A stretch of DNA of 64,000 nt from positions 620,001-684,000 of the forward strand of contig CATNEN010000027.1 of NCBI GenBank assembly GCA_950097015.1, given 5' to 3'. The position numbers and the translations under genes were made by a program. This DNA is from Macrostomum hystrix (Eukaryota; Animalia; Platyhelminthes). Each line of letters starts with the position of its first letter. The first letter of the stretch is position 1. The notes under the pieces are model-generated. The model did not search any database. It worked only from the letters and a program-made list of their open reading frames with translations, and was not told the origin of the DNA. This document shows, one piece after another, positions 1 through 64,000 of this stretch.

Positions 1-1015
1 CCACGGGTCCGCATTCACCCTCGAAAAGCTGGCGGGGCTGACGTGACGAACTCCTTGAGCGCGCCTGGCTGTGTCCTTTTGACCTATCGGTACTGTGCAC
101 ACTGCGCTGTTGACCGCCGCCAGACCTCACCGATGTGTCGTCAGGACTCCTCGAACGTGCACTGCCGCGTCGTCTCCGCGATTGGCTCTGCTGCGGACTA
201 CGCCGCTGATCGCCGTCAGAGCTCACCGATGTGTCGTCAGGACTCCTCGAACGTGCACTGCCGCGTCGTCTCCGCGATTGGCTCTGCTGCGGACTACGCC
301 GCTGATCGCCGTCAGAGCTCACCGATGTGTCGTCAGGACTCCTCGAACGTGCACTGCCGCGTCGTCTCCGCGATTGGCTCTGCTGCGGAGTGCGCTGGTC
401 TCCACCAGGGCTCGCCAATGGGCCCCGATTCTCCGAACGCGACTCGATCTGCTGCTGCTTTCGCGACGATCGATCTCTTCTTGGGCTCGTGCTTCTTGAC
501 CGAGACCACGGATGCAGCTGCGACAAAGGACGCCTCGGCGGTGGTAAAAGTCTTGGCGGCTGAGCAGTGATGGCAGGCGTTGAATGTTGAACCAATAGGC
601 TGCTGCCCGAAGGACGCTCAGCTTCGGACTCCAAGCCAGAGGTTTCACCAACACAACTGTAGTACAAGTTCTCTGGCGGAAAGCGAAGTCGACCTCCACT
701 GCAAAAGCGAGGCACCTTCTTCAAAATCTGCTCAACAGACATATTTCGCCGCTTTATGGTCTGGCAGTGCTTCAATGTAGAGAAAAGATCCGCTTCCTGA
801 GTTGCCACTTGAATGAGGACACCCTTGCATTCGGCTTCCTCGAATTTCACGCGAAGAACTCGCTTGTTACCAGGGTCCGCGATAAGATTCTTGTAGATTT
901 CTTCGGACCAATTTGTACAGCAGCTTATAGGGTGTACGGAGAAAGGGTCGTAAGCAGATCCTTTGTCGCTTGGGAAGTAAACCAAAGCAAACTTTATCTC
1001 TTCAAAGTTGAGCAT
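1..1015 (-). CDS. 5' part of the DUF4806/BEN-like cargo ORF (runs off the window edge)
   Basis: ATG at 1015 corresponds to ATG 49959 of the full copy. Same sequence, including the 96-bp (32-aa) Arg/Ser-rich repeats at ~113-390. Confidence 0.75.
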   Translation of the reverse strand, partial: MLNFEEIKFALVYFPSDKGSAYDPFSVHPISCCTNWSEEIYKNLIADPGNKRVLRVKFEEAECKGVLIQVATQEADLFSTLKHCQTIKRRNMSVEQILKKVPRFCSGGRLRFPPENLYYSCVGETSGLESEAERPSGSSLLVQHSTPAITAQPPRLLPPPRRPLSQLHPWSRSRSTSPRRDRSSRKQQQIESRSENRGPLASPGGDQRTPQQSQSRRRRGSARSRSPDDTSVSSDGDQRRSPQQSQSRRRRGSARSRSPDDTSVSSDGDQRRSPQQSQSRRRRGSARSRSPDDTSVRSGGGQQRSVHSTDRSKGHSQARSRSSSRQPRQLFEGECGPV

Positions 1016-1458
1016 TGCAGATTAAGCTAAAATGAAATTTTGGAAATATCATTTAGAATTTCCCACTTTATTAAATATATGCTGATCCAATGGATCGCAG
1101 TCACTCATGCTCAGGGTGATCACACTGCAATATACTTAGCAGTCGATCCGTTTGTATGTATAGTCTAAGTGAAAACAGGAGCTCGGAAAGGAGCATTACT
1201 TTTTACCTAATTACAACGACACTCAGTCCGACGAGATTGGAGAATAATTATACCCAAATTATAGTAATACTCAAACAAAAACGAATAAATTTCCAGAGAA
1301 TTAGTCACTGATACAAGTCATGTCAAGTTAAACTGTCAATCAAAATACTTTCTTGCAGAACCCTACTATTCGCAGTCGCCGAATTGACTGTCGCCGAATT
1401 GACTTGTCGCCGAATTGGTTGTAGCCGAGTTGGACTGTCGCCGAATTAACTGGAAGCC
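1..1458 (-). mobile_element. Partial (right-hand) copy of the 3.5-kb MULE-like TIR element; its other end lies outside the window
   Basis: Appears identical by eye to 48945..50402 (offset 48944). Identity stops exactly at the terminus ...ctgtcgccgaattaactggaagcc. Subterminal GTCGCCGAATT repeats lie at 1377-1447. Confidence 0.9.
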
Positions 1459-2381
1459 GTCTTATTGCAATTATAGTATTTTTGAACGAAGAAATCAGTT
1501 TTCGCGCATGGGACCAGTTTGTACGAGCGTATGTGACGGTTATTAGTAGGCGAAGGCTTCCCATACAGTGTGAATATTTTAGTTTTTTAAGAAGTGAGCT
1601 TTTTATTCTTTTTAATACAGTGCCTTGCATCTGTCATACGCTCTTAACTGGAAACAGAAGCTGTTAGTATAGGTTGTCTCTTTCATGATTGTGTAATTGT
1701 ACGAGCTACTCTACTCTACTCAAAATTCTACTCAAAGTATATAGAATAAACCAAAAAAGTACGACTTTTCTACCTTTCCGTGCCAGCTCTAAAAATCCTG
1801 GTTTGGGACGGGACCCGGCCGTCCCTCGTGGGACTGTGACAATTCATGCATGGTATACATTACGTTAAAATCCGTTAAAATATACGGAGTAGTGGTGGCA
1901 TCCCCGTGTCTCTTCCATGCCATGCAGTAACCAGCTTTAACCTGTACGTATACAGAAACCTGGTGTGACCAAATCTTTTTGCGTATTTCTTTGTGTTTTT
2001 CCAATAAAAAACGCTACATTTCTAAATCGCTCACTAACCGACACATCTCAACTGTTTAGATCGCTTGCATCTAGAGCAATTTTTTTTAATTATTGTTTTC
2101 GTTCACATTTCCTTGTTAAATATTTTTTCTCGGCCTATACTCCGTTCCACAATAGAATATATGTTCTCATTTTCTTAGTTTTAATTTCGAATTTTTAAAG
2201 CACTAGCTACTGCTATAAAAGCGGTGTTTTGCAAGATAATCGTTTAAAAGCTTTATTTGCAATTGTCTTTTTGGTCTAAGCACTGTACTGTACTTTGCAA
2301 CTGTCACAATTCGTAAGTGTTTAAAAGCAAATATACAATTCACACATTTTAGTTTTTTGGTTTTGGTTTATTCCCACCCGT

Positions 2382-2619
2382 TCAACTCGATTGCATCAGA
2401 GGTTTTGTAAATTTTCATTGCGATTGATGCAGTAGAAGTGTCTGCCTGCGTATGTCAAGCTGGCTCCCAAAAATAAACTACGGAGATACGAACACACTTT
2501 AACCTTGAATAACCCGCAGACGCTTTCATGAATCAGTCTGAAATTTTACACATCCAATCAACTCGATTGCATCAGAGGTTTTGTAAATTTTCTTTGCGAT
2601 TGATGCAGTAGAAGTGTCT
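2382..2619. repeat. 62-bp direct repeat (2382-2443 and 2558-2619, 1 mismatch), with a degenerate third copy near 2730-2765
   Basis: tcaactcgattgcatcagaggttttgtaaattttc(a/t)ttgcgattgatgcagtagaagtgtct occurs twice, 176 bp apart. Confidence 0.85.
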
Positions 2620-3849
2620 TTTTGAAAGTACAAGAAAATACACTCGGAGATAGGAACAAGCTTCAAAGCTGTGTAATTCTTTTATGCATTGACAAAAACA
2701 AAATATTTTTATTTTGGAACGTTATCTTAGTTGCATCAGAAGATCTTGTAAGTTTCGCTGTAATTGAATGGTTATTTTTTAAATTACAATACTCTTGTTT
2801 GAATGTGTCAATGTGAATGTGAATGTCAATCGGGAAATTAATACATAGGATTGGGTCTACTAGTTCATGTGCATGTACATAAGGCCTATTGCATTCGTGA
2901 CGTAAGCTAATAATGATAAAACCACAAACTGAAGTTTTAGTATTGTCTTTTATTGCTCTTGGTTAAGGAACTGTTTTCTGTTTAAAATCTCCATTAATAG
3001 GAGTTATATTCGGTGCTGTTGTATCGTTTCAAGAAATATTATGCCGATAAAGACTGAAAATCTATTGCCCTTGCAGAAGAAAAAATTGCATTAGTTAATT
3101 TGCTAAAAAGTAAAAACACTTTCAATTATTTCATTTCGAATTTCATAAGTGCAAAATATGAGCTCATATTTTTAATTTATAAAAAAATTCGTCGATATCA
3201 AAATGTTCTAAAGGCAAACCAAAGAATATTTGATTTAGTACAGTAAAAACCAACCAAAATTGGTAAATCAAAGTTTGGAGTAAATAACAGAGTGGTAAAA
3301 TTTTAGACTTGTAATTCGTGAGTACAGCATTTGATTGCAGTTACCATGCAGTTTTTTACATCGCTCTGATTATCGCAGAATTGTCCATTTTGGTCGTTTA
3401 TTCTGGGAAATTCTAACAAAAATACAAGCGTTTAAAATATAAACTGGCGACCCTGTAGAAAAGAGTTCTATGGTCATACATTTTTGGAGGTAAAATTATC
3501 TCTTATAGCTCGTATAATAGACACGAGACCTAAAAATATTCAGAGTTGCTGTTTCTAGAAAGTTTAAAAAAGTATGAGTTGGGCAGAATGGGCTTTAGAC
3601 TTTTCATAAAATATAAAAAATAATATAGACTGTATATATGATGGGGATAAAATATAGCGTACACTTGTTTGACGAGCACTATTAGAACTTTTTAACTTGT
3701 ATTTAAGTGCACGCAATCACAGATTATAGATTTTCGCTTTGAAAAAGCTCATTTCACAGACCTTGGGCCGGCTATCCGAAGGTTCATACCCATGCAGTTC
3801 ATTCATGAGCTCTTTCCATTCGAAAATACATGTGTAGCTCATGGGCGTT

Positions 3850-6071
3850 TTACATTCCGAATCTGCGCAGAGCAGAGATGTACGACACGAGGAGGGCAAC
3901 ACTCAGGCCAACCAATGTGCTGCTGCACTCTAGCCTGACTGCAGGCTTAGAGGTACCCGCGGTTGTTATCGTGATAGTCACCGTGACGTTCTTGTCGCCC
4001 AGTGTTGTCACAATGATGCTGAAAGTCAAGTCAGCGGCCTTGACACACTGGGCATATTGCATTTATGTGTTCTGGTGTTTTGTCTATGGTAATTTTCTTC
4101 TACGAGAATATGAGTACGTTCGATAATACTGTCAGTATAAAAAAGAAAAAACTTACGCATTCAAGTTGATAGAAGTCACCATGGTGTTGACGGTATCGGC
4201 CGGCAGGGTGATGGTTGGGATGACAGAGCGTCTTGAACGTTGCAGAAATTCATATTCGTCGTCGATGCCATCGTAGAACAAGGCGTTCGCCAGGGCCAAA
4301 TCACGCTTGCGTCTTCCAGAAGGCGGGCTGGACGGTGGTGGGCTACCATACGGAGGCGGGCTACCAGATGGAGGCGGGCTACCAGGCGGAGGTGGGCTAC
4401 CAGACGGAGGTGGGCTACCAGACGGAGGTGGGCTGCCAGATGGTGGTGGGCTGCCAAACGGAGGCGGGCTACCAGACGGAGGTGGGCTGCCAGATGGTGG
4501 TGGGCTGCCAGGCGGAGGCGGGCTACCAGACGGAGGCGGGCTGCCTGACGGAGGAGGGCTGCCAGGCGGAGGAGGGCTACCAGACGGAGGTTGGCTGCCA
4601 GACGGAGGTGGGCTACCAGACGGAGGTGGGCTACCAGACGGAGGTGGGCTGCCAGATGGTGGTGGGCTGCCAGACGGAGGCGGGCTACCAGACGGAGGAG
4701 GGCTGCCAGGCGGAGGAGGGCTGCCAGGCGGAGGAGGGCTGCCAGGCGGAGGAGGGCTGCCAGACGGAGGCGGGCTGCCTGACGGAGGTGGGTTTCCAGA
4801 TGGTGGTGGGCTGCCAGACGGAGGCAGGCTACCAGACGGAGGAGGGCTGCCAGGCGGAGGAGGGCTGCCAGGCGGAGGAGGGCTGCCAGGCGGAGGAGGG
4901 CTGCCAGACAGAGGCGGGCTGCCAGACGGAGGTGGGTTTCCAGATGGTGGTGGGCTGCCAGACGGAGGCGGGCTACCAGACGGAGGAGGGCTGCCAGGCG
5001 GAGGAGGGCTGCCAGGCGGAGGAGGGCTGCCAGACGGAGGCGGGCTGCCTGACGGAGGCGAACTGCCAGACGGAGGCGTGCTGCCAGATGGTGTAGTCGG
5101 CAAGACAGTTGTCGAGGCTGGATACTCCACAGCGTCGCACAGCCGGCTGTTGCGCCTTGGCACCAGGCGAATGATTATAACAGTTGATCTATCCGATCCT
5201 CTCGAAGCTGGGATGTTGACTTCGCTGTCTGGAGCATCCATCGCAGTGATGTTGTCAGCCGTAGATGTTTGATTTGGCCTCAAAGTAAAATTGCACAATA
5301 ATTAGTTCATTCATCACATAATCTGCGTATCATCTTAGATTTTTTTTAATCTCAAGACTGCGATATGTTGCAGGCAACAATGGGACCTACCAACGAATGG
5401 CCCCAGGACAGCATTGCTTGTAGTTGTCGGCTGTGCGGCAGAATCTGTTGTAGGCATTCATTACAGCTCTCCTAATATCGGAGTAGTACTGGTGAATCTG
5501 CGAAAATACCAGCATAATGTTTTTTTGAATCAATCTCCTAGGACATCGTTAGACAGATGGGTTAAGTCTTAATTTCACAAGGCCGTACAAAATGTGCTCA
5601 CCAGTGAAGGAGACGCTCCAGAGATGGTGATCGTCAGGTCGCCACCAGCCTCTGTGTCTGAAACAATCACGAGGTTGATACTAAATTATATTTTTTATCA
5701 ATTAATATTTCACTTATCGAATTTAGATTTTTTCAAAAAGATTTGGTCGAGTGTGAAAAGCAAGTCTGATTTGAAGTTCTCACAGCTGCTGCAGAACTCG
5801 TTGAAGTAGCAGTAGCCGCTGTATGCCGTGTTGTTCGCATCTCTGCATGTGGTCGCCATGTAGCCATTGCAGATGGTCAGGTTCCGACAGGGGTTCGAAT
5901 CGCAGCTTTGGCCTCTGGCGACTGCCACTAGAAAAATATGAAAATGCCACATGTTTTGTCAGATTGAGACCTTACCCAAATAGGGTTACACATTTGCGAA
6001 ACTCGTATCCACTTACCCAAGCAAGCAGTCAGCAGAATACCAGCTGGAGACACTGTCTTCCAAAGGTACAT
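3850..6071 (-). CDS. Secreted, probably GPI-anchored Pro/Ser-rich surface protein (~550 aa): signal peptide, Cys-rich EGF-like module, SEA-like region, (SGSPPP)n, two furin sites, hydrophobic tail
   Basis: Exons 6071-6017, 5927-5784, 5657-5602, 5497-5391, 5278-4157, 4018-3850 join in phase through GT-AG introns of 89-138 nt (1653 nt total). N-terminus MYLWKTVSPAGILLTACLVAVARG; SCDSNPCRNLTIC; RRKR and RSRR; C-terminus ...CSSTLVGLSVALLVSYISALRRFGM*. Confidence 0.75.
4322..5096 (-). repeat. Coding 18-bp tandem repeat (~43 copies) encoding (S/P)GSPPP
   Basis: ggaggyggkctrccagay-type units on the + strand, in frame within exon 5 of the surface-protein gene. Confidence 0.95.
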
Positions 6072-7459
6072 TGTCTGTGAGGCGAATCACTTTAAGCCAA
6101 GTCTGAATATGACTGCAAGCTTAACCAGGCGCCGATTGCCATCATTTTTATTCCCAAAAACCATTTAGATTTTGACGCCGGTTGCTAACAACAAGATCCT
6201 TGCCCGGCGTATTTTCCTCATCCGCTCCCCGATTGAGCAGGCGGGGCCTGTGCATTCTCTCTCTCTCCCTCAGTCCCTCTTTCTTTCTGCGGCGGAGGTT
6301 GATGCCATTGCTTGGATACCACAATCAGCCAGCCCGCCCGTACTGAAGCAACACCGCGAAAACAATAGGAAATCGCGCAGCTGTGACGGGTCTCTCCTGC
6401 TGCAGCCATCGAAGACTATGTAAATAGGCGGGCGGGGGTTCCGCGGAGAGGCTTAAAAAACAATCCATGGGGCTTGCTCTGTGCCTCAAAAAAGAGAAGT
6501 GCCTTCAATGGGCGCGACCTTGTAAAAAATGGCAGCGGAGGCAAAGGCGTATTGCCGCGGAAACTGACTCCGGGTGGGAGGCTGCGGAGACGGATGGGAC
6601 TGCAGCGTGCCAGACAATGAAGCAATTGTAAGACAGGCTGCACCGGCTTTCTCGCTACGCGCTGCATCCCTTACCTGTCAAGGAAGCTGCTGGGCCAGCA
6701 AACTCAGAGCTTAACCGGTGTCGACCTGTTTAATCCACTCGGCCTACAGTCACTGGCTGCCTGTATGTGCTCACTATGAGAGGGAGGAGAAGGGAGATAA
6801 TTGATTTTTGGCCTTATTCAATTTGTTGTCAATTTTTTATGAGCATGGTTGGCTCAGCCGTTGATTATAGAATGAGGTCTGAGAGAATGAGATGTAAGCT
6901 TAAGCGACACGTAACTTGCAACTGTGAAGATATTTCCTGCCACTGACATACGATTTGACTGTGACGACGATGTCACCATTGAAATCGTTTCTGTTCGTTT
7001 CTGTTCACAAAAATAATCAACATAGCAACGAATTTGAGTATGGCAACAAACATAGGAAAGACAGATTTATACATGATTTGCACTTGAAGCTTAAGACTTC
7101 GCTATTTTTCCCCCTGGGAAAAACCTAAAGGGTGGATTTCAAATACCAACTGCCTACTTCAACATTAGCTCCGAAACCAAATGACCAATTTTTATGAAAG
7201 TCCACCACATGGAGCTATTTTTCCTCCTTTACGATGAACTAATTTTCTATAATAGTTGAAGCTGAATTTACAGCTTATTCCTGCACTCTTCCTTCCAGTG
7301 ATGGACAAGGAGGAATTCTCAACTCACAGAAAGGGCTAAAATTGCTATTAAACTCTCAAAAGTACCGAATAAAATTCAGTTGTGACTCTGGTAATCAGGT
7401 AACATATATTAAACTTATCTTCAAACCCAGATCTTGTATTTTTAAGTCGAGTTAAAGTG

Positions 7460-7465
7460 TTTATT
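7460..7465 (-). terminator. Putative polyadenylation signal (AATAAA) of the peptide gene
   Basis: tttatt on the + strand, ~150 nt downstream of the stop at 7616. Confidence 0.5.
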
Positions 7466-7615
7466 TTGTTCTTTAATCATCGCGAATAAGAAAAGTTACA
7501 ACAATAAACTCGCAAGTTCTGCCTGTTAGAAATAAAAAGTTTATGTTTGAGTAGAACTGAGTATAGTGAGCAAGTCCGGTCCGTTTCCAGTTGCCAGCGG
7601 CTCAGCGGCATCTGC

Positions 7616-7870
7616 CTACTTGCCAGGGATCGGCAGCATGCGGTAGACCCTGTAGACCGACTTGGCGACGCGCCACACACGCTTCCACCGGATTCGCCAC
7701 TTCTTCTGCAGCTCCGCGGCCTTCTCCGCTGTCAATTCCGACTCGTCCAAGTCAGCCAGGGCCTCAAGGGCCTGCAGCGACTCCGCGTCTTCCTCCGACA
7801 TCTCCTGGCTGGGTCTGGCGGCTGCCAGGGCTGCGCAGAGCAGGAGTCCGAGAGCAAACTGCCACTTCAT
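7616..7870 (-). CDS. Prepro-peptide (84 aa): signal peptide, acidic pro-region, cationic Trp/Arg-rich amidated peptide; candidate antimicrobial peptide
   Basis: MKWQFALGLLLCAALAAA | RPSQEMSEEDAESLQALEALADLDESELTAEKAAELQ-KK | WRIRWKRVWRVAKSVYRVYRMLPIP-GK*. GC-rich single exon with an upstream TATA box and downstream AATAAA. Confidence 0.85.
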   Translation of the reverse strand: MKWQFALGLLLCAALAAARPSQEMSEEDAESLQALEALADLDESELTAEKAAELQKKWRIRWKRVWRVAKSVYRVYRMLPIPGK

Positions 7871-7962
7871 GCTTGTGTCGCTGTTTGTCGCTTGATGAAG
7901 CAGGTTGAGAAGCTGAGAGCTGCACTTGGCTTGGAGGTCCACCCAGCATCGAGATGACTCGA

Positions 7963-7969
7963 ATTTATA
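7963..7969 (-). promoter_or_regulatory. TATA box (TATAAAT) of the peptide gene
   Basis: atttata on the + strand, ~93 nt upstream of ATG 7870. Confidence 0.55.
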
Positions 7970-8735
7970 CACTCCAAATCGACACGTTTTTCCGGGCATG
8001 GAAATTCATCGAGCCTTTGGTCTCACATGCTGCACAGCAGAGCGACCCGCTGCTGCTTTCCTTTTCCTATTCAAGCCGTTCTCTTGACACTGAGGTAGAG
8101 TAGCTCCTACAATTAGGTTCATTGTGCGAGATGAGTGTCAAGATTAAAGGAATTTGTGTCTCACTTACTTAGTGAAAATGAATAGTGTGATGACCTGCTA
8201 TCTGCTGCTTGACCTTGAGCAAAGCTTGCAAGAAGATACAGATTCCATTCTATTGTGTAATAGTGAGGCATTATGTAAGCCATGAGCTTTGAACTACAAC
8301 TTAGCAAAGTCAACTGACCCTTTTCCAAATTAGAGTTTTATATTTAATCCGATTGCTTATCTATTTGACGTTTAAAAGGGCTTCTATTCATTCATCCATG
8401 AGCGAAGCGATCTCATTGAATGGGCCCGAGGACTATTTTAACCATAGACTATGATTAAAAAGTCTTTCAATCAACAATTCATCCTAGACTGTAATAAATT
8501 AAACGAATTAAACAGGAAAGTCAGTACTTTATTAACTGGTGCTGTGCTGCTAAAAATGAAATGGAGTTTCCGTAACCAAGGCAGCATATTAGCTACATAA
8601 TAGCTAGATAGGGCAGACAGTCGATACCAAATACCGTGCAGTTGTAGTCACCACAGTCCCATAATTGTTACAGAAAAAAGCAATGGCCATTGTTGTCTCA
8701 TTTAACATAAAAAACTGACTAAGGTTATGCGTATT

Positions 8736-8943
8736 GACTGAAGCCTACCTGTTAGACTTGAAGCCTACCTGTTAGACTTGAAGCCTACCTGTTAGACTTG
8801 AAGCCTACCTGTTAGACTTGAAGCCTACCTGTTAGACTTGAAGCCTACCTGTTAGACCTGAAGCCTACCTGTTAGACTTGAAGCCTACCTGTTAGACCTG
8901 AAGCCTACATGTTAGACTTGAAGCCTACCTGTTAGACTTGAAG
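8736..8943. repeat. 20-bp minisatellite (aagcctacctgttagacttg, ~10 copies) interrupted by the LTR element
   Basis: Period 20. Related sequence resumes at 13476-13530, after the 3' LTR. Confidence 0.95.
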
Positions 8944-9175
8944 AGCCTGTAGCAGCAAATTCACTTCTTTCTTTTAACTCTTAATATTTAAAGATTCAAA
9001 TGGTACTTTTATTTCCCCCCTTACCGCTAATTTGTCTATGACCCTTGTTATCGATAGGTACAGTTGCCCGGTTAAGACTTAAATGTAACCCCACGACAAA
9101 ACTAAATAAACAAGCTCAAGCTTTTGCCGACTCTTAAATTTAACAGCAACATTTGTAGCAAGTCAGCTACAAAAT

Positions 9176-9187
9176 TGGTAGCAGAGC
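9176..9187 (+). other. Primer-binding site TGGTAGCAGAGC (complementary to the 3' end of animal initiator tRNA-Met)
   Basis: Lies 4 nt after the 5' LTR. Animal tRNAi-Met ends ...CTCTGCTACCA. Confidence 0.75.
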
Positions 9188-9195
9188 GTTTCATC

Positions 9196-10050
9196 ATGCC
9201 AAAAACCAGGAGATACGAACCAGGCACAGCAGAAGCCCAGCGTCTACAGCGGCAACCCGATGAAACGCCTCAAATTCCCGAGCGACAAATCACACAGCAC
9301 GCAGTCAAACCGCCCGCGTTCTATCGCAAGTCCCCAGAAATATGGTTCCGTCAGTTAGAATCCCAGTTCACTTTAGCCGGCATCGTCAATCCGACAACCA
9401 AGTTCCACCACACACTGGCCGCTCTACCCGAAGACGTGGCTTGCTCAATCGATCTGGATACGGGAGACTATGCGTCACTTAAGTCGGCGGTGCTCGAATC
9501 ATTACGCGTAAACCGGCACCAGCGCATCGAAGAGGCACAGGCTGCAGTTGAACTCGGCGACCGCCGTCCATCGCAACTGGTTAACGACATCAAGCGCAAG
9601 TTCGGCGAAGTCGGTCTGCAAGTCGATGATAGCATCGTCAAGTCTCGGCTCCTGTCGGCACTCCCGACCCACATCCGTTCCGCATTAGTCGGACACGAAG
9701 ACGCGCCGCTGGATGCTTTCTCTAAAATCGCCGACAGCATGCTTGCCGTGTCAGCCAGCACAACGCCGTTCGCCCCAATCAACCGGGCCATCGCACCCGG
9801 CCAGTTGTCCGCAGGAAACAAGAAAAGTCCGTTTCGAGGAGCTAGACGCGATGATTTTCAAGCCAACCGAAATTCTCTCCGCCGCCCTAAAATCTGCAAC
9901 GGTCACCTGTACTACGCCGCGGAAGCTCGCACCTGCCGACCGTGGTGTCAGTGGCCTGGACCGAAGCCGACGATAACACTCGCCAGCCGCCAACCTACTC
10001 CGACTCAATCCCGCTCAAGCAGCCCAACGCCGACAGCGGCGTCAAACTAG
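9196..10050 (+). CDS. gag: Gag with CHCC nucleocapsid motif
   Basis: First ATG at 9196. Contains [40 protein letters not shown] fits C-x2-H-x9-C-x3-C. Confidence 0.9.
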
Positions 10051-13000
10051 TGGGTCACGTGCCTCGGCCGAGCCGCGACCCCTCCCAGGCCAACACGTTA
10101 TTACTGTTGTGTCAAATTCTCCGTTCACCCGTTTCCTTTATAGTTGACACCGGTGCTGAGCGATCGCTGCTCCCACTAAAATTCGCTCCTCAAAATCTGT
10201 TGACAACCACACATGTGAAACTCTGTAGCATCGATGGTCGAGAAATCCCGACTTTCGGCCAATGCTGCGTCACTCTTACAATTCCTGGTCTCCGTAGACC
10301 CTACCCTGCATCATTTATCGTTACCGACACTGCGCCAATTCTCGGAGCCGACTTCTTCCTCAAGTTTGGGTTCCTCATCGATCTGAACACACGACGCATA
10401 CAAGACCCAGCGACATCTCTTTACGCCAACCTCAGTCCATCGAGTGTGCAACTTCCCAAAATCAACGCCACAACTCAACTGGAACCGACCACACCACTCA
10501 AAAATTTCCCGCGATTACTGGAGGCACCGGACTACACCGCGCCACCCGCCACATCTGTGCGACACCGCATCGAGACGACAGGTGAACCTGTATTCTGTCG
10601 ACCTCGCCCATTATCCCCAGCGAAGTACGAAATCGCAAAGTTGGAATTCGACAAGCTCCTCCGCTTCGGTATCGTTCGCCCCTCGGCCAGTCCCTGGGCC
10701 TCCCCGCTTCACATGGTGAAGAAGAGGGACGGCTCCTGGCGACCATGTGGAGATTATCGAGCACTGAACGCGGCAACCAAACCAGACCGTTACCCTATTC
10801 CGAACATCAATCATTTTCACCATCGTCTACATGGAGCGAAAGTGTTCAGCACCCTTGACCTGGTTAAGGCCTACCACTTCATCCCGATTGCAGACGAAGA
10901 TGTTGAGAAAACAGCGATTTGCACGCCATTTGGTTCTTTCGAATACATTCGCATGCCATTCGGCCTGAGAAACGCCGCCAGCACATTCCAGCGATACGTA
11001 GATTCCGTCTTTAGCGACCTCCCGTTCGTAACATCTTACATCGACGACATCTTGGTACACAGCCAGTCACGCGAAGAACATCAGGCGCACATCGAAGAGG
11101 TGCTGCGACGTCTAAGCGACAAAGGCTTGGGCGTCAACTCTGAAAAGTGCCATTTCTTTCGCGATTCAGTGGAGTTTCTTGGTTACTTCGTCACTGCTGA
11201 CGGCATCCGACCGCTTCCGAACCGAGTCGAAGCACTGCGGAAACTCGAGGCTCCCACTGACATGCAATCACTACGGCGCTACCTTGGCATGTTCGGTTTT
11301 TATCAGCGGTGCATTCCTAATTATGCTGAGATCGCCACCCCGCTACGACAACTCGTCACGGCGCCATTCAATTGGACGAAGCGACACGACGATGCTTGGA
11401 AAGAACTCCAGGACAGTCTGGCGAACGCAGTCACCCTGACTTTTCCTCAAGCCAATGCCACATTCACAATCACAACCGACGCCAGCGCCACTGCCATCGG
11501 CGCAGCATTGCATCAGGTGGTAGCCGAGCAATCTTCCCCATTGGCATTCTACTCTCGCAAGCTCTCTGACACGGAAGCAGCTTACAGCACTTTTGATCGG
11601 GAACTGCTGGCTATTTTTGCTGCGGTCAAGACATGGAAATACATGATCCAAGGCCAACAAACCACCGTGTTCTGCGACCACAAGCCCATCAGCGGAGCGT
11701 TTAGAAATAAGAAAGAACGGTTTTCCGATCGACAACAACGCCAGCTATCCGTCATCACGGAGTTTGTGAGCGACATCATCCACATTTCCGGCAAGGACAA
11801 CATCGTAGCCGACACGCTATCACGACCGGTTTACCCATCCCAGAACCCGCCACCAACCACAATTCGACTGCTGTCTGACCTTCCTCAATGTGTGGACCTG
11901 CCAGCCATCGCACGAGCACAGAAGGAAAACCCGGAGGATGAACCCCAGACAGGCCGTTTCAGCAACTTCGACATTGGAATCAAGGACTTCCCACTGCGAT
12001 GCGAAATCTCGCAGACAAACCCACGTCCCGTCATCCCTAGGACTCTCCGACGCGCTGTTTTTGACTCGCTGCATGCATTCGCACATCCTGGCCGCAAAGC
12101 CACGCAACGACTCATCGTCTATCGTTTTTTCTGGCTAGGTATGGCTAACGACATCCAAAGGTGGGTAGCCGAATGTCAACAGTGCCAGCAGTGCAAGACA
12201 GGTCGTCACGTCCAACGCCCGTTGCAACAGCTTCCAGCACCCTCTCAACGCTTCACGACGGTCCATATCGATTTAGTCGGACCACTGCCACCCCCAGAGT
12301 CGACCGACGTTAGTCCCAGACCTCGCTACTTGCTCACAATGGTCGATGCATATTCACGTTGGATTGAAGCTGCCCCTCTCATTGACATCACCGCCACTTC
12401 AGTCGCGTGCGCCTTCCTAGAATCCTGGATATCTCGGTTTGGCCCACCATTGACGCTGGTGACCGATCAAGGCGCGCAGTTCCGCGCGGAGCTCATGCGA
12501 AACCTGGCGACACTGCTCGGAATCCATCACATCCGCACTTCAGCCTACAATCCGAGGGCAAATGGCATCGTCGAGCGAACCCACCGAACATTAAAGTCCG
12601 GGCTGAAAGCACGTGGCAAGAACTGGCTGCAGCAGCTACCCATCGTGCTTCTCGGAATGCGCATTTTTGCAGACGAGACAGGTGCATCGCCATTCTCCAT
12701 CGTTACCGGTGAACAACCATTAGTCCCACCTGTAGTTGCCGACACCTCCTCTGTCAAGGAACTTTCCACAAGACTGCACCAACTTTTTTTTCCGTATCGC
12801 CAACCACGAACGCGCGAGGTAAGAATTCATCTGCCAGCAGACTTGGCTGCATGCACCCACGTCTGGTTGCGACTAGATCGAGTTCGACGTCCCCTAGAAG
12901 CACCCTACCAGGGACCCTATGCAGTGCTGGAGAGACACGAAACGACATTCACATTGGAAATCAACGGCAAGCCTTCTGTAGTGTCTATCGATCGAGTGAA

Positions 13001-13169
13001 ACCAGCTACACTGCCAGCACCGGTACCAATTAGCAAAGCACCAGCAACTACTGTAACACCGGAAAACCCACCGGCAGCAAACATACGTGCTAAAACCGCT
13101 TCCCACGTTCGTTTTTCCACAGAACCATCTGTTAAACTGTTTTACGCAACTGAACCATTATTAACCTAA
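9942..13169 (+). CDS. pol: Pol (PR-RT-RNaseH-IN), in the -1 frame relative to gag
   Basis: Protease DTGA; RT YIDDIL; RNaseH TDAS...ELLAI; integrase HHCC (HAFAH...CQQC), DDE core and GPY/F motif (APYQGPY). No internal stops. Confidence 0.97.
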
Positions 13170-13234
13170 CTGAAAAGCATCGTTTTCTAACTGTTTCATA
13201 GCGACAATCAAAACCTTTGCATAAACTCCGTTTT

Positions 13235-13246
13235 GGGTGGGGGGAG
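13235..13246 (+). other. Polypurine tract
   Basis: gggtggggggag, 5 nt upstream of the 3' LTR. Confidence 0.85.
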
Positions 13247-14145
13247 TATATTGTAGCAGCAAATTCACTTCTTTCTTTTAACTCTTAATATTTAAAGATT
13301 CAAATGGTACTTTTATTTCCCCCCTTACCGCTAATTTGTCTATGACCCTTGTTATCGATAGGTACAGTTGCCCGGTTAAGACTTAAATGTAACCCCACGA
13401 CAAAACTAAATAAACAAGCTCAAGCTTTTGCCGACTCTTAAATTTAACAGCAACATTTGTAGCAAGTCAGCTACAAGCCTACATGTTACCACCTGTTAGA
13501 CAGGTAGCATACCTGTTAGAATTGAAGCCTTATTGTGTGCTAAGAATTTCGTCTAATCATATATTTATTAAGTTTCGATTATGCCAGAAAAAATATTATT
13601 AAAACGACACCATGTCAAATATTCGAATGTCACTACTGTCTTTTTAATTCAGTAGTCTGAGCTGAAAATATTGTAATAATTCTCGATATATGTTTCATTT
13701 GCGGAAAAATTGTAGACCAGCACATATGAGATCGTGATAAAACTATTTTAGCACACCAACTGTGATAGTATTCACTCTGCAGGATGAAATGATTTAAACA
13801 ATAAAGTCATGTAACATTTATTTGAAACCTTGTAACTCGCACTAAGCTGAGTAACCGAATTAGAATCGTTACAACTGCAACTGGAATTTGCTTTGCTACA
13901 ACATGGCACGACGCTCAATGCAAAACTGTGCCAGGCTGTGGGTACAGAAAAGATCAATTTAGATGCTAAAGTTACATAAGTTTTCTGTTTCTCATATTTC
14001 TCATTATACAAGAGATCCTCATATTGTCGTTTGTGAGTATTCCTGCGATGTATTTTTCAATGTCGATGCATCACACTAGATAGGCTTTTGCGCACATATT
14101 TCACGAACCAACAGGTCCAATCTTCAATTCCCAAAGAACAAAAAA

Positions 14146-15085
14146 TTCCCAAAATCTGCCAATCCACCAATCCACCAATCGTCAAATTTGCCAATCCTCC
14201 AATCCTCCAATCCCCAATCATTCAATCCTCCAATCCACCAATCCTCCAATCCACCAATCCTCCAATCCTCCAATACCCAATCATTCAATCCTCCAATCCA
14301 CCAATCCCCAATCATTCAATCCTCCAATCCTCCAATCCCCAATCATTCAATCCTCCAATACCCAATCCACCAATCCTCCAATCCTCCAACCCCCAATCAC
14401 TAATCATTCAATCCTCCAATCTTCCAATCCCTAATCCATCAATCCTCCAATCCCCAGTCATTCAATCCTCCAATCCACCAATCCTCCAATCCTCCAATCC
14501 CCAATCCACCAATCCTCCAATCCTCCAATTCACCAATACTCCAATCCCCAGTCATTCAATCCTCCAATCCCCAGTCATTCAATCCTCCAATCCCCAGTCA
14601 TTCAATCCTCCAATCCCCAGTCATTCAATCCTCCAATCCCCAGTCATTCAATCCTCCAATCCACCAATCCTCCAATCCCCAATCCACCAATCCTCCAATC
14701 CTCCAATCCACCAATCCTCCAATCCCCAGTCATTCAATCCTCCAATCCACCAATCCTCCAATTCTCAATCCCCAATCCTCCAATCCTCCAATCCTCAATC
14801 CTCCAATCGTCCAATCTTCCAATCCCCAATGATTCAATCCTCGAATCCACCAATCATCCAATCCACCAATCCTCCAATGCACCAATCATCCGATCCCCCA
14901 ATCCCCAATCCCTAATCCTCCTACTATCCCCAATCCCTAATCCTCCAATGCACCAATCCTCCAATCCTCCAATCCCTAATCCCCAATCCTCCAATCCTCT
15001 AACCATCCAATCCTCCAATAATGCAATCCCCCAATCATCCAATTCCACAATCCCCCAATCCATCAGTTCACCAATTCTCCAATCA
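14146..15085. repeat. Low-complexity AATCC(T/A/C)CC-type tandem array
   Basis: Degenerate 7-8-bp units (aatcctcc, aatcccc, aatccacc). Confidence 0.95.
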
Positions 15086-15843
15086 TCCAATCAACCAATA
15101 ACCTCCTCGTCTAATTTGCATCCTCCCTCGTCTAAATTTAAATACAGATTCTTGAAAAAAACATTTTCACCTTGTTTTCCCTTTCACTTTTCGAGCTATG
15201 AAACTCTGTTTGATGTGCAAGCTCACAAGATTTCCACAACTTGTTACGCATTTTTTATAATATGAGCAAATCTCTGCTTGTCTCTCGAGGCTATAAACTG
15301 ATAGACGTCGGCAGGTCCCTGGACTGTCATGAGTCGCTTTAGGTATTGCTATTGCTATGAGACCCATGCTATCCAGCTATTTTACTGCGTTGTCGCCTGG
15401 GCCATTACTACGTCGAGTATGGCCAAGCTTATGCCATATAAGAGACGGAAAGACATTTTTGCGGGACACAGTTTTTTTAAGTTCAAGCTTTTAACCCGGA
15501 ATGTACATATTGGTGGTGGGGGAAGGGTGCAGACATTTTAAAACCCTGACCCTTTCGATCGGATGGACAGAGAGGGGCAGAGGGAGCGGAGCGTTCGCCA
15601 ACCCACCACCCCATTCCGTTCGTGCGCACACCCACCACCCCATTCCGTTCGTGTGTACATCAAACACCCACACAAAATTTTTCAGTCCACAGCATGAGAT
15701 GCATCGTCCAACCCAAGCGCCAACCCACCCTACTTGCGCCCACACGTTCTTTAAAAAAAGTATTTAAAAGCTCTTTTTCACTAGCTAAATTATTAACAGG
15801 TTGTATTGCTTTACCAATCACTTTGAATAAATTAGTAAAAATC

Positions 15844-17454
15844 ATGAAGAGTGGCACGTGGACTGCAGCATCGCAGCATCAGCAGCAGCAGCCGAACGGC
15901 TCATCGCTAACCAATCACTCTCGTAGCGGTCTCAATGCATCATTGCTATCAGCTTCACAGCAAAGCGGTGCGACTAACGGCAGCAGCAGCAACAACAAGC
16001 CGGTAAAATTTGTAATTAGTCGACCTATTCGGAGCATCATGCTGAATCCGCTGCAGGTGAAAGTGCTGGTGCCAAAGTCTGGCCGTTCTGTGGAGTATCA
16101 GCTGTCAAAGGCGACCCCGGATCCAACAGGAGCTCGACCGCTGCCCGGCGCCGAGGACCCGTCTGTGACGCAGGCGCTCAAATCGGGCCAGGAGGCGGTC
16201 TACCTGTCCATTCAGGCCCAGAAGGCTATTGACGAGCCCTGTACATTCAGCATGTCTCCGCACACTCACTTCGATCTGGTACTGCGGTTGGACACTGATT
16301 TTCTGAGAACAGCTCATCTGCTCTGCAAGGTAAAGCGCTGGTTGCTACCTTGCCTAGACTGAAGGCCCGGGGGAGGTTTGTAGAGCCTACCTTGAAGTTA
16401 CTGTGGGGAGAATCTCCCAATCTGCTGAAGTTACTGTGGGGAGAATCTCCCAATCTGCTGAAGTTACTGTGGGGAGAATCTCCCAATCTGCTGAAGTTAC
16501 TGTGGGGAGAAGCTCCCAATCTGCTGAAGTTACTGTGGGGAGAAGCTCCCAATCTGCTGAAGTTACTGTGGGGAGAAGCTCCCAATCTGCTGAAGTTACT
16601 GTGGGGAGAAGCTCCCAATCTGCTGAAGTTACTGTGGGGAGAAGCTCCCAATCTGCTGAAGTTACTGTGGGGAGAATCTCCCAATCTGCTGAAGTTACTG
16701 TGGGGAGAAGCTCCCCATATGAGGTGACTAAGTGCAGCACAGTAACTTGTGCAATCCTTAACATGCGCAGGTCGTTTATCAGAATGTCCGCGGCGAGCTC
16801 AAGGAGATGGGTCCCTACCTGCTGCACGCCATGGACCAGGTGTCCAGCTACCGCCTGGAGGAAATGAACTGCAAGGTATCAGCTAAAACTGGGCATCACC
16901 ACATCTACCTGCTGGTGCAGCTGGTCTCAGTTGACCCAGCGCCAGTCGTCAAAGTCAGCAAGCAGCCGACAGAGCAGCTGCCGCGTCTCTTGCCAACATG
17001 CGCAGTCATGCCCGACTTCACCGTCCAGTGGTCGCCGTTGGCCACCCTGCGACTCATTGGCGACTCTGGCGCCGACTCTCGCCCCGTGTACTGCGTCCCG
17101 GATATCATGGCCCTCTGCTCCGGCGCCCTTCGCGACCTCCTGCAGTCGGCTCCTAGCGCCTGTGGCGAACTGGTGCTGCAAGGGGCCGCCCACGCAGACC
17201 TGCTGATGCTGGCTCGACTCACACATCCGGGCACTACATTCGAAGTGGCGCCTGGCAATGTTCGGCAGGTCCTGCGGCTGGCTGCCAAATTCCGGGTTCC
17301 GCATCTGATGGCAACGGCTGAGCGGCTGCTCTGCCAGCTACTGCGCCTGCAGCTGGCTGGCGCCTGTTTGCCTGCCGGCCTCGGTCGGGACGAGCTCATC
17401 AACCTGGCTGCCGAGTTCGAGCTGCAGGACTTGGCGTCGGTGCTTCAGGGCTGA
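15844..17454 (+). CDS. BTB/POZ-domain protein (~389 aa), possibly with a divergent MATH-like N-terminal domain
   Basis: Exons 15844-16329 (aag|gtaaag) and 16771-17454 (gcgcag|gtc), phase 0. BTB-like PVYCVPDIMALCSGALRDLL...NVRQVLRLAAKFRVPHLMATAERLL. Confidence 0.7.
16391..16715. repeat. 33-bp intronic minisatellite (~10 copies) with an internal GGGAGA-A-TCTCCC inverted repeat
   Basis: Unit ctgaagttactgtggggagaatctcccaatctg. Confidence 0.95.
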
Positions 17455-17659
17455 CTGCTGGCTACTGTCTCGGCTGCTTTGAAACTCTGCGAGCCATTAT
17501 CTGTCCCAGTGTCTTTTAGATCCCCTGCGTAAGCCCTTATGCGTAATGCTATTCTCGCTGCTTCTGAACTTGCTTGCTCTGTATCCTTAATTGAGGCCTT
17601 TCTACCACCGAATCCTACCACTCCTCACATTTTATCTTAAAAATGATATATTTCTCTCA

Positions 17660-17965
17660 TTCTTTCCTCCCATTCTATCCCATCTACTCCCATTCTATCC
17701 CATCCACTCCCATTCTATCCCATCACCTCTCATTCTATCTCATCACCTCTCATTCTATCCCATCCTATCACCTCTCATTCTATCTCATCACCTCTCATTC
17801 TATCCCATCCCATCACCTCTCATTCTATCTCATCTCATCTCATTCTATCCCATCTACTCCCATTCTATCCCATATACTCCCATTCTATCCCATCTACTCT
17901 CATTCTATCCCATCTACTCACATTCTATCCCATCTCCTCCCATCCTATATTATCCACTCCCATTA
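17660..17965. repeat. ~20-bp pyrimidine-rich degenerate minisatellite
   Basis: cattctatcccatctactcc-type units. Confidence 0.9.
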
Positions 17966-18304
17966 TTTCCCATCTCCTCTTTTTGCTCTTCCTCCCAGAT
18001 TCTTACCCTCATTCCCAGCTGTTTGAATCATTTTATTTTCAGTTTTACTTATTAAATACTTGTGTAGGCATCCTCGAACAACACTGGAACTGGCATTGTG
18101 AAAGTACTGTTTCTTTTGTCGTCTTTCGTTGCACTTTTAGTTCGTAGTTTTATAGATTTTTTAATTCGTTTCTTAGAGCTGAATTTTGATTGCATATTGA
18201 GTATTTTAATTTTTAATAGAGCCGTATTGACTTGTCAGATATCACCGCATTGTCCGATTTCCCATCATCGTCAAACTCCAGAAATCACCGAATTTTCCGA
18301 AATC

Positions 18305-19765
18305 GCTGAATTCCCGAAATCATCAAACTCCCAAAGAGAATCGAATTCCCGAAATCATCAAACTCCCAAAGAGAATCGAATTCCCGGAATCATCAAACTC
18401 CCAAAGAGAATCGAATTCCCGGAATCATCAAACTCCCAAAGAGAATCGAATTCCCGGAATCATCAAACTCCCAAAGAGAATCGAATTCCCGGAATCATCA
18501 AACTCCCAAAGAGAATCGAATTCCCGAAATCATCAAACTCCCAAAGAGAATCGAATTCCCGAAATCATCAAACTCCCAAAGAGAGTCGAATTCCCGAAAT
18601 CATCAAACTCCCAAAGATAGTCGAATTCCCGAAATCATCAAACTCCTAAAGATAGTCGAATTCCCGAAATCATCAAACTCCCAAAGATAGTCGAATTCCC
18701 GAAATCATCAAACTCCCAAAGATAGTCGAATTCCCGAAATCATCAAACTCCCAAAGATAGTCGAATTCCCGAAATCATCAAACTCCCAAAGAGAGTCGAA
18801 TTCCCGGAATCATCAAACTCCCAAAGAGAATCGAATTCCCGAAATCATCAAACTCCCAAAGAGAATCGAATTCCCGAAATCATCAAACTCCCAAAGAGAA
18901 TCGAATTCCCGGAATCATCAAACTCCCAAAGAGAGTCGAATTCCCGAAATCATCAAACTCCCAAAGAGAATCGAATTCCCGAAATCATCAAACTCCCAAA
19001 GAGAATCGAATTCCCGAAATCATCAAACTCCCAAAGAGAATCGAATTCCCGAAATCATCAAACTCCCAAAGAGAATCGAATTCCCGAAATCATCAAACTC
19101 CCAAAGAGAATCGAATTCCCGAAATCATCAAACTCCCAAAGAGAATCGAATTCCCGAAATCATCAAACTCCCAAAGATAGTCGAATTCCCGAAATCATCA
19201 AACTCCCAAAGAGAATCGAATTCCCGGAATCATCAAACTCCCAAAGAGAATCGAATTCCCGAAATCATCAAACTCCCAAAGAGAATCGAATTCCCGAAAT
19301 CATCAAACTCCCAAAGAGAGTCGAATTCCCGAAATCATCAAACTCCCAAAGAGAATCGAATTCCCGAAATCATCAAACTCCCAAAGAGAATCGAATTCCC
19401 GAAATCATCAAACTCCCAAAGAGAATCGAATTCCCGGAATCATCAAACTCCCAAAGAGAATCGAATTCCCGAAATCATAAAACTTCCAAAGAGAATCGAA
19501 TTCCCGGAATCATCAAACTCCCAAAGAGAATCGAATTCCCGAAATCATCAAGCTCCCAAAGAGAATCGAATTCCCGAAATCATCAAACTCCCAAAGAGAA
19601 TCGAATTCCCGAAATCATCAAACTCCCAAAGAGAATCGAATTCCCGAAATCATCAAACTCCCTAAGAGAATCGAATTCCCGAAATCATCAAACTCCCAAA
19701 GAGAATCGAATTCCCGAAATCATCAAACTCCCAAAGAGAATCGAATTCCCGAAATCATCAAACTC
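18305..19765. repeat. 35-bp minisatellite (~42 copies)
   Basis: Unit ttcccgaaatcatcaaactcccaaagagaatcgaa. Confidence 0.97.
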
Positions 19766-20604
19766 CTTGAAAATCAAGGAGTTCCGAAATCGTTAAATTC
19801 CCAAAATCGTCACCAAATCACACTGATCCCTGAGGTTTTGGGATGTATTTTTTTGCAAATGATGAAATCTTTTCATTTCTCTTGAATAACTGCATTCTGG
19901 CAAGCAGCTTAATTTTGCAGCTTTTATTGGTAACTTTTGCATAATATTTTTACATTACTTGGTAAATGAAACGAGATATGTTACTTGTACGTATTTTCGT
20001 AGTTTCCATTTCAGCGATAAAAATTTCATTCAATTTCAGACTTTTAACATTGATTGTAGTTCTCCTAAGCATTTCGCGCTCAGCTGATAAACTTAACAAT
20101 ATTACGCTTGGCTAGTTTTAATTGGTTTTATTGCACACGCTTTCATTAACAAATTTTTTTTATTTGCAAAATATCAATTAACAAATAAGGCGCATATATT
20201 CTAGCTCTGACTAGTTTCATCTGGATTCCCCTTATCTATATAATAATTATGCACTGCAATTCATTGCCATAGTTATAATACCACTAGTAACAAAAATACA
20301 ACTCCCAGACACGCAATTGACGCATTATTTGCACAATGAGACCGTGGGAACGAGTATTCGACAGTGCAGTAAGCACTTTTGTAAGTGTGCTTATTCAAAG
20401 AATTGTGTTGAAACAGTCGATTACGCATGAATAGGGTCAAAAGTCTCTGATCTGAAATAGTTTTTCGTAATTCCTTATCTTTGCTTACTTAGGAACAACT
20501 GCGCACTTTTCACTCTACTTGCAGTAGAAATATGCGAGACGAAGCTAAAAATTGTATAAGATATTGTATTCCAAATTAAACTTTGTATAGTATCTTAAAT
20601 CTTT

Positions 20605-21425
20605 CAGTCTCACCTAGTCTCATCTAGTCTAATCTAGAGTCTAATAGAGCATCATCTATTCTTATCTAGAGCCTCATCTAGAGTCTCATCTAGTTATATC
20701 TAAAGCATCAAATAGTCTCATCTAGTCTTATCTAGAGCCTCATCTAGACTTATCTAGAGCCTCATCTAGACTTATCTAGAGCCTCATCTAGTCTTATCTA
20801 GAGCCTCATCTAGACTTATCTAGAGCCTCACCTAGTCTTATCTAGAGCCTCATCTAGACTTATCTAGAGCCTCATCTAGTCTTATCTAGAGCCTCACCTA
20901 GTCTTATCTAGAGCCTCATCTAGTCTTATCTAGAGCCTCATCTAGTCTTATCTAGAGCCTCATCTAGTCTTATCTAGAGCCTCATCTAGTCTTATCTAGA
21001 GCCTCATCTAGTCTTATCTAGAGCCTCATCTAGTCTTATCTAGAGCCTCATCTAATCTCATCTAGTCTTATCTAGAGCCTCATCTAATCTCATCTAGTCT
21101 TATCTAGAGCCTCATCTAATCTCATCTAGTCTTATCTAGAGCCTCATCTAGACTCATCTAGTCTTATCTAGAGCCTCATCTAGACTCATCTAGTCTTATC
21201 TAGTCTTATCTAGAGCCTCATCTAGTCTTATCTAGAGCCTCATCTAGTCTTATCTAGAGCCTCGTCTAGACTCATCTAGTCTTATCTAGTCTTATCTAGA
21301 GCCTCATCTAGTCTTATCTAGAGCCTCATCTAGTCTTATCTAGAGCCTCATCTAGTCTTATCTAGAGCCTCGTCTAGTCTTATCTAGAGCCTCGTCTAGT
21401 CTTATCTAGAGCCTCTTCTAGTCTC
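20605..21425. repeat. 22-bp minisatellite (tcatctagtcttatctagagcc)
   Basis: Period 22, each unit containing TCTAGA. Lies directly 3' of the ENaC gene. Confidence 0.95.
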
Positions 21426-21449
21426 ACCATGTCTTTTCTACAGTACCAT

Positions 21450-23844
21450 CTAGTCTCCAATGTGAGAATGCACACGTGAGCGCAGGCAAGGCAGCTCTCG
21501 CCGGTTGGCACCGAACCCCGCGGCCCCGGCGCTGAAAAAGGTGGCCAATTCGAGCAACTCGCACAGCGACACAACGGAGGCGCCGATCCATAAGCCTAGA
21601 ATGCCGCCCAGGTGCGAGAGCAGGTCCACAGCGCAGTAGCTTTGCTCCTCCTCGATGCGAGCAACGTTCAGGCTCAAAGGGTACACCTGCACCCGCAGTA
21701 GGTGCCTGGACACAAAGTCCTGCACCAGGGCGCAGTGACTCTCGTTGGCGAACGCTCGCCGAACCATGACTGCGCAGTCGGCCGGACTCAGGTCGAGTTG
21801 CCGCAGAGAGTGCGCAATCGCCGGAATTGCGGCTGCAGACGCGTCAGTCTCGTGCTCGGCCAGAAACGCAGTCCAAAGCCGAGCTGAGCGACTGAAAAAC
21901 CAGGCGAGCGTCGTAGCGTCCCGTGACAGCGTTGGCGTCCTCGGAGTCAGGCAGCTCCGAGGTGAAGATCTGGAACTGGAAGGCCTCGGTCTCGCACTGG
22001 TCCTCCATTGGCTCGATGTCCTGATGACTGCTCTGGAATTGGTAGCAGCGTAGGGCGTCCCAGTTGCGCCGCAGTCGCGGAGACCTCAAGAGTAGGCGGG
22101 CCAGGCAGGGCCGGCGGTGCCTGTGGCCAGCTGGATGATGTCGACCGCAAGCGCGACGTCGGGCAGCTTGAAGCTGCTCGAAAAAATGTACACCATAAGC
22201 GATATCGAAGACGTCGACGCACAGGCGACGCCGGCGACGGCGTGAGACGCCCCGCAGCAGCAGGTGATCGGGAAGAGCTGGGCTGGTTCTCAAACAACCG
22301 CACTGGGACAGCGAATGCTTGACTGACCGCCAGTCCAGCCGGTCAGCCAGGGTGGTCCGGTAGACTCTACCACCACCCAGCTGTGTCCTGAACTGCCCGG
22401 CTGCCTGGCAAGGCCTGACGGGCGTGTCGCACAGGGCAGTCCGCAGTTCTTGAAGTCCAATCGCGGTCGCCTGGCCCGCAGCTGCCAGCACTGCGTCTTC
22501 GTCGATGCGCGGCGCCGTGCCGACCGCGTGCGCCGTGACCAGGACACCGACTGTTTCTAGTCCGTCACTGGCGCGTTGTCGGCCGACCTCGACGATGGCG
22601 CGACCATAGAGCGGATCCGAAGCTGGCGAATAGAGCACCAGGCTGAGCCCGCGACCGACTGTCGAGCCGCAGTCATTGCCGTTATAGCCGCCACCGTTGT
22701 CACCTCCTGGCAGGGTGAAGCAGTTTCCATGACGACTGTGATAAAAGCGCCGGAACTGGTCAGGTCGGCACACGACACCGTTCAGTCTGCACTGGATAAG
22801 AAGATCGCTGGCTCGAGTTCCGCGCTTGGCGATGCCGTCTAATAACTCAAATCCGCTGTCTTCTAGAGGCAGCCGGAGCAGCCAGCTGGTCAGGTTGAGA
22901 AATTCTCCGAGGCGTCGGGCACCCACCTGCGCAGTCTGGAACAGTCCAGCCTGGCCGGCCTCGCACAGAGTGACGCTGGGGAAGCGGAAGGCGTTCGGCA
23001 GTTCGCGAGACGATGACTGCAAGGGGTAGCGGTAGTAGACGGACACCTGCTTGGACAGGTGTAAGCACAGACTGGCAAAGGTGCACACCAGGAGGCAGGG
23101 CCAGACGAGGCGGTTGCTGCACCTACCCTGCTGCTGCTGCTGCTCACTTAGTTGATGCGATCCACTAAAAAGTTTTATTAAAGGCTTACTCATGTAAGAC
23201 TCAAAAGGTAGCTAGTAGCTAAGTCATGTGAGCAATGATGTGAGCGTGAGTAGCAGAGCGGTTATCGCGTTTGCCTCTCGCACCAAGGTCCCTGAGCTCG
23301 ATTCCGCGGCGAGGCCACATGATTTGGGGCTTGTCGTAGAGAAGGCTTGTCATACAATTTTCGCCCTTGAGGGCCAGCCTCCAAGGCACAGTGGAAGTTT
23401 ACACTGTCTGACAATGAGAAAGTCAGGGCAGATGTACAAACCTGCGTGAGTGTGTGCCGGTGTACGGTATCTGCGTGCGTGTCTGCTCAGGAGTCAGCGA
23501 AAGGGCAGAATTGCCTCCTCGCTGGCTGCAGGTCTAGTGTCACCGAATGATGTGCCATTGCCCGCAGCCTTCCTGCAATTATTATTATTAATAACGATCA
23601 TGGTAATGAATGTGTGGTAACAACAATCTGAGGTAATGAAGTGGGTGATGAGGTGGTTCCTTTCCGTGGGATAAAGGCAGTAAGTAGGTTTAGTCAACCT
23701 GTTTGCTCTCTGCAAGCTTTCATATTGGTCTTGCAGTCTCCAGAGGCCATGAATGGTGCTACTGTCCAGGTAGTCAGCTACTGTCTGCCGCTGCTGCAGT
23801 CGGTATGCCAGCAACTGGCGATGTAATCGATGAGCCTCTTGCAT
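21450..23844 (-). CDS. DEG/ENaC (amiloride-sensitive sodium channel family) subunit, with a 1-nt frameshift near 21915-21945
   Basis: Exon 1 23844-23699 (YLDSSTIHGLWRL, HG motif); exon 2 starts at 23164 (phase 2). TM1 LVWPCLLVC, FPSVTLC, YHSRHGNCFT, QCGCL. The C-terminal frame (open from ~21950 to 21450) has LLSHLGGILGLWIGASVVSLCE. Confidence 0.85.
23241..23593 (+). mobile_element. tRNA-derived SINE family A, in the ENaC intron
   Basis: A-box-like tagcagagcgg, B-box-like gagctcgattcc, (ATT)n tail. Homologous copies occur elsewhere in the window. Confidence 0.8.
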
Positions 23845-24469
23845 CAAGCTCTCTCAACTGACTCTGTTGATTGTCGAGGCTTCAACAACATGTTTCCCAG
23901 CGCGTATACTGTATATAGGATGTTTCAAATTATCCCAACGCAGTCGCTTAAATCCCTAATACGATAGTAAATTTGTTTACGACCAAACGCGGAGCCAACA
24001 AAGTTTTGCTGTGATAGCAATTCCAAAACCACATTATCGTCCGAGCATCCGAAACTGGTCCTATCGAGCTATAAATTCATGCGCGTTCCGAACAAACTCA
24101 AAAGTGCCGATGAAAGCTATGAAAGCTAACCAACAGGCCGCCCTCAGCCATGCACTGGGAGTTCACAGTACATTTTGCCTGCAAAATAAACAGTTCGCAA
24201 TTTAGAGATTTGCAGCCACTTTTGCTACAATGCCCCGTCTGCAGCTTTTAAGCCTTGCCTCCAGGTCAGTTTGCCACTTTTAATAGACATGTTGATGACT
24301 AGCAGCAGCCATGCATTTTCCAGAGTGATGACAGCTTCTTGTGAATATTTCGGCTGCTGTTTTCTGGGCCTAAAGTTTTTTATTCTTAGAGTTTTTATAA
24401 ACTTTAGAAGGGCCACTTAATAGGCTTCTGCTCCATCCGTCTTATTAAAAAATAAGAGGACCAACCACA

Positions 24470-24595
24470 AAGGCACAGTGAGTGCCTGACGATGCTACAC
24501 TGCCTGACGATGAGAATGTCAGTACACACTTGTGAGTGTGTGCTCAAGTGTACTCATGAGTAAGCGGAACTGTCAGAATCGTCTCCTCGGCTACT
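24470..24595 (+). mobile_element. Degenerate internal fragment of SINE family A
   Basis: aaggcacagtgag...ctgacgatgagaa...gtgagtgtgtgc matches the body of 23380-23460. Confidence 0.5.
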
Positions 24596-25289
24596 CACTT
24601 CATCTTAATTTTCTTTACATAAAATGAACAGTTTTATGTTATTGAAACAAGCTGCCAACTGTTTAAAGCAGTTGTAGATGCAATTCAGACGCAATTCAGC
24701 AATTTATATTGTTATCGAAGTGTATCTGTATAATTTTGCTGACCGGAAATTTTTATGCAATTTTCTGCTTTAATGTGCAAACTCTCCCACTTTCATACTT
24801 AGTTGTATATATTGTCGAGATTCAGAAATGCTTTGCTAAGACATGCAAAGCGAGCTGTAACTGTAACGAAAGTCCCTTTATTCTGTGGCAGTCAATCAGT
24901 CCTGTTGATTTTTTGCAAAATCGAATAGAAATGACGCCTAATTGTCTTATCGCGCAGCGCTTCCGAAATGCTGTGTACATCAGTTCAGTCCATGGACTGT
25001 TGGGCGGGAAATATCCACTCACTATACGCTGAAGTTGAAAAGTAAAAAAGTTGAAGTTAAATTTGATGTTAAGCCAATCCTGTTAAAGTCCTTCTCTGAC
25101 CATCATGCTGCCTGCCTGCCCCCTGTACATTTGCTATTATCGATTTTCCTCTCTCTCTCTGGCTTAGCCCTTTAGATTCTCTTCCCCCTTGATTTATCGA
25201 TCGCTGTTCGCCTTCCACTTGCGTCTGACACCCTCATTTTCTGTCCCAGCCAATCATATGTTTCTTATATAAATAGGCACAGTTGACAC

Positions 25290-25665
25290 TTAATTGTTAT
25301 AATAATACTTATATTTGCAGGAGGACTGCAGGCAATGGCATTTCATTTGGTGACACTAGACCCGCAGCCAGCGAGGAGGCAATTCTGCCCATTTCGCTGA
25401 CTCCTGAGCACACACGCACACAGATAACGTACACAGGCACACACTCACACATGTGTGTACATCTGCCGTGACTTTCTAGTCGTCGGGCAGTGTACACTCT
25501 CACTGTGTCTTGAAGGTTGGCCCTCAACGGCTTGAATTGCACGACAAGCCTTCAAGCCTTCTCTCCGCGGCTGCGCCCCAAATGAATGTGGCCTCGCCGC
25601 GGAATCGAGCTCAGGGGCCTTGCTGCGAGAGGCGAACGCGTTTGAACTCTCTCCCACTCACCCCT
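25290..25665 (-). mobile_element. SINE family A, full-length copy
   Basis: Reverse complement aligns with 23241-23593 from head (ctgagctcgattccgcggcgagg) to tail. Confidence 0.8.
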
Positions 25666-26943
25666 CTATGGCACTTTCCTTCAGGAAATTTTCTCGCCGA
25701 GATTTGCAAACCGAGATTGCACACCCGTCGAGATCTCGAAAAGTGTTGCTTTTGAAAAAGTTCACTTTTTGGAAGGCTGACGGCAAACGGTAGAGAACAC
25801 CCGACAGCGAGAGTTTCATGGCCGGAAAAGTTTACTGCAAACATTCAAACGAAGCATCGGAACTCCTATTCTGCTAAATTGTATTTTGTATCATTCTACG
25901 AGTCAAATTCGGAGCCACCTGATTGAGCTGTGTTTTTTAGACTCTTACTGTTATACCTCGTACTTTTCTATTGAGAAATGAGTCTGAGCAGTGACTCCAC
26001 ATGCACTACGAGCTAAATTAGTTTAAAATAGGTGCAGAATCTGTATAGAACATATAACTGCGGAGATGTGAGGCCGGTGGATGCATATTTACACTATTTG
26101 CATAAACGTGCACACACAAACTTCACATGAGGCAAAGATCCATGGCGTCTCGTAGTACATTTTCTAATCGAAGCATCACTTCATTGCCTGGATTTGTTGC
26201 GCGTGTACGGAGCTTGACTTTCGAAATTACATTTTGCTGCTTGCTTGATGAGATAAACAGATGCGCAATACAGCATTGAACTGGCAGTGTCGCTCCACGC
26301 ATTAAAAATTAAGAAAATTATGACCGGAAAATTGGATGCCTGGAAAACAACCAGGCAAATTCAATAAAGTCTTTAGCATGCTAACAGCGGCTTGCTGAGG
26401 CTGCCTTACAGGACAATTTAGATCGACCTCATTTTACAAATAAGCTCAAAGGTCAAACAAGTTTTAAATGAGCTATTTAGAAAAATTTTCAGTCATAATC
26501 TTCCTAATTTATTTCCAGACTATTATAGAAAAATGTTCGTTTCGGTTCTCTATTTCCTGACTCATGAATTAAATAGCGGTGCTATTCATGCGTATCTGAT
26601 CTAATTAGCCTCACTTCCAGACAACTTCATGCTTCATTTTTATTTCTGCGTGCTTTTTTCTGCGCTCAGGTGACATCTGACGAAACTGGGTCGACCAGAC
26701 TGGCTCTTTGGGCTCACTTGTATAAAATTATGACCGATTTTACGCGAAAATAAATAACAGTACTCGCATAAACCCCATTGACGAATCCATTTTGGTTCAG
26801 AGGTGTATGAATAAACAATATCCTCAGTACAATATGATTAACAATAATTGCCGACATGGTTACACGATGAAATTTTGTCTATATTGGTGACTTTTGCCAC
26901 TAGACACCCCGAGCTCAGGATCCAAAAAATGGATCCCCTAACC

Positions 26944-27233
26944 AAGAGGTTGTAGCCTAGTTGTTAGGGCGTCGGACTCACGACTTGAAGGTCGGGGGTT
27001 CGATTCCCGACTCCACTGATCAATTTGTGTCCTTTAGCAAGCCACTTAACTCTGCATTGCTTCAGTTCACCCAGCTGTTAAATGGGTACCAGCATCAGCT
27101 GGGATAATTGAAGGTGAGTGTGGCGTCCCCCCCAGTCCATGGACTGAACAGCTGTACGCAGCCTTCAGATGCGCCGTGCATTAGCTGCGGCTGTGCCCCA
27201 TTGGGGCAGGTGTAATCAATTATAATTATTATT
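26944..27233 (+). mobile_element. tRNA-derived SINE family B with a CORE-like central domain
   Basis: tRNA-like head (tagcctagttg...ggttcgattccc), CORE-like 27026-27086, (ATT) tail. Inverse copy at 52315-52649. Confidence 0.8.
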
Positions 27234-28040
27234 AATTTCTCATCGGATAGAGCGGAAAATTTTATGCCGTGTTCAGGATTTCCATCAAAAAATCGGAACA
27301 AAAATATTTTGGGAGATACAGAAAAAAGCAAAGTGTGTATTTGAAATATCCCTTGTCTTTCTACTGTGAAAAATTTAAAACTTTTAAAATTAGTCTATAT
27401 TCTACTTTAGTATTCTTTGAGTGGACATCGCACCGGAGGTATAAATGAAGGCCGCAATGACCATTTGCCAAATGTTTATGTAAGCATATAATCGTGATCC
27501 AATCAGGCCACCTGTGTCCAAGCTGGTCATTAGCTAGGCGGCACAGAAACGCAAATTGTTAGCAAAGGAAAGTCTAATGTTTCTGGTGTTGACAAGTAAC
27601 CAAGCTGGATAGACAGTGCGATCTGACAACCGAGAAATAGCACCAAAAGGAGGCCACTGACTGAAAGGCTTTGAATTGCTGCAATGCTAATTTTTTGCCG
27701 ATACCATAGCAGAGAATGGCATCGAGAAGCCAAATATAAGGCAAGGCAACAAAGTGAAAGCAGATGCACCCCCAAGAGTGTAAAACGAATAGGAGTCGAG
27801 AATGTCGCGCAGATCACATGGCTTAATATCATGCATGCCTGCCTGCGTGCCTCTCCCCGCCACCGCCCCCTCCCCCCCAGTCTACTGGCTTTATTCGCAT
27901 CGATAATATAAACAAGAAACGGCACCACAGGCGCTGGAGGAGGACCTTTTGATCAAACCAGTTTTCCTGTGTCTTTCTATTTATTTCCTTTTCAGGGCGC
28001 CCCCTAGCGCAGTTCAGCAGCTCTCTTCGGTTCAGCAGTC

Positions 28041-29947
28041 ATGGACGGCTATCTCGGCAGCTTCACTAAGCTAGCCGGCGCTGCCAAGGCAGTGCCGCAC
28101 GGCGCCGAAGATTACTATGACCGGCTCAACTATGCTCTGACGCCTGGCATCCTGCTGGCCATTGCCACCATCATCGGCATGAAGCAGTACGTGTTCCAGC
28201 CGATCCAGTGCTGGAACCTCAAGGAACTGGACGACCAAAGGATGCAGTACGCCGAGAACTACTGCTGGGTTGAGAACACTTTCTATCACGATCCAACTGT
28301 GCCCATTGCGCACATAAAAACCCCTGGCGAGGGAAAAACCATCTGTGAGTAGTGCAGTTGCAGCGGTGGTAACTGGCAAAGCCAAAGGCAAAACATTAAC
28401 ATGGGGCGCAGCCGCGGAGAGAATGCTTGGGGGGCTTGTCGTAGAATTTTAAACCAACGAGGGCCAACGTCTAAGGCACAGTGAGAGTGTGCACAGCTTG
28501 ACGATGAGAAAGTCCTTGCATATACAATCGATAACAAGAAAGTTGCAAAAAATGGATCTCCACAGTTAGAGATCTACTTACTGCTCTGAACGGAACAAAG
28601 ATAGAACGCGAGGTCCTTTAGGCTTAGAGTCAATGCGTTTAAACTACAATCGATAAGAAGGGGGTTGGCGGTGCGAGGGTAAGGAAATGGGACTATAGAG
28701 TCAGGGGCGGACCAATCAGAAGGGAAGATCAAGGGCCGAGATAGAGGACTAGACAGAAGTAGAGCGAGGCGAGAAACAGACAAGTGAAGAATTTAAATTA
28801 AAAATACGAAAGGTGCAAAGGAACTAGAGAGGAGTCAAGAAATTCGCCACAGGGCAGATGTACAGACCGTGTGTCAGCGGAATGGGCAGAAATGTCTCTC
28901 GCTTGATGCGGGTCGACTGACACCTAATTATTTGCCCACAGCATCCTGCAAGTATTATATTCTACCAGCCCTGCCAATCAAATTTCAGACTATTACCAAT
29001 GGGTGCCGTTCATCCTCATGGCCCAGGCAGTGCTATTCTACGTGCCCCACCTCCTGTGGATGATGCTCAGTACCAATGTAGGCGTCGACATGCGCCAGCT
29101 GGCTGAGCAGGCTCGCAAACTCGAGTCCGACTGCCTGGTGGGCGAGGACCGCAAGGCCAAGGTGACATTCTTGGCCACCTCGCTGCTGCGCTTCTTCCGC
29201 TACCGATCCCGCTACGGCCGCGAGAGCTCTTGCAAGCGGCTGGCCGCTTTTATGCTGGGCAAGCCGGCGTTCGCAATGTACCTGGTGTTCGCGTACGTGC
29301 TGGTGAAGGCCTGCTACATCGCTAACTGCATCGGCCAGCTGTACCTAATGCGTAGCTACCTGGGCCTCAACATGACCAGCTTCGGGCTGCAGATATTCAA
29401 CGACATTTCCAACAACCGCACCTGGCAGACAACCAACGTGTTTCCGAGGGTCACATACTGCCACTTCGGAGTGCGCAATGTCGGAGAGCCGCGCTTCTAC
29501 ATATTGCAATGCGTCCTGCCAGTCAACATGCTCAACGAGAAGTTCTACGTTTTGATCTGGTTCTGGGTGGTCATTGTGCTCAGCCTGAACATCGTCTCCC
29601 TTTCGCGTTGGCTCGTCAATCTAATGGTGAGCCCGAGCCGACGCCGCATTGTGAAGAAATACCTGAAGATCGCGGAGGCAATCAGCGCAGAAGGCAAGAA
29701 ATTCTCGCGCAACAAGGCCTGGGAGGCCGAATTCGTTGATGACCTCATCCGCAGCGACGGCACTTTCCTGCTGTCGGTGATCAACAAGAACGCCGGCGAC
29801 ATAGTCACGGCCGAGGTTGTGCGCAAGACGTTCAAGCTGTGGCACAACCAGTCTTTGGAGTGTGCTAGCCCTGCGGAGTCAGCCAAGTACATCACGGACG
29901 AGAAGTTGCCACTGGACCCCTCGGCTCCGAAAGCGGTGATAGTCTGA
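28041..29947 (+). CDS. inx: Innexin (gap junction/hemichannel protein), ~420 aa
   Basis: Exons 28041-28344 (t|gtgagt) and 28989-29947 (tttcag|ac) give YYYQWVPFIL. Also DYYDRLNY, IQCW, ENYCW, FPRVTYC and CVLPVNMLNEK. A probable 5'UTR acceptor lies at 27995. Confidence 0.96.
28385..28960 (+). mobile_element. SINE family A fragment in the innexin intron, split by a ~330-bp unrelated insert
   Basis: 28385-28520 and 28853-28960 match consecutive parts of the family A body. Confidence 0.55.
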
Positions 29948-30759
29948 TGTCGAGCCTGCGACAGCTCCTGAATCCGCAACTGACTTGTTTTGAACTCGAG
30001 TCTAAGAGAAGTTTTTACTGAGCATGCCCTCCAATTTGTCACTTTTCCTGCCAATAGTGCTGGGATCTGTACTGCAGACAGGGCCGATATCAGAAATCCA
30101 ATAGAATTGTCTCTTTGATGCATGATGGAATGCTTCTGGGTGGTAATATATTTTCTTCTGTAGTCCTGGAAGCATAAAAATGAATTATCAGAGCGTAAAG
30201 ACCAGCGAATTCGCAGCATAGCTTGAGTTTAGCTCGTAGTTAAGTAGCTTTAGTACACTGTCACGGCCACTGTATAAACTGATAGAGTCGCATGCCGCTT
30301 ATTCCGAGCCATTAGTTCTGCTTGTCTTCATCCGCTAATGATTGCATGCCTGTGATCGATTGATTTTAGCATGATCCATTGGGAATCATCCAATTAGCAG
30401 GAGCAGATATCCTGTTGAGCAACACATTATATATTTTATGGAATCTCACAATTCGTTTTATAACCACAGCATGCTTGAACAGAGGAATCTAATAAAAATA
30501 TCTTCAAATCCTGATTTTCTTCTCCCAAAGTAAGGCTTTCTTGACTATTACGAGTACAACTTGTAGTTTGCCTTTGAATTGCCCCAGAATAAAAATAGAA
30601 TTTTAAAGCGATATTGCACGTTAGTGTCTGCGCGAAAGTGCATGCAAACTTTTATTTAATAATACGGATACAAAAGCGTGCCTATAGTAACAGTAGAGAG
30701 ACCACTGGGAGTATGCAAAAGAAACACAGTTTTATTTTTTCTGTATCTCCCAAAATGTT

Positions 30760-30912
30760 CAACCGAGTGTGTGTCATAGGTTTCAATTGCACGGCAAGCC
30801 CCCAAGCCTACTCCCTGCGGCTGCGCGGCAAATTAATGTGGCCTCACCGCGGAATCGAGCTCAGGGACATTGGTCCGAGAGGAGAACACGTTAGACAGCT
30901 CCGCCACTCAAA
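30760..30912 (-). mobile_element. SINE family A 5' fragment
   Basis: Reverse complement contains gtccctgagctcgattccgcggtgaggccacattaattt. Confidence 0.7.
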
Positions 30913-31064
30913 TCCCCTATTTTTAATAAATTTCTACATTTTTATGGGATTGTTGATTTTAAACCACACCTCAAGCCACAACCAGTGCACCTACCCCTGT
31001 GCAGGCACAAACTCACATAGGTGAGTAAATCTGCCCTTACTTTCTCGTTAGAGCCAAAATAGGA

Positions 31065-32785
31065 ATTGATTGATATCTAGGCTTAGCATTGATAGAAATC
31101 TAGGCTCAGAATTGATAGATATCTAGGCTCAGAATTGATAGATATCTAGGCTTAGCATTGATAGATATCTAGGCTCAGAATTGATAGATATCTAGGCTTA
31201 GCATTGATAGATATCTAGGCTCAGAATTGATAGATATCTAGGCTCAGAATTGATAGATATCTAGGCTCAGAATTGATAGATATTTAGGCTCAGAATTGAT
31301 AGATATCTAGGCTCAGAATTGATAGATATCTAGGCTCAGAATTGATAGATATCTAGGCTCAGAAATGATAGATATCTAGGCTCAGAATTGATTGAAATCT
31401 AGGCTCAGAATTGATAGATATCTAGGCTTAGCATTGATAGATACCTAGGCTCAGAATTTATATATATCTAGGCTCAGAATTGATAGATATCTAGGCTCAG
31501 AATTGATAGATATCTAGGCTCAGAATTGATAGATATCTAGGCTCAGAATTGATTGATATCTAGGCTCAGAATTGATAGATACCTAGGCTCAGAATTTATA
31601 TATATCTAGGCTCAGAATTGATAGATATCTAGGCTCAGAATTGATAGATATCTAGGCTCAGAATTGATAGATATCTAGGCTCAGAATTGATTGATATCTA
31701 GGCTCAGAATTGATAGATATCTAGGCTCAGAATTGATTGATATCTAGGCTCAGAATTGATAGATACCTAGGCTCAGAATTTATATATATCTAGGCTCAGA
31801 ATTGATAGATATCTAGGCTCAGAATTGATAGATATCTAGGCTCAGAATTGATAGATATCTAGGTTCAGAATTGATTGATATCTAGGCTCAGAATTGATAG
31901 ATATCTAGGCTCAGAATTGATTGATATCTAGGCTCAGAATTGATAGATACCTAGGCTCAGAATTGATAGATACCTAGGCTCAGAATTTATAGATATCTAG
32001 GCTCAGAATTGATAGATATCTAGGCTCAGAATTGATAGATATTTAGGCTCAGAATTGATAGTTATCCAGGCTCAGAATTGATAGATATTTAGGCTCAGAA
32101 TTGATAGATATCTAGGCTCAGAATTGATAGATATTTAGGCTCAGAATTGATAGTTATCCAGGCTCAGAATTGATAGATATTTAGGCTCAGAATTGATAGA
32201 TACCTAGGCTCAGAATTTATAGATATCTAGGCTCAGAATTGATAGATACCTAGGCTCAGAATTGATAGATATCTAGGCTCAGAATTGATAGATATCTAGG
32301 CTCAGAATTGATAGATATTTAGGCTCAGAATTGATAGTTATCCAGGCTCAGAATTGATAGATATTTAGGCTCAGAATTGATAGATATCTAGGCTCAGAAT
32401 TGATAGATATCTAGGCTCAGAATTGATAGATATTTAGGCTCAGAATTGATAGTTATCCAGGCTCAGAATTGATAGATATTTAGGCTCAGAATTGATAGAT
32501 ATCTAGGCTCAGAATTGATAGATATTTAGGCTCAGAATTGATAGATATCTAGGCTTAGCATTGATAGATATCTAGGCTCAGAATTGATAGATATCTAGGC
32601 TTAGCATTGATATATATCTAGGCTCAGAATTTATAGATATCCAGGCTCAGAATTGATAGATATTTAGGCTCAGAATTGATAGATATTTAGGCTCAGAATT
32701 GATAGATATTTAGGCTCAGAATTGATAGATATCTAGGCTCAGAATTGATAGATATTTAGGCTCAGAATCGATGCATATCTAGGAA
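31065..32785. repeat. 23-bp minisatellite (~75 copies)
   Basis: Unit gatagatatctaggctcagaatt, containing the palindrome TAGATATCTA. Confidence 0.97.
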
Positions 32786-33719
32786 GCACTATTTTGCTAC
32801 TCTCATCGCAGAGCCTTATTGCTCCGCCACCCATTTGTAGTTGTTTCCTAGCTTAAGAGTTTTCTCGAATGTATTTATTAGTAGGTAGAAACTATCTAAA
32901 AGTTTTAACTAAAAAAAAGAATTTCGTTTTTAATCTTCGGACAGGCACTGGGTTATAATAACAATAAAAGGGACAATTTTATTTTCGGAAATCAAAAACT
33001 TTTTCACTAAGAAAATTATTCTCGTTACTTAGAATCTAGACTTGGACCTGGACAAGTGCGCAAACTCGGACAATTAAAACAGGAAACTTTCTCTCGAAAA
33101 TCTGGAACAAAAAGCGTTCGAATATCATCCGAAAAAGACTACTGATAAAGGCATTTGATCGAGTAGTATAGTAAGCTGATTGAGAACTCACAGGTACATA
33201 GCCTGGATGCCAATTAAACAAAAAAACACTGGTGTGCAAACAGTATAAAACAAGAAGAAGCAAAATGAACTAGAAAAAACAAAAGCATTGCATTAAGCCA
33301 TGGTATAATCAGTATGGCATGAAATACTCGAAATATGTAATGCATGTATTAAGCAGTGTCCCGTCCAGATAATTTAAAGCTCCGTACATTTCATCATGGC
33401 CGCACTGAGAATGTACTTTAACAGCATCTGTCGCAATCAGATTAATCACTGCTTAAGAATATAGACTACAAATGCACTTGTACGCTGAATTGGTGCTCGG
33501 TCAGGAAACAAAGATTGACGACGCTTCTGCAGCAAGGAATCATAAAAGCTTTAGACTGAAAGAAGGTTAAAGGAAAGTGACGAATACTGGGATAGATAAT
33601 GCGCCAAAATAAACTCCTCTAATCCTCAAATCAATGTAGGGTAAACGGCGAGAGTAAATGTACTTCTGCTTTGAATACTCGAACGCCTCGCCATCTAATA
33701 AATGTACTTTTAGCCGTAA

Positions 33720-36700
33720 CTAGGCGGCCATGGAGCCGGTGTTGAGCCGCTCAATGCACCTGGTGGGCTCCAGATAGTTCAAATCGGTGTTGCCGCAATA
33801 ATCGACAAAGTTTCTATCGGTTAGGCGGGACTCGAACCATTTTGGGGCGCAGTTAAAGTACACGCACCAGCTGCAGGAGGTCACGGGAGCCAGGTAGAAA
33901 ACTAGCAGGAATATGAGGCAGATTGTTAGCCACAGAAGCAAACAGACGCCGACGCTAATTAGGCGACACTTGTAGGCGCTCTCATCCGTGCTGCCGCGGT
34001 GGATGTAGGGCAGCAGAGCCACGGACAGCAGGCAGCCGGAGGCGAAGCCGCCGAGGTTGGCAAAGTTGTCGAACCAGGGAAAGAAGCCAAGGCCGATCAG
34101 GACGCCCAGGGTCAGCACGAAGATGGTGATTGCGCGGGCCCGGTCGGCTACGTAACGCCAGGACAGGCCGAACTCAATCAGAATGGGCGTCAGGGAGCCC
34201 ACCTGACATGGCGGAGTGAGCACAGTGCTCAATAAATTCTAAAGATCGACAAGAAGATCTTTAAAACTTGAAAAATCAACGAGATGGGAGAATCACTGAG
34301 GGGATCTCGAATTGGGAGAATGAATGAGGGGATCTCGAATTGGGAGAATCAGTGAGGGGATCTCGAATTGGGAGAATCAGTGAGGGGATCTCAAATTGGG
34401 AGAATCAGAGAGGGGATCTCGAATTGGCAGAATCACTGAGGGGATCTCGTATTGGGAGAATGAATGAGGGGATCTCAAATTGAAGAGAATCAATGAAGAG
34501 ATCTCAAATTGAAGAGAATCAATGAGGGGATCTCAAATTGAAGAGAATCAATGAGGGGATCTCGTATTGGGGAGAATCAGAGAGGGGATCTCGGATTGGG
34601 AGAATCAGTGAGGGGATCTCGTATTGGGAGAATCAGAGAGGGGATCTCGAATTGGGGAGAATCAATGAGGGGATCTCGAATTGGGAGAATCAGTGAGGGA
34701 TCTCGAATTGGGAGAATCAGAGAGGGGATCTCGAATTGGGGAGAATCAATGAGGGGATCTCGAATTGGGAGAATCAGTGAGGGATCTCGAATTGGGAGAA
34801 TCAGTGAGGGGATCTCAAATTGGGAGAATCAGTGAGGGGATCTCGAATTGGGAGAATCAGTGAGGGATCTCGAATTGGGAGAATCAATGAGGGGATCTCG
34901 AATTGGGAGAATCAGTGAGGGATCTCGAATTGGGAGAATCAATGAGGGGATCTCGAATTGGGGAGAATCAGTGAGGGGATCTCGAATTCGGAAACTCACG
35001 AAGGGATCTCAAACCAGCTGAAATAAAAGAAAGATTTCACAGAAAAACAATACACCAAGAAGAGGATATCAAAAGGGGAAACAAACAGGGCGGTTGAGAA
35101 GCAGAGAGAAATGCTGACCTGAGCACTAGTGGGTCCAACATCCACAACATAGGGCAGGAAGTTGATGGAGAGCAGGTTGCCCATGAAGCCGGAGCCAATG
35201 TAGATGATGGCCGTCCTGTGCCAGCCGGCCAGCTGTTCCAGGCGCCTGAGGAATAGCAGGTGGTGCAGCAGGGTGACGCCCAGTGTGACTATGCCAGCGT
35301 GGAGGAACAGGCTGGTGAACAGGCGGTAGAACTGGGCCGGCCGCTCTGGATCCGCAACGCCCAGCATGCCGCAGGTGTTGCTGATGCAGTTCACCTGGGA
35401 GCAGAGCTGCCGCTCGGGAAAGAAGGTGCCGCGCAGGAAATCGCAGCGGTGCTGAGTTGTCATGACGCATTCGCCTAAGGGATTAGTTTGAGTCTGTTAC
35501 AAATAATTGTTTGAAACTAGTTGCTAAGGAGCACGAAACGAAACTAAGCACGTAACAAAATTGAAGAGAACATGGTTGCCAAGGTTCATGGAATCGGGTT
35601 GCTATGGAAAAATTATCAGGTGGCTAAGAAAAATAGAGACCGGTAGCTAAAGGGGAAAAGAAAGAGGTTGCTAAGGCACCCGGGTCACAAAAGAAAACAC
35701 TACTGTGTTGCCAGGGAAATGGAAAAAGGTTGCTAGGATGCATAGAGACGAGTGCCCACTTCACTTGGCAAATTGAATTGTGTCAGTACCTTTAATGCCA
35801 ACGCAGCAAGGCCTGGCGCTGATGGGGCAGTTCAGATGGTTTAAGCTGCTGCCGTCCATAACAGGTGTCTCGGCCTTCAGGCACGGCGGCCAGCGCGTGA
35901 TGTCATCCGGCCAGGCCTGGTGGAACACGGAGCGCGGATGCAGGCAGGTGCTTGGGTCCTGGCCGCAAACAGCGCCGCTAATCCGACCGTTGGGTCCCGG
36001 ATTAGCCGGGGTCCACTTAATCCAGGTGCTCATGATTTTTGAGCAGCTGGCGGCCGAACTCTGGAAGCAGGCGGAGCCATCGTTGTGAATGCAGCAGCCG
36101 GTCTGGTTTTCGGCGGCGAGCTGAGGTTCCAGGATGTCGCGATAGAGCTTGTCGTAGCGGCGCATGCAGAGGCTGTACTTGGCGCCCACACGGATCAGGT
36201 CCGACATGCGGGGCCCGATGAACAGGTTGAAGTAGTCTATGGCACACACCTGCGCGGGGAGGACCGAGTGGGATTTAAGTGAGTAAAGGGGAGATGAAAT
36301 GGGATTTCAGTCTGTGAGAAGGGATAGAATGGGATTTCAGTCGGTGGGGATAGATAGAATGGGATTTTAGTCAATGGGAGGGGATAGATAGAATGGGATT
36401 TTAGTCAATGGGAGGGGATAGATAGAATGGGATTTTAGTCAATGGGAGGGGATAGATAGAATGGGATTTTAGTCAATGGGAGGGGATAGATAGAATGGGA
36501 TTTTAGTCAATGGGAGGGGATAGATAGAATGGGATTTTAGTCAATGGGAGGGGATAGATAGAATGGGATCTCAGTCGGTGGGAAAAGGATAGATGGAATG
36601 GGATCTCAGTCGAAGGGAGATGAACGAATGGTATATTTTGGTGAGACTGTACAGTGTAGATGCTTCTTTTCGGGGAGTTTTATTCCAGTGGTTCAGAGCA

Positions 36701-39041
36701 TCGCAAAGGCATCTCAACCTTAGCAGACAGCATATTCCTTGTGGTGATCTCAGCCTCCCGAGTGCTGTAAACCATGACGCCGACAGGTGCAAAACCAAAT
36801 GTGAACAGCGTGCCGAAGAACACGAGCACGTGCACCAGAGTGATCCAGTAGGTGAAGTAGGGCCTGTGCAGCAGGGTCGGGTTAATGTCCCGCTCTAGAG
36901 CAACAGTGCCCGAATCATTCGCATGCACATTGAAGCAGGACAGCAGGCCTGCTGAGACCGCCCTGCGCTGCTGTCGCGGCCGACAGCGCCTGCCGGCGAC
37001 CGGCTTCCCCTTTGCCGACTTAACGTAGGACCGAAACTGCCGATCGAAAGGGCTGGTCTTCGAGGAGGCGTCTGCTGGCGGCAGGCCGGACGGTCCGGCC
37101 GATGTCTCCCGGGTGCCCGATGTGGCCAAATCAGGCGTCGTTGCTGCCGCGGAGCCGCGCTGCTGTCTGGCCAATCCGACTGAGCAGACAATTTTGGAGC
37201 TGCCGGCACTGGATCTCTCGCTGGCCGGGTCATAGTTGTAGGTGTTGTTCAGCTGGCACAGCTCGACCGGGCGTGGGCTGTGAATCGAACAGGTGGCGGT
37301 GTTTACAGCTTCCGCTTCAGGCGAAGCTGCGGCCGGCGATTGGGCGCGGCGTCTGTGTCGCCAGGACGAGGACGACGAAGCGATGACGTTGGCGGTGCCG
37401 CGCAGCAGGGCTGACATTGCGCTGGGCCGTGCGCCGTGCTGATAGCCAGACGATGAAGATGTTGAAAAGCCGACGCCAACGAAATCGGCGCCATCGCCGG
37501 AGAAGTCCTGATTCAGCTCGTCAAGATAGGCGCTAGCATTGTTGAAGTTCTGGCAGAGTCGCACACTCGGCGAGGACAGCTGACGATCCACTAGGGAAAA
37601 GGCGGCTGCTGAGCCAGATGTGCCCAGGGACTCTGGTGGCGGCTGCTGCTGGTGGCAGAAGACAGGGGTAGCGAAGGACAGCTCCGCTGAAGGAGTTGCC
37701 CCTGTAGCCTGTCAGATGTGAATTGTAGTGGTTCAGGTAAAGAGTAAGTGGCATAAATGGGTTCTTGGAAGTGGTATTTTTATTTTAAAGGAGTGACAGA
37801 AATGGGTCATAAGTAGTGATAGAAATGGGTCATAAGTAGTGATAGAAATGGGTCATAAGTAGTGACAGAAATTGGTCATAAGTAGTGACAGAAATGGGTC
37901 ATTAGGAGTGAAAGAAATGGTTTAAATGACAATGGCAGAAATGGGTCACAAGGATTGATAGTAATAAGTCATAGGAAGTGACAGAAATGGGTCTCAGGGA
38001 GTGAACAGACAGTGACAGAAGTGGGTCGCAGGGAGTGACAAAAATGGGTCAAAGAAAGTGACAGAAGTGGGTCATAGTAAGTGACAGAAATGGGTCATAG
38101 GAGTGACATAAATGGGTCACAGGGAGTGACAGAAATCAGGGAGTGACAGAAATGGGACACAGGGAGTGACAGAAATCAGGGAGTGACAGAAATGGGTCAC
38201 AGGGAGTGACAGAAATCAGGGAGTGACAGAAATGGGTCACAGAGAGTGACATAAATGGGTCACAGGGAGTGACAAAAATGGGTCACATGGAGTGACAGAA
38301 ATCAGGGAGTGACAGAAATGGGTCACAGGGAGTGACAGAAATGGGTCACAGGGAGTGACAGAAATGGGTCACAGGGAGTGACATAAATGGGTCACAGGGA
38401 GTGACAAAAAAGGGTCACAGGGAGTGACAGAAATGGGTCACAGGGAGTGACAGAAATGGGTCATAGGAGTGACAGAAATGTGTCATAGGAGTAGTAACCT
38501 TAGGCTGATGCAGCTTGTCCACCAGCACACTGGTGTAGCCGGCCATCATGTGCAGCCTGCGCTGGCTCCACTTGTCTGACAGGGTGGCACGCCGGTCGCC
38601 GGCCACAGCCAGGCCGAAGGGTGACAGGCAGGCTGATTTGGCCCTCTGCGACAGAGCCGAAGCGGTGGCAACGCCGGCAGCGGAATGTCGACTCAGATGA
38701 TGTGACAGCCTGGTGGCGGGAGCGGCCGGAGCCGACCCGGCAACAAAGGACCGTTGCTGCTGCTGCTGAATAACTAGACTGTGCCCGAACTGCCGTCGAC
38801 CAGATATTCCAACGCCAGATGAGGAAGCGAAAGAAGTCGACGCTGATGTAGCAGACGCTCCTGCGGTTGGCTGTGGCGGCAGGGGCGAGGAGTTTATTTC
38901 GTTGTCGCGGTCGTCATCGGCCTCCGGATCGGACATGAGGAATTGAAGCCTCTCTTCGCCTTCTTCTTCGTCGGCATCAGCACCTTCGGAGCTCAAAAAG
39001 TCGGCGCTGCCCATTGGCTGCTGGCGTTGGTAATGAGGCAT
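33720..39041 (-). CDS. RHBDF: Inactive rhomboid (iRhom), ~940 aa
   Basis: Exons 39041-38499, 37708-36719, 36249-35790, 35474-35119, 34202-33720 are all phase-compatible. HRPYFTYW, Cys-rich iRhom homology domain, QFYRLFTSLFLHAG, the iRhom GPx signature (VGPTSAQ), and no catalytic His (FANLGGF). Confidence 0.93.
34285..34990. repeat. ~28-bp intronic minisatellite (iRhom intron 4)
   Basis: gaggggatctcgaattgggagaatcagt variants. Confidence 0.95.
36295..36612. repeat. 34-bp intronic minisatellite (iRhom intron 2)
   Basis: gggattttagtcaatgggaggggatagatagaat. Confidence 0.9.
37790..38490. repeat. ~23-bp intronic minisatellite (iRhom intron 1)
   Basis: gggagtgacagaaatgggtcaca variants. Confidence 0.93.
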
Positions 39042-39149
39042 TGCTAGCCCTCGAGCCTTTGATGTCTGCGGAAACAGAAGGAGCGAGATACAGTGGACTG
39101 AACAGCTTACTTCATCTGTTCCTCTCGCTGATCCTAGATCTGCTTCTAC

Positions 39150-40205
39150 ATCTCCCACATCTAGCTGCTCCCACCTCCCCTCATCTAGCTACTCCCACCT
39201 CCCCTCATCTAGCTACTCCCACCTCCCCTCATCTAGCTACTCCCACCTCCCCTCATCTAGCTACTCCCACCTCCCCTCATCTAGCTGCTACCACCTCCCC
39301 TCATCTAGCTGCTCCCACCTCCCCTCATCTAGCTGCTCCCACCTCCCCTCATCTAGCTACTCCCACCTCCCCTCATCTAGCTGCTACCACCTCCCCTCAT
39401 CTAGCTGCTACCACCTCCCCTCATCTAGCTGCTCCCACCTCCCCTCATCTAGCTGCTACCACCTCCACTACCTTCCCTCATTCCCCTCCTGTAGCTACCC
39501 TCCCTCATTCCTCTTCTCTAGCTACCCTCCCTCATTCCCCTTCTCTAGCTACCCTCCCTCATTCCCCTTCTCTAGCTACCCTCCCTCATTCCCCTTCTCT
39601 AGCTACCCTCCCTCATTCCCCTTCTCTAGCTACCCTCCCTCATTCCCCTTCTCTAGCTACCCTCCCTCATTCCCCTTCTCTAGCTACCCTCCCTCATTCC
39701 CCTTCTCTAGCTACCCTCCCTCATTCCCCTTCTCTAGCTACCCTCCCTCATTCCCCTTCTCTAGCTACCCTCCCTCATTCCCCTTCTCTAGCTACCCTCC
39801 CTCATTCCCCTTCTCTAGCTACCCTCCCTCATTCCCCTTCTCTAGCTACCCTCCCTCATTCCCCTTCTCTAGCTACCCTCCCTCATTCCCCTTCTCTAGC
39901 TACCCTCCCTCATTCCCCTTCTCTAGCTACCCTCCCTCATTCCCCTTCTCTAGCTACCCTCCCTCATTCCCCTTCTCTAGCTACCCTCCCTCATTCCCCT
40001 TCTCTAGCTACCCTCCCTCATTCCCCTTCTCTAGCTACCCTCCCTCATTCCCCTTCTCTAGCTACCCTCCCTCATTCCCCTTCTCTAGCTACCCTCCCTC
40101 ATTCCCCTTCTCTAGCTACCCTCCCTCATTTCCCTTCTCTAGCTACCCTCCCTCATTCCCCTTCTCTAGCTACCCTCCCTCATTCCCCTTTTGCAGCTAC
40201 CCTCC
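39150..40205. repeat. Compound 24-bp then 27-bp minisatellite between EMC7 and iRhom
   Basis: ctagctactcccacctcccctcat units followed by ctagctaccctccctcattccccttct units. Confidence 0.95.
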
Positions 40206-40707
40206 CTCGAAAAATGAATTGCAATGCCATAATCGATGAAACCAAAACTTGCTTTATTTTTTGCTGTAACATAAAGTTTCAATTTTAAGGGTAAAGCATA
40301 TTAATTTTGTTAGATAGAACACATCTACTAAACAGAAATATGCCTCAGTCTACCAGCCGATCAGTTGAGGTGTCGTACGTATCTTTATACCATTAGATAC
40401 AACAATATTCACATTAAAAAGACAACAGACAGAACAGGCATATAAGTGTACTAGTACTCATGAATAAAAATCAATGAAACAAAGTTATGACGAAGAAATG
40501 AAACAAACAAGTAAAAAAGTGAACCTTATTTTTATCAGCGCCTACAAATGACAGATTTATCATAGGCGAGTCTGTCACATTGAATTTTTAGTTTTATTTT
40601 TAAACAGCGATTAGCTAGATATAGAAAGTGTAGTGCACAGAAATAGTAGTTCAATATAATCGTCTTCCAACCAGCACAACACGAATCTGATCCCATTTCC
40701 CCACCGC

Positions 40708-41388
40708 TTAGGCGGTTCGCTTCTTCAATCCGGGCCGCTTGGCGTCCTTCACGGCTCCGGCGGAACGTCGAGAGCCGCCGCCGCCGCCGCCGCCCAGCCA
40801 GTTGGTGAGGGTTTCGGCAAAGTCTGGCATATTCTGCTTACTATTCAGAAAGTTCATCTGCTGCTGCATCTCCTTGCGCACCTCCGGATCCTGGGCGTTC
40901 ATCAGCTTGGGCATGACCAGCAGTATGAGCATTGGCACAACCATGATCAGCACTGACGGGTTCATGAGCAGGTCCATAGTACGCAGCTGTTCCCGCTGCT
41001 GAAAGTACGCGGCCCTACCCAGGCTGACAAATCGCAATGGATAGCTCAGCTTCTTGACCAAAGCGGGCTGGAGGAAGTTCAATTTGCGGGCTCGAATCTT
41101 GCCGCTACTGGCCACATCTATGCGCATGGGCTCGAACAGGTAGTCGGGATGGATAGCCTCCACTACAAATGAGCCGCTGGGCACGTGCTGCACTACAAAG
41201 GTGCGATTAGTGCGTACAAATCCCAGGTAATTGCCTGAGTCCACTGTGATGCGAGTCTTGGCTAGGAAATCTGCATCAGCGTCCATCGGCTGCTCGATGA
41301 CACCTTCGATAGTGTGTCCACAGGTGACAGTCAGGTAAGCAGCTAGCAGTGCAAGGCCGTAGCACAGGTGGCTGATTGTTGTTGGCAT
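40708..41388 (-). CDS. EMC7: ER membrane protein complex subunit 7 (226 aa, single exon)
   Basis: Signal peptide MPTTISHLCYGLALLAAYLTVTC; GSFVVEAIHPDYLFEPMRIDVASSGKIRAR; YFQQREQ...LLMNPSVLIMVVPMLILLVMPKLMN. Confidence 0.93.
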   Translation of the reverse strand: MPTTISHLCYGLALLAAYLTVTCGHTIEGVIEQPMDADADFLAKTRITVDSGNYLGFVRTNRTFVVQHVPSGSFVVEAIHPDYLFEPMRIDVASSGKIRARKLNFLQPALVKKLSYPLRFVSLGRAAYFQQREQLRTMDLLMNPSVLIMVVPMLILLVMPKLMNAQDPEVRKEMQQQMNFLNSKQNMPDFAETLTNWLGGGGGGGSRRSAGAVKDAKRPGLKKRTA

Positions 41389-41504
41389 TGCTTCTAGTAG
41401 AAATTGAATGGCTAGAAATGTGCGACAATTGAATATAATCAATATGCTTTAACAATAGACAGACAATGCCATTTTCCTCATGGGGAGACCACAAGGGTAT
41501 TTCA

Positions 41505-42060
41505 TTCCTTCACAAATCCACAAACTAAAAAGACAATCCTTCACAAATCCACAAACTAAAAAGACATTCCATCACAAATCCACAAACTAAAAAGACAATC
41601 CTACACAAATCCACAAACTAAAAAGACAATCCTTCACAAATCCACAAACTAAAAAGACATTCCATCACAAATCCACAAACTAAAAAGACAATCCTACACA
41701 AATCCACAAACTAAAAAGACAATCCTTCACAAATCCACAAACTAAAAAGACAATCCTTCACAAATCCACAAACTAAAAAGACAATCCTACACAAATCCAC
41801 AAACTAAAAAGACAATCCTTCACAAATCCACAAACTAAAAAGACAATCCTACACAAATCCACAAACTAAAAAGACAATCCTACACAAATCCACAAACTAA
41901 AAAGACAATCCTTCACAAATCCACAAACTAAAAAGACATTCCATCACAAATCCACAAACTAAAAAGACAATCCTTCACAAATCCACAAACTAAAAAGACA
42001 ATCCTTCACAAATCCACAAACTAAAAAGGCAATCCTTCACAAATCCACAAACTAAAAAGG
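41505..42060. repeat. 31-bp minisatellite between MTFMT and EMC7
   Basis: caaactaaaaagacaatccttcacaaatcca. Confidence 0.95.
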
Positions 42061-42624
42061 CATTATTTAACATCCTGACTTTCCTGAACTACAAAAACGC
42101 ATTCTAAGGAAAAATCCTAAGAAAAAGGATTCGAAAGGATTTAAAAAATGAAACGGTATTCGAAAATTAGCAAAGCGAAATTGCTAATACTTTAATTGCT
42201 TTTGTCAAGTGTACTTTTAAATTGTATTCAGAAAAACCTATTTCTAACAAGGCAATCAAATAGTCGATTATAACTTTGTTTTTTAAAGTCCAGCAAGGTG
42301 ACTGTGCGGCGAATGCTTTTAAAAGAAACAATAATTTAACAACAAAAATGCATTTTCTAGGCCAAAATGTGGATAAATAGACAAGTTATAAAAGCTTGAG
42401 ATAATAGGTTATCGATAACAATTGGGTGCTTGAAGCCGATTTCATCTAGCTTTGGTATTCTGATCAAGAGGTCGGGAGTTCTAATCTCAGTCCAACGGAT
42501 ACAATTTGTGAGCTTGAACAGAACACTATTTTCCCATAGTGTCTCCCTCTAACAATATGAAAGCTGCAGTTTTTCTAATAATGCAGTGTAAATCCAATTC
42601 CTGAAGGTCTAAATAAAAAGTGGA

Positions 42625-44002
42625 CTAATTCCTCTCCCTCCTATTGGCGTTGTGTTGAGCAGTAAGTGCACCGGCTGAGTAATAGCCATTTGGCAGGCCG
42701 AGCAGTCTAGCCCAGGAGCCGCTGCTGGCCAGGTAGCCATTGCGCACATCAGCAGCCGACAGTTTAGGCTTGCCGGCGCGGGTCAGCCAGCGAAATCCCG
42801 CCCAGCCACCGTCGGCGCAACCGACTAGCAGCAGGCCGCTGTCGGCGTCAACCCGGAGCTCGCCGGGCGCGCCGGAACGATCGGCGGAGCTAGTCCGCTG
42901 ATGCCCGGCCAGCGCAACCAGGGCTTCCCGGCGGCCGTGCCGATGGCTGCCGAATTCCAGGCGACAGCGCAGAGGCCAGGCGTGGCCAAGACCCCGAGCG
43001 GTCCGGTCCACCTGGTCAGCTGTCATGCGACCGAAGTCCAGACAGGCGAAACTGGGGTCGGGCCTGCGGACAGCATGAATCCGGACTATTGTTGGTCCCT
43101 GATCCCATCTCACTGATCCTCTAGCTTCTCTGATCCCATCTCACTGATCCTTTAGCTTCTCTGATCCCATCTCACTGATCCTCAAGCTTCTCTGATTCCA
43201 TCTAACTTATTCTCTAACTTCTCTGATCCCATCTCACTGATTCTCTAGATCTGTTAATACACACTTGCTAGTTCCCAAGACCCAAGTAGATCCCACTTCG
43301 CTAATCCCTTAGCTCCCAGATCCCATTTCGCTAATCCCTTCGCTCGGGCTACAACATTTCTCATCATCTTAAGAGACAATCCAGCTAAGCAGACCTCTTT
43401 GCCAGCGACCTGGCGTAGGGCAGATCGGCCTGGGCAACGCCAGCTCTCCTGGCGGCCGGCAGGTCAGTCAGCGTTGCCTCCAGGCAGTCGCAGCCGAGCT
43501 CGGCCAGCTGGTTGAGCAGCTGCGGAGTTGTCTCATCGCCAGTCAGAGATATTCGACGCTGCAGCAGGACGCCACCTTTATCGAAGCCGTTCGGTGACAC
43601 CTCCGTGATCGACACGCCTGTGTAGGTATCGCCAGCCAGGATGGCGTACAGGATGGGAGCGGAACCACGCCATCTGGGCAGGAGGCTGGGGTGCACATTG
43701 ATGGCGCCCAGCGGGAACTGACGCAGCACACTTGCAGGAATGAATCGGCCAAAGGAGGCCACAATTCCGATGTCGAATTGGCCGAATTGGAAGCTGTCGG
43801 GCTGCCAGGCGTTCACCGGCACGTTGAGGCGACAAGCCGCCTCGCTGGCTGGACATTGGCTGGCGCTGGAGGTCACGAGTTCAAGTCCAGATAGACGACC
43901 GGACTGCAGCATGCGGTAGAGGCGGGCCAGATGAATACAGGTGAATTGATCGCTGCCGAGTAGCAGAGCCCGTAGGGGCCCGGCAACAGGGCTAGCAACC
44001 AT
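42625..44002 (-). CDS. MTFMT: Mitochondrial methionyl-tRNA formyltransferase (N-terminus uncertain)
   Basis: Exon 44002(or 44023)-43395 joins exon 43063-42625 in phase 2 (LAKR|PDPSF). Motifs GIVASFGRFIP, INVHPSLLPRWRGSAPI, FDKGGVL. Confidence 0.9.
43105..43250. repeat. 31-bp intronic minisatellite (MTFMT intron)
   Basis: tgatcccatctcactgatcctctagcttctc variants. Confidence 0.85.
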
Positions 44003-44139
44003 TGATTTGCCCGCGGTCAATCGCTAGCAGCTCGAAATGTTCGCTTTACCCACAAGCAGATATACTTTCTGGCTGAAATTCGATAAAATAAAGCTAGTCT
44101 TTTGGGGACTGGCCAACATATGACTGGTGAGACCTGACC

Positions 44140-44485
44140 TGGGGACTGAGGGAGACAACCTGAGGGAGACAACCTGAGGACTGAGGGAGACAACCTGAGG
44201 ACTGAGGGAGACAACCTGAGGGCTGAGGGAGACAACCTGAGGACTAAGGGAGACAACCTGAGGACTGAGGGAGACAACCTGAGGACTGAGGGAGACAACC
44301 TGAGGACTGAGGGAGACAACCTGAGGTCTGAGGTAGACAACCTGAGGTCTGAGGGAGACAACCTGAGGTCTGAGGTAGACACTCGGAGGGAGAAAACCTG
44401 ACGACTGAGGTAGACATCCTGAGGGAGAAAACCTGAGGACTGAGGGAGACAATCTGAGGTCTGAGGGAGAACGACCTGAGGTCTG
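44140..44485. repeat. 21-bp minisatellite upstream of MTFMT
   Basis: ctgagggagacaacctgagga. Confidence 0.93.
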
Positions 44486-44690
44486 TGGTAGACAGCCTGA
44501 AATAATATGAAAATCGATCCGATTTAAAACCAGAGAAATTAGTGAGTTCAGTGTGCATTTTTACAAAAGAGCCCTAATCACTTGCGATCAACATAATGCA
44601 CAGTCAGCTACAAGTCCGACACAAAAAGCCGAGCGTGCAATGTTTCAAATGCAAAATCCAAGTATAGATATTTCACAATGCAAGTTTTCA

Positions 44691-45155
44691 TCACAGCTCT
44701 TCAATGGTTGGCTTTTTGGTTGGCGGCGCCGAACCAATCACCAGGTATCGGCGACTGCGGCTGCGGCGCCCCTTGGCAGACAGCAGCTTGCGCGAGCACA
44801 CGGCCGATTCACATGGCACTCGGCCATCGGGTTCGCCATCTTCAACGCTGCAACAACTGCAAGGAAGTTCGTTGCCGTTATTAGCTTCTTCCTGATCAGC
44901 AGCTTCCACTTCGTCCTCGCTGGAGGAATCTGACGACGATGACGAAGCTGAATGATCATCGTCAGGTTGCTCGTAAAGCTGCAATTTAAGCTCTATAAAC
45001 CTGGCCTCAGAATCCGATTGCTTTCTTGTACCTTCAACAGCGATATCGGCGTCATCATCGGTGTCGTCTGGCGGCAGCTCAGCGCACGGCGGCGCCACCG
45101 TGTCCGCCCTAGCCTTGGCTAGAAATGCCTTCACCAGATTCAAGGCTGGAGTCAT
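44691..45155 (-). CDS. Small acidic protein, probably DUF4598/NOPCHAP1 (C12orf45)-like snoRNP assembly chaperone
   Basis: GC-rich 154-aa ORF. LNLVKAFLAKA and RFIELKLQLYE resemble the family motifs, followed by an S/D/E tract and the C-terminal KKPTIEEL. Family assignment is from memory of motifs. Confidence 0.5.
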   Translation of the reverse strand: MTPALNLVKAFLAKARADTVAPPCAELPPDDTDDDADIAVEGTRKQSDSEARFIELKLQLYEQPDDDHSASSSSSDSSSEDEVEAADQEEANNGNELPCSCCSVEDGEPDGRVPCESAVCSRKLLSAKGRRSRSRRYLVIGSAPPTKKPTIEEL

Positions 45156-46863
45156 TGCAGGGCGGGAGTGACTATGCAGTAACTCGGAGGGGCGTTACAA
45201 ATTACCTAAACTGCACATTCATTAAACTGCACATTCGCTGAACTGTCCATTCGCTAAACTGTACAGTCTTTTAACTGTACACTCGCATAACATAAAATAA
45301 AATAATCTGCGAAATTGTAGGCATTCGAACTAGTGCATTCCTTTTATCTTACTATTCATATCACACAATGCTTACAATGAAACAACAGAACTTACATTTG
45401 CTTGGTGGAAGAGAATCGCCATGACTATTTGGCCCATTCATTATTTTATCTGAAAGCTTGTTTTCGAATTTCAAATTTGGGTTTAAATTATCAATAGAAT
45501 TCAGATATAAAAAACTCTTTGTGATTGGTGGACATATTTTACAAGCTACATCTAGCTACATTACCCCCTTTGCAGGTAATTTACATTTTAAAAAACCTAA
45601 TTTTAGGTCTCATCTCTCAGAAGATTCAAAGGTGTTTGCAATACCTAATTGGATTAGATTACATTTATACCTTTATAAAATGGTTATCAAGCTTACAACC
45701 AGCTTGCCAACTACCTGTTTGTCAACCATTACCTAGCCTCATTACCTCATCATTTGAGTCCATTTTGAGCTCATTGCAAGGCCAAGTTTCAGTGCCTTAG
45801 GGGACTTAAGGTCCTTTACTCAGGAATTCATGTGCTCTATTCAAATAAAATTTCAAATCCAACAGATGCACGGCATGGGTTCATAAGCATTATGCCTAGA
45901 TTAGGCATAGCAGACATAGCTAAATTGTGTAGTATTTGTTGTATGCATTTTCGCATAGCATTGAATATATAAGTTTTGTAGTGGTGTGGTGTGGCACAGA
46001 AATGTAACAAAATGTGGGGTGGAGAGTTGTACACTGTCCATGCAGTTATTCTAATAGGATTCATGTTAATTATGGGGACATGGTTGCATGCCTGAAAGCC
46101 CACCGATCTGGAGGCAGCATTTGCCATCATCTTGTTCCTATACTGGAACTGTCATTATTAATTGATCTATTGATCCATTGCATGAAAACTGAAATAAACT
46201 CTTTTTATTTTATAGTTCTGTTTAGCTAACCTTATTTACTAGGTTTGCATAAGCATAAAAAGACTGCAACAGACCACAATAGACTGCAATGGGATCAAGG
46301 AAGTAGGCCCTACTTTTATCTTATAATTTAGCTTTTGTGAACTATGTTGATTTCTAGTTAGTATTTGTTTTAATTTAACTTATTTAAAAACCTTGATAGA
46401 AAACAGATTTATACACTTTTGGAAAATATATTAGTTGTATACAAATAACAAATAGTTGAATTTTGTAATTATTTTCAGTAATTTTTATTTATTTATAGCT
46501 TTTTTCTTATGTTTGCTTCTTAATGGATACTTTTGGCTTAATTTTAACTCACATAAAATTTTATGGTGGTTATTAGATACTAGTAGTTTGATAATCATTA
46601 GTGTCAAGGATTTTTGTTTTCTTTGTATAGTTTTTTATTTAAAAAAACTCATATCATGCATAAAATCTGATTTGCACAAATTTTAATAAGGTAATATGAA
46701 GTGACACATTGTTTGCAAAAATCCCAATAGAGTTAAGATCTCAGAATATCAACCAAACACCACCAGCTCTCTAAGTAATTGCTTTCTAAGTAATAATCAT
46801 AGGTGGCAGAGCAAAAAATTATGGTTACAGTCTTTTTGTCTGCTGCCAGCTTGTCTGCTATTT

Positions 46864-49800
46864 GGGTGCCAGTCAATTCGGCGACAGGTTAATTCGGCGA
46901 CAACCAATTAGGCGACAAGTCAGTTCGGCGACAACCAATTCGGCGACAAATATAGATTAAAAACTGAAAAAGCCCTTTCGAAAACGGGGGTGTATATAAC
47001 ATGGGCTCGCATTGGGCACACTGGGACAACTGGGTTTGAAACATTATAACAAAAAATACATTTCTTTACCTTCATCAGCGTTTAATGCAAGAAGAGAAAA
47101 ATAGAAAAAAAAATTTATTTTCAGAAACGTTTATTTTAAATTGCTACGTCTTTACTTAATAACTCAAATGTTTTAACAACGATTTTCAACTTCCTTTCGA
47201 TAAAATATTTGCTTTCAACTGAAAGCTTTACTTTTTCTCGAAAAGCAACGAGAAAGCTGTAGTAATTACTCAACTTGTTTGCTGGTAAATTATAAAAATG
47301 ATTTACTTTGTAATGATTTTTGTTTCTAATAGTTTCTGTTAAAGAAGAAGGCATGGAAAAAAATCCGTGACAACAAGCTGCCAATTACGTATATTTACCA
47401 ACAAAAGTAAGGATAATACATACGCTGTGGAACACATATAGAGCTGACTAGAAAGTTAAAACTAATTTGCGGAGCCCAGCAAATAGGAAAATATTTGCCG
47501 ACTGTTTAGAAAAGAAAAAAACAAAAAAACAGAACCGTAGAACTACAAAAAAATGTAGCAAATCCGCACAATTTAAATAAAGTATGCTGAAATGCTAAGT
47601 GTGTAAAAAAACTTTAAGACAAAAATATTGAAAACGTACAAGTTACATTTCGAAACAAATGTTTTAATAAAAAAATTTAAATGCCTAGCGTACAAAAAAT
47701 GAATGAAAAATAAATGAAAACCATAATTTAATAGTTGTAAATTTTACATGCTATGGCGGCCTCATACCCGGTGGGAAAAAAGCTGACGGTCCGCCAGCGC
47801 TGCCGCCATCGGCATCGCCAGCGGCCCGGCAGTCGGGATGCGCCACGAAATGCTAGCGGCCCGCCGTGGCGGCCCGCCAGTGGCATGCCGCCGCTTTGCC
47901 GCCAGAAGTGCTGATATGCCAGCGGCATGCCGCCACTTTGCCGCCGCTTTACCGGCAGCGCTGGCGCTACTACTACTGCAGTACAGTACTACTACTTGAT
48001 TTACAGTGAGATGCCCGCTACTTTTCCAGCAGTACTGCTTATTTTCTAGAGGCATAGTTGCCACTTAAACCAGCAAAATACGCAGGAACGGCAACATTTA
48101 TCAGACGGCAGCATCGTCTATGAGCAAAATGATTTTAATTCATTTAAATGATTGTAATTTAATTCACCATTCAATTTCTATTTACTCAAGCAGTCCAGAG
48201 CTGTCAAATGATTTATTGAATGCCAACTAAAAAGATGCGTAAAGCACTCCATTCGGCTAATTTCCTGAAGGCCACTTGTAACAGAAAGATAGTAGGTACG
48301 GCAAAGTTTTATTTTTCAAAAATAATTAATTCGACTGACATAAAGAGGCGCCTTATAAAAGTATACGTGGGCTGATTGCTCATTGTTAGTTAATTGCTTG
48401 CAACTCAAAAGTCACAAAAGCAGCGCTCACTCCGGCTCATCGTTCCTGCTTTTCATCCGGCGCTGTCTGCCACCCATCCTGTCAGCCGCGTTCTTCAAAG
48501 CTGCCGCTATAGCTTGCTCAATCTCCCGCTCGTTGCTCTTTGGGAAAGATTGCAGTGCGGCCTGTTTTGTGACGTCCTCCAACTGGCCGATGAAGCGCAA
48601 TCGATTGTCAACTCCATGGCGGTTAAACTTGGTTTGCATGTCGTTGGTCAACAACACGCTGACGGCCGAACGCACGAAAGCCCGCACGGTGGTACCACCG
48701 ACTTGTCTGATTTGTCTGATCACTGAGGCCTTGAAAGTCATGTCGTTCAGACGGTTCAGCAAATCCTGAACTTCGTGAGTGCTAGCGCACGGAGAAATTT
48801 TCTCGGCTTCCGCGGGCGCATCGTTGCCATCCATCCTGTCGAGTCTGTCCTCGATTGCTACGACGCGTTTCAGGACGACAGACATCAAATAGTAGACAGA
48901 GCCAACCGTTCCAGGTTGCAAACCCTTTCGACGCACCAGAGAGTCCACGGGTCCGCATTCACCCTCGAAAAGCTGGCGGGGCTGACGTGACGAACTCCTT
49001 GAGCGCGCCTGGCTGTGTCCTTTTGACCTATCGGTACTGTGCACACTGCGCTGTTGACCGCCGCCAGACCTCACCGATGTGTCGTCAGGACTCCTCGAAC
49101 GTGCACTGCCGCGTCGTCTCCGCGATTGGCTCTGCTGCGGACTACGCCGCTGATCGCCGTCAGAGCTCACCGATGTGTCGTCAGGACTCCTCGAACGTGC
49201 ACTGCCGCGTCGTCTCCGCGATTGGCTCTGCTGCGGACTACGCCGCTGATCGCCGTCAGAGCTCACCGATGTGTCGTCAGGACTCCTCGAACGTGCACTG
49301 CCGCGTCGTCTCCGCGATTGGCTCTGCTGCGGAGTGCGCTGGTCTCCACCAGGGCTCGCCAATGGGCCCCGATTCTCCGAACGCGACTCGATCTGCTGCT
49401 GCTTTCGCGACGATCGATCTCTTCTTGGGCTCGTGCTTCTTGACCGAGACCACGGATGCAGCTGCGACAAAGGACGCCTCGGCGGTGGTAAAAGTCTTGG
49501 CGGCTGAGCAGTGATGGCAGGCGTTGAATGTTGAACCAATAGGCTGCTGCCCGAAGGACGCTCAGCTTCGGACTCCAAGCCAGAGGTTTCACCAACACAA
49601 CTGTAGTACAAGTTCTCTGGCGGAAAGCGAAGTCGACCTCCACTGCAAAAGCGAGGCACCTTCTTCAAAATCTGCTCAACAGACATATTTCGCCGCTTTA
49701 TGGTCTGGCAGTGCTTCAATGTAGAGAAAAGATCCGCTTCCTGAGTTGCCACTTGAATGAGGACACCCTTGCATTCGGCTTCCTCGAATTTCACGCGAAG

Positions 49801-50402
49801 AACTCGCTTGTTACCAGGGTCCGCGATAAGATTCTTGTAGATTTCTTCGGACCAATTTGTACAGCAGCTTATAGGGTGTACGGAGAAAGGGTCGTAAGCA
49901 GATCCTTTGTCGCTTGGGAAGTAAACCAAAGCAAACTTTATCTCTTCAAAGTTGAGCATTGCAGATTAAGCTAAAATGAAATTTTGGAAATATCATTTAG
50001 AATTTCCCACTTTATTAAATATATGCTGATCCAATGGATCGCAGTCACTCATGCTCAGGGTGATCACACTGCAATATACTTAGCAGTCGATCCGTTTGTA
50101 TGTATAGTCTAAGTGAAAACAGGAGCTCGGAAAGGAGCATTACTTTTTACCTAATTACAACGACACTCAGTCCGACGAGATTGGAGAATAATTATACCCA
50201 AATTATAGTAATACTCAAACAAAAACGAATAAATTTCCAGAGAATTAGTCACTGATACAAGTCATGTCAAGTTAAACTGTCAATCAAAATACTTTCTTGC
50301 AGAACCCTACTATTCGCAGTCGCCGAATTGACTGTCGCCGAATTGACTTGTCGCCGAATTGGTTGTAGCCGAGTTGGACTGTCGCCGAATTAACTGGAAG
50401 CC
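46864..50402. mobile_element. Non-autonomous Mutator-like (MULE-type) DNA transposon, 3539 bp, carrying a DUF4806/BEN-like ORF
   Basis: Perfect 9-bp TSD CTGCTATTT (46855-46863 and 50403-50411). Imperfect TIR gggtgccagtcaattcggcgacag vs ggcttccagttaattcggcgacag (3 mismatches in 24). Inverted arrays of AATTCGGCGAC/GTCGCCGAATT at both ends. Second copy at 1-1458. Confidence 0.88.
48427..49959 (-). CDS. 510-aa transposon-borne protein: N-terminal FALVYFP module, Arg/Ser-rich 32-aa repeats, C-terminal DUF4806/BEN-like domain
   Basis: Intact ORF. The C-terminus IRQVGGTTVRAFVRSAVSVLLTNDMQTKFNRHGVDNRLRF...EIEQAIAAALKNAADRMGGR matches the DUF4806 pattern as recalled. No DDE motif is evident. Confidence 0.7.
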   Translation of the reverse strand: MLNFEEIKFALVYFPSDKGSAYDPFSVHPISCCTNWSEEIYKNLIADPGNKRVLRVKFEEAECKGVLIQVATQEADLFSTLKHCQTIKRRNMSVEQILKKVPRFCSGGRLRFPPENLYYSCVGETSGLESEAERPSGSSLLVQHSTPAITAQPPRLLPPPRRPLSQLHPWSRSRSTSPRRDRSSRKQQQIESRSENRGPLASPGGDQRTPQQSQSRRRRGSARSRSPDDTSVSSDGDQRRSPQQSQSRRRRGSARSRSPDDTSVSSDGDQRRSPQQSQSRRRRGSARSRSPDDTSVRSGGGQQRSVHSTDRSKGHSQARSRSSSRQPRQLFEGECGPVDSLVRRKGLQPGTVGSVYYLMSVVLKRVVAIEDRLDRMDGNDAPAEAEKISPCASTHEVQDLLNRLNDMTFKASVIRQIRQVGGTTVRAFVRSAVSVLLTNDMQTKFNRHGVDNRLRFIGQLEDVTKQAALQSFPKSNEREIEQAIAAALKNAADRMGGRQRRMKSRNDEPE

Positions 50403-51427
50403 CTGCTATTTATATGTCTTTAAAGGAAACTTAGAAAAAAACGCGTCTACCATAAGGAAAATTAAAACATTCATCTGCTATGGCGTGCCTACAAATTTAT
50501 TAAGTGGTTACTCTCTCAAGCATGGCAAGGCATCATGTCACTGCACACAATTAAAAGTAGGTACAAATCTATCCAAATTAGCCAAACAACTTAAAAAATC
50601 GAATTATCTTCCATCTACACACTGGCATGTACACAGGGATAGTAGCAATTTCTTCCCAATTCGAGTTAAGGCCAAGTTTTCAACTTGTCTGCAACTCGAA
50701 TGCTCTCATGTACTGTGTGTGTGGGCTTTTTATTTTTTCTAAGAAACATTCGATAACTCAAATAGGTATTTTTAACAACAAAACAAAACGATATATATTT
50801 TTTCTTTTAGGTTTTGGAATTAATTTTACTGTGCACAAACTGTTGTATGGATGTTTGTTCGTATGCTTGTATGGAAGTATGAACATTCTTATTTACAGGC
50901 CTTTAGTTCGGTCTAGTAATTTGAGTTGATAGTCAATGAAGCCAAGTTACATTATTGACAAGTCTTATCGACTACTGCCGGTGACCACATTTTGTCGTTT
51001 TCAAGGACGAATCGGTTCGGATTTAAAACGTTTCTTAGGTCTAGCTATTCTCCGAATGGTCAGTCTTTTGAATCGTTTTTAGAAGTGGAACCATTATCTC
51101 GTTATGTGCTCGAAATTTTTCGATCCATTGTCAATATTGTCACTTCGCTACGAAACAAAAACCATACGCCTAACTACGATATTTTGTGAATGTTTTTTCA
51201 AGAACCATTATAATTAAGCATGATGTGTTTTGGATTAAGCCAGTAAAGAAGAAACAATTATTTTAGGGAGATGATGTAGATATTCAGATCATTTACTGCA
51301 ACAGTAGTGTGCCTAAGCCTAAGGAGATGAAGTATACATTTATAAAACTTACTTCGAAACTTTTAGAGCTTGGATTGACTAGCAAGTGAGCCCCAAACTG
51401 CACAACCATAAGTTAAGTTAAGTATTA

Positions 51428-52070
51428 GGGTAATACATCATCAACCAAACAATGAATGTGTATTTTTTAACTTCAAACCTAAGCTACAGATTTTCTATTT
51501 AAGATATGATGATAAATCAAAAGCCAAGTTATAGAAAACAGTTACATCTTTCTAAAAAGTATCTGCTTTTGCTATTTTATCAAATAGAAAAAAAGTTATT
51601 CCTGCTTTTTATCTAAAACCGAACAATGATTTTCATGTATCTTCAAACCAAACAGAGAATTTGATGTTTGGTTTTACAATTTGAGTGAGTGGTTTAATCT
51701 TATTTTAAGGAGTGAACTATCATGAATTATATAATTTGAAAGCATTTTTAATGCTCTATCAATAACTACATTTATGGTCATTTAATTGGTAAGCAACCAT
51801 ATACAATCTTCGTCTAAAGTACATACTGAAAAAATGTTGTTAAAAAGTATGCTTTTGCAATAAAAATTTATACTGAAACATCAATATCTTTCTTTCCTCT
51901 TAATGCTTCATTGCACATCATGCCTCAGCTTGTAGATAATTTCTTCAACTTTCAAATTAGTTGTTCTGTGAAACACAATAGCTTGTTTCTGTCTTGCACG
52001 AGACCAAGGAAAAAGTCAAAATTCTTGTTCGGTTTTGAAGATACACTGTTTGGTTGATGATACATTACCC
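51428..52070. mobile_element. MITE/non-autonomous TIR element (643 bp), TA-flanked
   Basis: Left gggtaatacatcatcaaccaaaca vs reverse complement of right gggtaatgtatcatcaaccaaaca. TA on both sides (51426-27, 52071-72). AT-rich, non-coding interior. Confidence 0.6.
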
Positions 52071-52314
52071 TATCAGGACTGCCAGTTCACTTTAACACCT
52101 TGGCCTATTTATGTTGGCAAAAACCAATTTGGTGACAAGTCACTTTGACAATGGCAACAATCTGCTTTCATAATTCGAAATGGCAAGTAATTTTTTAAGC
52201 ATCACTTTGTTTATGCCTATATTAACAGTGGGATAGGCCTAAGTATTGGTTTCTAATTTGCTTTCTTTTAATTCACTATTTCATGTCAGCTAAATAATGG
52301 TTATTTTAAATTTT

Positions 52315-52649
52315 TAATAATAATAATAATTGATTACACCTGCCCTGATTGGGTTAGATGTGCAGCCAATAGCACAGCCACAGCTATTGCGGGTGCATCT
52401 GAAGGCTGTGTATAGGTATATAGCTCTGAACTGAACTGTATATAGTTCAGTCCATAGACTATGGGGATGCCACACCACTTTCAATTATCCCAGCTGATGC
52501 TAGTACCCATTTAACAGCTGGGTGAACTGAAGCAATGCAGAGTTAAGTGTCTTGCTAAAGGACACAGATTGTTCCAGTGGAGTTGGGAATCAAACACCCA
52601 ACCTTCAACTCGTGAGTCCAACACCCTAACCACTAGGCTACAACCTCTT
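52315..52649 (-). mobile_element. SINE family B (CORE-like) copy with a probable 14-bp TSD
   Basis: Reverse complement of 26944-27233. aatggttattttaa occurs at 52296-52309 and 52651-52664. Confidence 0.8.
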
Positions 52650-53069
52650 AAATGGTTATTTTAAGTTTCAAAATACTATCTCAGTGGGTGTGCATTTTTT
52701 CTACTAGCAAATAGAGGTGAATTGGGTTGGAGAAAAAAGCTGGTGATGGCTTGTCCAATTATTTGGACAAGTGGACTTGATGTCTAAATGTGTAGCTCAA
52801 TTTAAACAATTGTACTATTTAAAACAAGTTATCTTTTAAATACAGTAACTGCTAATTTACTAAGTAAATTAATCTAATTCATATAAAGTAGGCCTAGTTG
52901 ATCTCGATTCTTTTTATTTGTCCAACTTGTTCAGGTTTTTTTAGATATTGAAGATGTAAAATTTCAGATAGTGATCAACTAATTCAATGAGGGCAATTAC
53001 AATTGTCTGCTGTTTACCAAGTTGTCAGCTAGCTTTGGTCATCACTCTGGTTGGATCCATTTGCAGCCT

Positions 53070-53270
53070 TGTTAAAACAGGTAGGCCAGGGCAGATTTGT
53101 CCTCAGGAAGACCAAAGATGATCAGTTTGTTAGCCTTTTTTATTCTTATTTGAACTTCATCCTCAATGGAGCTCAGGGTAGGGGCACTGCCAGCATAGTG
53201 ACAATCACAATGGGCTCTTTGTCTACAAGTTCAAGCTTTGCTAGCCTCGATTCCAGCTCATCAATCATCT
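53070..53270 (-). pseudogene. Degenerate non-LTR retrotransposon ORF1 fragment
   Basis: Frameshifted reading IDELESRLAKLE / SIEDEVQIRIKKANKLIIFGLPEDK resembles the E..R.RR.NL(I/V)I.G(L/I)PE motif of LINE ORF1 proteins. Confidence 0.4.
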
Positions 53271-54498
53271 AAATGAGTTGGTTGAATTGCTCCACATTGT
53301 GCCAAAATCTATTGCAGTCCTTTGTATTTGTGATGTGATTATTATATATATTATATATATTATATTTGTGAATTTTTAGTGATGGGTTTGTAGCAACCCA
53401 TCACTAAATAATTGTGGTGATAATTACTTGGACTATGCATCATCAAAACAAAACATGGAATGCTAGTGTTTCTTTGGAAATGACTACATTACTTCTACTT
53501 CTTGTGATAAATATAATTATTGGGTCCAAAGCTAGGCTATATAGCTAGCCTAGCTTCTTGTCTTGCTTTTGCTTAGCAAGTCTTACAATTAATTACAATA
53601 ACTGTGTGAGGGAAATCTTTGTGATAGCCATTTATAGTGGTAACTAGATTTCTTGATTTAAGAATTCTAGTAGTTAATGCTTAATACTCAAGTATTTCTG
53701 CTTACATTAAATGAATTCTGGTAGGCGTGGATTCCAAAAATAATTACTTTATGTTTCTTTATTTCATATTTAATAGCTTTTGCTAGCTAGCTAAATAGGT
53801 ATAGTAGATATCTATAGTAGATAGATAGATAGTATAGTAGATACTCATAATAATCACTTGCTTATAAGCTGTCCTAAGTCTTACAACCTAAGTTGCGATC
53901 CTAAAAATGGTAAAATATTTTGAGTCGAAAGCCAATTTATTAAAGGAGTAGGCTTTCACCTTTAAAATAGCCAATTACAATTACTAAGCAATTCAGAGAG
54001 ACAATTTGGATTCTAATAATAAAGGCTTTCTTTAGTTATGAGATCATTGTTGATATTACAATGTCTGACATCCGGGTTTCTTCTTGCATTGTTTTAATAT
54101 TGTTGACTTCCTGTGGGTTAGTTACTGAAGTCCATTAATAACCTAAGCAGCAGATTGGCCGATGAACAACTTGACTATTCCAGTTCTGCTACCTGAAGGG
54201 GTGTGTCCGCTTGCGTCTTTTAACTAGCTGGCTAATCTCAACTTTATTTTATCTACGCACGTTTAGCTTTGCGCACTCGACTAGTCTGCTTTTAGGCGGG
54301 TTGGGCAGAAGGCTGTGTTTTATTGCCGCTGGTGGCACGTCAGAGAGAGAGAGAGAAGAGACAAAAAATAACAACCAGAAATTATTTAAGCCCTTTAAAT
54401 CGTCTACCGTCTCTTTTACATAATAAAATTGCAGAACGATTTTGCCCTTAGTTATCAAGAAGACTTAGAGAAGCAGGCAAATATCAGGTGCAAACAAA

Positions 54499-57400
54499 AT
54501 GCTGTCCAGCCGAATCATGTCCAGGGCAGCGCTGCTTCGTTCCAATCGCCTGAGTCGATCATCGGCTGCCGCCAGCCAGACTCTGTTCAGCACCTCATCA
54601 GCTGCCCCAGCCGCGGCCGACACAGAGCCGCCATTCTTCGAAATGGTGGAGAAATTCTTTGACAAAGCCGCCGCCCTGTTAGAGCCAAAGCTAATCGACG
54701 AGATGCCAGCCAAGCTGTCTATTGAAGAGCGCAGCAAACGAGTCCGCGGCATTCTCAGCACTGTGAAGCCGTGCAATCACGTACTGGAGGTGACATTTCC
54801 GGCTCGTCGCGACGATGGCCGCTTTGAAATCATTCGCGGCTGGCGGGCGCAGCACTCGCTGCACAGGACTCCGTGCAAAGGCGGCATTCGCTACGCCACA
54901 GACGTTAATAAGAATGAGGTACAGTATATAGGCACCAACTTTATTTTCTCTCATTTAATTACTTACTCAGTCATGTCTTCTATTTTTGATTTCCTAGTTT
55001 AGTTAATCACTTCGTACTCATTGTCGCATAATTTTGGTCGTTTCTTTGCTTTCGGTCTTTCTGTACTTCAATAAGTCTTTCCGTTGTTTAATTGGTCATT
55101 CCGTAGTTTAATTGGTCATCACGCAGTTTAATTTGTCATTACGTAGATTAATTGGTCATTCTGTAGTTTAATGGGTCATTCCGTTGTCTAATAAGTCATT
55201 CCACAGTTTAGTTGCTCATTCCACAGTCTAATTGGTCATTCCACAGTTTAATTGGTCATTCCACAGTTTAGTTGCTCATTCCACAGTTTAATTGGTCATT
55301 CCACAGTTTAATTGGTCATTCCACAGTTTAATTTGTCATTCCACAGTTTAATTGGTCATTCCACAGTTTAATTGGTCATTCCACAGTTTAGTTGCTCATT
55401 CCACAGTTTAATTGGTCATTCCACAGTTTAATTGGTCATTCCACAGTTTAATTTGTCATTCCACAGTTTAATTGGTCATTCCACAGTTTAATTGGTCATT
55501 CCACAGTTTAGTTGCTCATTCCACAGTTTAATTGGTCATTCCACAGTTTAATTGGTCATTCCACAGTTTAATTGGTCATTCCGTAGTATCATTGCTCATT
55601 CGGTAGTTTAGTTGCGCTATAAGTAGTTTAGGTTATTCAAGTGTAGTTTACTTTTTTTTCTTATAAAGAATAAGCATTTTAATCTAGCAGCAAGTGCATC
55701 CTATTGCATTCACCTGTAAGTAGATTAGTGCATCTGTAATCCACATCGGCCGCAGGTGATGGCCCTGGCGGCTCTCATGACCTACAAGTGCGCGGTTGTC
55801 GATGTGCCATTCGGCGGTGCCAAAGCCGGCCTGGCTATCAATCCCAAGGACTACTCGGAGAATGAGCTGGAGAAGATCACTAGGAGATTCACCGTCGAGC
55901 TGGCCAAGAAGGGCTTCATTGGGCCCGGAGTTGACGTGCCCGCCCCAGACATGGGCACTGGCGAGCGCGAGATGAGCTGGATTGCCGACACCTATGCCAA
56001 TACGCATGGTGAGTGCTCACTACTTCGATACAATAGCTCACAGTATGACTCAAGACCACTGATTTCCAACCACGGCTGACTCTACCTGCCATGTGACCCA
56101 TGACCTCCCATGTGACCCATGACTTCCCATGTGACCCATGACCTCCCATGTGACCCATGACCTTCCATGTGACCCATGACCTTACATGTGACCCATGACC
56201 TCCCATGTGACCCATGACCTTCCATGTGACCCATGACCTTACATGTGACCCATGACCTCCCATGTGACCCATGACCTTCCATGTGACCCATGACCTTACA
56301 TGTGACCCAAGACCTCCCATGTGACACATGACCTCCCTATGTGGCACATGGGACCTCCCTGTGTGACACATGACCTCCCTTTGTGACCGATAAACTGCCA
56401 TGGGACCCATGTCCTCCCATGTGACCCATGTCCTCCCATGTGACCCGTGATCTGCTATGTGACCCGTGATCTGCCATGTGACCCAATACCTTCCATGTGA
56501 CCCATGTGACCCATGACCTTCCATGTGACCCACGACCTCCCCATGTAACCCATGACCGTCTATGTGACCCATGACCTCCCATATGACCCATGTCCTGCAA
56601 TATGTGAACCATGACCTCCCATGTGACCCACGAATTCCCGTGTCTACTTGTCCCGTGTCACCCACCGCTTCCCATGTAACCTACGGCCTTTCTAAAAGCC
56701 TGAATCCATTCATTTGACACACAACATGTAGTAATATTAAAAAGTTCTAGTGTTATCTTTAAAGTGTCACAACTTTATATCGTTAAGTTTTAGGCTAGCG
56801 CAACTGAAAGATTAAGTTGACTGACCTTCGTAGCTAGAGTTATTATTGCCTGCTTTTGCTAGATAAAGGCGATAATAATCCTGGCCTGAGTATCGTACTA
56901 CTAGCGGGCCTGTGTTTTTAAGCCCTCACGCCGCACGTATGACTGCTGAGCTTCAGACTAAAGGACCTATTGTACACTCGTACTATGTCAATGAAGTGTA
57001 TAGTGAAATGTTTCACTTTAGTATGTATCTAAAAGCGCTTGTATTTCTACTTCAAGTAGACTAGTAGGTAAAACTATTTACTTAATTTTCTAGGCTTCAA
57101 AGATTTGGATGCTTACGCCTGCGTTACTGGCAAGCCAATCTCAATGGGCGGCATTCACGGCAGAATCTCTGCTACTGGACGTGTGAGTTGAAATCTTGTT
57201 TCTGCGTCTGCTACTATCGTTAACTATTTTAGATTTATTGAATTGTAATTTTTCATTTTTGAGTACAAACATCAAAAGACGAATCAAGCAATCTATCAAT
57301 CAGTAGTTGCCGCAAATATTCAGGGTGTTTTCCACGGCATCGAGAACTTCATTAACGAGGCCAGCTACATGAGCCAGGTGGGCCTGACACCGGGCTTCGG

Positions 57401-58653
57401 CGACAAGACCTTCATCATCCAGGGCTTCGGCAATGTCGGCCTGCACTCGATGCGCTACCTGCACAGAGCCGGCGCCAGGTGCATCGGTGTTATCGAATAC
57501 GACGGCGCCATCTATAATCCGGAGGGCATCGATCCGAAGGATCTGGAGAATCACAAGATTGTTAGTTACATTTTCATTTCTAACAGCTTGTATGTAGAAG
57601 GGTACAGATATTTAAATCCGTACGAGTATAATGTAAAGGCTAAGATTCGTGAAACTTTAAATTTTCGATTCGGAAAAATCCTAAAATTTTGTTTTAAAAA
57701 GTCAGTACGAGATTCATCAAGGTTCGATAATAAGGAGCACGGCACATTCGTAAATTTTCGGCAACGAGATTCGTAATATTTTTTCGGGATTGTGATTAGC
57801 GAAACTTCAGTCTTGAAAAAAACTGGAAAACATTTAGTTATTGTAGTTTTTTATTAGAAAAGCTTCGACATTAAAAACTGAGAATTTTATAGATTAAATT
57901 TCAGATTTAGAAAGCTTTATTATTCCAACTCGAAAAAATCCCATTCGAAAAAAGGTATCATAAGGGCCATAGGATCTAACTTAGATTTACAAAACTGTTG
58001 ATGGCACCTGCCATTACTTGACCGCTCAGGAGCACGGCACTATCGTTGGCTTCCCCGGCGCCAGGGCCTACACTCCCAAGGACGATCTGATGTTCGAGAA
58101 ATGCGACATCTTAGTCCCAGCCGCCGCAGAGAAGGCCATCAACCTAGGCAACGCTGACCGCATCAAGGCTCGCATCATTGCCGAGGGCGCCAACGGGCCG
58201 ACAACTGGCGGCGCAGAGCAGATCCTGCGCAGCAAGAATGTGCTCGTGATCCCCGATCTCTACCTGAATGCCGGCGGTGTCACCGTCTCCTATTTCGAAT
58301 GGTTGAAGAATCTCAACCACGTGAGCTACGGCAGGCTGACTTTCAAATACGAGCGCGACTCGAACTACCAGCTGCTGGAGAGCGTGCAGCAGTCGCTGGA
58401 GCGCAAGTTTGGACGGCACGGCGGCAAAATCCCGGTGACACCAACTGCCGAATACGAGGACCGCATGGCGGGCGCCAACGAGGTGGACATTGTGCACTCT
58501 GGCCTAGACTACACAATGGCTAGGTCAGCTAATAAAATGATGCAGATCGGCATGAAGTACAATCTGGGCCTGGATCTGCGCACCGCTGCCTTCATTGGCG
58601 CCATTGAAAAGATCTATCAGGTCTATCGCACGTCCGGCATGCTCTTTATCTAG
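54499..58653 (+). CDS. GLUD1: Mitochondrial glutamate dehydrogenase (~540 aa, animal type with antenna)
   Basis: Exons 54499-54918, 55756-56008, 57094-57182, 57324-57560, 58030-58653 join in phase. Transit peptide, [37 protein letters not shown]. Confidence 0.97.
55080..55600. repeat. 20-bp intronic minisatellite with a 120-bp higher-order period
   Basis: Unit ccacagtttaattggtcatt. The variant pattern recurs at 55261/55381/55501 and at 55321/55441. Confidence 0.93.
56090..56640. repeat. 19-bp intronic minisatellite (GDH intron 2)
   Basis: tgacctcccatgtgaccca variants. Confidence 0.93.
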
Positions 58654-59569
58654 ACTCTGCTATCTTTACTACTTATAACATGAGCTGCACTAAGTAGTAT
58701 GGAAAGCGTTTGCAATAATTTCCCTTCGTAAAGGAAGAATTTTTATTAACTGAAGGGGACTAGTTGTGAGAGTGCGCACCACACCAATTACCAATTGGTG
58801 TATTTTTAATTACCAAAAGCATGGACTACTAAATTCTCCTTTATTTAGTAGTCCCTGGACCAAGGGTTGTAATATGTCTACTAAAGGATATAATACATCA
58901 AACTTCCTGCTCATTTGGCGCCTTTAGATTCACTTTTTAAAATGTACCTTTTTAGGTGCATTTGGTGATTGCGTTAAAAAACGTTAAATTTAGTTTAGTA
59001 AAAAGTTATGATGTCTATTTCTTACAAATTTATAATAGTGTGAAACGTTTTTTTGTCAAGTTCTATCCAGAGGTTGTTATGAAATTATTTGCATGTTTGT
59101 GTTCTTTGCTTAATTTCTGGTGTACTTTTTAGTCGAGAAGCGAACGTAAGAAGTAACGAAAAATGAATGGAGTAACGGAAGTACACTTTATTTAACGGAA
59201 GTATTTATTTCAAATGTATTTATCCTCAGTCGATCTCTTTGTCTGAAGTCTGTCTGTAGTCATTGTCAGTTTATTTATATTTTTTACCTTAGAGTAATCG
59301 AGTTATTTTTTACTTGTCTAGGGCACAAACCCTGCACAAGAGCTGGTCGACAACTAAATAAAGTAAAACACAGTTGGCCTTCACAAGCCTTCTACGCAAG
59401 GATTTCCATTTGTAGAAACAAATATATATTTCTAAAGTTTCCCTTTTTTCTTTGAGAATACAGGCCAGTAAATTTATTCAAAAGTCGTCTGCAACACTGT
59501 ACAGAGGATCTACAAACAATTATGACAGGGATCGGCAACCTCCGACAATCCGGCCTCATAGAACACTCC

Positions 59570-60470
59570 AGTGTCTCATAGAACACTCCAGTGTCTCATA
59601 GAACACTCCAGTGTCTCATAGAACACTCCAGTGTCTCATCTCTACCCCGTCTCATCTCTCCTATCTCATCTATCCCGTCTCATCCCTCCCCTGTCTCATC
59701 TCTCCCGTGTCTCATCTCTCCCGTGTCTTATCTCTACTCTGTCTCATCTCTCCCCTGTATCATCTCTCCCGTGTCTCATCTCTCCCGTGTCTTATCTCTA
59801 CTCTGTCTCAGCTCTCCCCTGTATCATCTCTCCCGTGTCTCATCTCTCCCGTGTCTTATCTCTACTCTGTCTCAGCTCTCCCCTGTATCATCTCTCCCGT
59901 GTCTCATCTCTCCCGTGTCTTATCTCTACTCTGTCTCATCTCTCCCGTCTCATCTCTCCCGTGTCTCATCTCTCCCGTGTCTCATCTCTACTCTGTCTCA
60001 TCTCTCCCCTGTCTCATCTCTCCCGTGTCTCATCTCTCCCCTGTCTCATCTCTCCCCTGTCTCATCTCTCCCGTGTCTCATCTCTACTCTGTCTCAGCTC
60101 TCCCCTGTATCATCTCTCCCGTGTCTCATCTCTCCCGTGTCTTATCTCTACTCTGTCTCAGCTCTCCCCTGTATCATCTCTCCCGTGTCTCATCTCTCCC
60201 GTGTCTTATCTCTACTCTGTCTCATCTCTCCCGTCTCATCTCTCCCGTGTCTCATCTCTCCCGTGTCTCATCTCTACTCTGTCTCATCTCTCCCCTGTCT
60301 CATCTCTCCCGTGTCTCATCTCTCCCCTGTCTCATCTCTCCCCTGTCTCATCTCTCCCGTGTCTCATCTCTACTCTGTCTCATCTCTCCCCTGTCTCATC
60401 TCTCCCCTGTCTCATCTCTCCCGTGTCTCATCTCTCCCCTGTCTGATCTCTCCCGTGTCTCATCTGTCCC
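59570..60470. repeat. 20-bp x3 repeat followed by a 16-bp CT-rich minisatellite, between GDH and VRK
   Basis: gaacactccagtgtctcata; then tctcatctctcccgtg / tctcatctctactctg. Confidence 0.93.
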
Positions 60471-60666
60471 CTGTTCTCCCCTTTTCATCTCTCCGCTGTT
60501 TCATCTCCAATTTATTTGTCTCTAAGAATCCAGAAATTATGGGATCTATACACATGTATATTATTATTTATATTACAGCTCTGACCGTCTTTGTCTCCTT
60601 GTCTAACGGCGAAGAGTTTTTAAACGAGATAGAGCAAAGTTAGCAAACACAGAAATCAGGATTGCA

Positions 60667-63600
60667 ATGGCACCGCCGGCAAAGCGCACAGCGGCTAAAG
60701 CGGCAGCCTCGGCTCCCAATAAAAAGAAGGTCGCTGGAGGCGGGGGTGGAAAACGGCTGCCACCGAAAATTCAACTGCCGGAAGGCCTGGAGCTTGTTGA
60801 CCTCAAGAAACAGGTGAATCTTTGGCTGTTGTGGGCTTTTGTCTAGACATCACAATTCCTTTTTCCCCCTTATAGGCCACTAATCCCTTAGTCATTCTAT
60901 AGTGAGAAAATAAATCCCTTGGTCCTCCCATAGGCCGCTATCCCTTGGTCCTCCCATAGGCCGCTAATCTCTTGGTCCTCCTATATTCCGCTAATCCCTT
61001 GGTCCTCCCATAGGCCGCTAATCTCTTGGTCCTCCTATATTCCGCTAATCCCTTGGTCCTCCTATATTCCGCTAATCCCTTGGTCCTCCCATAGGCCGCT
61101 AATCCCTTGGTCCTCCCATATGCCGCTAATCCCTTGGTCCTCCCATAGGCCGCTAATCCCTTGGTCCTCCCATATGCCGCTAATCCCTTGGTCCTCCCAT
61201 AGGCCGCTAATCTCTTGGTCCTCCTATATTCCGCTAATCCCTTGGTCCTCCTATATTCCGCTAATCCCTTGGTCCTCCCATAGGCCGCTAATCCCTTGGT
61301 CCTCCCATATGCCGCGAATCCCTTGGTCCTCCCATAGGCCGCTAATCCCTTGGTCCTCCCATAGGCCGCTAATCTCTTGGTCCTCCTATATTCCGCTAAT
61401 CCCTTGGTCCTCCCATAGGCCGCTAATCTCTTGGTCCTCCTATATTCCGCTAATCCCTTGGTCCTTCTATATTCCGCTAATCCCTTGGTCCTCCTATATT
61501 CCGCTAATCCCTTGGTCCTCCTATAGGCCGCTAATCCCTTGGTCCTCCCATAGGCCGCTAATCCCTTGGTCCTCCCATATGCCGCTAATCCCTTGGTCCT
61601 CCCATAGGCCGCTAATCCCTTGGTCCTCCCATAGGCCGCTAATCTCTTGGTCCTCCTATATTCCGCTAATCCCTTGGTCCTCCAATATTCCGCTAATCCC
61701 TTGGTCCTCCAATATTCCGCTAATCCCTTGGCCCTCCAATATTCCGCTAATCCCTTGGCCCTCCAATATTCCGCTAATCCCTTGGCCCTCCAATATTACG
61801 CTTATGCCTTGGTCCTCCTATATTCCGCTAATCCCTTGGTCCTCCAATATTCCGCTAATCCCTTGGCCCTCCAATATTCCGCTAATCCCTTGGCCCTCCA
61901 ATATTCCGCTAATCCCTTGGTCCTCCAATATTCCGCTAATCCCTTGGCCCTCCAATATTCCGCTAATCCCTTGGCCCTCCAATATTCCGCTAATCCCTTG
62001 GTCCTCCAATATTCCGCTAATCCCTTGGCCCTCCAATATTACGCTAATCCCTTGGTCCTCCAATATTCCGCTAATCCCTTGGTCCTCCAATATTCCGCTA
62101 ATCCCTTGGTCCTCATATATTCCGCTAATTCCTTGGCCCTCATATATTCCGCTAATTCCTTTGGTTACTACTACTACAACCTTTCTCCCTTGGTCCTCTC
62201 TGATCCCTAGCTTATCTAAATTTAACCTTATTTTCCTCACTCTACGAATCCTACAACACAGTCATGGCGCGTGGGCCGAGTGATCGGCGAAGGCGGCTTC
62301 GGCCTGGTGTACCTGGGCACCGGCACCGGAGCGCCGGGTAGCACAGGACCCCCAGTCGACTGCGTGATCAAGGCCGAGCCGAAGGGCAACGGGCCGCTGT
62401 TCTGCGAGATGCACTTTTACCAGCGAGCCGCCGATGGCACTAAAATCAGCGACTGGGCCAACGCGCACCGGCTTGACTACGTCGGCGTGCCGCGCTTCTA
62501 CGGCTGCGGCCACGTGACCCACTCCGACCACGAGCATCGCTTCTTGGCCATCGAGCGCCTTGGCGACGATCTGGAGAAGCAGTTCGACACGCAACGCGAC
62601 TCTCTCGGCCGAGTGCCTCCTAGGCGAGCCTTCGCCGTAGCCGTCCGCGTGCTGGACGCCCTGAAGTTCGTGCACGACAGCGGCTACGCGCACGCCGACG
62701 TTAAGGCATCCAATTTGTTGACGTCTGGCGAGCGGGTCTATCTGGCCGATTTCGGCTTGGCGTTTCGATACCACGCCGAGGGGCGCTGGCTTAAGGAGGA
62801 GAAGGTGAGCAATTTTGTCTTACGGCCTTCAGCATATTTCGATACATATCGGGGATCCCGTTAAAGTGTAGCACATTTTTATATGACACGAATTTGATGT
62901 CAACGTCAACATGTACTACTAATACTATTACTACTACTACTACTCTACTACTACTCTACTACTACTACTCTACTACTACTACTACTACTACTTATATTCT
63001 AGATAAGCTTGCTGCTTCTAGAGTTTTCTTCCTGTCTTAACACGGCTCACAACTCAGCCTCACCTGTCCCGCTTCTTTAGGAGGACCCGAAGCGTCGTCA
63101 CGACGGCACGTCGGAGTTTTGCAGCCGCGATGCGCACCGCGGCCTGGCGCCAACTCCGAGAGCCGATTTAGAAAATTTCGGCTGGTGCCTGCTGGCCTGG
63201 CTCACCGGCGAGTTGCCATGGCAGCCGTTTCGCGACAATCACGAGCTGGTGCAGCGCGCCAAGGAAGCCGCCGTGACCGACCTGGCTGGCTTTCTTCGCG
63301 GCTGCCAATTTGCCCGAGGTGCCGCCGACGCCGACGCTGTCGCCGAAGTGTTGCGACACGCCGATGGTCTGGGCTATCACGAGAGGCCGCAGTACGCCCG
63401 CTTGCGCGACCTGCTGCGTCGACGTGCCGACGCTCCTGACGTAGCCGGGGCAGCCGCTGCTGCAGCTTCTTCCTCTGCTACCAATGGCGCTGTCAGAACG
63501 ACAGCTAAGAAAACAGCGGCTGAGTCGATGGCAAAATCGCGACCTGGCTCCGTTGCTAAGGCGTCTCCAAGGTCGAAAGTGGTTGCTAAGGTGACTTCAC

Positions 63601-63926
63601 CCCAATCGGAGACCGTTGCTAAGGCGTCTCCAAGGTCGAAAGCCGTTGCTAAGGCAACTTCACCCAAATCAGAGACTGTTGCTAAGCCATCTCCAAGGTC
63701 CAAAGCCGTCGCTAAGGTAACTTCAACCTCAAAGGTTGTTGCCATGGCAGCATCTTCTTCAGGCGCTTCATCATCAAGCGTAGAGGCCTCCACCAATGGC
63801 GCCGGTGTCGCTGTGGTTGCTAACGGCGTGGCCGAAGCTACGCGCAAGAGAAAATCCGGCTGCTGCCAGACCTCGCCGCATCTGCTTAAGGAGGCCAAAC
63901 GATTGGCCCGAGCTGCTAGAAAGTGA
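60667..63926 (+). CDS. VRK1: Vaccinia-related kinase (VRK1/NHK-1/ballchen-like), ~510 aa
   Basis: Exons 60667-60813, 62262-62804, 63081-63926 (all phase 0). GEGGFG, VIKAEP, EMHFYQR, HADVKASNLL, LADFGLA, HDGTSEFCSRDAH, basic tail. Confidence 0.93.
60915..62160. repeat. 27-bp intronic minisatellite (VRK intron 1)
   Basis: attccgctaatcccttggtcctccaat variants. Confidence 0.95.
62915..62995. repeat. (TAC)n microsatellite in VRK intron 2
   Basis: Imperfect tactactac run. Confidence 0.9.
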
Positions 63927-64000
63927 GCGCAATAATCTCGTTGTACTTTTACGCTACTGTTAGCGCAAGCCATATTTTATTCCAATGCTAATCGCAGCTT

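Follow-up and report, generated by a model that had tools for sequence, protein, structure and literature searches.

Precursor layouts of known cationic peptides and the Macrostomum gene

Precursors of active peptides in frog skin (preprodermaseptin type, PF03032) carry a conserved signal and acidic pro-piece, a dibasic site and a variable mature peptide, often with Gly as the amide donor. In the frog genes, an intron lies between the signal and the rest of the precursor. Spider and ant venom cytolysins use a similar precursor layout, and medfly ceratotoxin and Drosophila andropin are reproductive antimicrobial peptides. The arminins of Hydra are built as a signal followed by an anionic region and a cationic C-terminal peptide with a Gly-Lys-type end. 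Their genes are clustered paralogs, confined to the genus and very highly expressed (PMC10945409), and one member, arminin 1a-C, is Trp/Arg-rich, has a GKK end and was used in amidated form (PMC6217004). Hydra periculin is a germline or reproductive antimicrobial peptide (PMC10945409). For free-living flatworms, the searchable literature holds almost no described gene-encoded cationic defence peptides. The principle of a conserved prepro joined to a variable cationic peptide is already well known, and what is new here is a genus-restricted family of this kind in Macrostomum.

The gene was read from a 64,000-nucleotide stretch of the Macrostomum hystrix genome, referred to below as the window, in which positions 7616-7870 of the minus strand encode a product of 84 amino acids on translation. 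Residues 1-18 (MKWQFALGLLLCAALAAA, 7817-7870) form a predicted signal peptide, with cleavage placed after A-A-A as the presumed position, and sequence comparison shows this part to be almost unchanged across about 50 paralogs and in M. lignano as well. The acidic pro-piece (residues 19-55) contains 12 Asp or Glu residues versus 2 basic residues and ends in a predicted processing site at K56-K57 (7700-7816 including the site). The predicted mature peptide is a cationic 25-mer (residues 58-82, 7625-7699) with eight Lys or Arg, three Trp and two Tyr residues, no acidic residue and no Cys. It is followed by Gly83-Lys84 and a stop codon (7616-7624), a motif resembling a carboxypeptidase and amidation signal. 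The initial annotation had described the open reading frame, signal, acidic pro-piece, 25-mer and Gly-Lys end in these terms, and each statement proved correct when re-translated.

In order to determine how widely this protein is shared, a profile of 26 family members was compared with 1.84 billion representative proteins at E values up to 0.001. It returned 13 matches, of which 12 were M. lignano proteins labelled "hypothetical" or "uncharacterized" and one was a Logan contig from run SRR31628392. Named relatives therefore occur in Macrostomum only, as the proposed lineage specificity had it. The claim that no named homolog exists also agrees with the Pfam scan, which at E values up to 10 found only two unrelated sub-threshold families and no match to PF03032, and with a search of PDB sequences, which gave nothing meaningful for the window protein. 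The M. lignano proteins BOX15_Mlig001477g4, Mlig030644g1 and Mlig025003g1 are true homologs with 65-80% identity, sharing the signal, acidic pro-piece, K-K site, cationic tail and Gly-type end. They are unnamed, yet they are annotated, as hypothetical proteins, which runs against the expectation that genes of this type had been missed by annotation. Searches of the literature with signal-peptide words and gene identifiers in main text found no description of the family, and it is missing from the supplements of Grudniewska 2018 and Weber 2018.

Three of the matched sequences have unusual forms. The M. lignano model P0011 (UniProt A0A1I8JEL3, 634 aa) is a "Sushi domain" protein ending in a family pro-piece and tail and appears to be a fusion, as does the 139-aa model P0001, which contains one and a half tandem precursors. 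The Logan contig of SRR31628392 encodes a protein (P0006, L044:541-813) with a Pro-Arg repeat tail, RLPRVRMPRVRLPRVRLPRLRV, that recalls proline/arginine-rich antimicrobial peptides.

The gene resembles the frog and arminin families in layout but is a member of neither, and the profile search shows no kinship with the arminins. Like the frog precursors, the many Macrostomum paralogs combine a conserved prepro cassette with a highly variable mature peptide, a likeness of working and not of kinship. The dibasic site is K-K in the Macrostomum family and K-R in the frog precursors, the phyla differ, and the Macrostomum coding region is a single exon, unlike the interrupted frog genes. Language-model neighbours of the protein came mostly from frog clusters (bombinin, brevinin, dermaseptin, ranatuerin and temporin, with scores of 0.75-0.80), which we treat as a lead only. 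The initial annotation had called the architecture arminin-like. The likeness holds for the layout and does not extend to the profile search, in which no Hydra protein was matched. The Macrostomum family has about 56 copies versus 9-12 arminins, endodermal epithelium is the source of the arminins while staining of the one Macrostomum relative is recorded in the gonads, and arminin activity is proven while the Macrostomum peptide is a candidate antimicrobial.

A family of compact genes and its probable transcription

A six-frame search of the M. hystrix assembly (220,453,370 bases in 42 contigs) with the 84-aa protein as query gave 60 matches, nearly all of them open, and 56 open reading frames were extracted from the fetched clusters. 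The paralog family foreseen in the initial annotation, with conserved prepro and hypervariable mature parts, was thus recovered as about 56 single-ORF copies. Tandem and inverted clusters lie on contig 1 (16.87-16.90 Mb), contig 2 (2.23-2.25 Mb), contig 26 (1.19-1.21 and 1.44 Mb), contig 28 (0.21 Mb) and contigs 3, 5, 10 and 39, and further single copies are dispersed. Four copies (C27:435k, C27:627k, which is the window copy, C27:830k and C38:12.19M) encode identical or almost identical 84-aa products. No second family copy was found within the window by tblastn, these copies being dispersed.

The paralogs have in common the signal M[KR]WQ[FL]xLGLLLCAALA, the acidic pro-piece, the K-K site and a cationic tail, and the window protein fits this description. 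In alignment A1, of which the window protein is the first sequence, M1, L9, C12 and K57 are invariant, and in the contig 2 cluster a single K stands in place of K-K. The tails are unalignable between subfamilies and include Trp/Arg/Ile repeats, Ile/Arg/Val helices ending in AGAVA, Arg/Tyr/Phe-rich forms and short 13-14-mers. Members whose tail boundary could be placed by script gave 35 distinct mature cores, and tail charge ranges from +4 to +13 across copies. A Gly-type end (G, GK, GR, GKK or GKR) is present in 42 of 52 intact paralogs (81%).

The duplicated unit that the window shares with its three sister copies was delimited by genome comparison as 7410-8342 on the minus strand. It is 98% identical to L003 and about 91-92% identical to L001 and L004. 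In more distant paralogs the shared stretch shrinks to 7573-7998, comprising the coding part with its leader, about 130 nt 5' of the ATG and about 45 nt of 3'UTR. Carriage of the ~0.9-kb unit by a transposon was considered and rejected, as no terminal inverted repeats or target duplications occur at its flanks. A few family members are broken or chimeric. Among these, one on contig 1 (L036:1772-2059, G000 C1:16.880 Mb) keeps the prepro intact to about residue 38 and then continues in an unrelated tail, one on contig 2 (L029:7763-8182, C2:2.236 Mb) has a frameshifted tail of 139 aa, and one on contig 39 (L022:1001-1195, C39:13.02 Mb) is a truncated copy with a TGA.

The window contains several other features. 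A Ty3/gypsy-type retroelement at 9124-13169 on the plus strand, about 1.2 kb upstream of the peptide gene and in opposite orientation to it, has a 308-aa open reading frame with a DUF7041 and an open pol of 1075 aa with reverse transcriptase, RNase H and integrase. Between it and the peptide gene, at 8739-8958, lies a minisatellite of about 11 copies of the 20-nt unit TGAAGCCTACCTGTTAGACT. The region 4153-5298 is very GC-rich (up to 72%) and has long open frames on both strands that gave no Pfam match. The same sequence occurs twice, at 1-1467 and at about 48945-50411, as seen from chance tblastn matches that repeat at an offset of 48,944 nt.

Conservation among the paralogs extends upstream of the coding region. 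A TATA box (TATAAAT, 7963-7969 on the minus strand) lies 93-99 nt before the ATG, and most copies, including subfamilies with only 45-55% protein identity, have a TATA-like box between -93 and -107 relative to the ATG. The initial annotation had assigned the gene its own TATA box, and the box is confirmed in place, with the claim drawing its support from the conserved position among copies. Upstream of it, an element of the form GGAAA(A/C)ACGTG is conserved across paralogs, represented in the window by GGAAAAACGTG with an E-box-like ACGTG core (7983-7993, minus strand). The module of ACGTG, 11-13 nt and a TATA-like box, about 100 nt 5' of the ATG, is present in 37 of the 56 paralogs (33 of 52 distinct upstream regions), including the window copy, versus a mean of 0.07 and a maximum of 1 in shuffled sequences. 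Transcription is predicted to start about 30 nt past the TATA box, near 7935, which would give a 5'UTR of 7871-7935 on the minus strand, and the leader (CTTCATCAAGC...) is conserved among paralogs. At the other end, the AATAAA noted initially is confirmed at 7465-7460 and an additional ATTAAA lies at 7477-7472, so that the two poly-A signals (7460-7477, minus strand) are consistent with a 3'UTR of about 150-170 nt. Each copy is thereby a compact unit with its own promoter, conserved signal, acidic pro-piece, K-K site, variable cationic tail and usual Gly(-Lys/Arg) end.

Contigs from three public runs (X1, X2 and X3), none of which is recorded as RNA, were placed on positions 7200-8300. The X1 contigs were 99-100% alike and covered 7464-7910 only, leaving the flanks bare, so that they end within the predicted leader on one side and at the poly-A signals on the other. 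This footprint is the span expected between the TATA box and the poly-A signals. Contig 20 of X3 joins 8105 to 8168, with the upstream exon visible to 8213, and skips a 62-nt intron (GTAAGT...TTGTAG, 8107-8168 on the minus strand) that belongs to an alternative, longer 5' leader upstream of the TATA box. Contig 16 of X2 is unspliced and runs from 7802 to beyond 8300 with the intron retained. The longer leader contains several upstream ATGs (8107-8320, minus strand) and may be minor read-through or the product of an alternative start. As for the single-exon structure that had been proposed, the coding part is unspliced, but a run contig of sister-copy type includes this longer leader with its GT-AG intron.

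The total contig size of the runs is 39-49 Mb, versus a genome of 220 Mb, and this, together with the spliced joint and the missing flanks, indicates RNA as their likely source. The loose ends of the contigs agree with other paralogs of M. hystrix to within 0-1 mismatch per 30 nt, UTRs included, suggesting that the runs come from M. hystrix or a near-identical species and include several subfamilies. Across the conserved signal and pro-piece, word depth was very high in X2 and X3 (10^4 to 10^5). Some variants point to particular copies: a GT insertion after 8077 and 8205T match C27:830k, 7667C and 7750G match C27:435k, and the variants of the intron-bearing contig fit the sister copy L003 (C27:830k) better than the window copy. 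Since the contigs carry sister-copy variants, they support transcription of the four-copy subclade and not of the window copy by itself. On the question of a transcript, whose absence the initial annotation had named as a refutation, there is a transcript-like footprint for the subclade from contigs that are not assignable to the window copy.

That expression of the window copy is not separable from that of its three sister copies is the one point in favor of reading the ORF as a random open stretch or a decayed copy without a product. The same or near-same 84-aa product and promoter are kept in all four copies, purifying selection acts on the signal and pro-piece, and the broken members of the family, unlike the window copy, show what decay looks like, which together make such a reading extremely improbable. 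The open frame is far beyond chance because about 56 paralogs keep it open, dN/dS is low in the signal and pro-piece, and the TATA box is positionally conserved. Very probably, the window ORF is functional and encodes a cationic peptide that is secreted and processed.

Charge balance, predicted fold and evolution of the precursor parts

The negative net charge of the pro-part rises with the positive net charge of the tail, with a Pearson correlation of 0.71 and a Spearman correlation of 0.73 over 56 distinct members from both species, in a test where the boundary between the parts was set by a charge criterion and the paralogs are not independent. On 26 cluster means, the Spearman correlation is 0.66. 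The pro-piece charge matches that of the tail, so the whole propeptide is close to neutral, with a mean net charge of -0.2. These values are consistent with a charge-neutralised propeptide, a principle known from defensins.

AlphaFold2, run with alignment A1, predicted one helix over residues 3-18, corresponding to the signal, and one long helix over residues 26-78, at a mean pLDDT of 67. Confidence was best over the tail (about 80-87), where the helix stops before LPIPGK. Folding of the pro-piece back on the tail was considered as a means of masking and found no support, since the model gives one continuous helix and no hairpin, and the case for charge masking accordingly lies with the charge correlation. 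The 25-mer has a hydrophobic moment (muH at 100 deg) of 0.36, compared with a mean of 0.22 for shuffled sequences (p 0.11), and residues 1-21 reach 0.44 (p 0.08). Across the family, only 3 of 35 tails gave p < 0.05 in either a helix or a strand test against composition-matched shuffles, and an amphipathic helix or strand was therefore rejected as a family rule. The initial annotation had read hydrophobic residues at i/i+3/i+4 as the mark of an amphipathic helix. The helix over the tail is predicted with moderate confidence by AlphaFold2, but the amphipathic pattern, at 0.36-0.44, is not significantly above shuffles (p about 0.08-0.11). Arminin 1a-C, which is similar in composition and has a hydrophobic moment (0.205) below that of the 25-mer, is nevertheless active (PMC6217004). 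High amphipathicity is thus not required for activity, but it is not usable as evidence here.

Candidate processing enzymes are encoded in the genome. Several M. hystrix genes contain copper-monooxygenase domains (PF01082, PHM/DBH-type) and several contain P-domains of convertases (PF01483). Enzymes of the dopamine beta-hydroxylase type also belong to PF01082, and an amidating enzyme is likely to be among these genes, judging from their domains. The tails contain many internal RR, KR and RK pairs that are possible additional convertase sites.

Rates of change differ strongly between the parts of the precursor. In a codon alignment of 49 distinct genes, values were pooled over pairwise comparisons within the subfamily of the window gene. 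The signal gave dN 0.044 and dS 0.228 (dN/dS 0.19), the pro-piece dN 0.126 and dS 0.324 (dN/dS 0.39), and the tail, which is the fastest-evolving part of the gene, dN 0.329 and dS 0.543 (dN/dS 0.61). These values indicate purifying selection on the signal and pro-piece, with dN rising 7-fold from signal to tail. Some recent pairs, such as two types on contig 3, are identical in the prepro and differ by about 19 changes in the tail. A dN/dS above 1 for the tail was looked for and is absent from the pooled data (0.61-0.92), so the conclusion is limited to a steep dN gradient and does not extend to positive selection. Part of this gradient could come from gene conversion of the 5' half.

Tails of the same subfamily can be conserved between species. 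The M. lignano protein P0001 (Mlig001477.g4), the best match of the window protein in that species, is 80% identical over the whole precursor to M. hystrix genes on contig 1 and has the 12-mer RRIRIRWRRVYR in common with them. P0014 and its M. hystrix counterpart both keep WF(V/I)RWRRRR despite differing signals. This conservation between M. hystrix and M. lignano indicates that the tail is under constraint.

Conserved tails would also be expected of neuropeptide or hormone precursors, which would release amidated signalling peptides, possibly after further internal dibasic cuts. The K56-K57 dibasic site and G83-K84 end are present as motifs of such prohormones, and the M. lignano proteins P0008, P0009, P0012 and P0015 would yield amides of only 7-10 residues. 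However, the tail is not the most conserved part of the precursor and instead has the highest dN (0.33 versus 0.04 for the signal), each precursor holds one tail and so one peptide, and about 56 copies with unalignable tails carry charges of +4 to +13. With the one stained relative, an M. lignano transcript, recorded in the gonads and not in the nervous system, a neuropeptide or hormone role for the family is quite improbable.

The gonad record and the proposed role of the peptides

Expression has been located for one relative of the window gene. The M. lignano transcript RNA815_1838.3 (501 nt, with a 364-nt probe) is entered in supplementary file 16 of Brand et al. 2020 as "gonads" by in situ hybridization, with Ramm et al. 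2019 as the source (PMC7336406), and the same file maps it by blastn to Mlig001477.g4 (PMC7336406), which is P0001. The forward primer listed for it translates to ATQLNQES, and P0001 has ATQLNQAS directly before its start Met. This match to the P0001 leader shows that the probe came from the Macrostomum peptide family. As the probe spans the conserved prepro, it would cross-hybridise among paralogs, and the record is one table entry for one M. lignano relative and the sole published staining. The entry nonetheless makes a reproductive context more likely, at the expense of general defence by epithelia.

One explanation, which the staining fits as well as it fits host defence, is that the peptides are reproductive and have no immune role. 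Secreted from the gonads, they could help to build the egg coat or shell, act between sperm and egg, or serve in sexual conflict once insemination has taken place. In addition to the "gonads" entry for the transcript mapped to P0001, RNA815_1838.3 was tested during work on socially sensitive expression (Ramm et al. 2019). Reproductive genes of Macrostomum also typically form large families that change quickly and are confined to the genus (PMC7336406, PMC10468722). Some tails, those of the C2 cluster, are Tyr/Arg-rich, which also speaks for this reading. A single table entry from a probe over the conserved prepro counts against giving the gonads too much weight, and a charge-neutralised propeptide with a cationic tail and an amidation-type end is the classic layout of host defence. 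Gonad expression is, moreover, compatible with defence, given that reproductive antimicrobial peptides exist, and a purely reproductive role, though the main rival to host defence, appears rather doubtful.

Hydra periculin, medfly ceratotoxin and Drosophila andropin resemble the Macrostomum peptides in being cationic and secreted and in their association with germline or reproductive tissue, and some of them respond to mating. They have no sequence similarity to the Macrostomum family and have other precursor layouts, which makes the comparison one of analogy only. Their existence nevertheless means that gonad staining and a role in defence can be reconciled. Both readings would apply at once if the Macrostomum peptides guarded eggs or gametes in the manner of Hydra periculins (PMC10945409).

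The precursor layout and cationic tails would likewise suit cytolytic peptides released from gland cells for feeding, digestion or defence against predators, and both the very high word depth in whole-animal runs and the quick divergence of tails between subfamilies agree with such a use. Against this, the sole staining of a relative is in gonads and not in glands or gut, the diet of Macrostomum consists largely of diatoms, and we know of no venom apparatus in the genus, so that a cytolysin of this type is unlikely.

To host defence, in the form of an antimicrobial or membrane-active peptide that is possibly reproductive, we assign about an even chance, on the basis of the layout, the charge logic, the dynamics of the family and analogy with known systems. 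Under this proposal, the signal peptide would direct the precursor into the secretory pathway, where the acidic pro-piece may mask the cationic tail during transport and storage. A convertase would cut after K56-K57, a carboxypeptidase would take off K84, and amidating enzymes would convert G83 to a C-terminal amide. The released 25-residue peptide, rich in Trp, Arg and Tyr and with a charge of about +9, may then bind and disturb anionic membranes. These proposed steps are the route by which frog and Hydra antimicrobial peptides arise and act. Expression is likely to be in the gonads, judging by the single M. lignano relative with a staining record, and the peptide may protect gametes, eggs or the reproductive tract.

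A more far-reaching reading is offered tentatively, as it seems possible but less probable than host defence in general. Here the family would be a "one cassette, many peptides" system of the gonads, in which a shared promoter and prepro would deliver dozens of amidated cationic peptides on or in gametes and eggs, either as a germline-provisioned defence or as an arsenal in sexual conflict. If this is true, the system would have originated independently in Platyhelminthes, where classical gene-encoded antimicrobial peptides have hardly been found.

The family also serves as a warning for annotation, as many copies of such short single-ORF genes are labelled "hypothetical" or fused into wrong models. 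It supplies dozens of natural, Cys-free and easily synthesised peptides in a genus where RNAi and transgenesis exist for M. lignano, and its compact common promoter is directly testable. It offers a clean case of convergence on the design of a conserved prepro and a variable tail. If gonad expression holds, the family would link the rapid evolution of reproductive genes in Macrostomum with innate defence.
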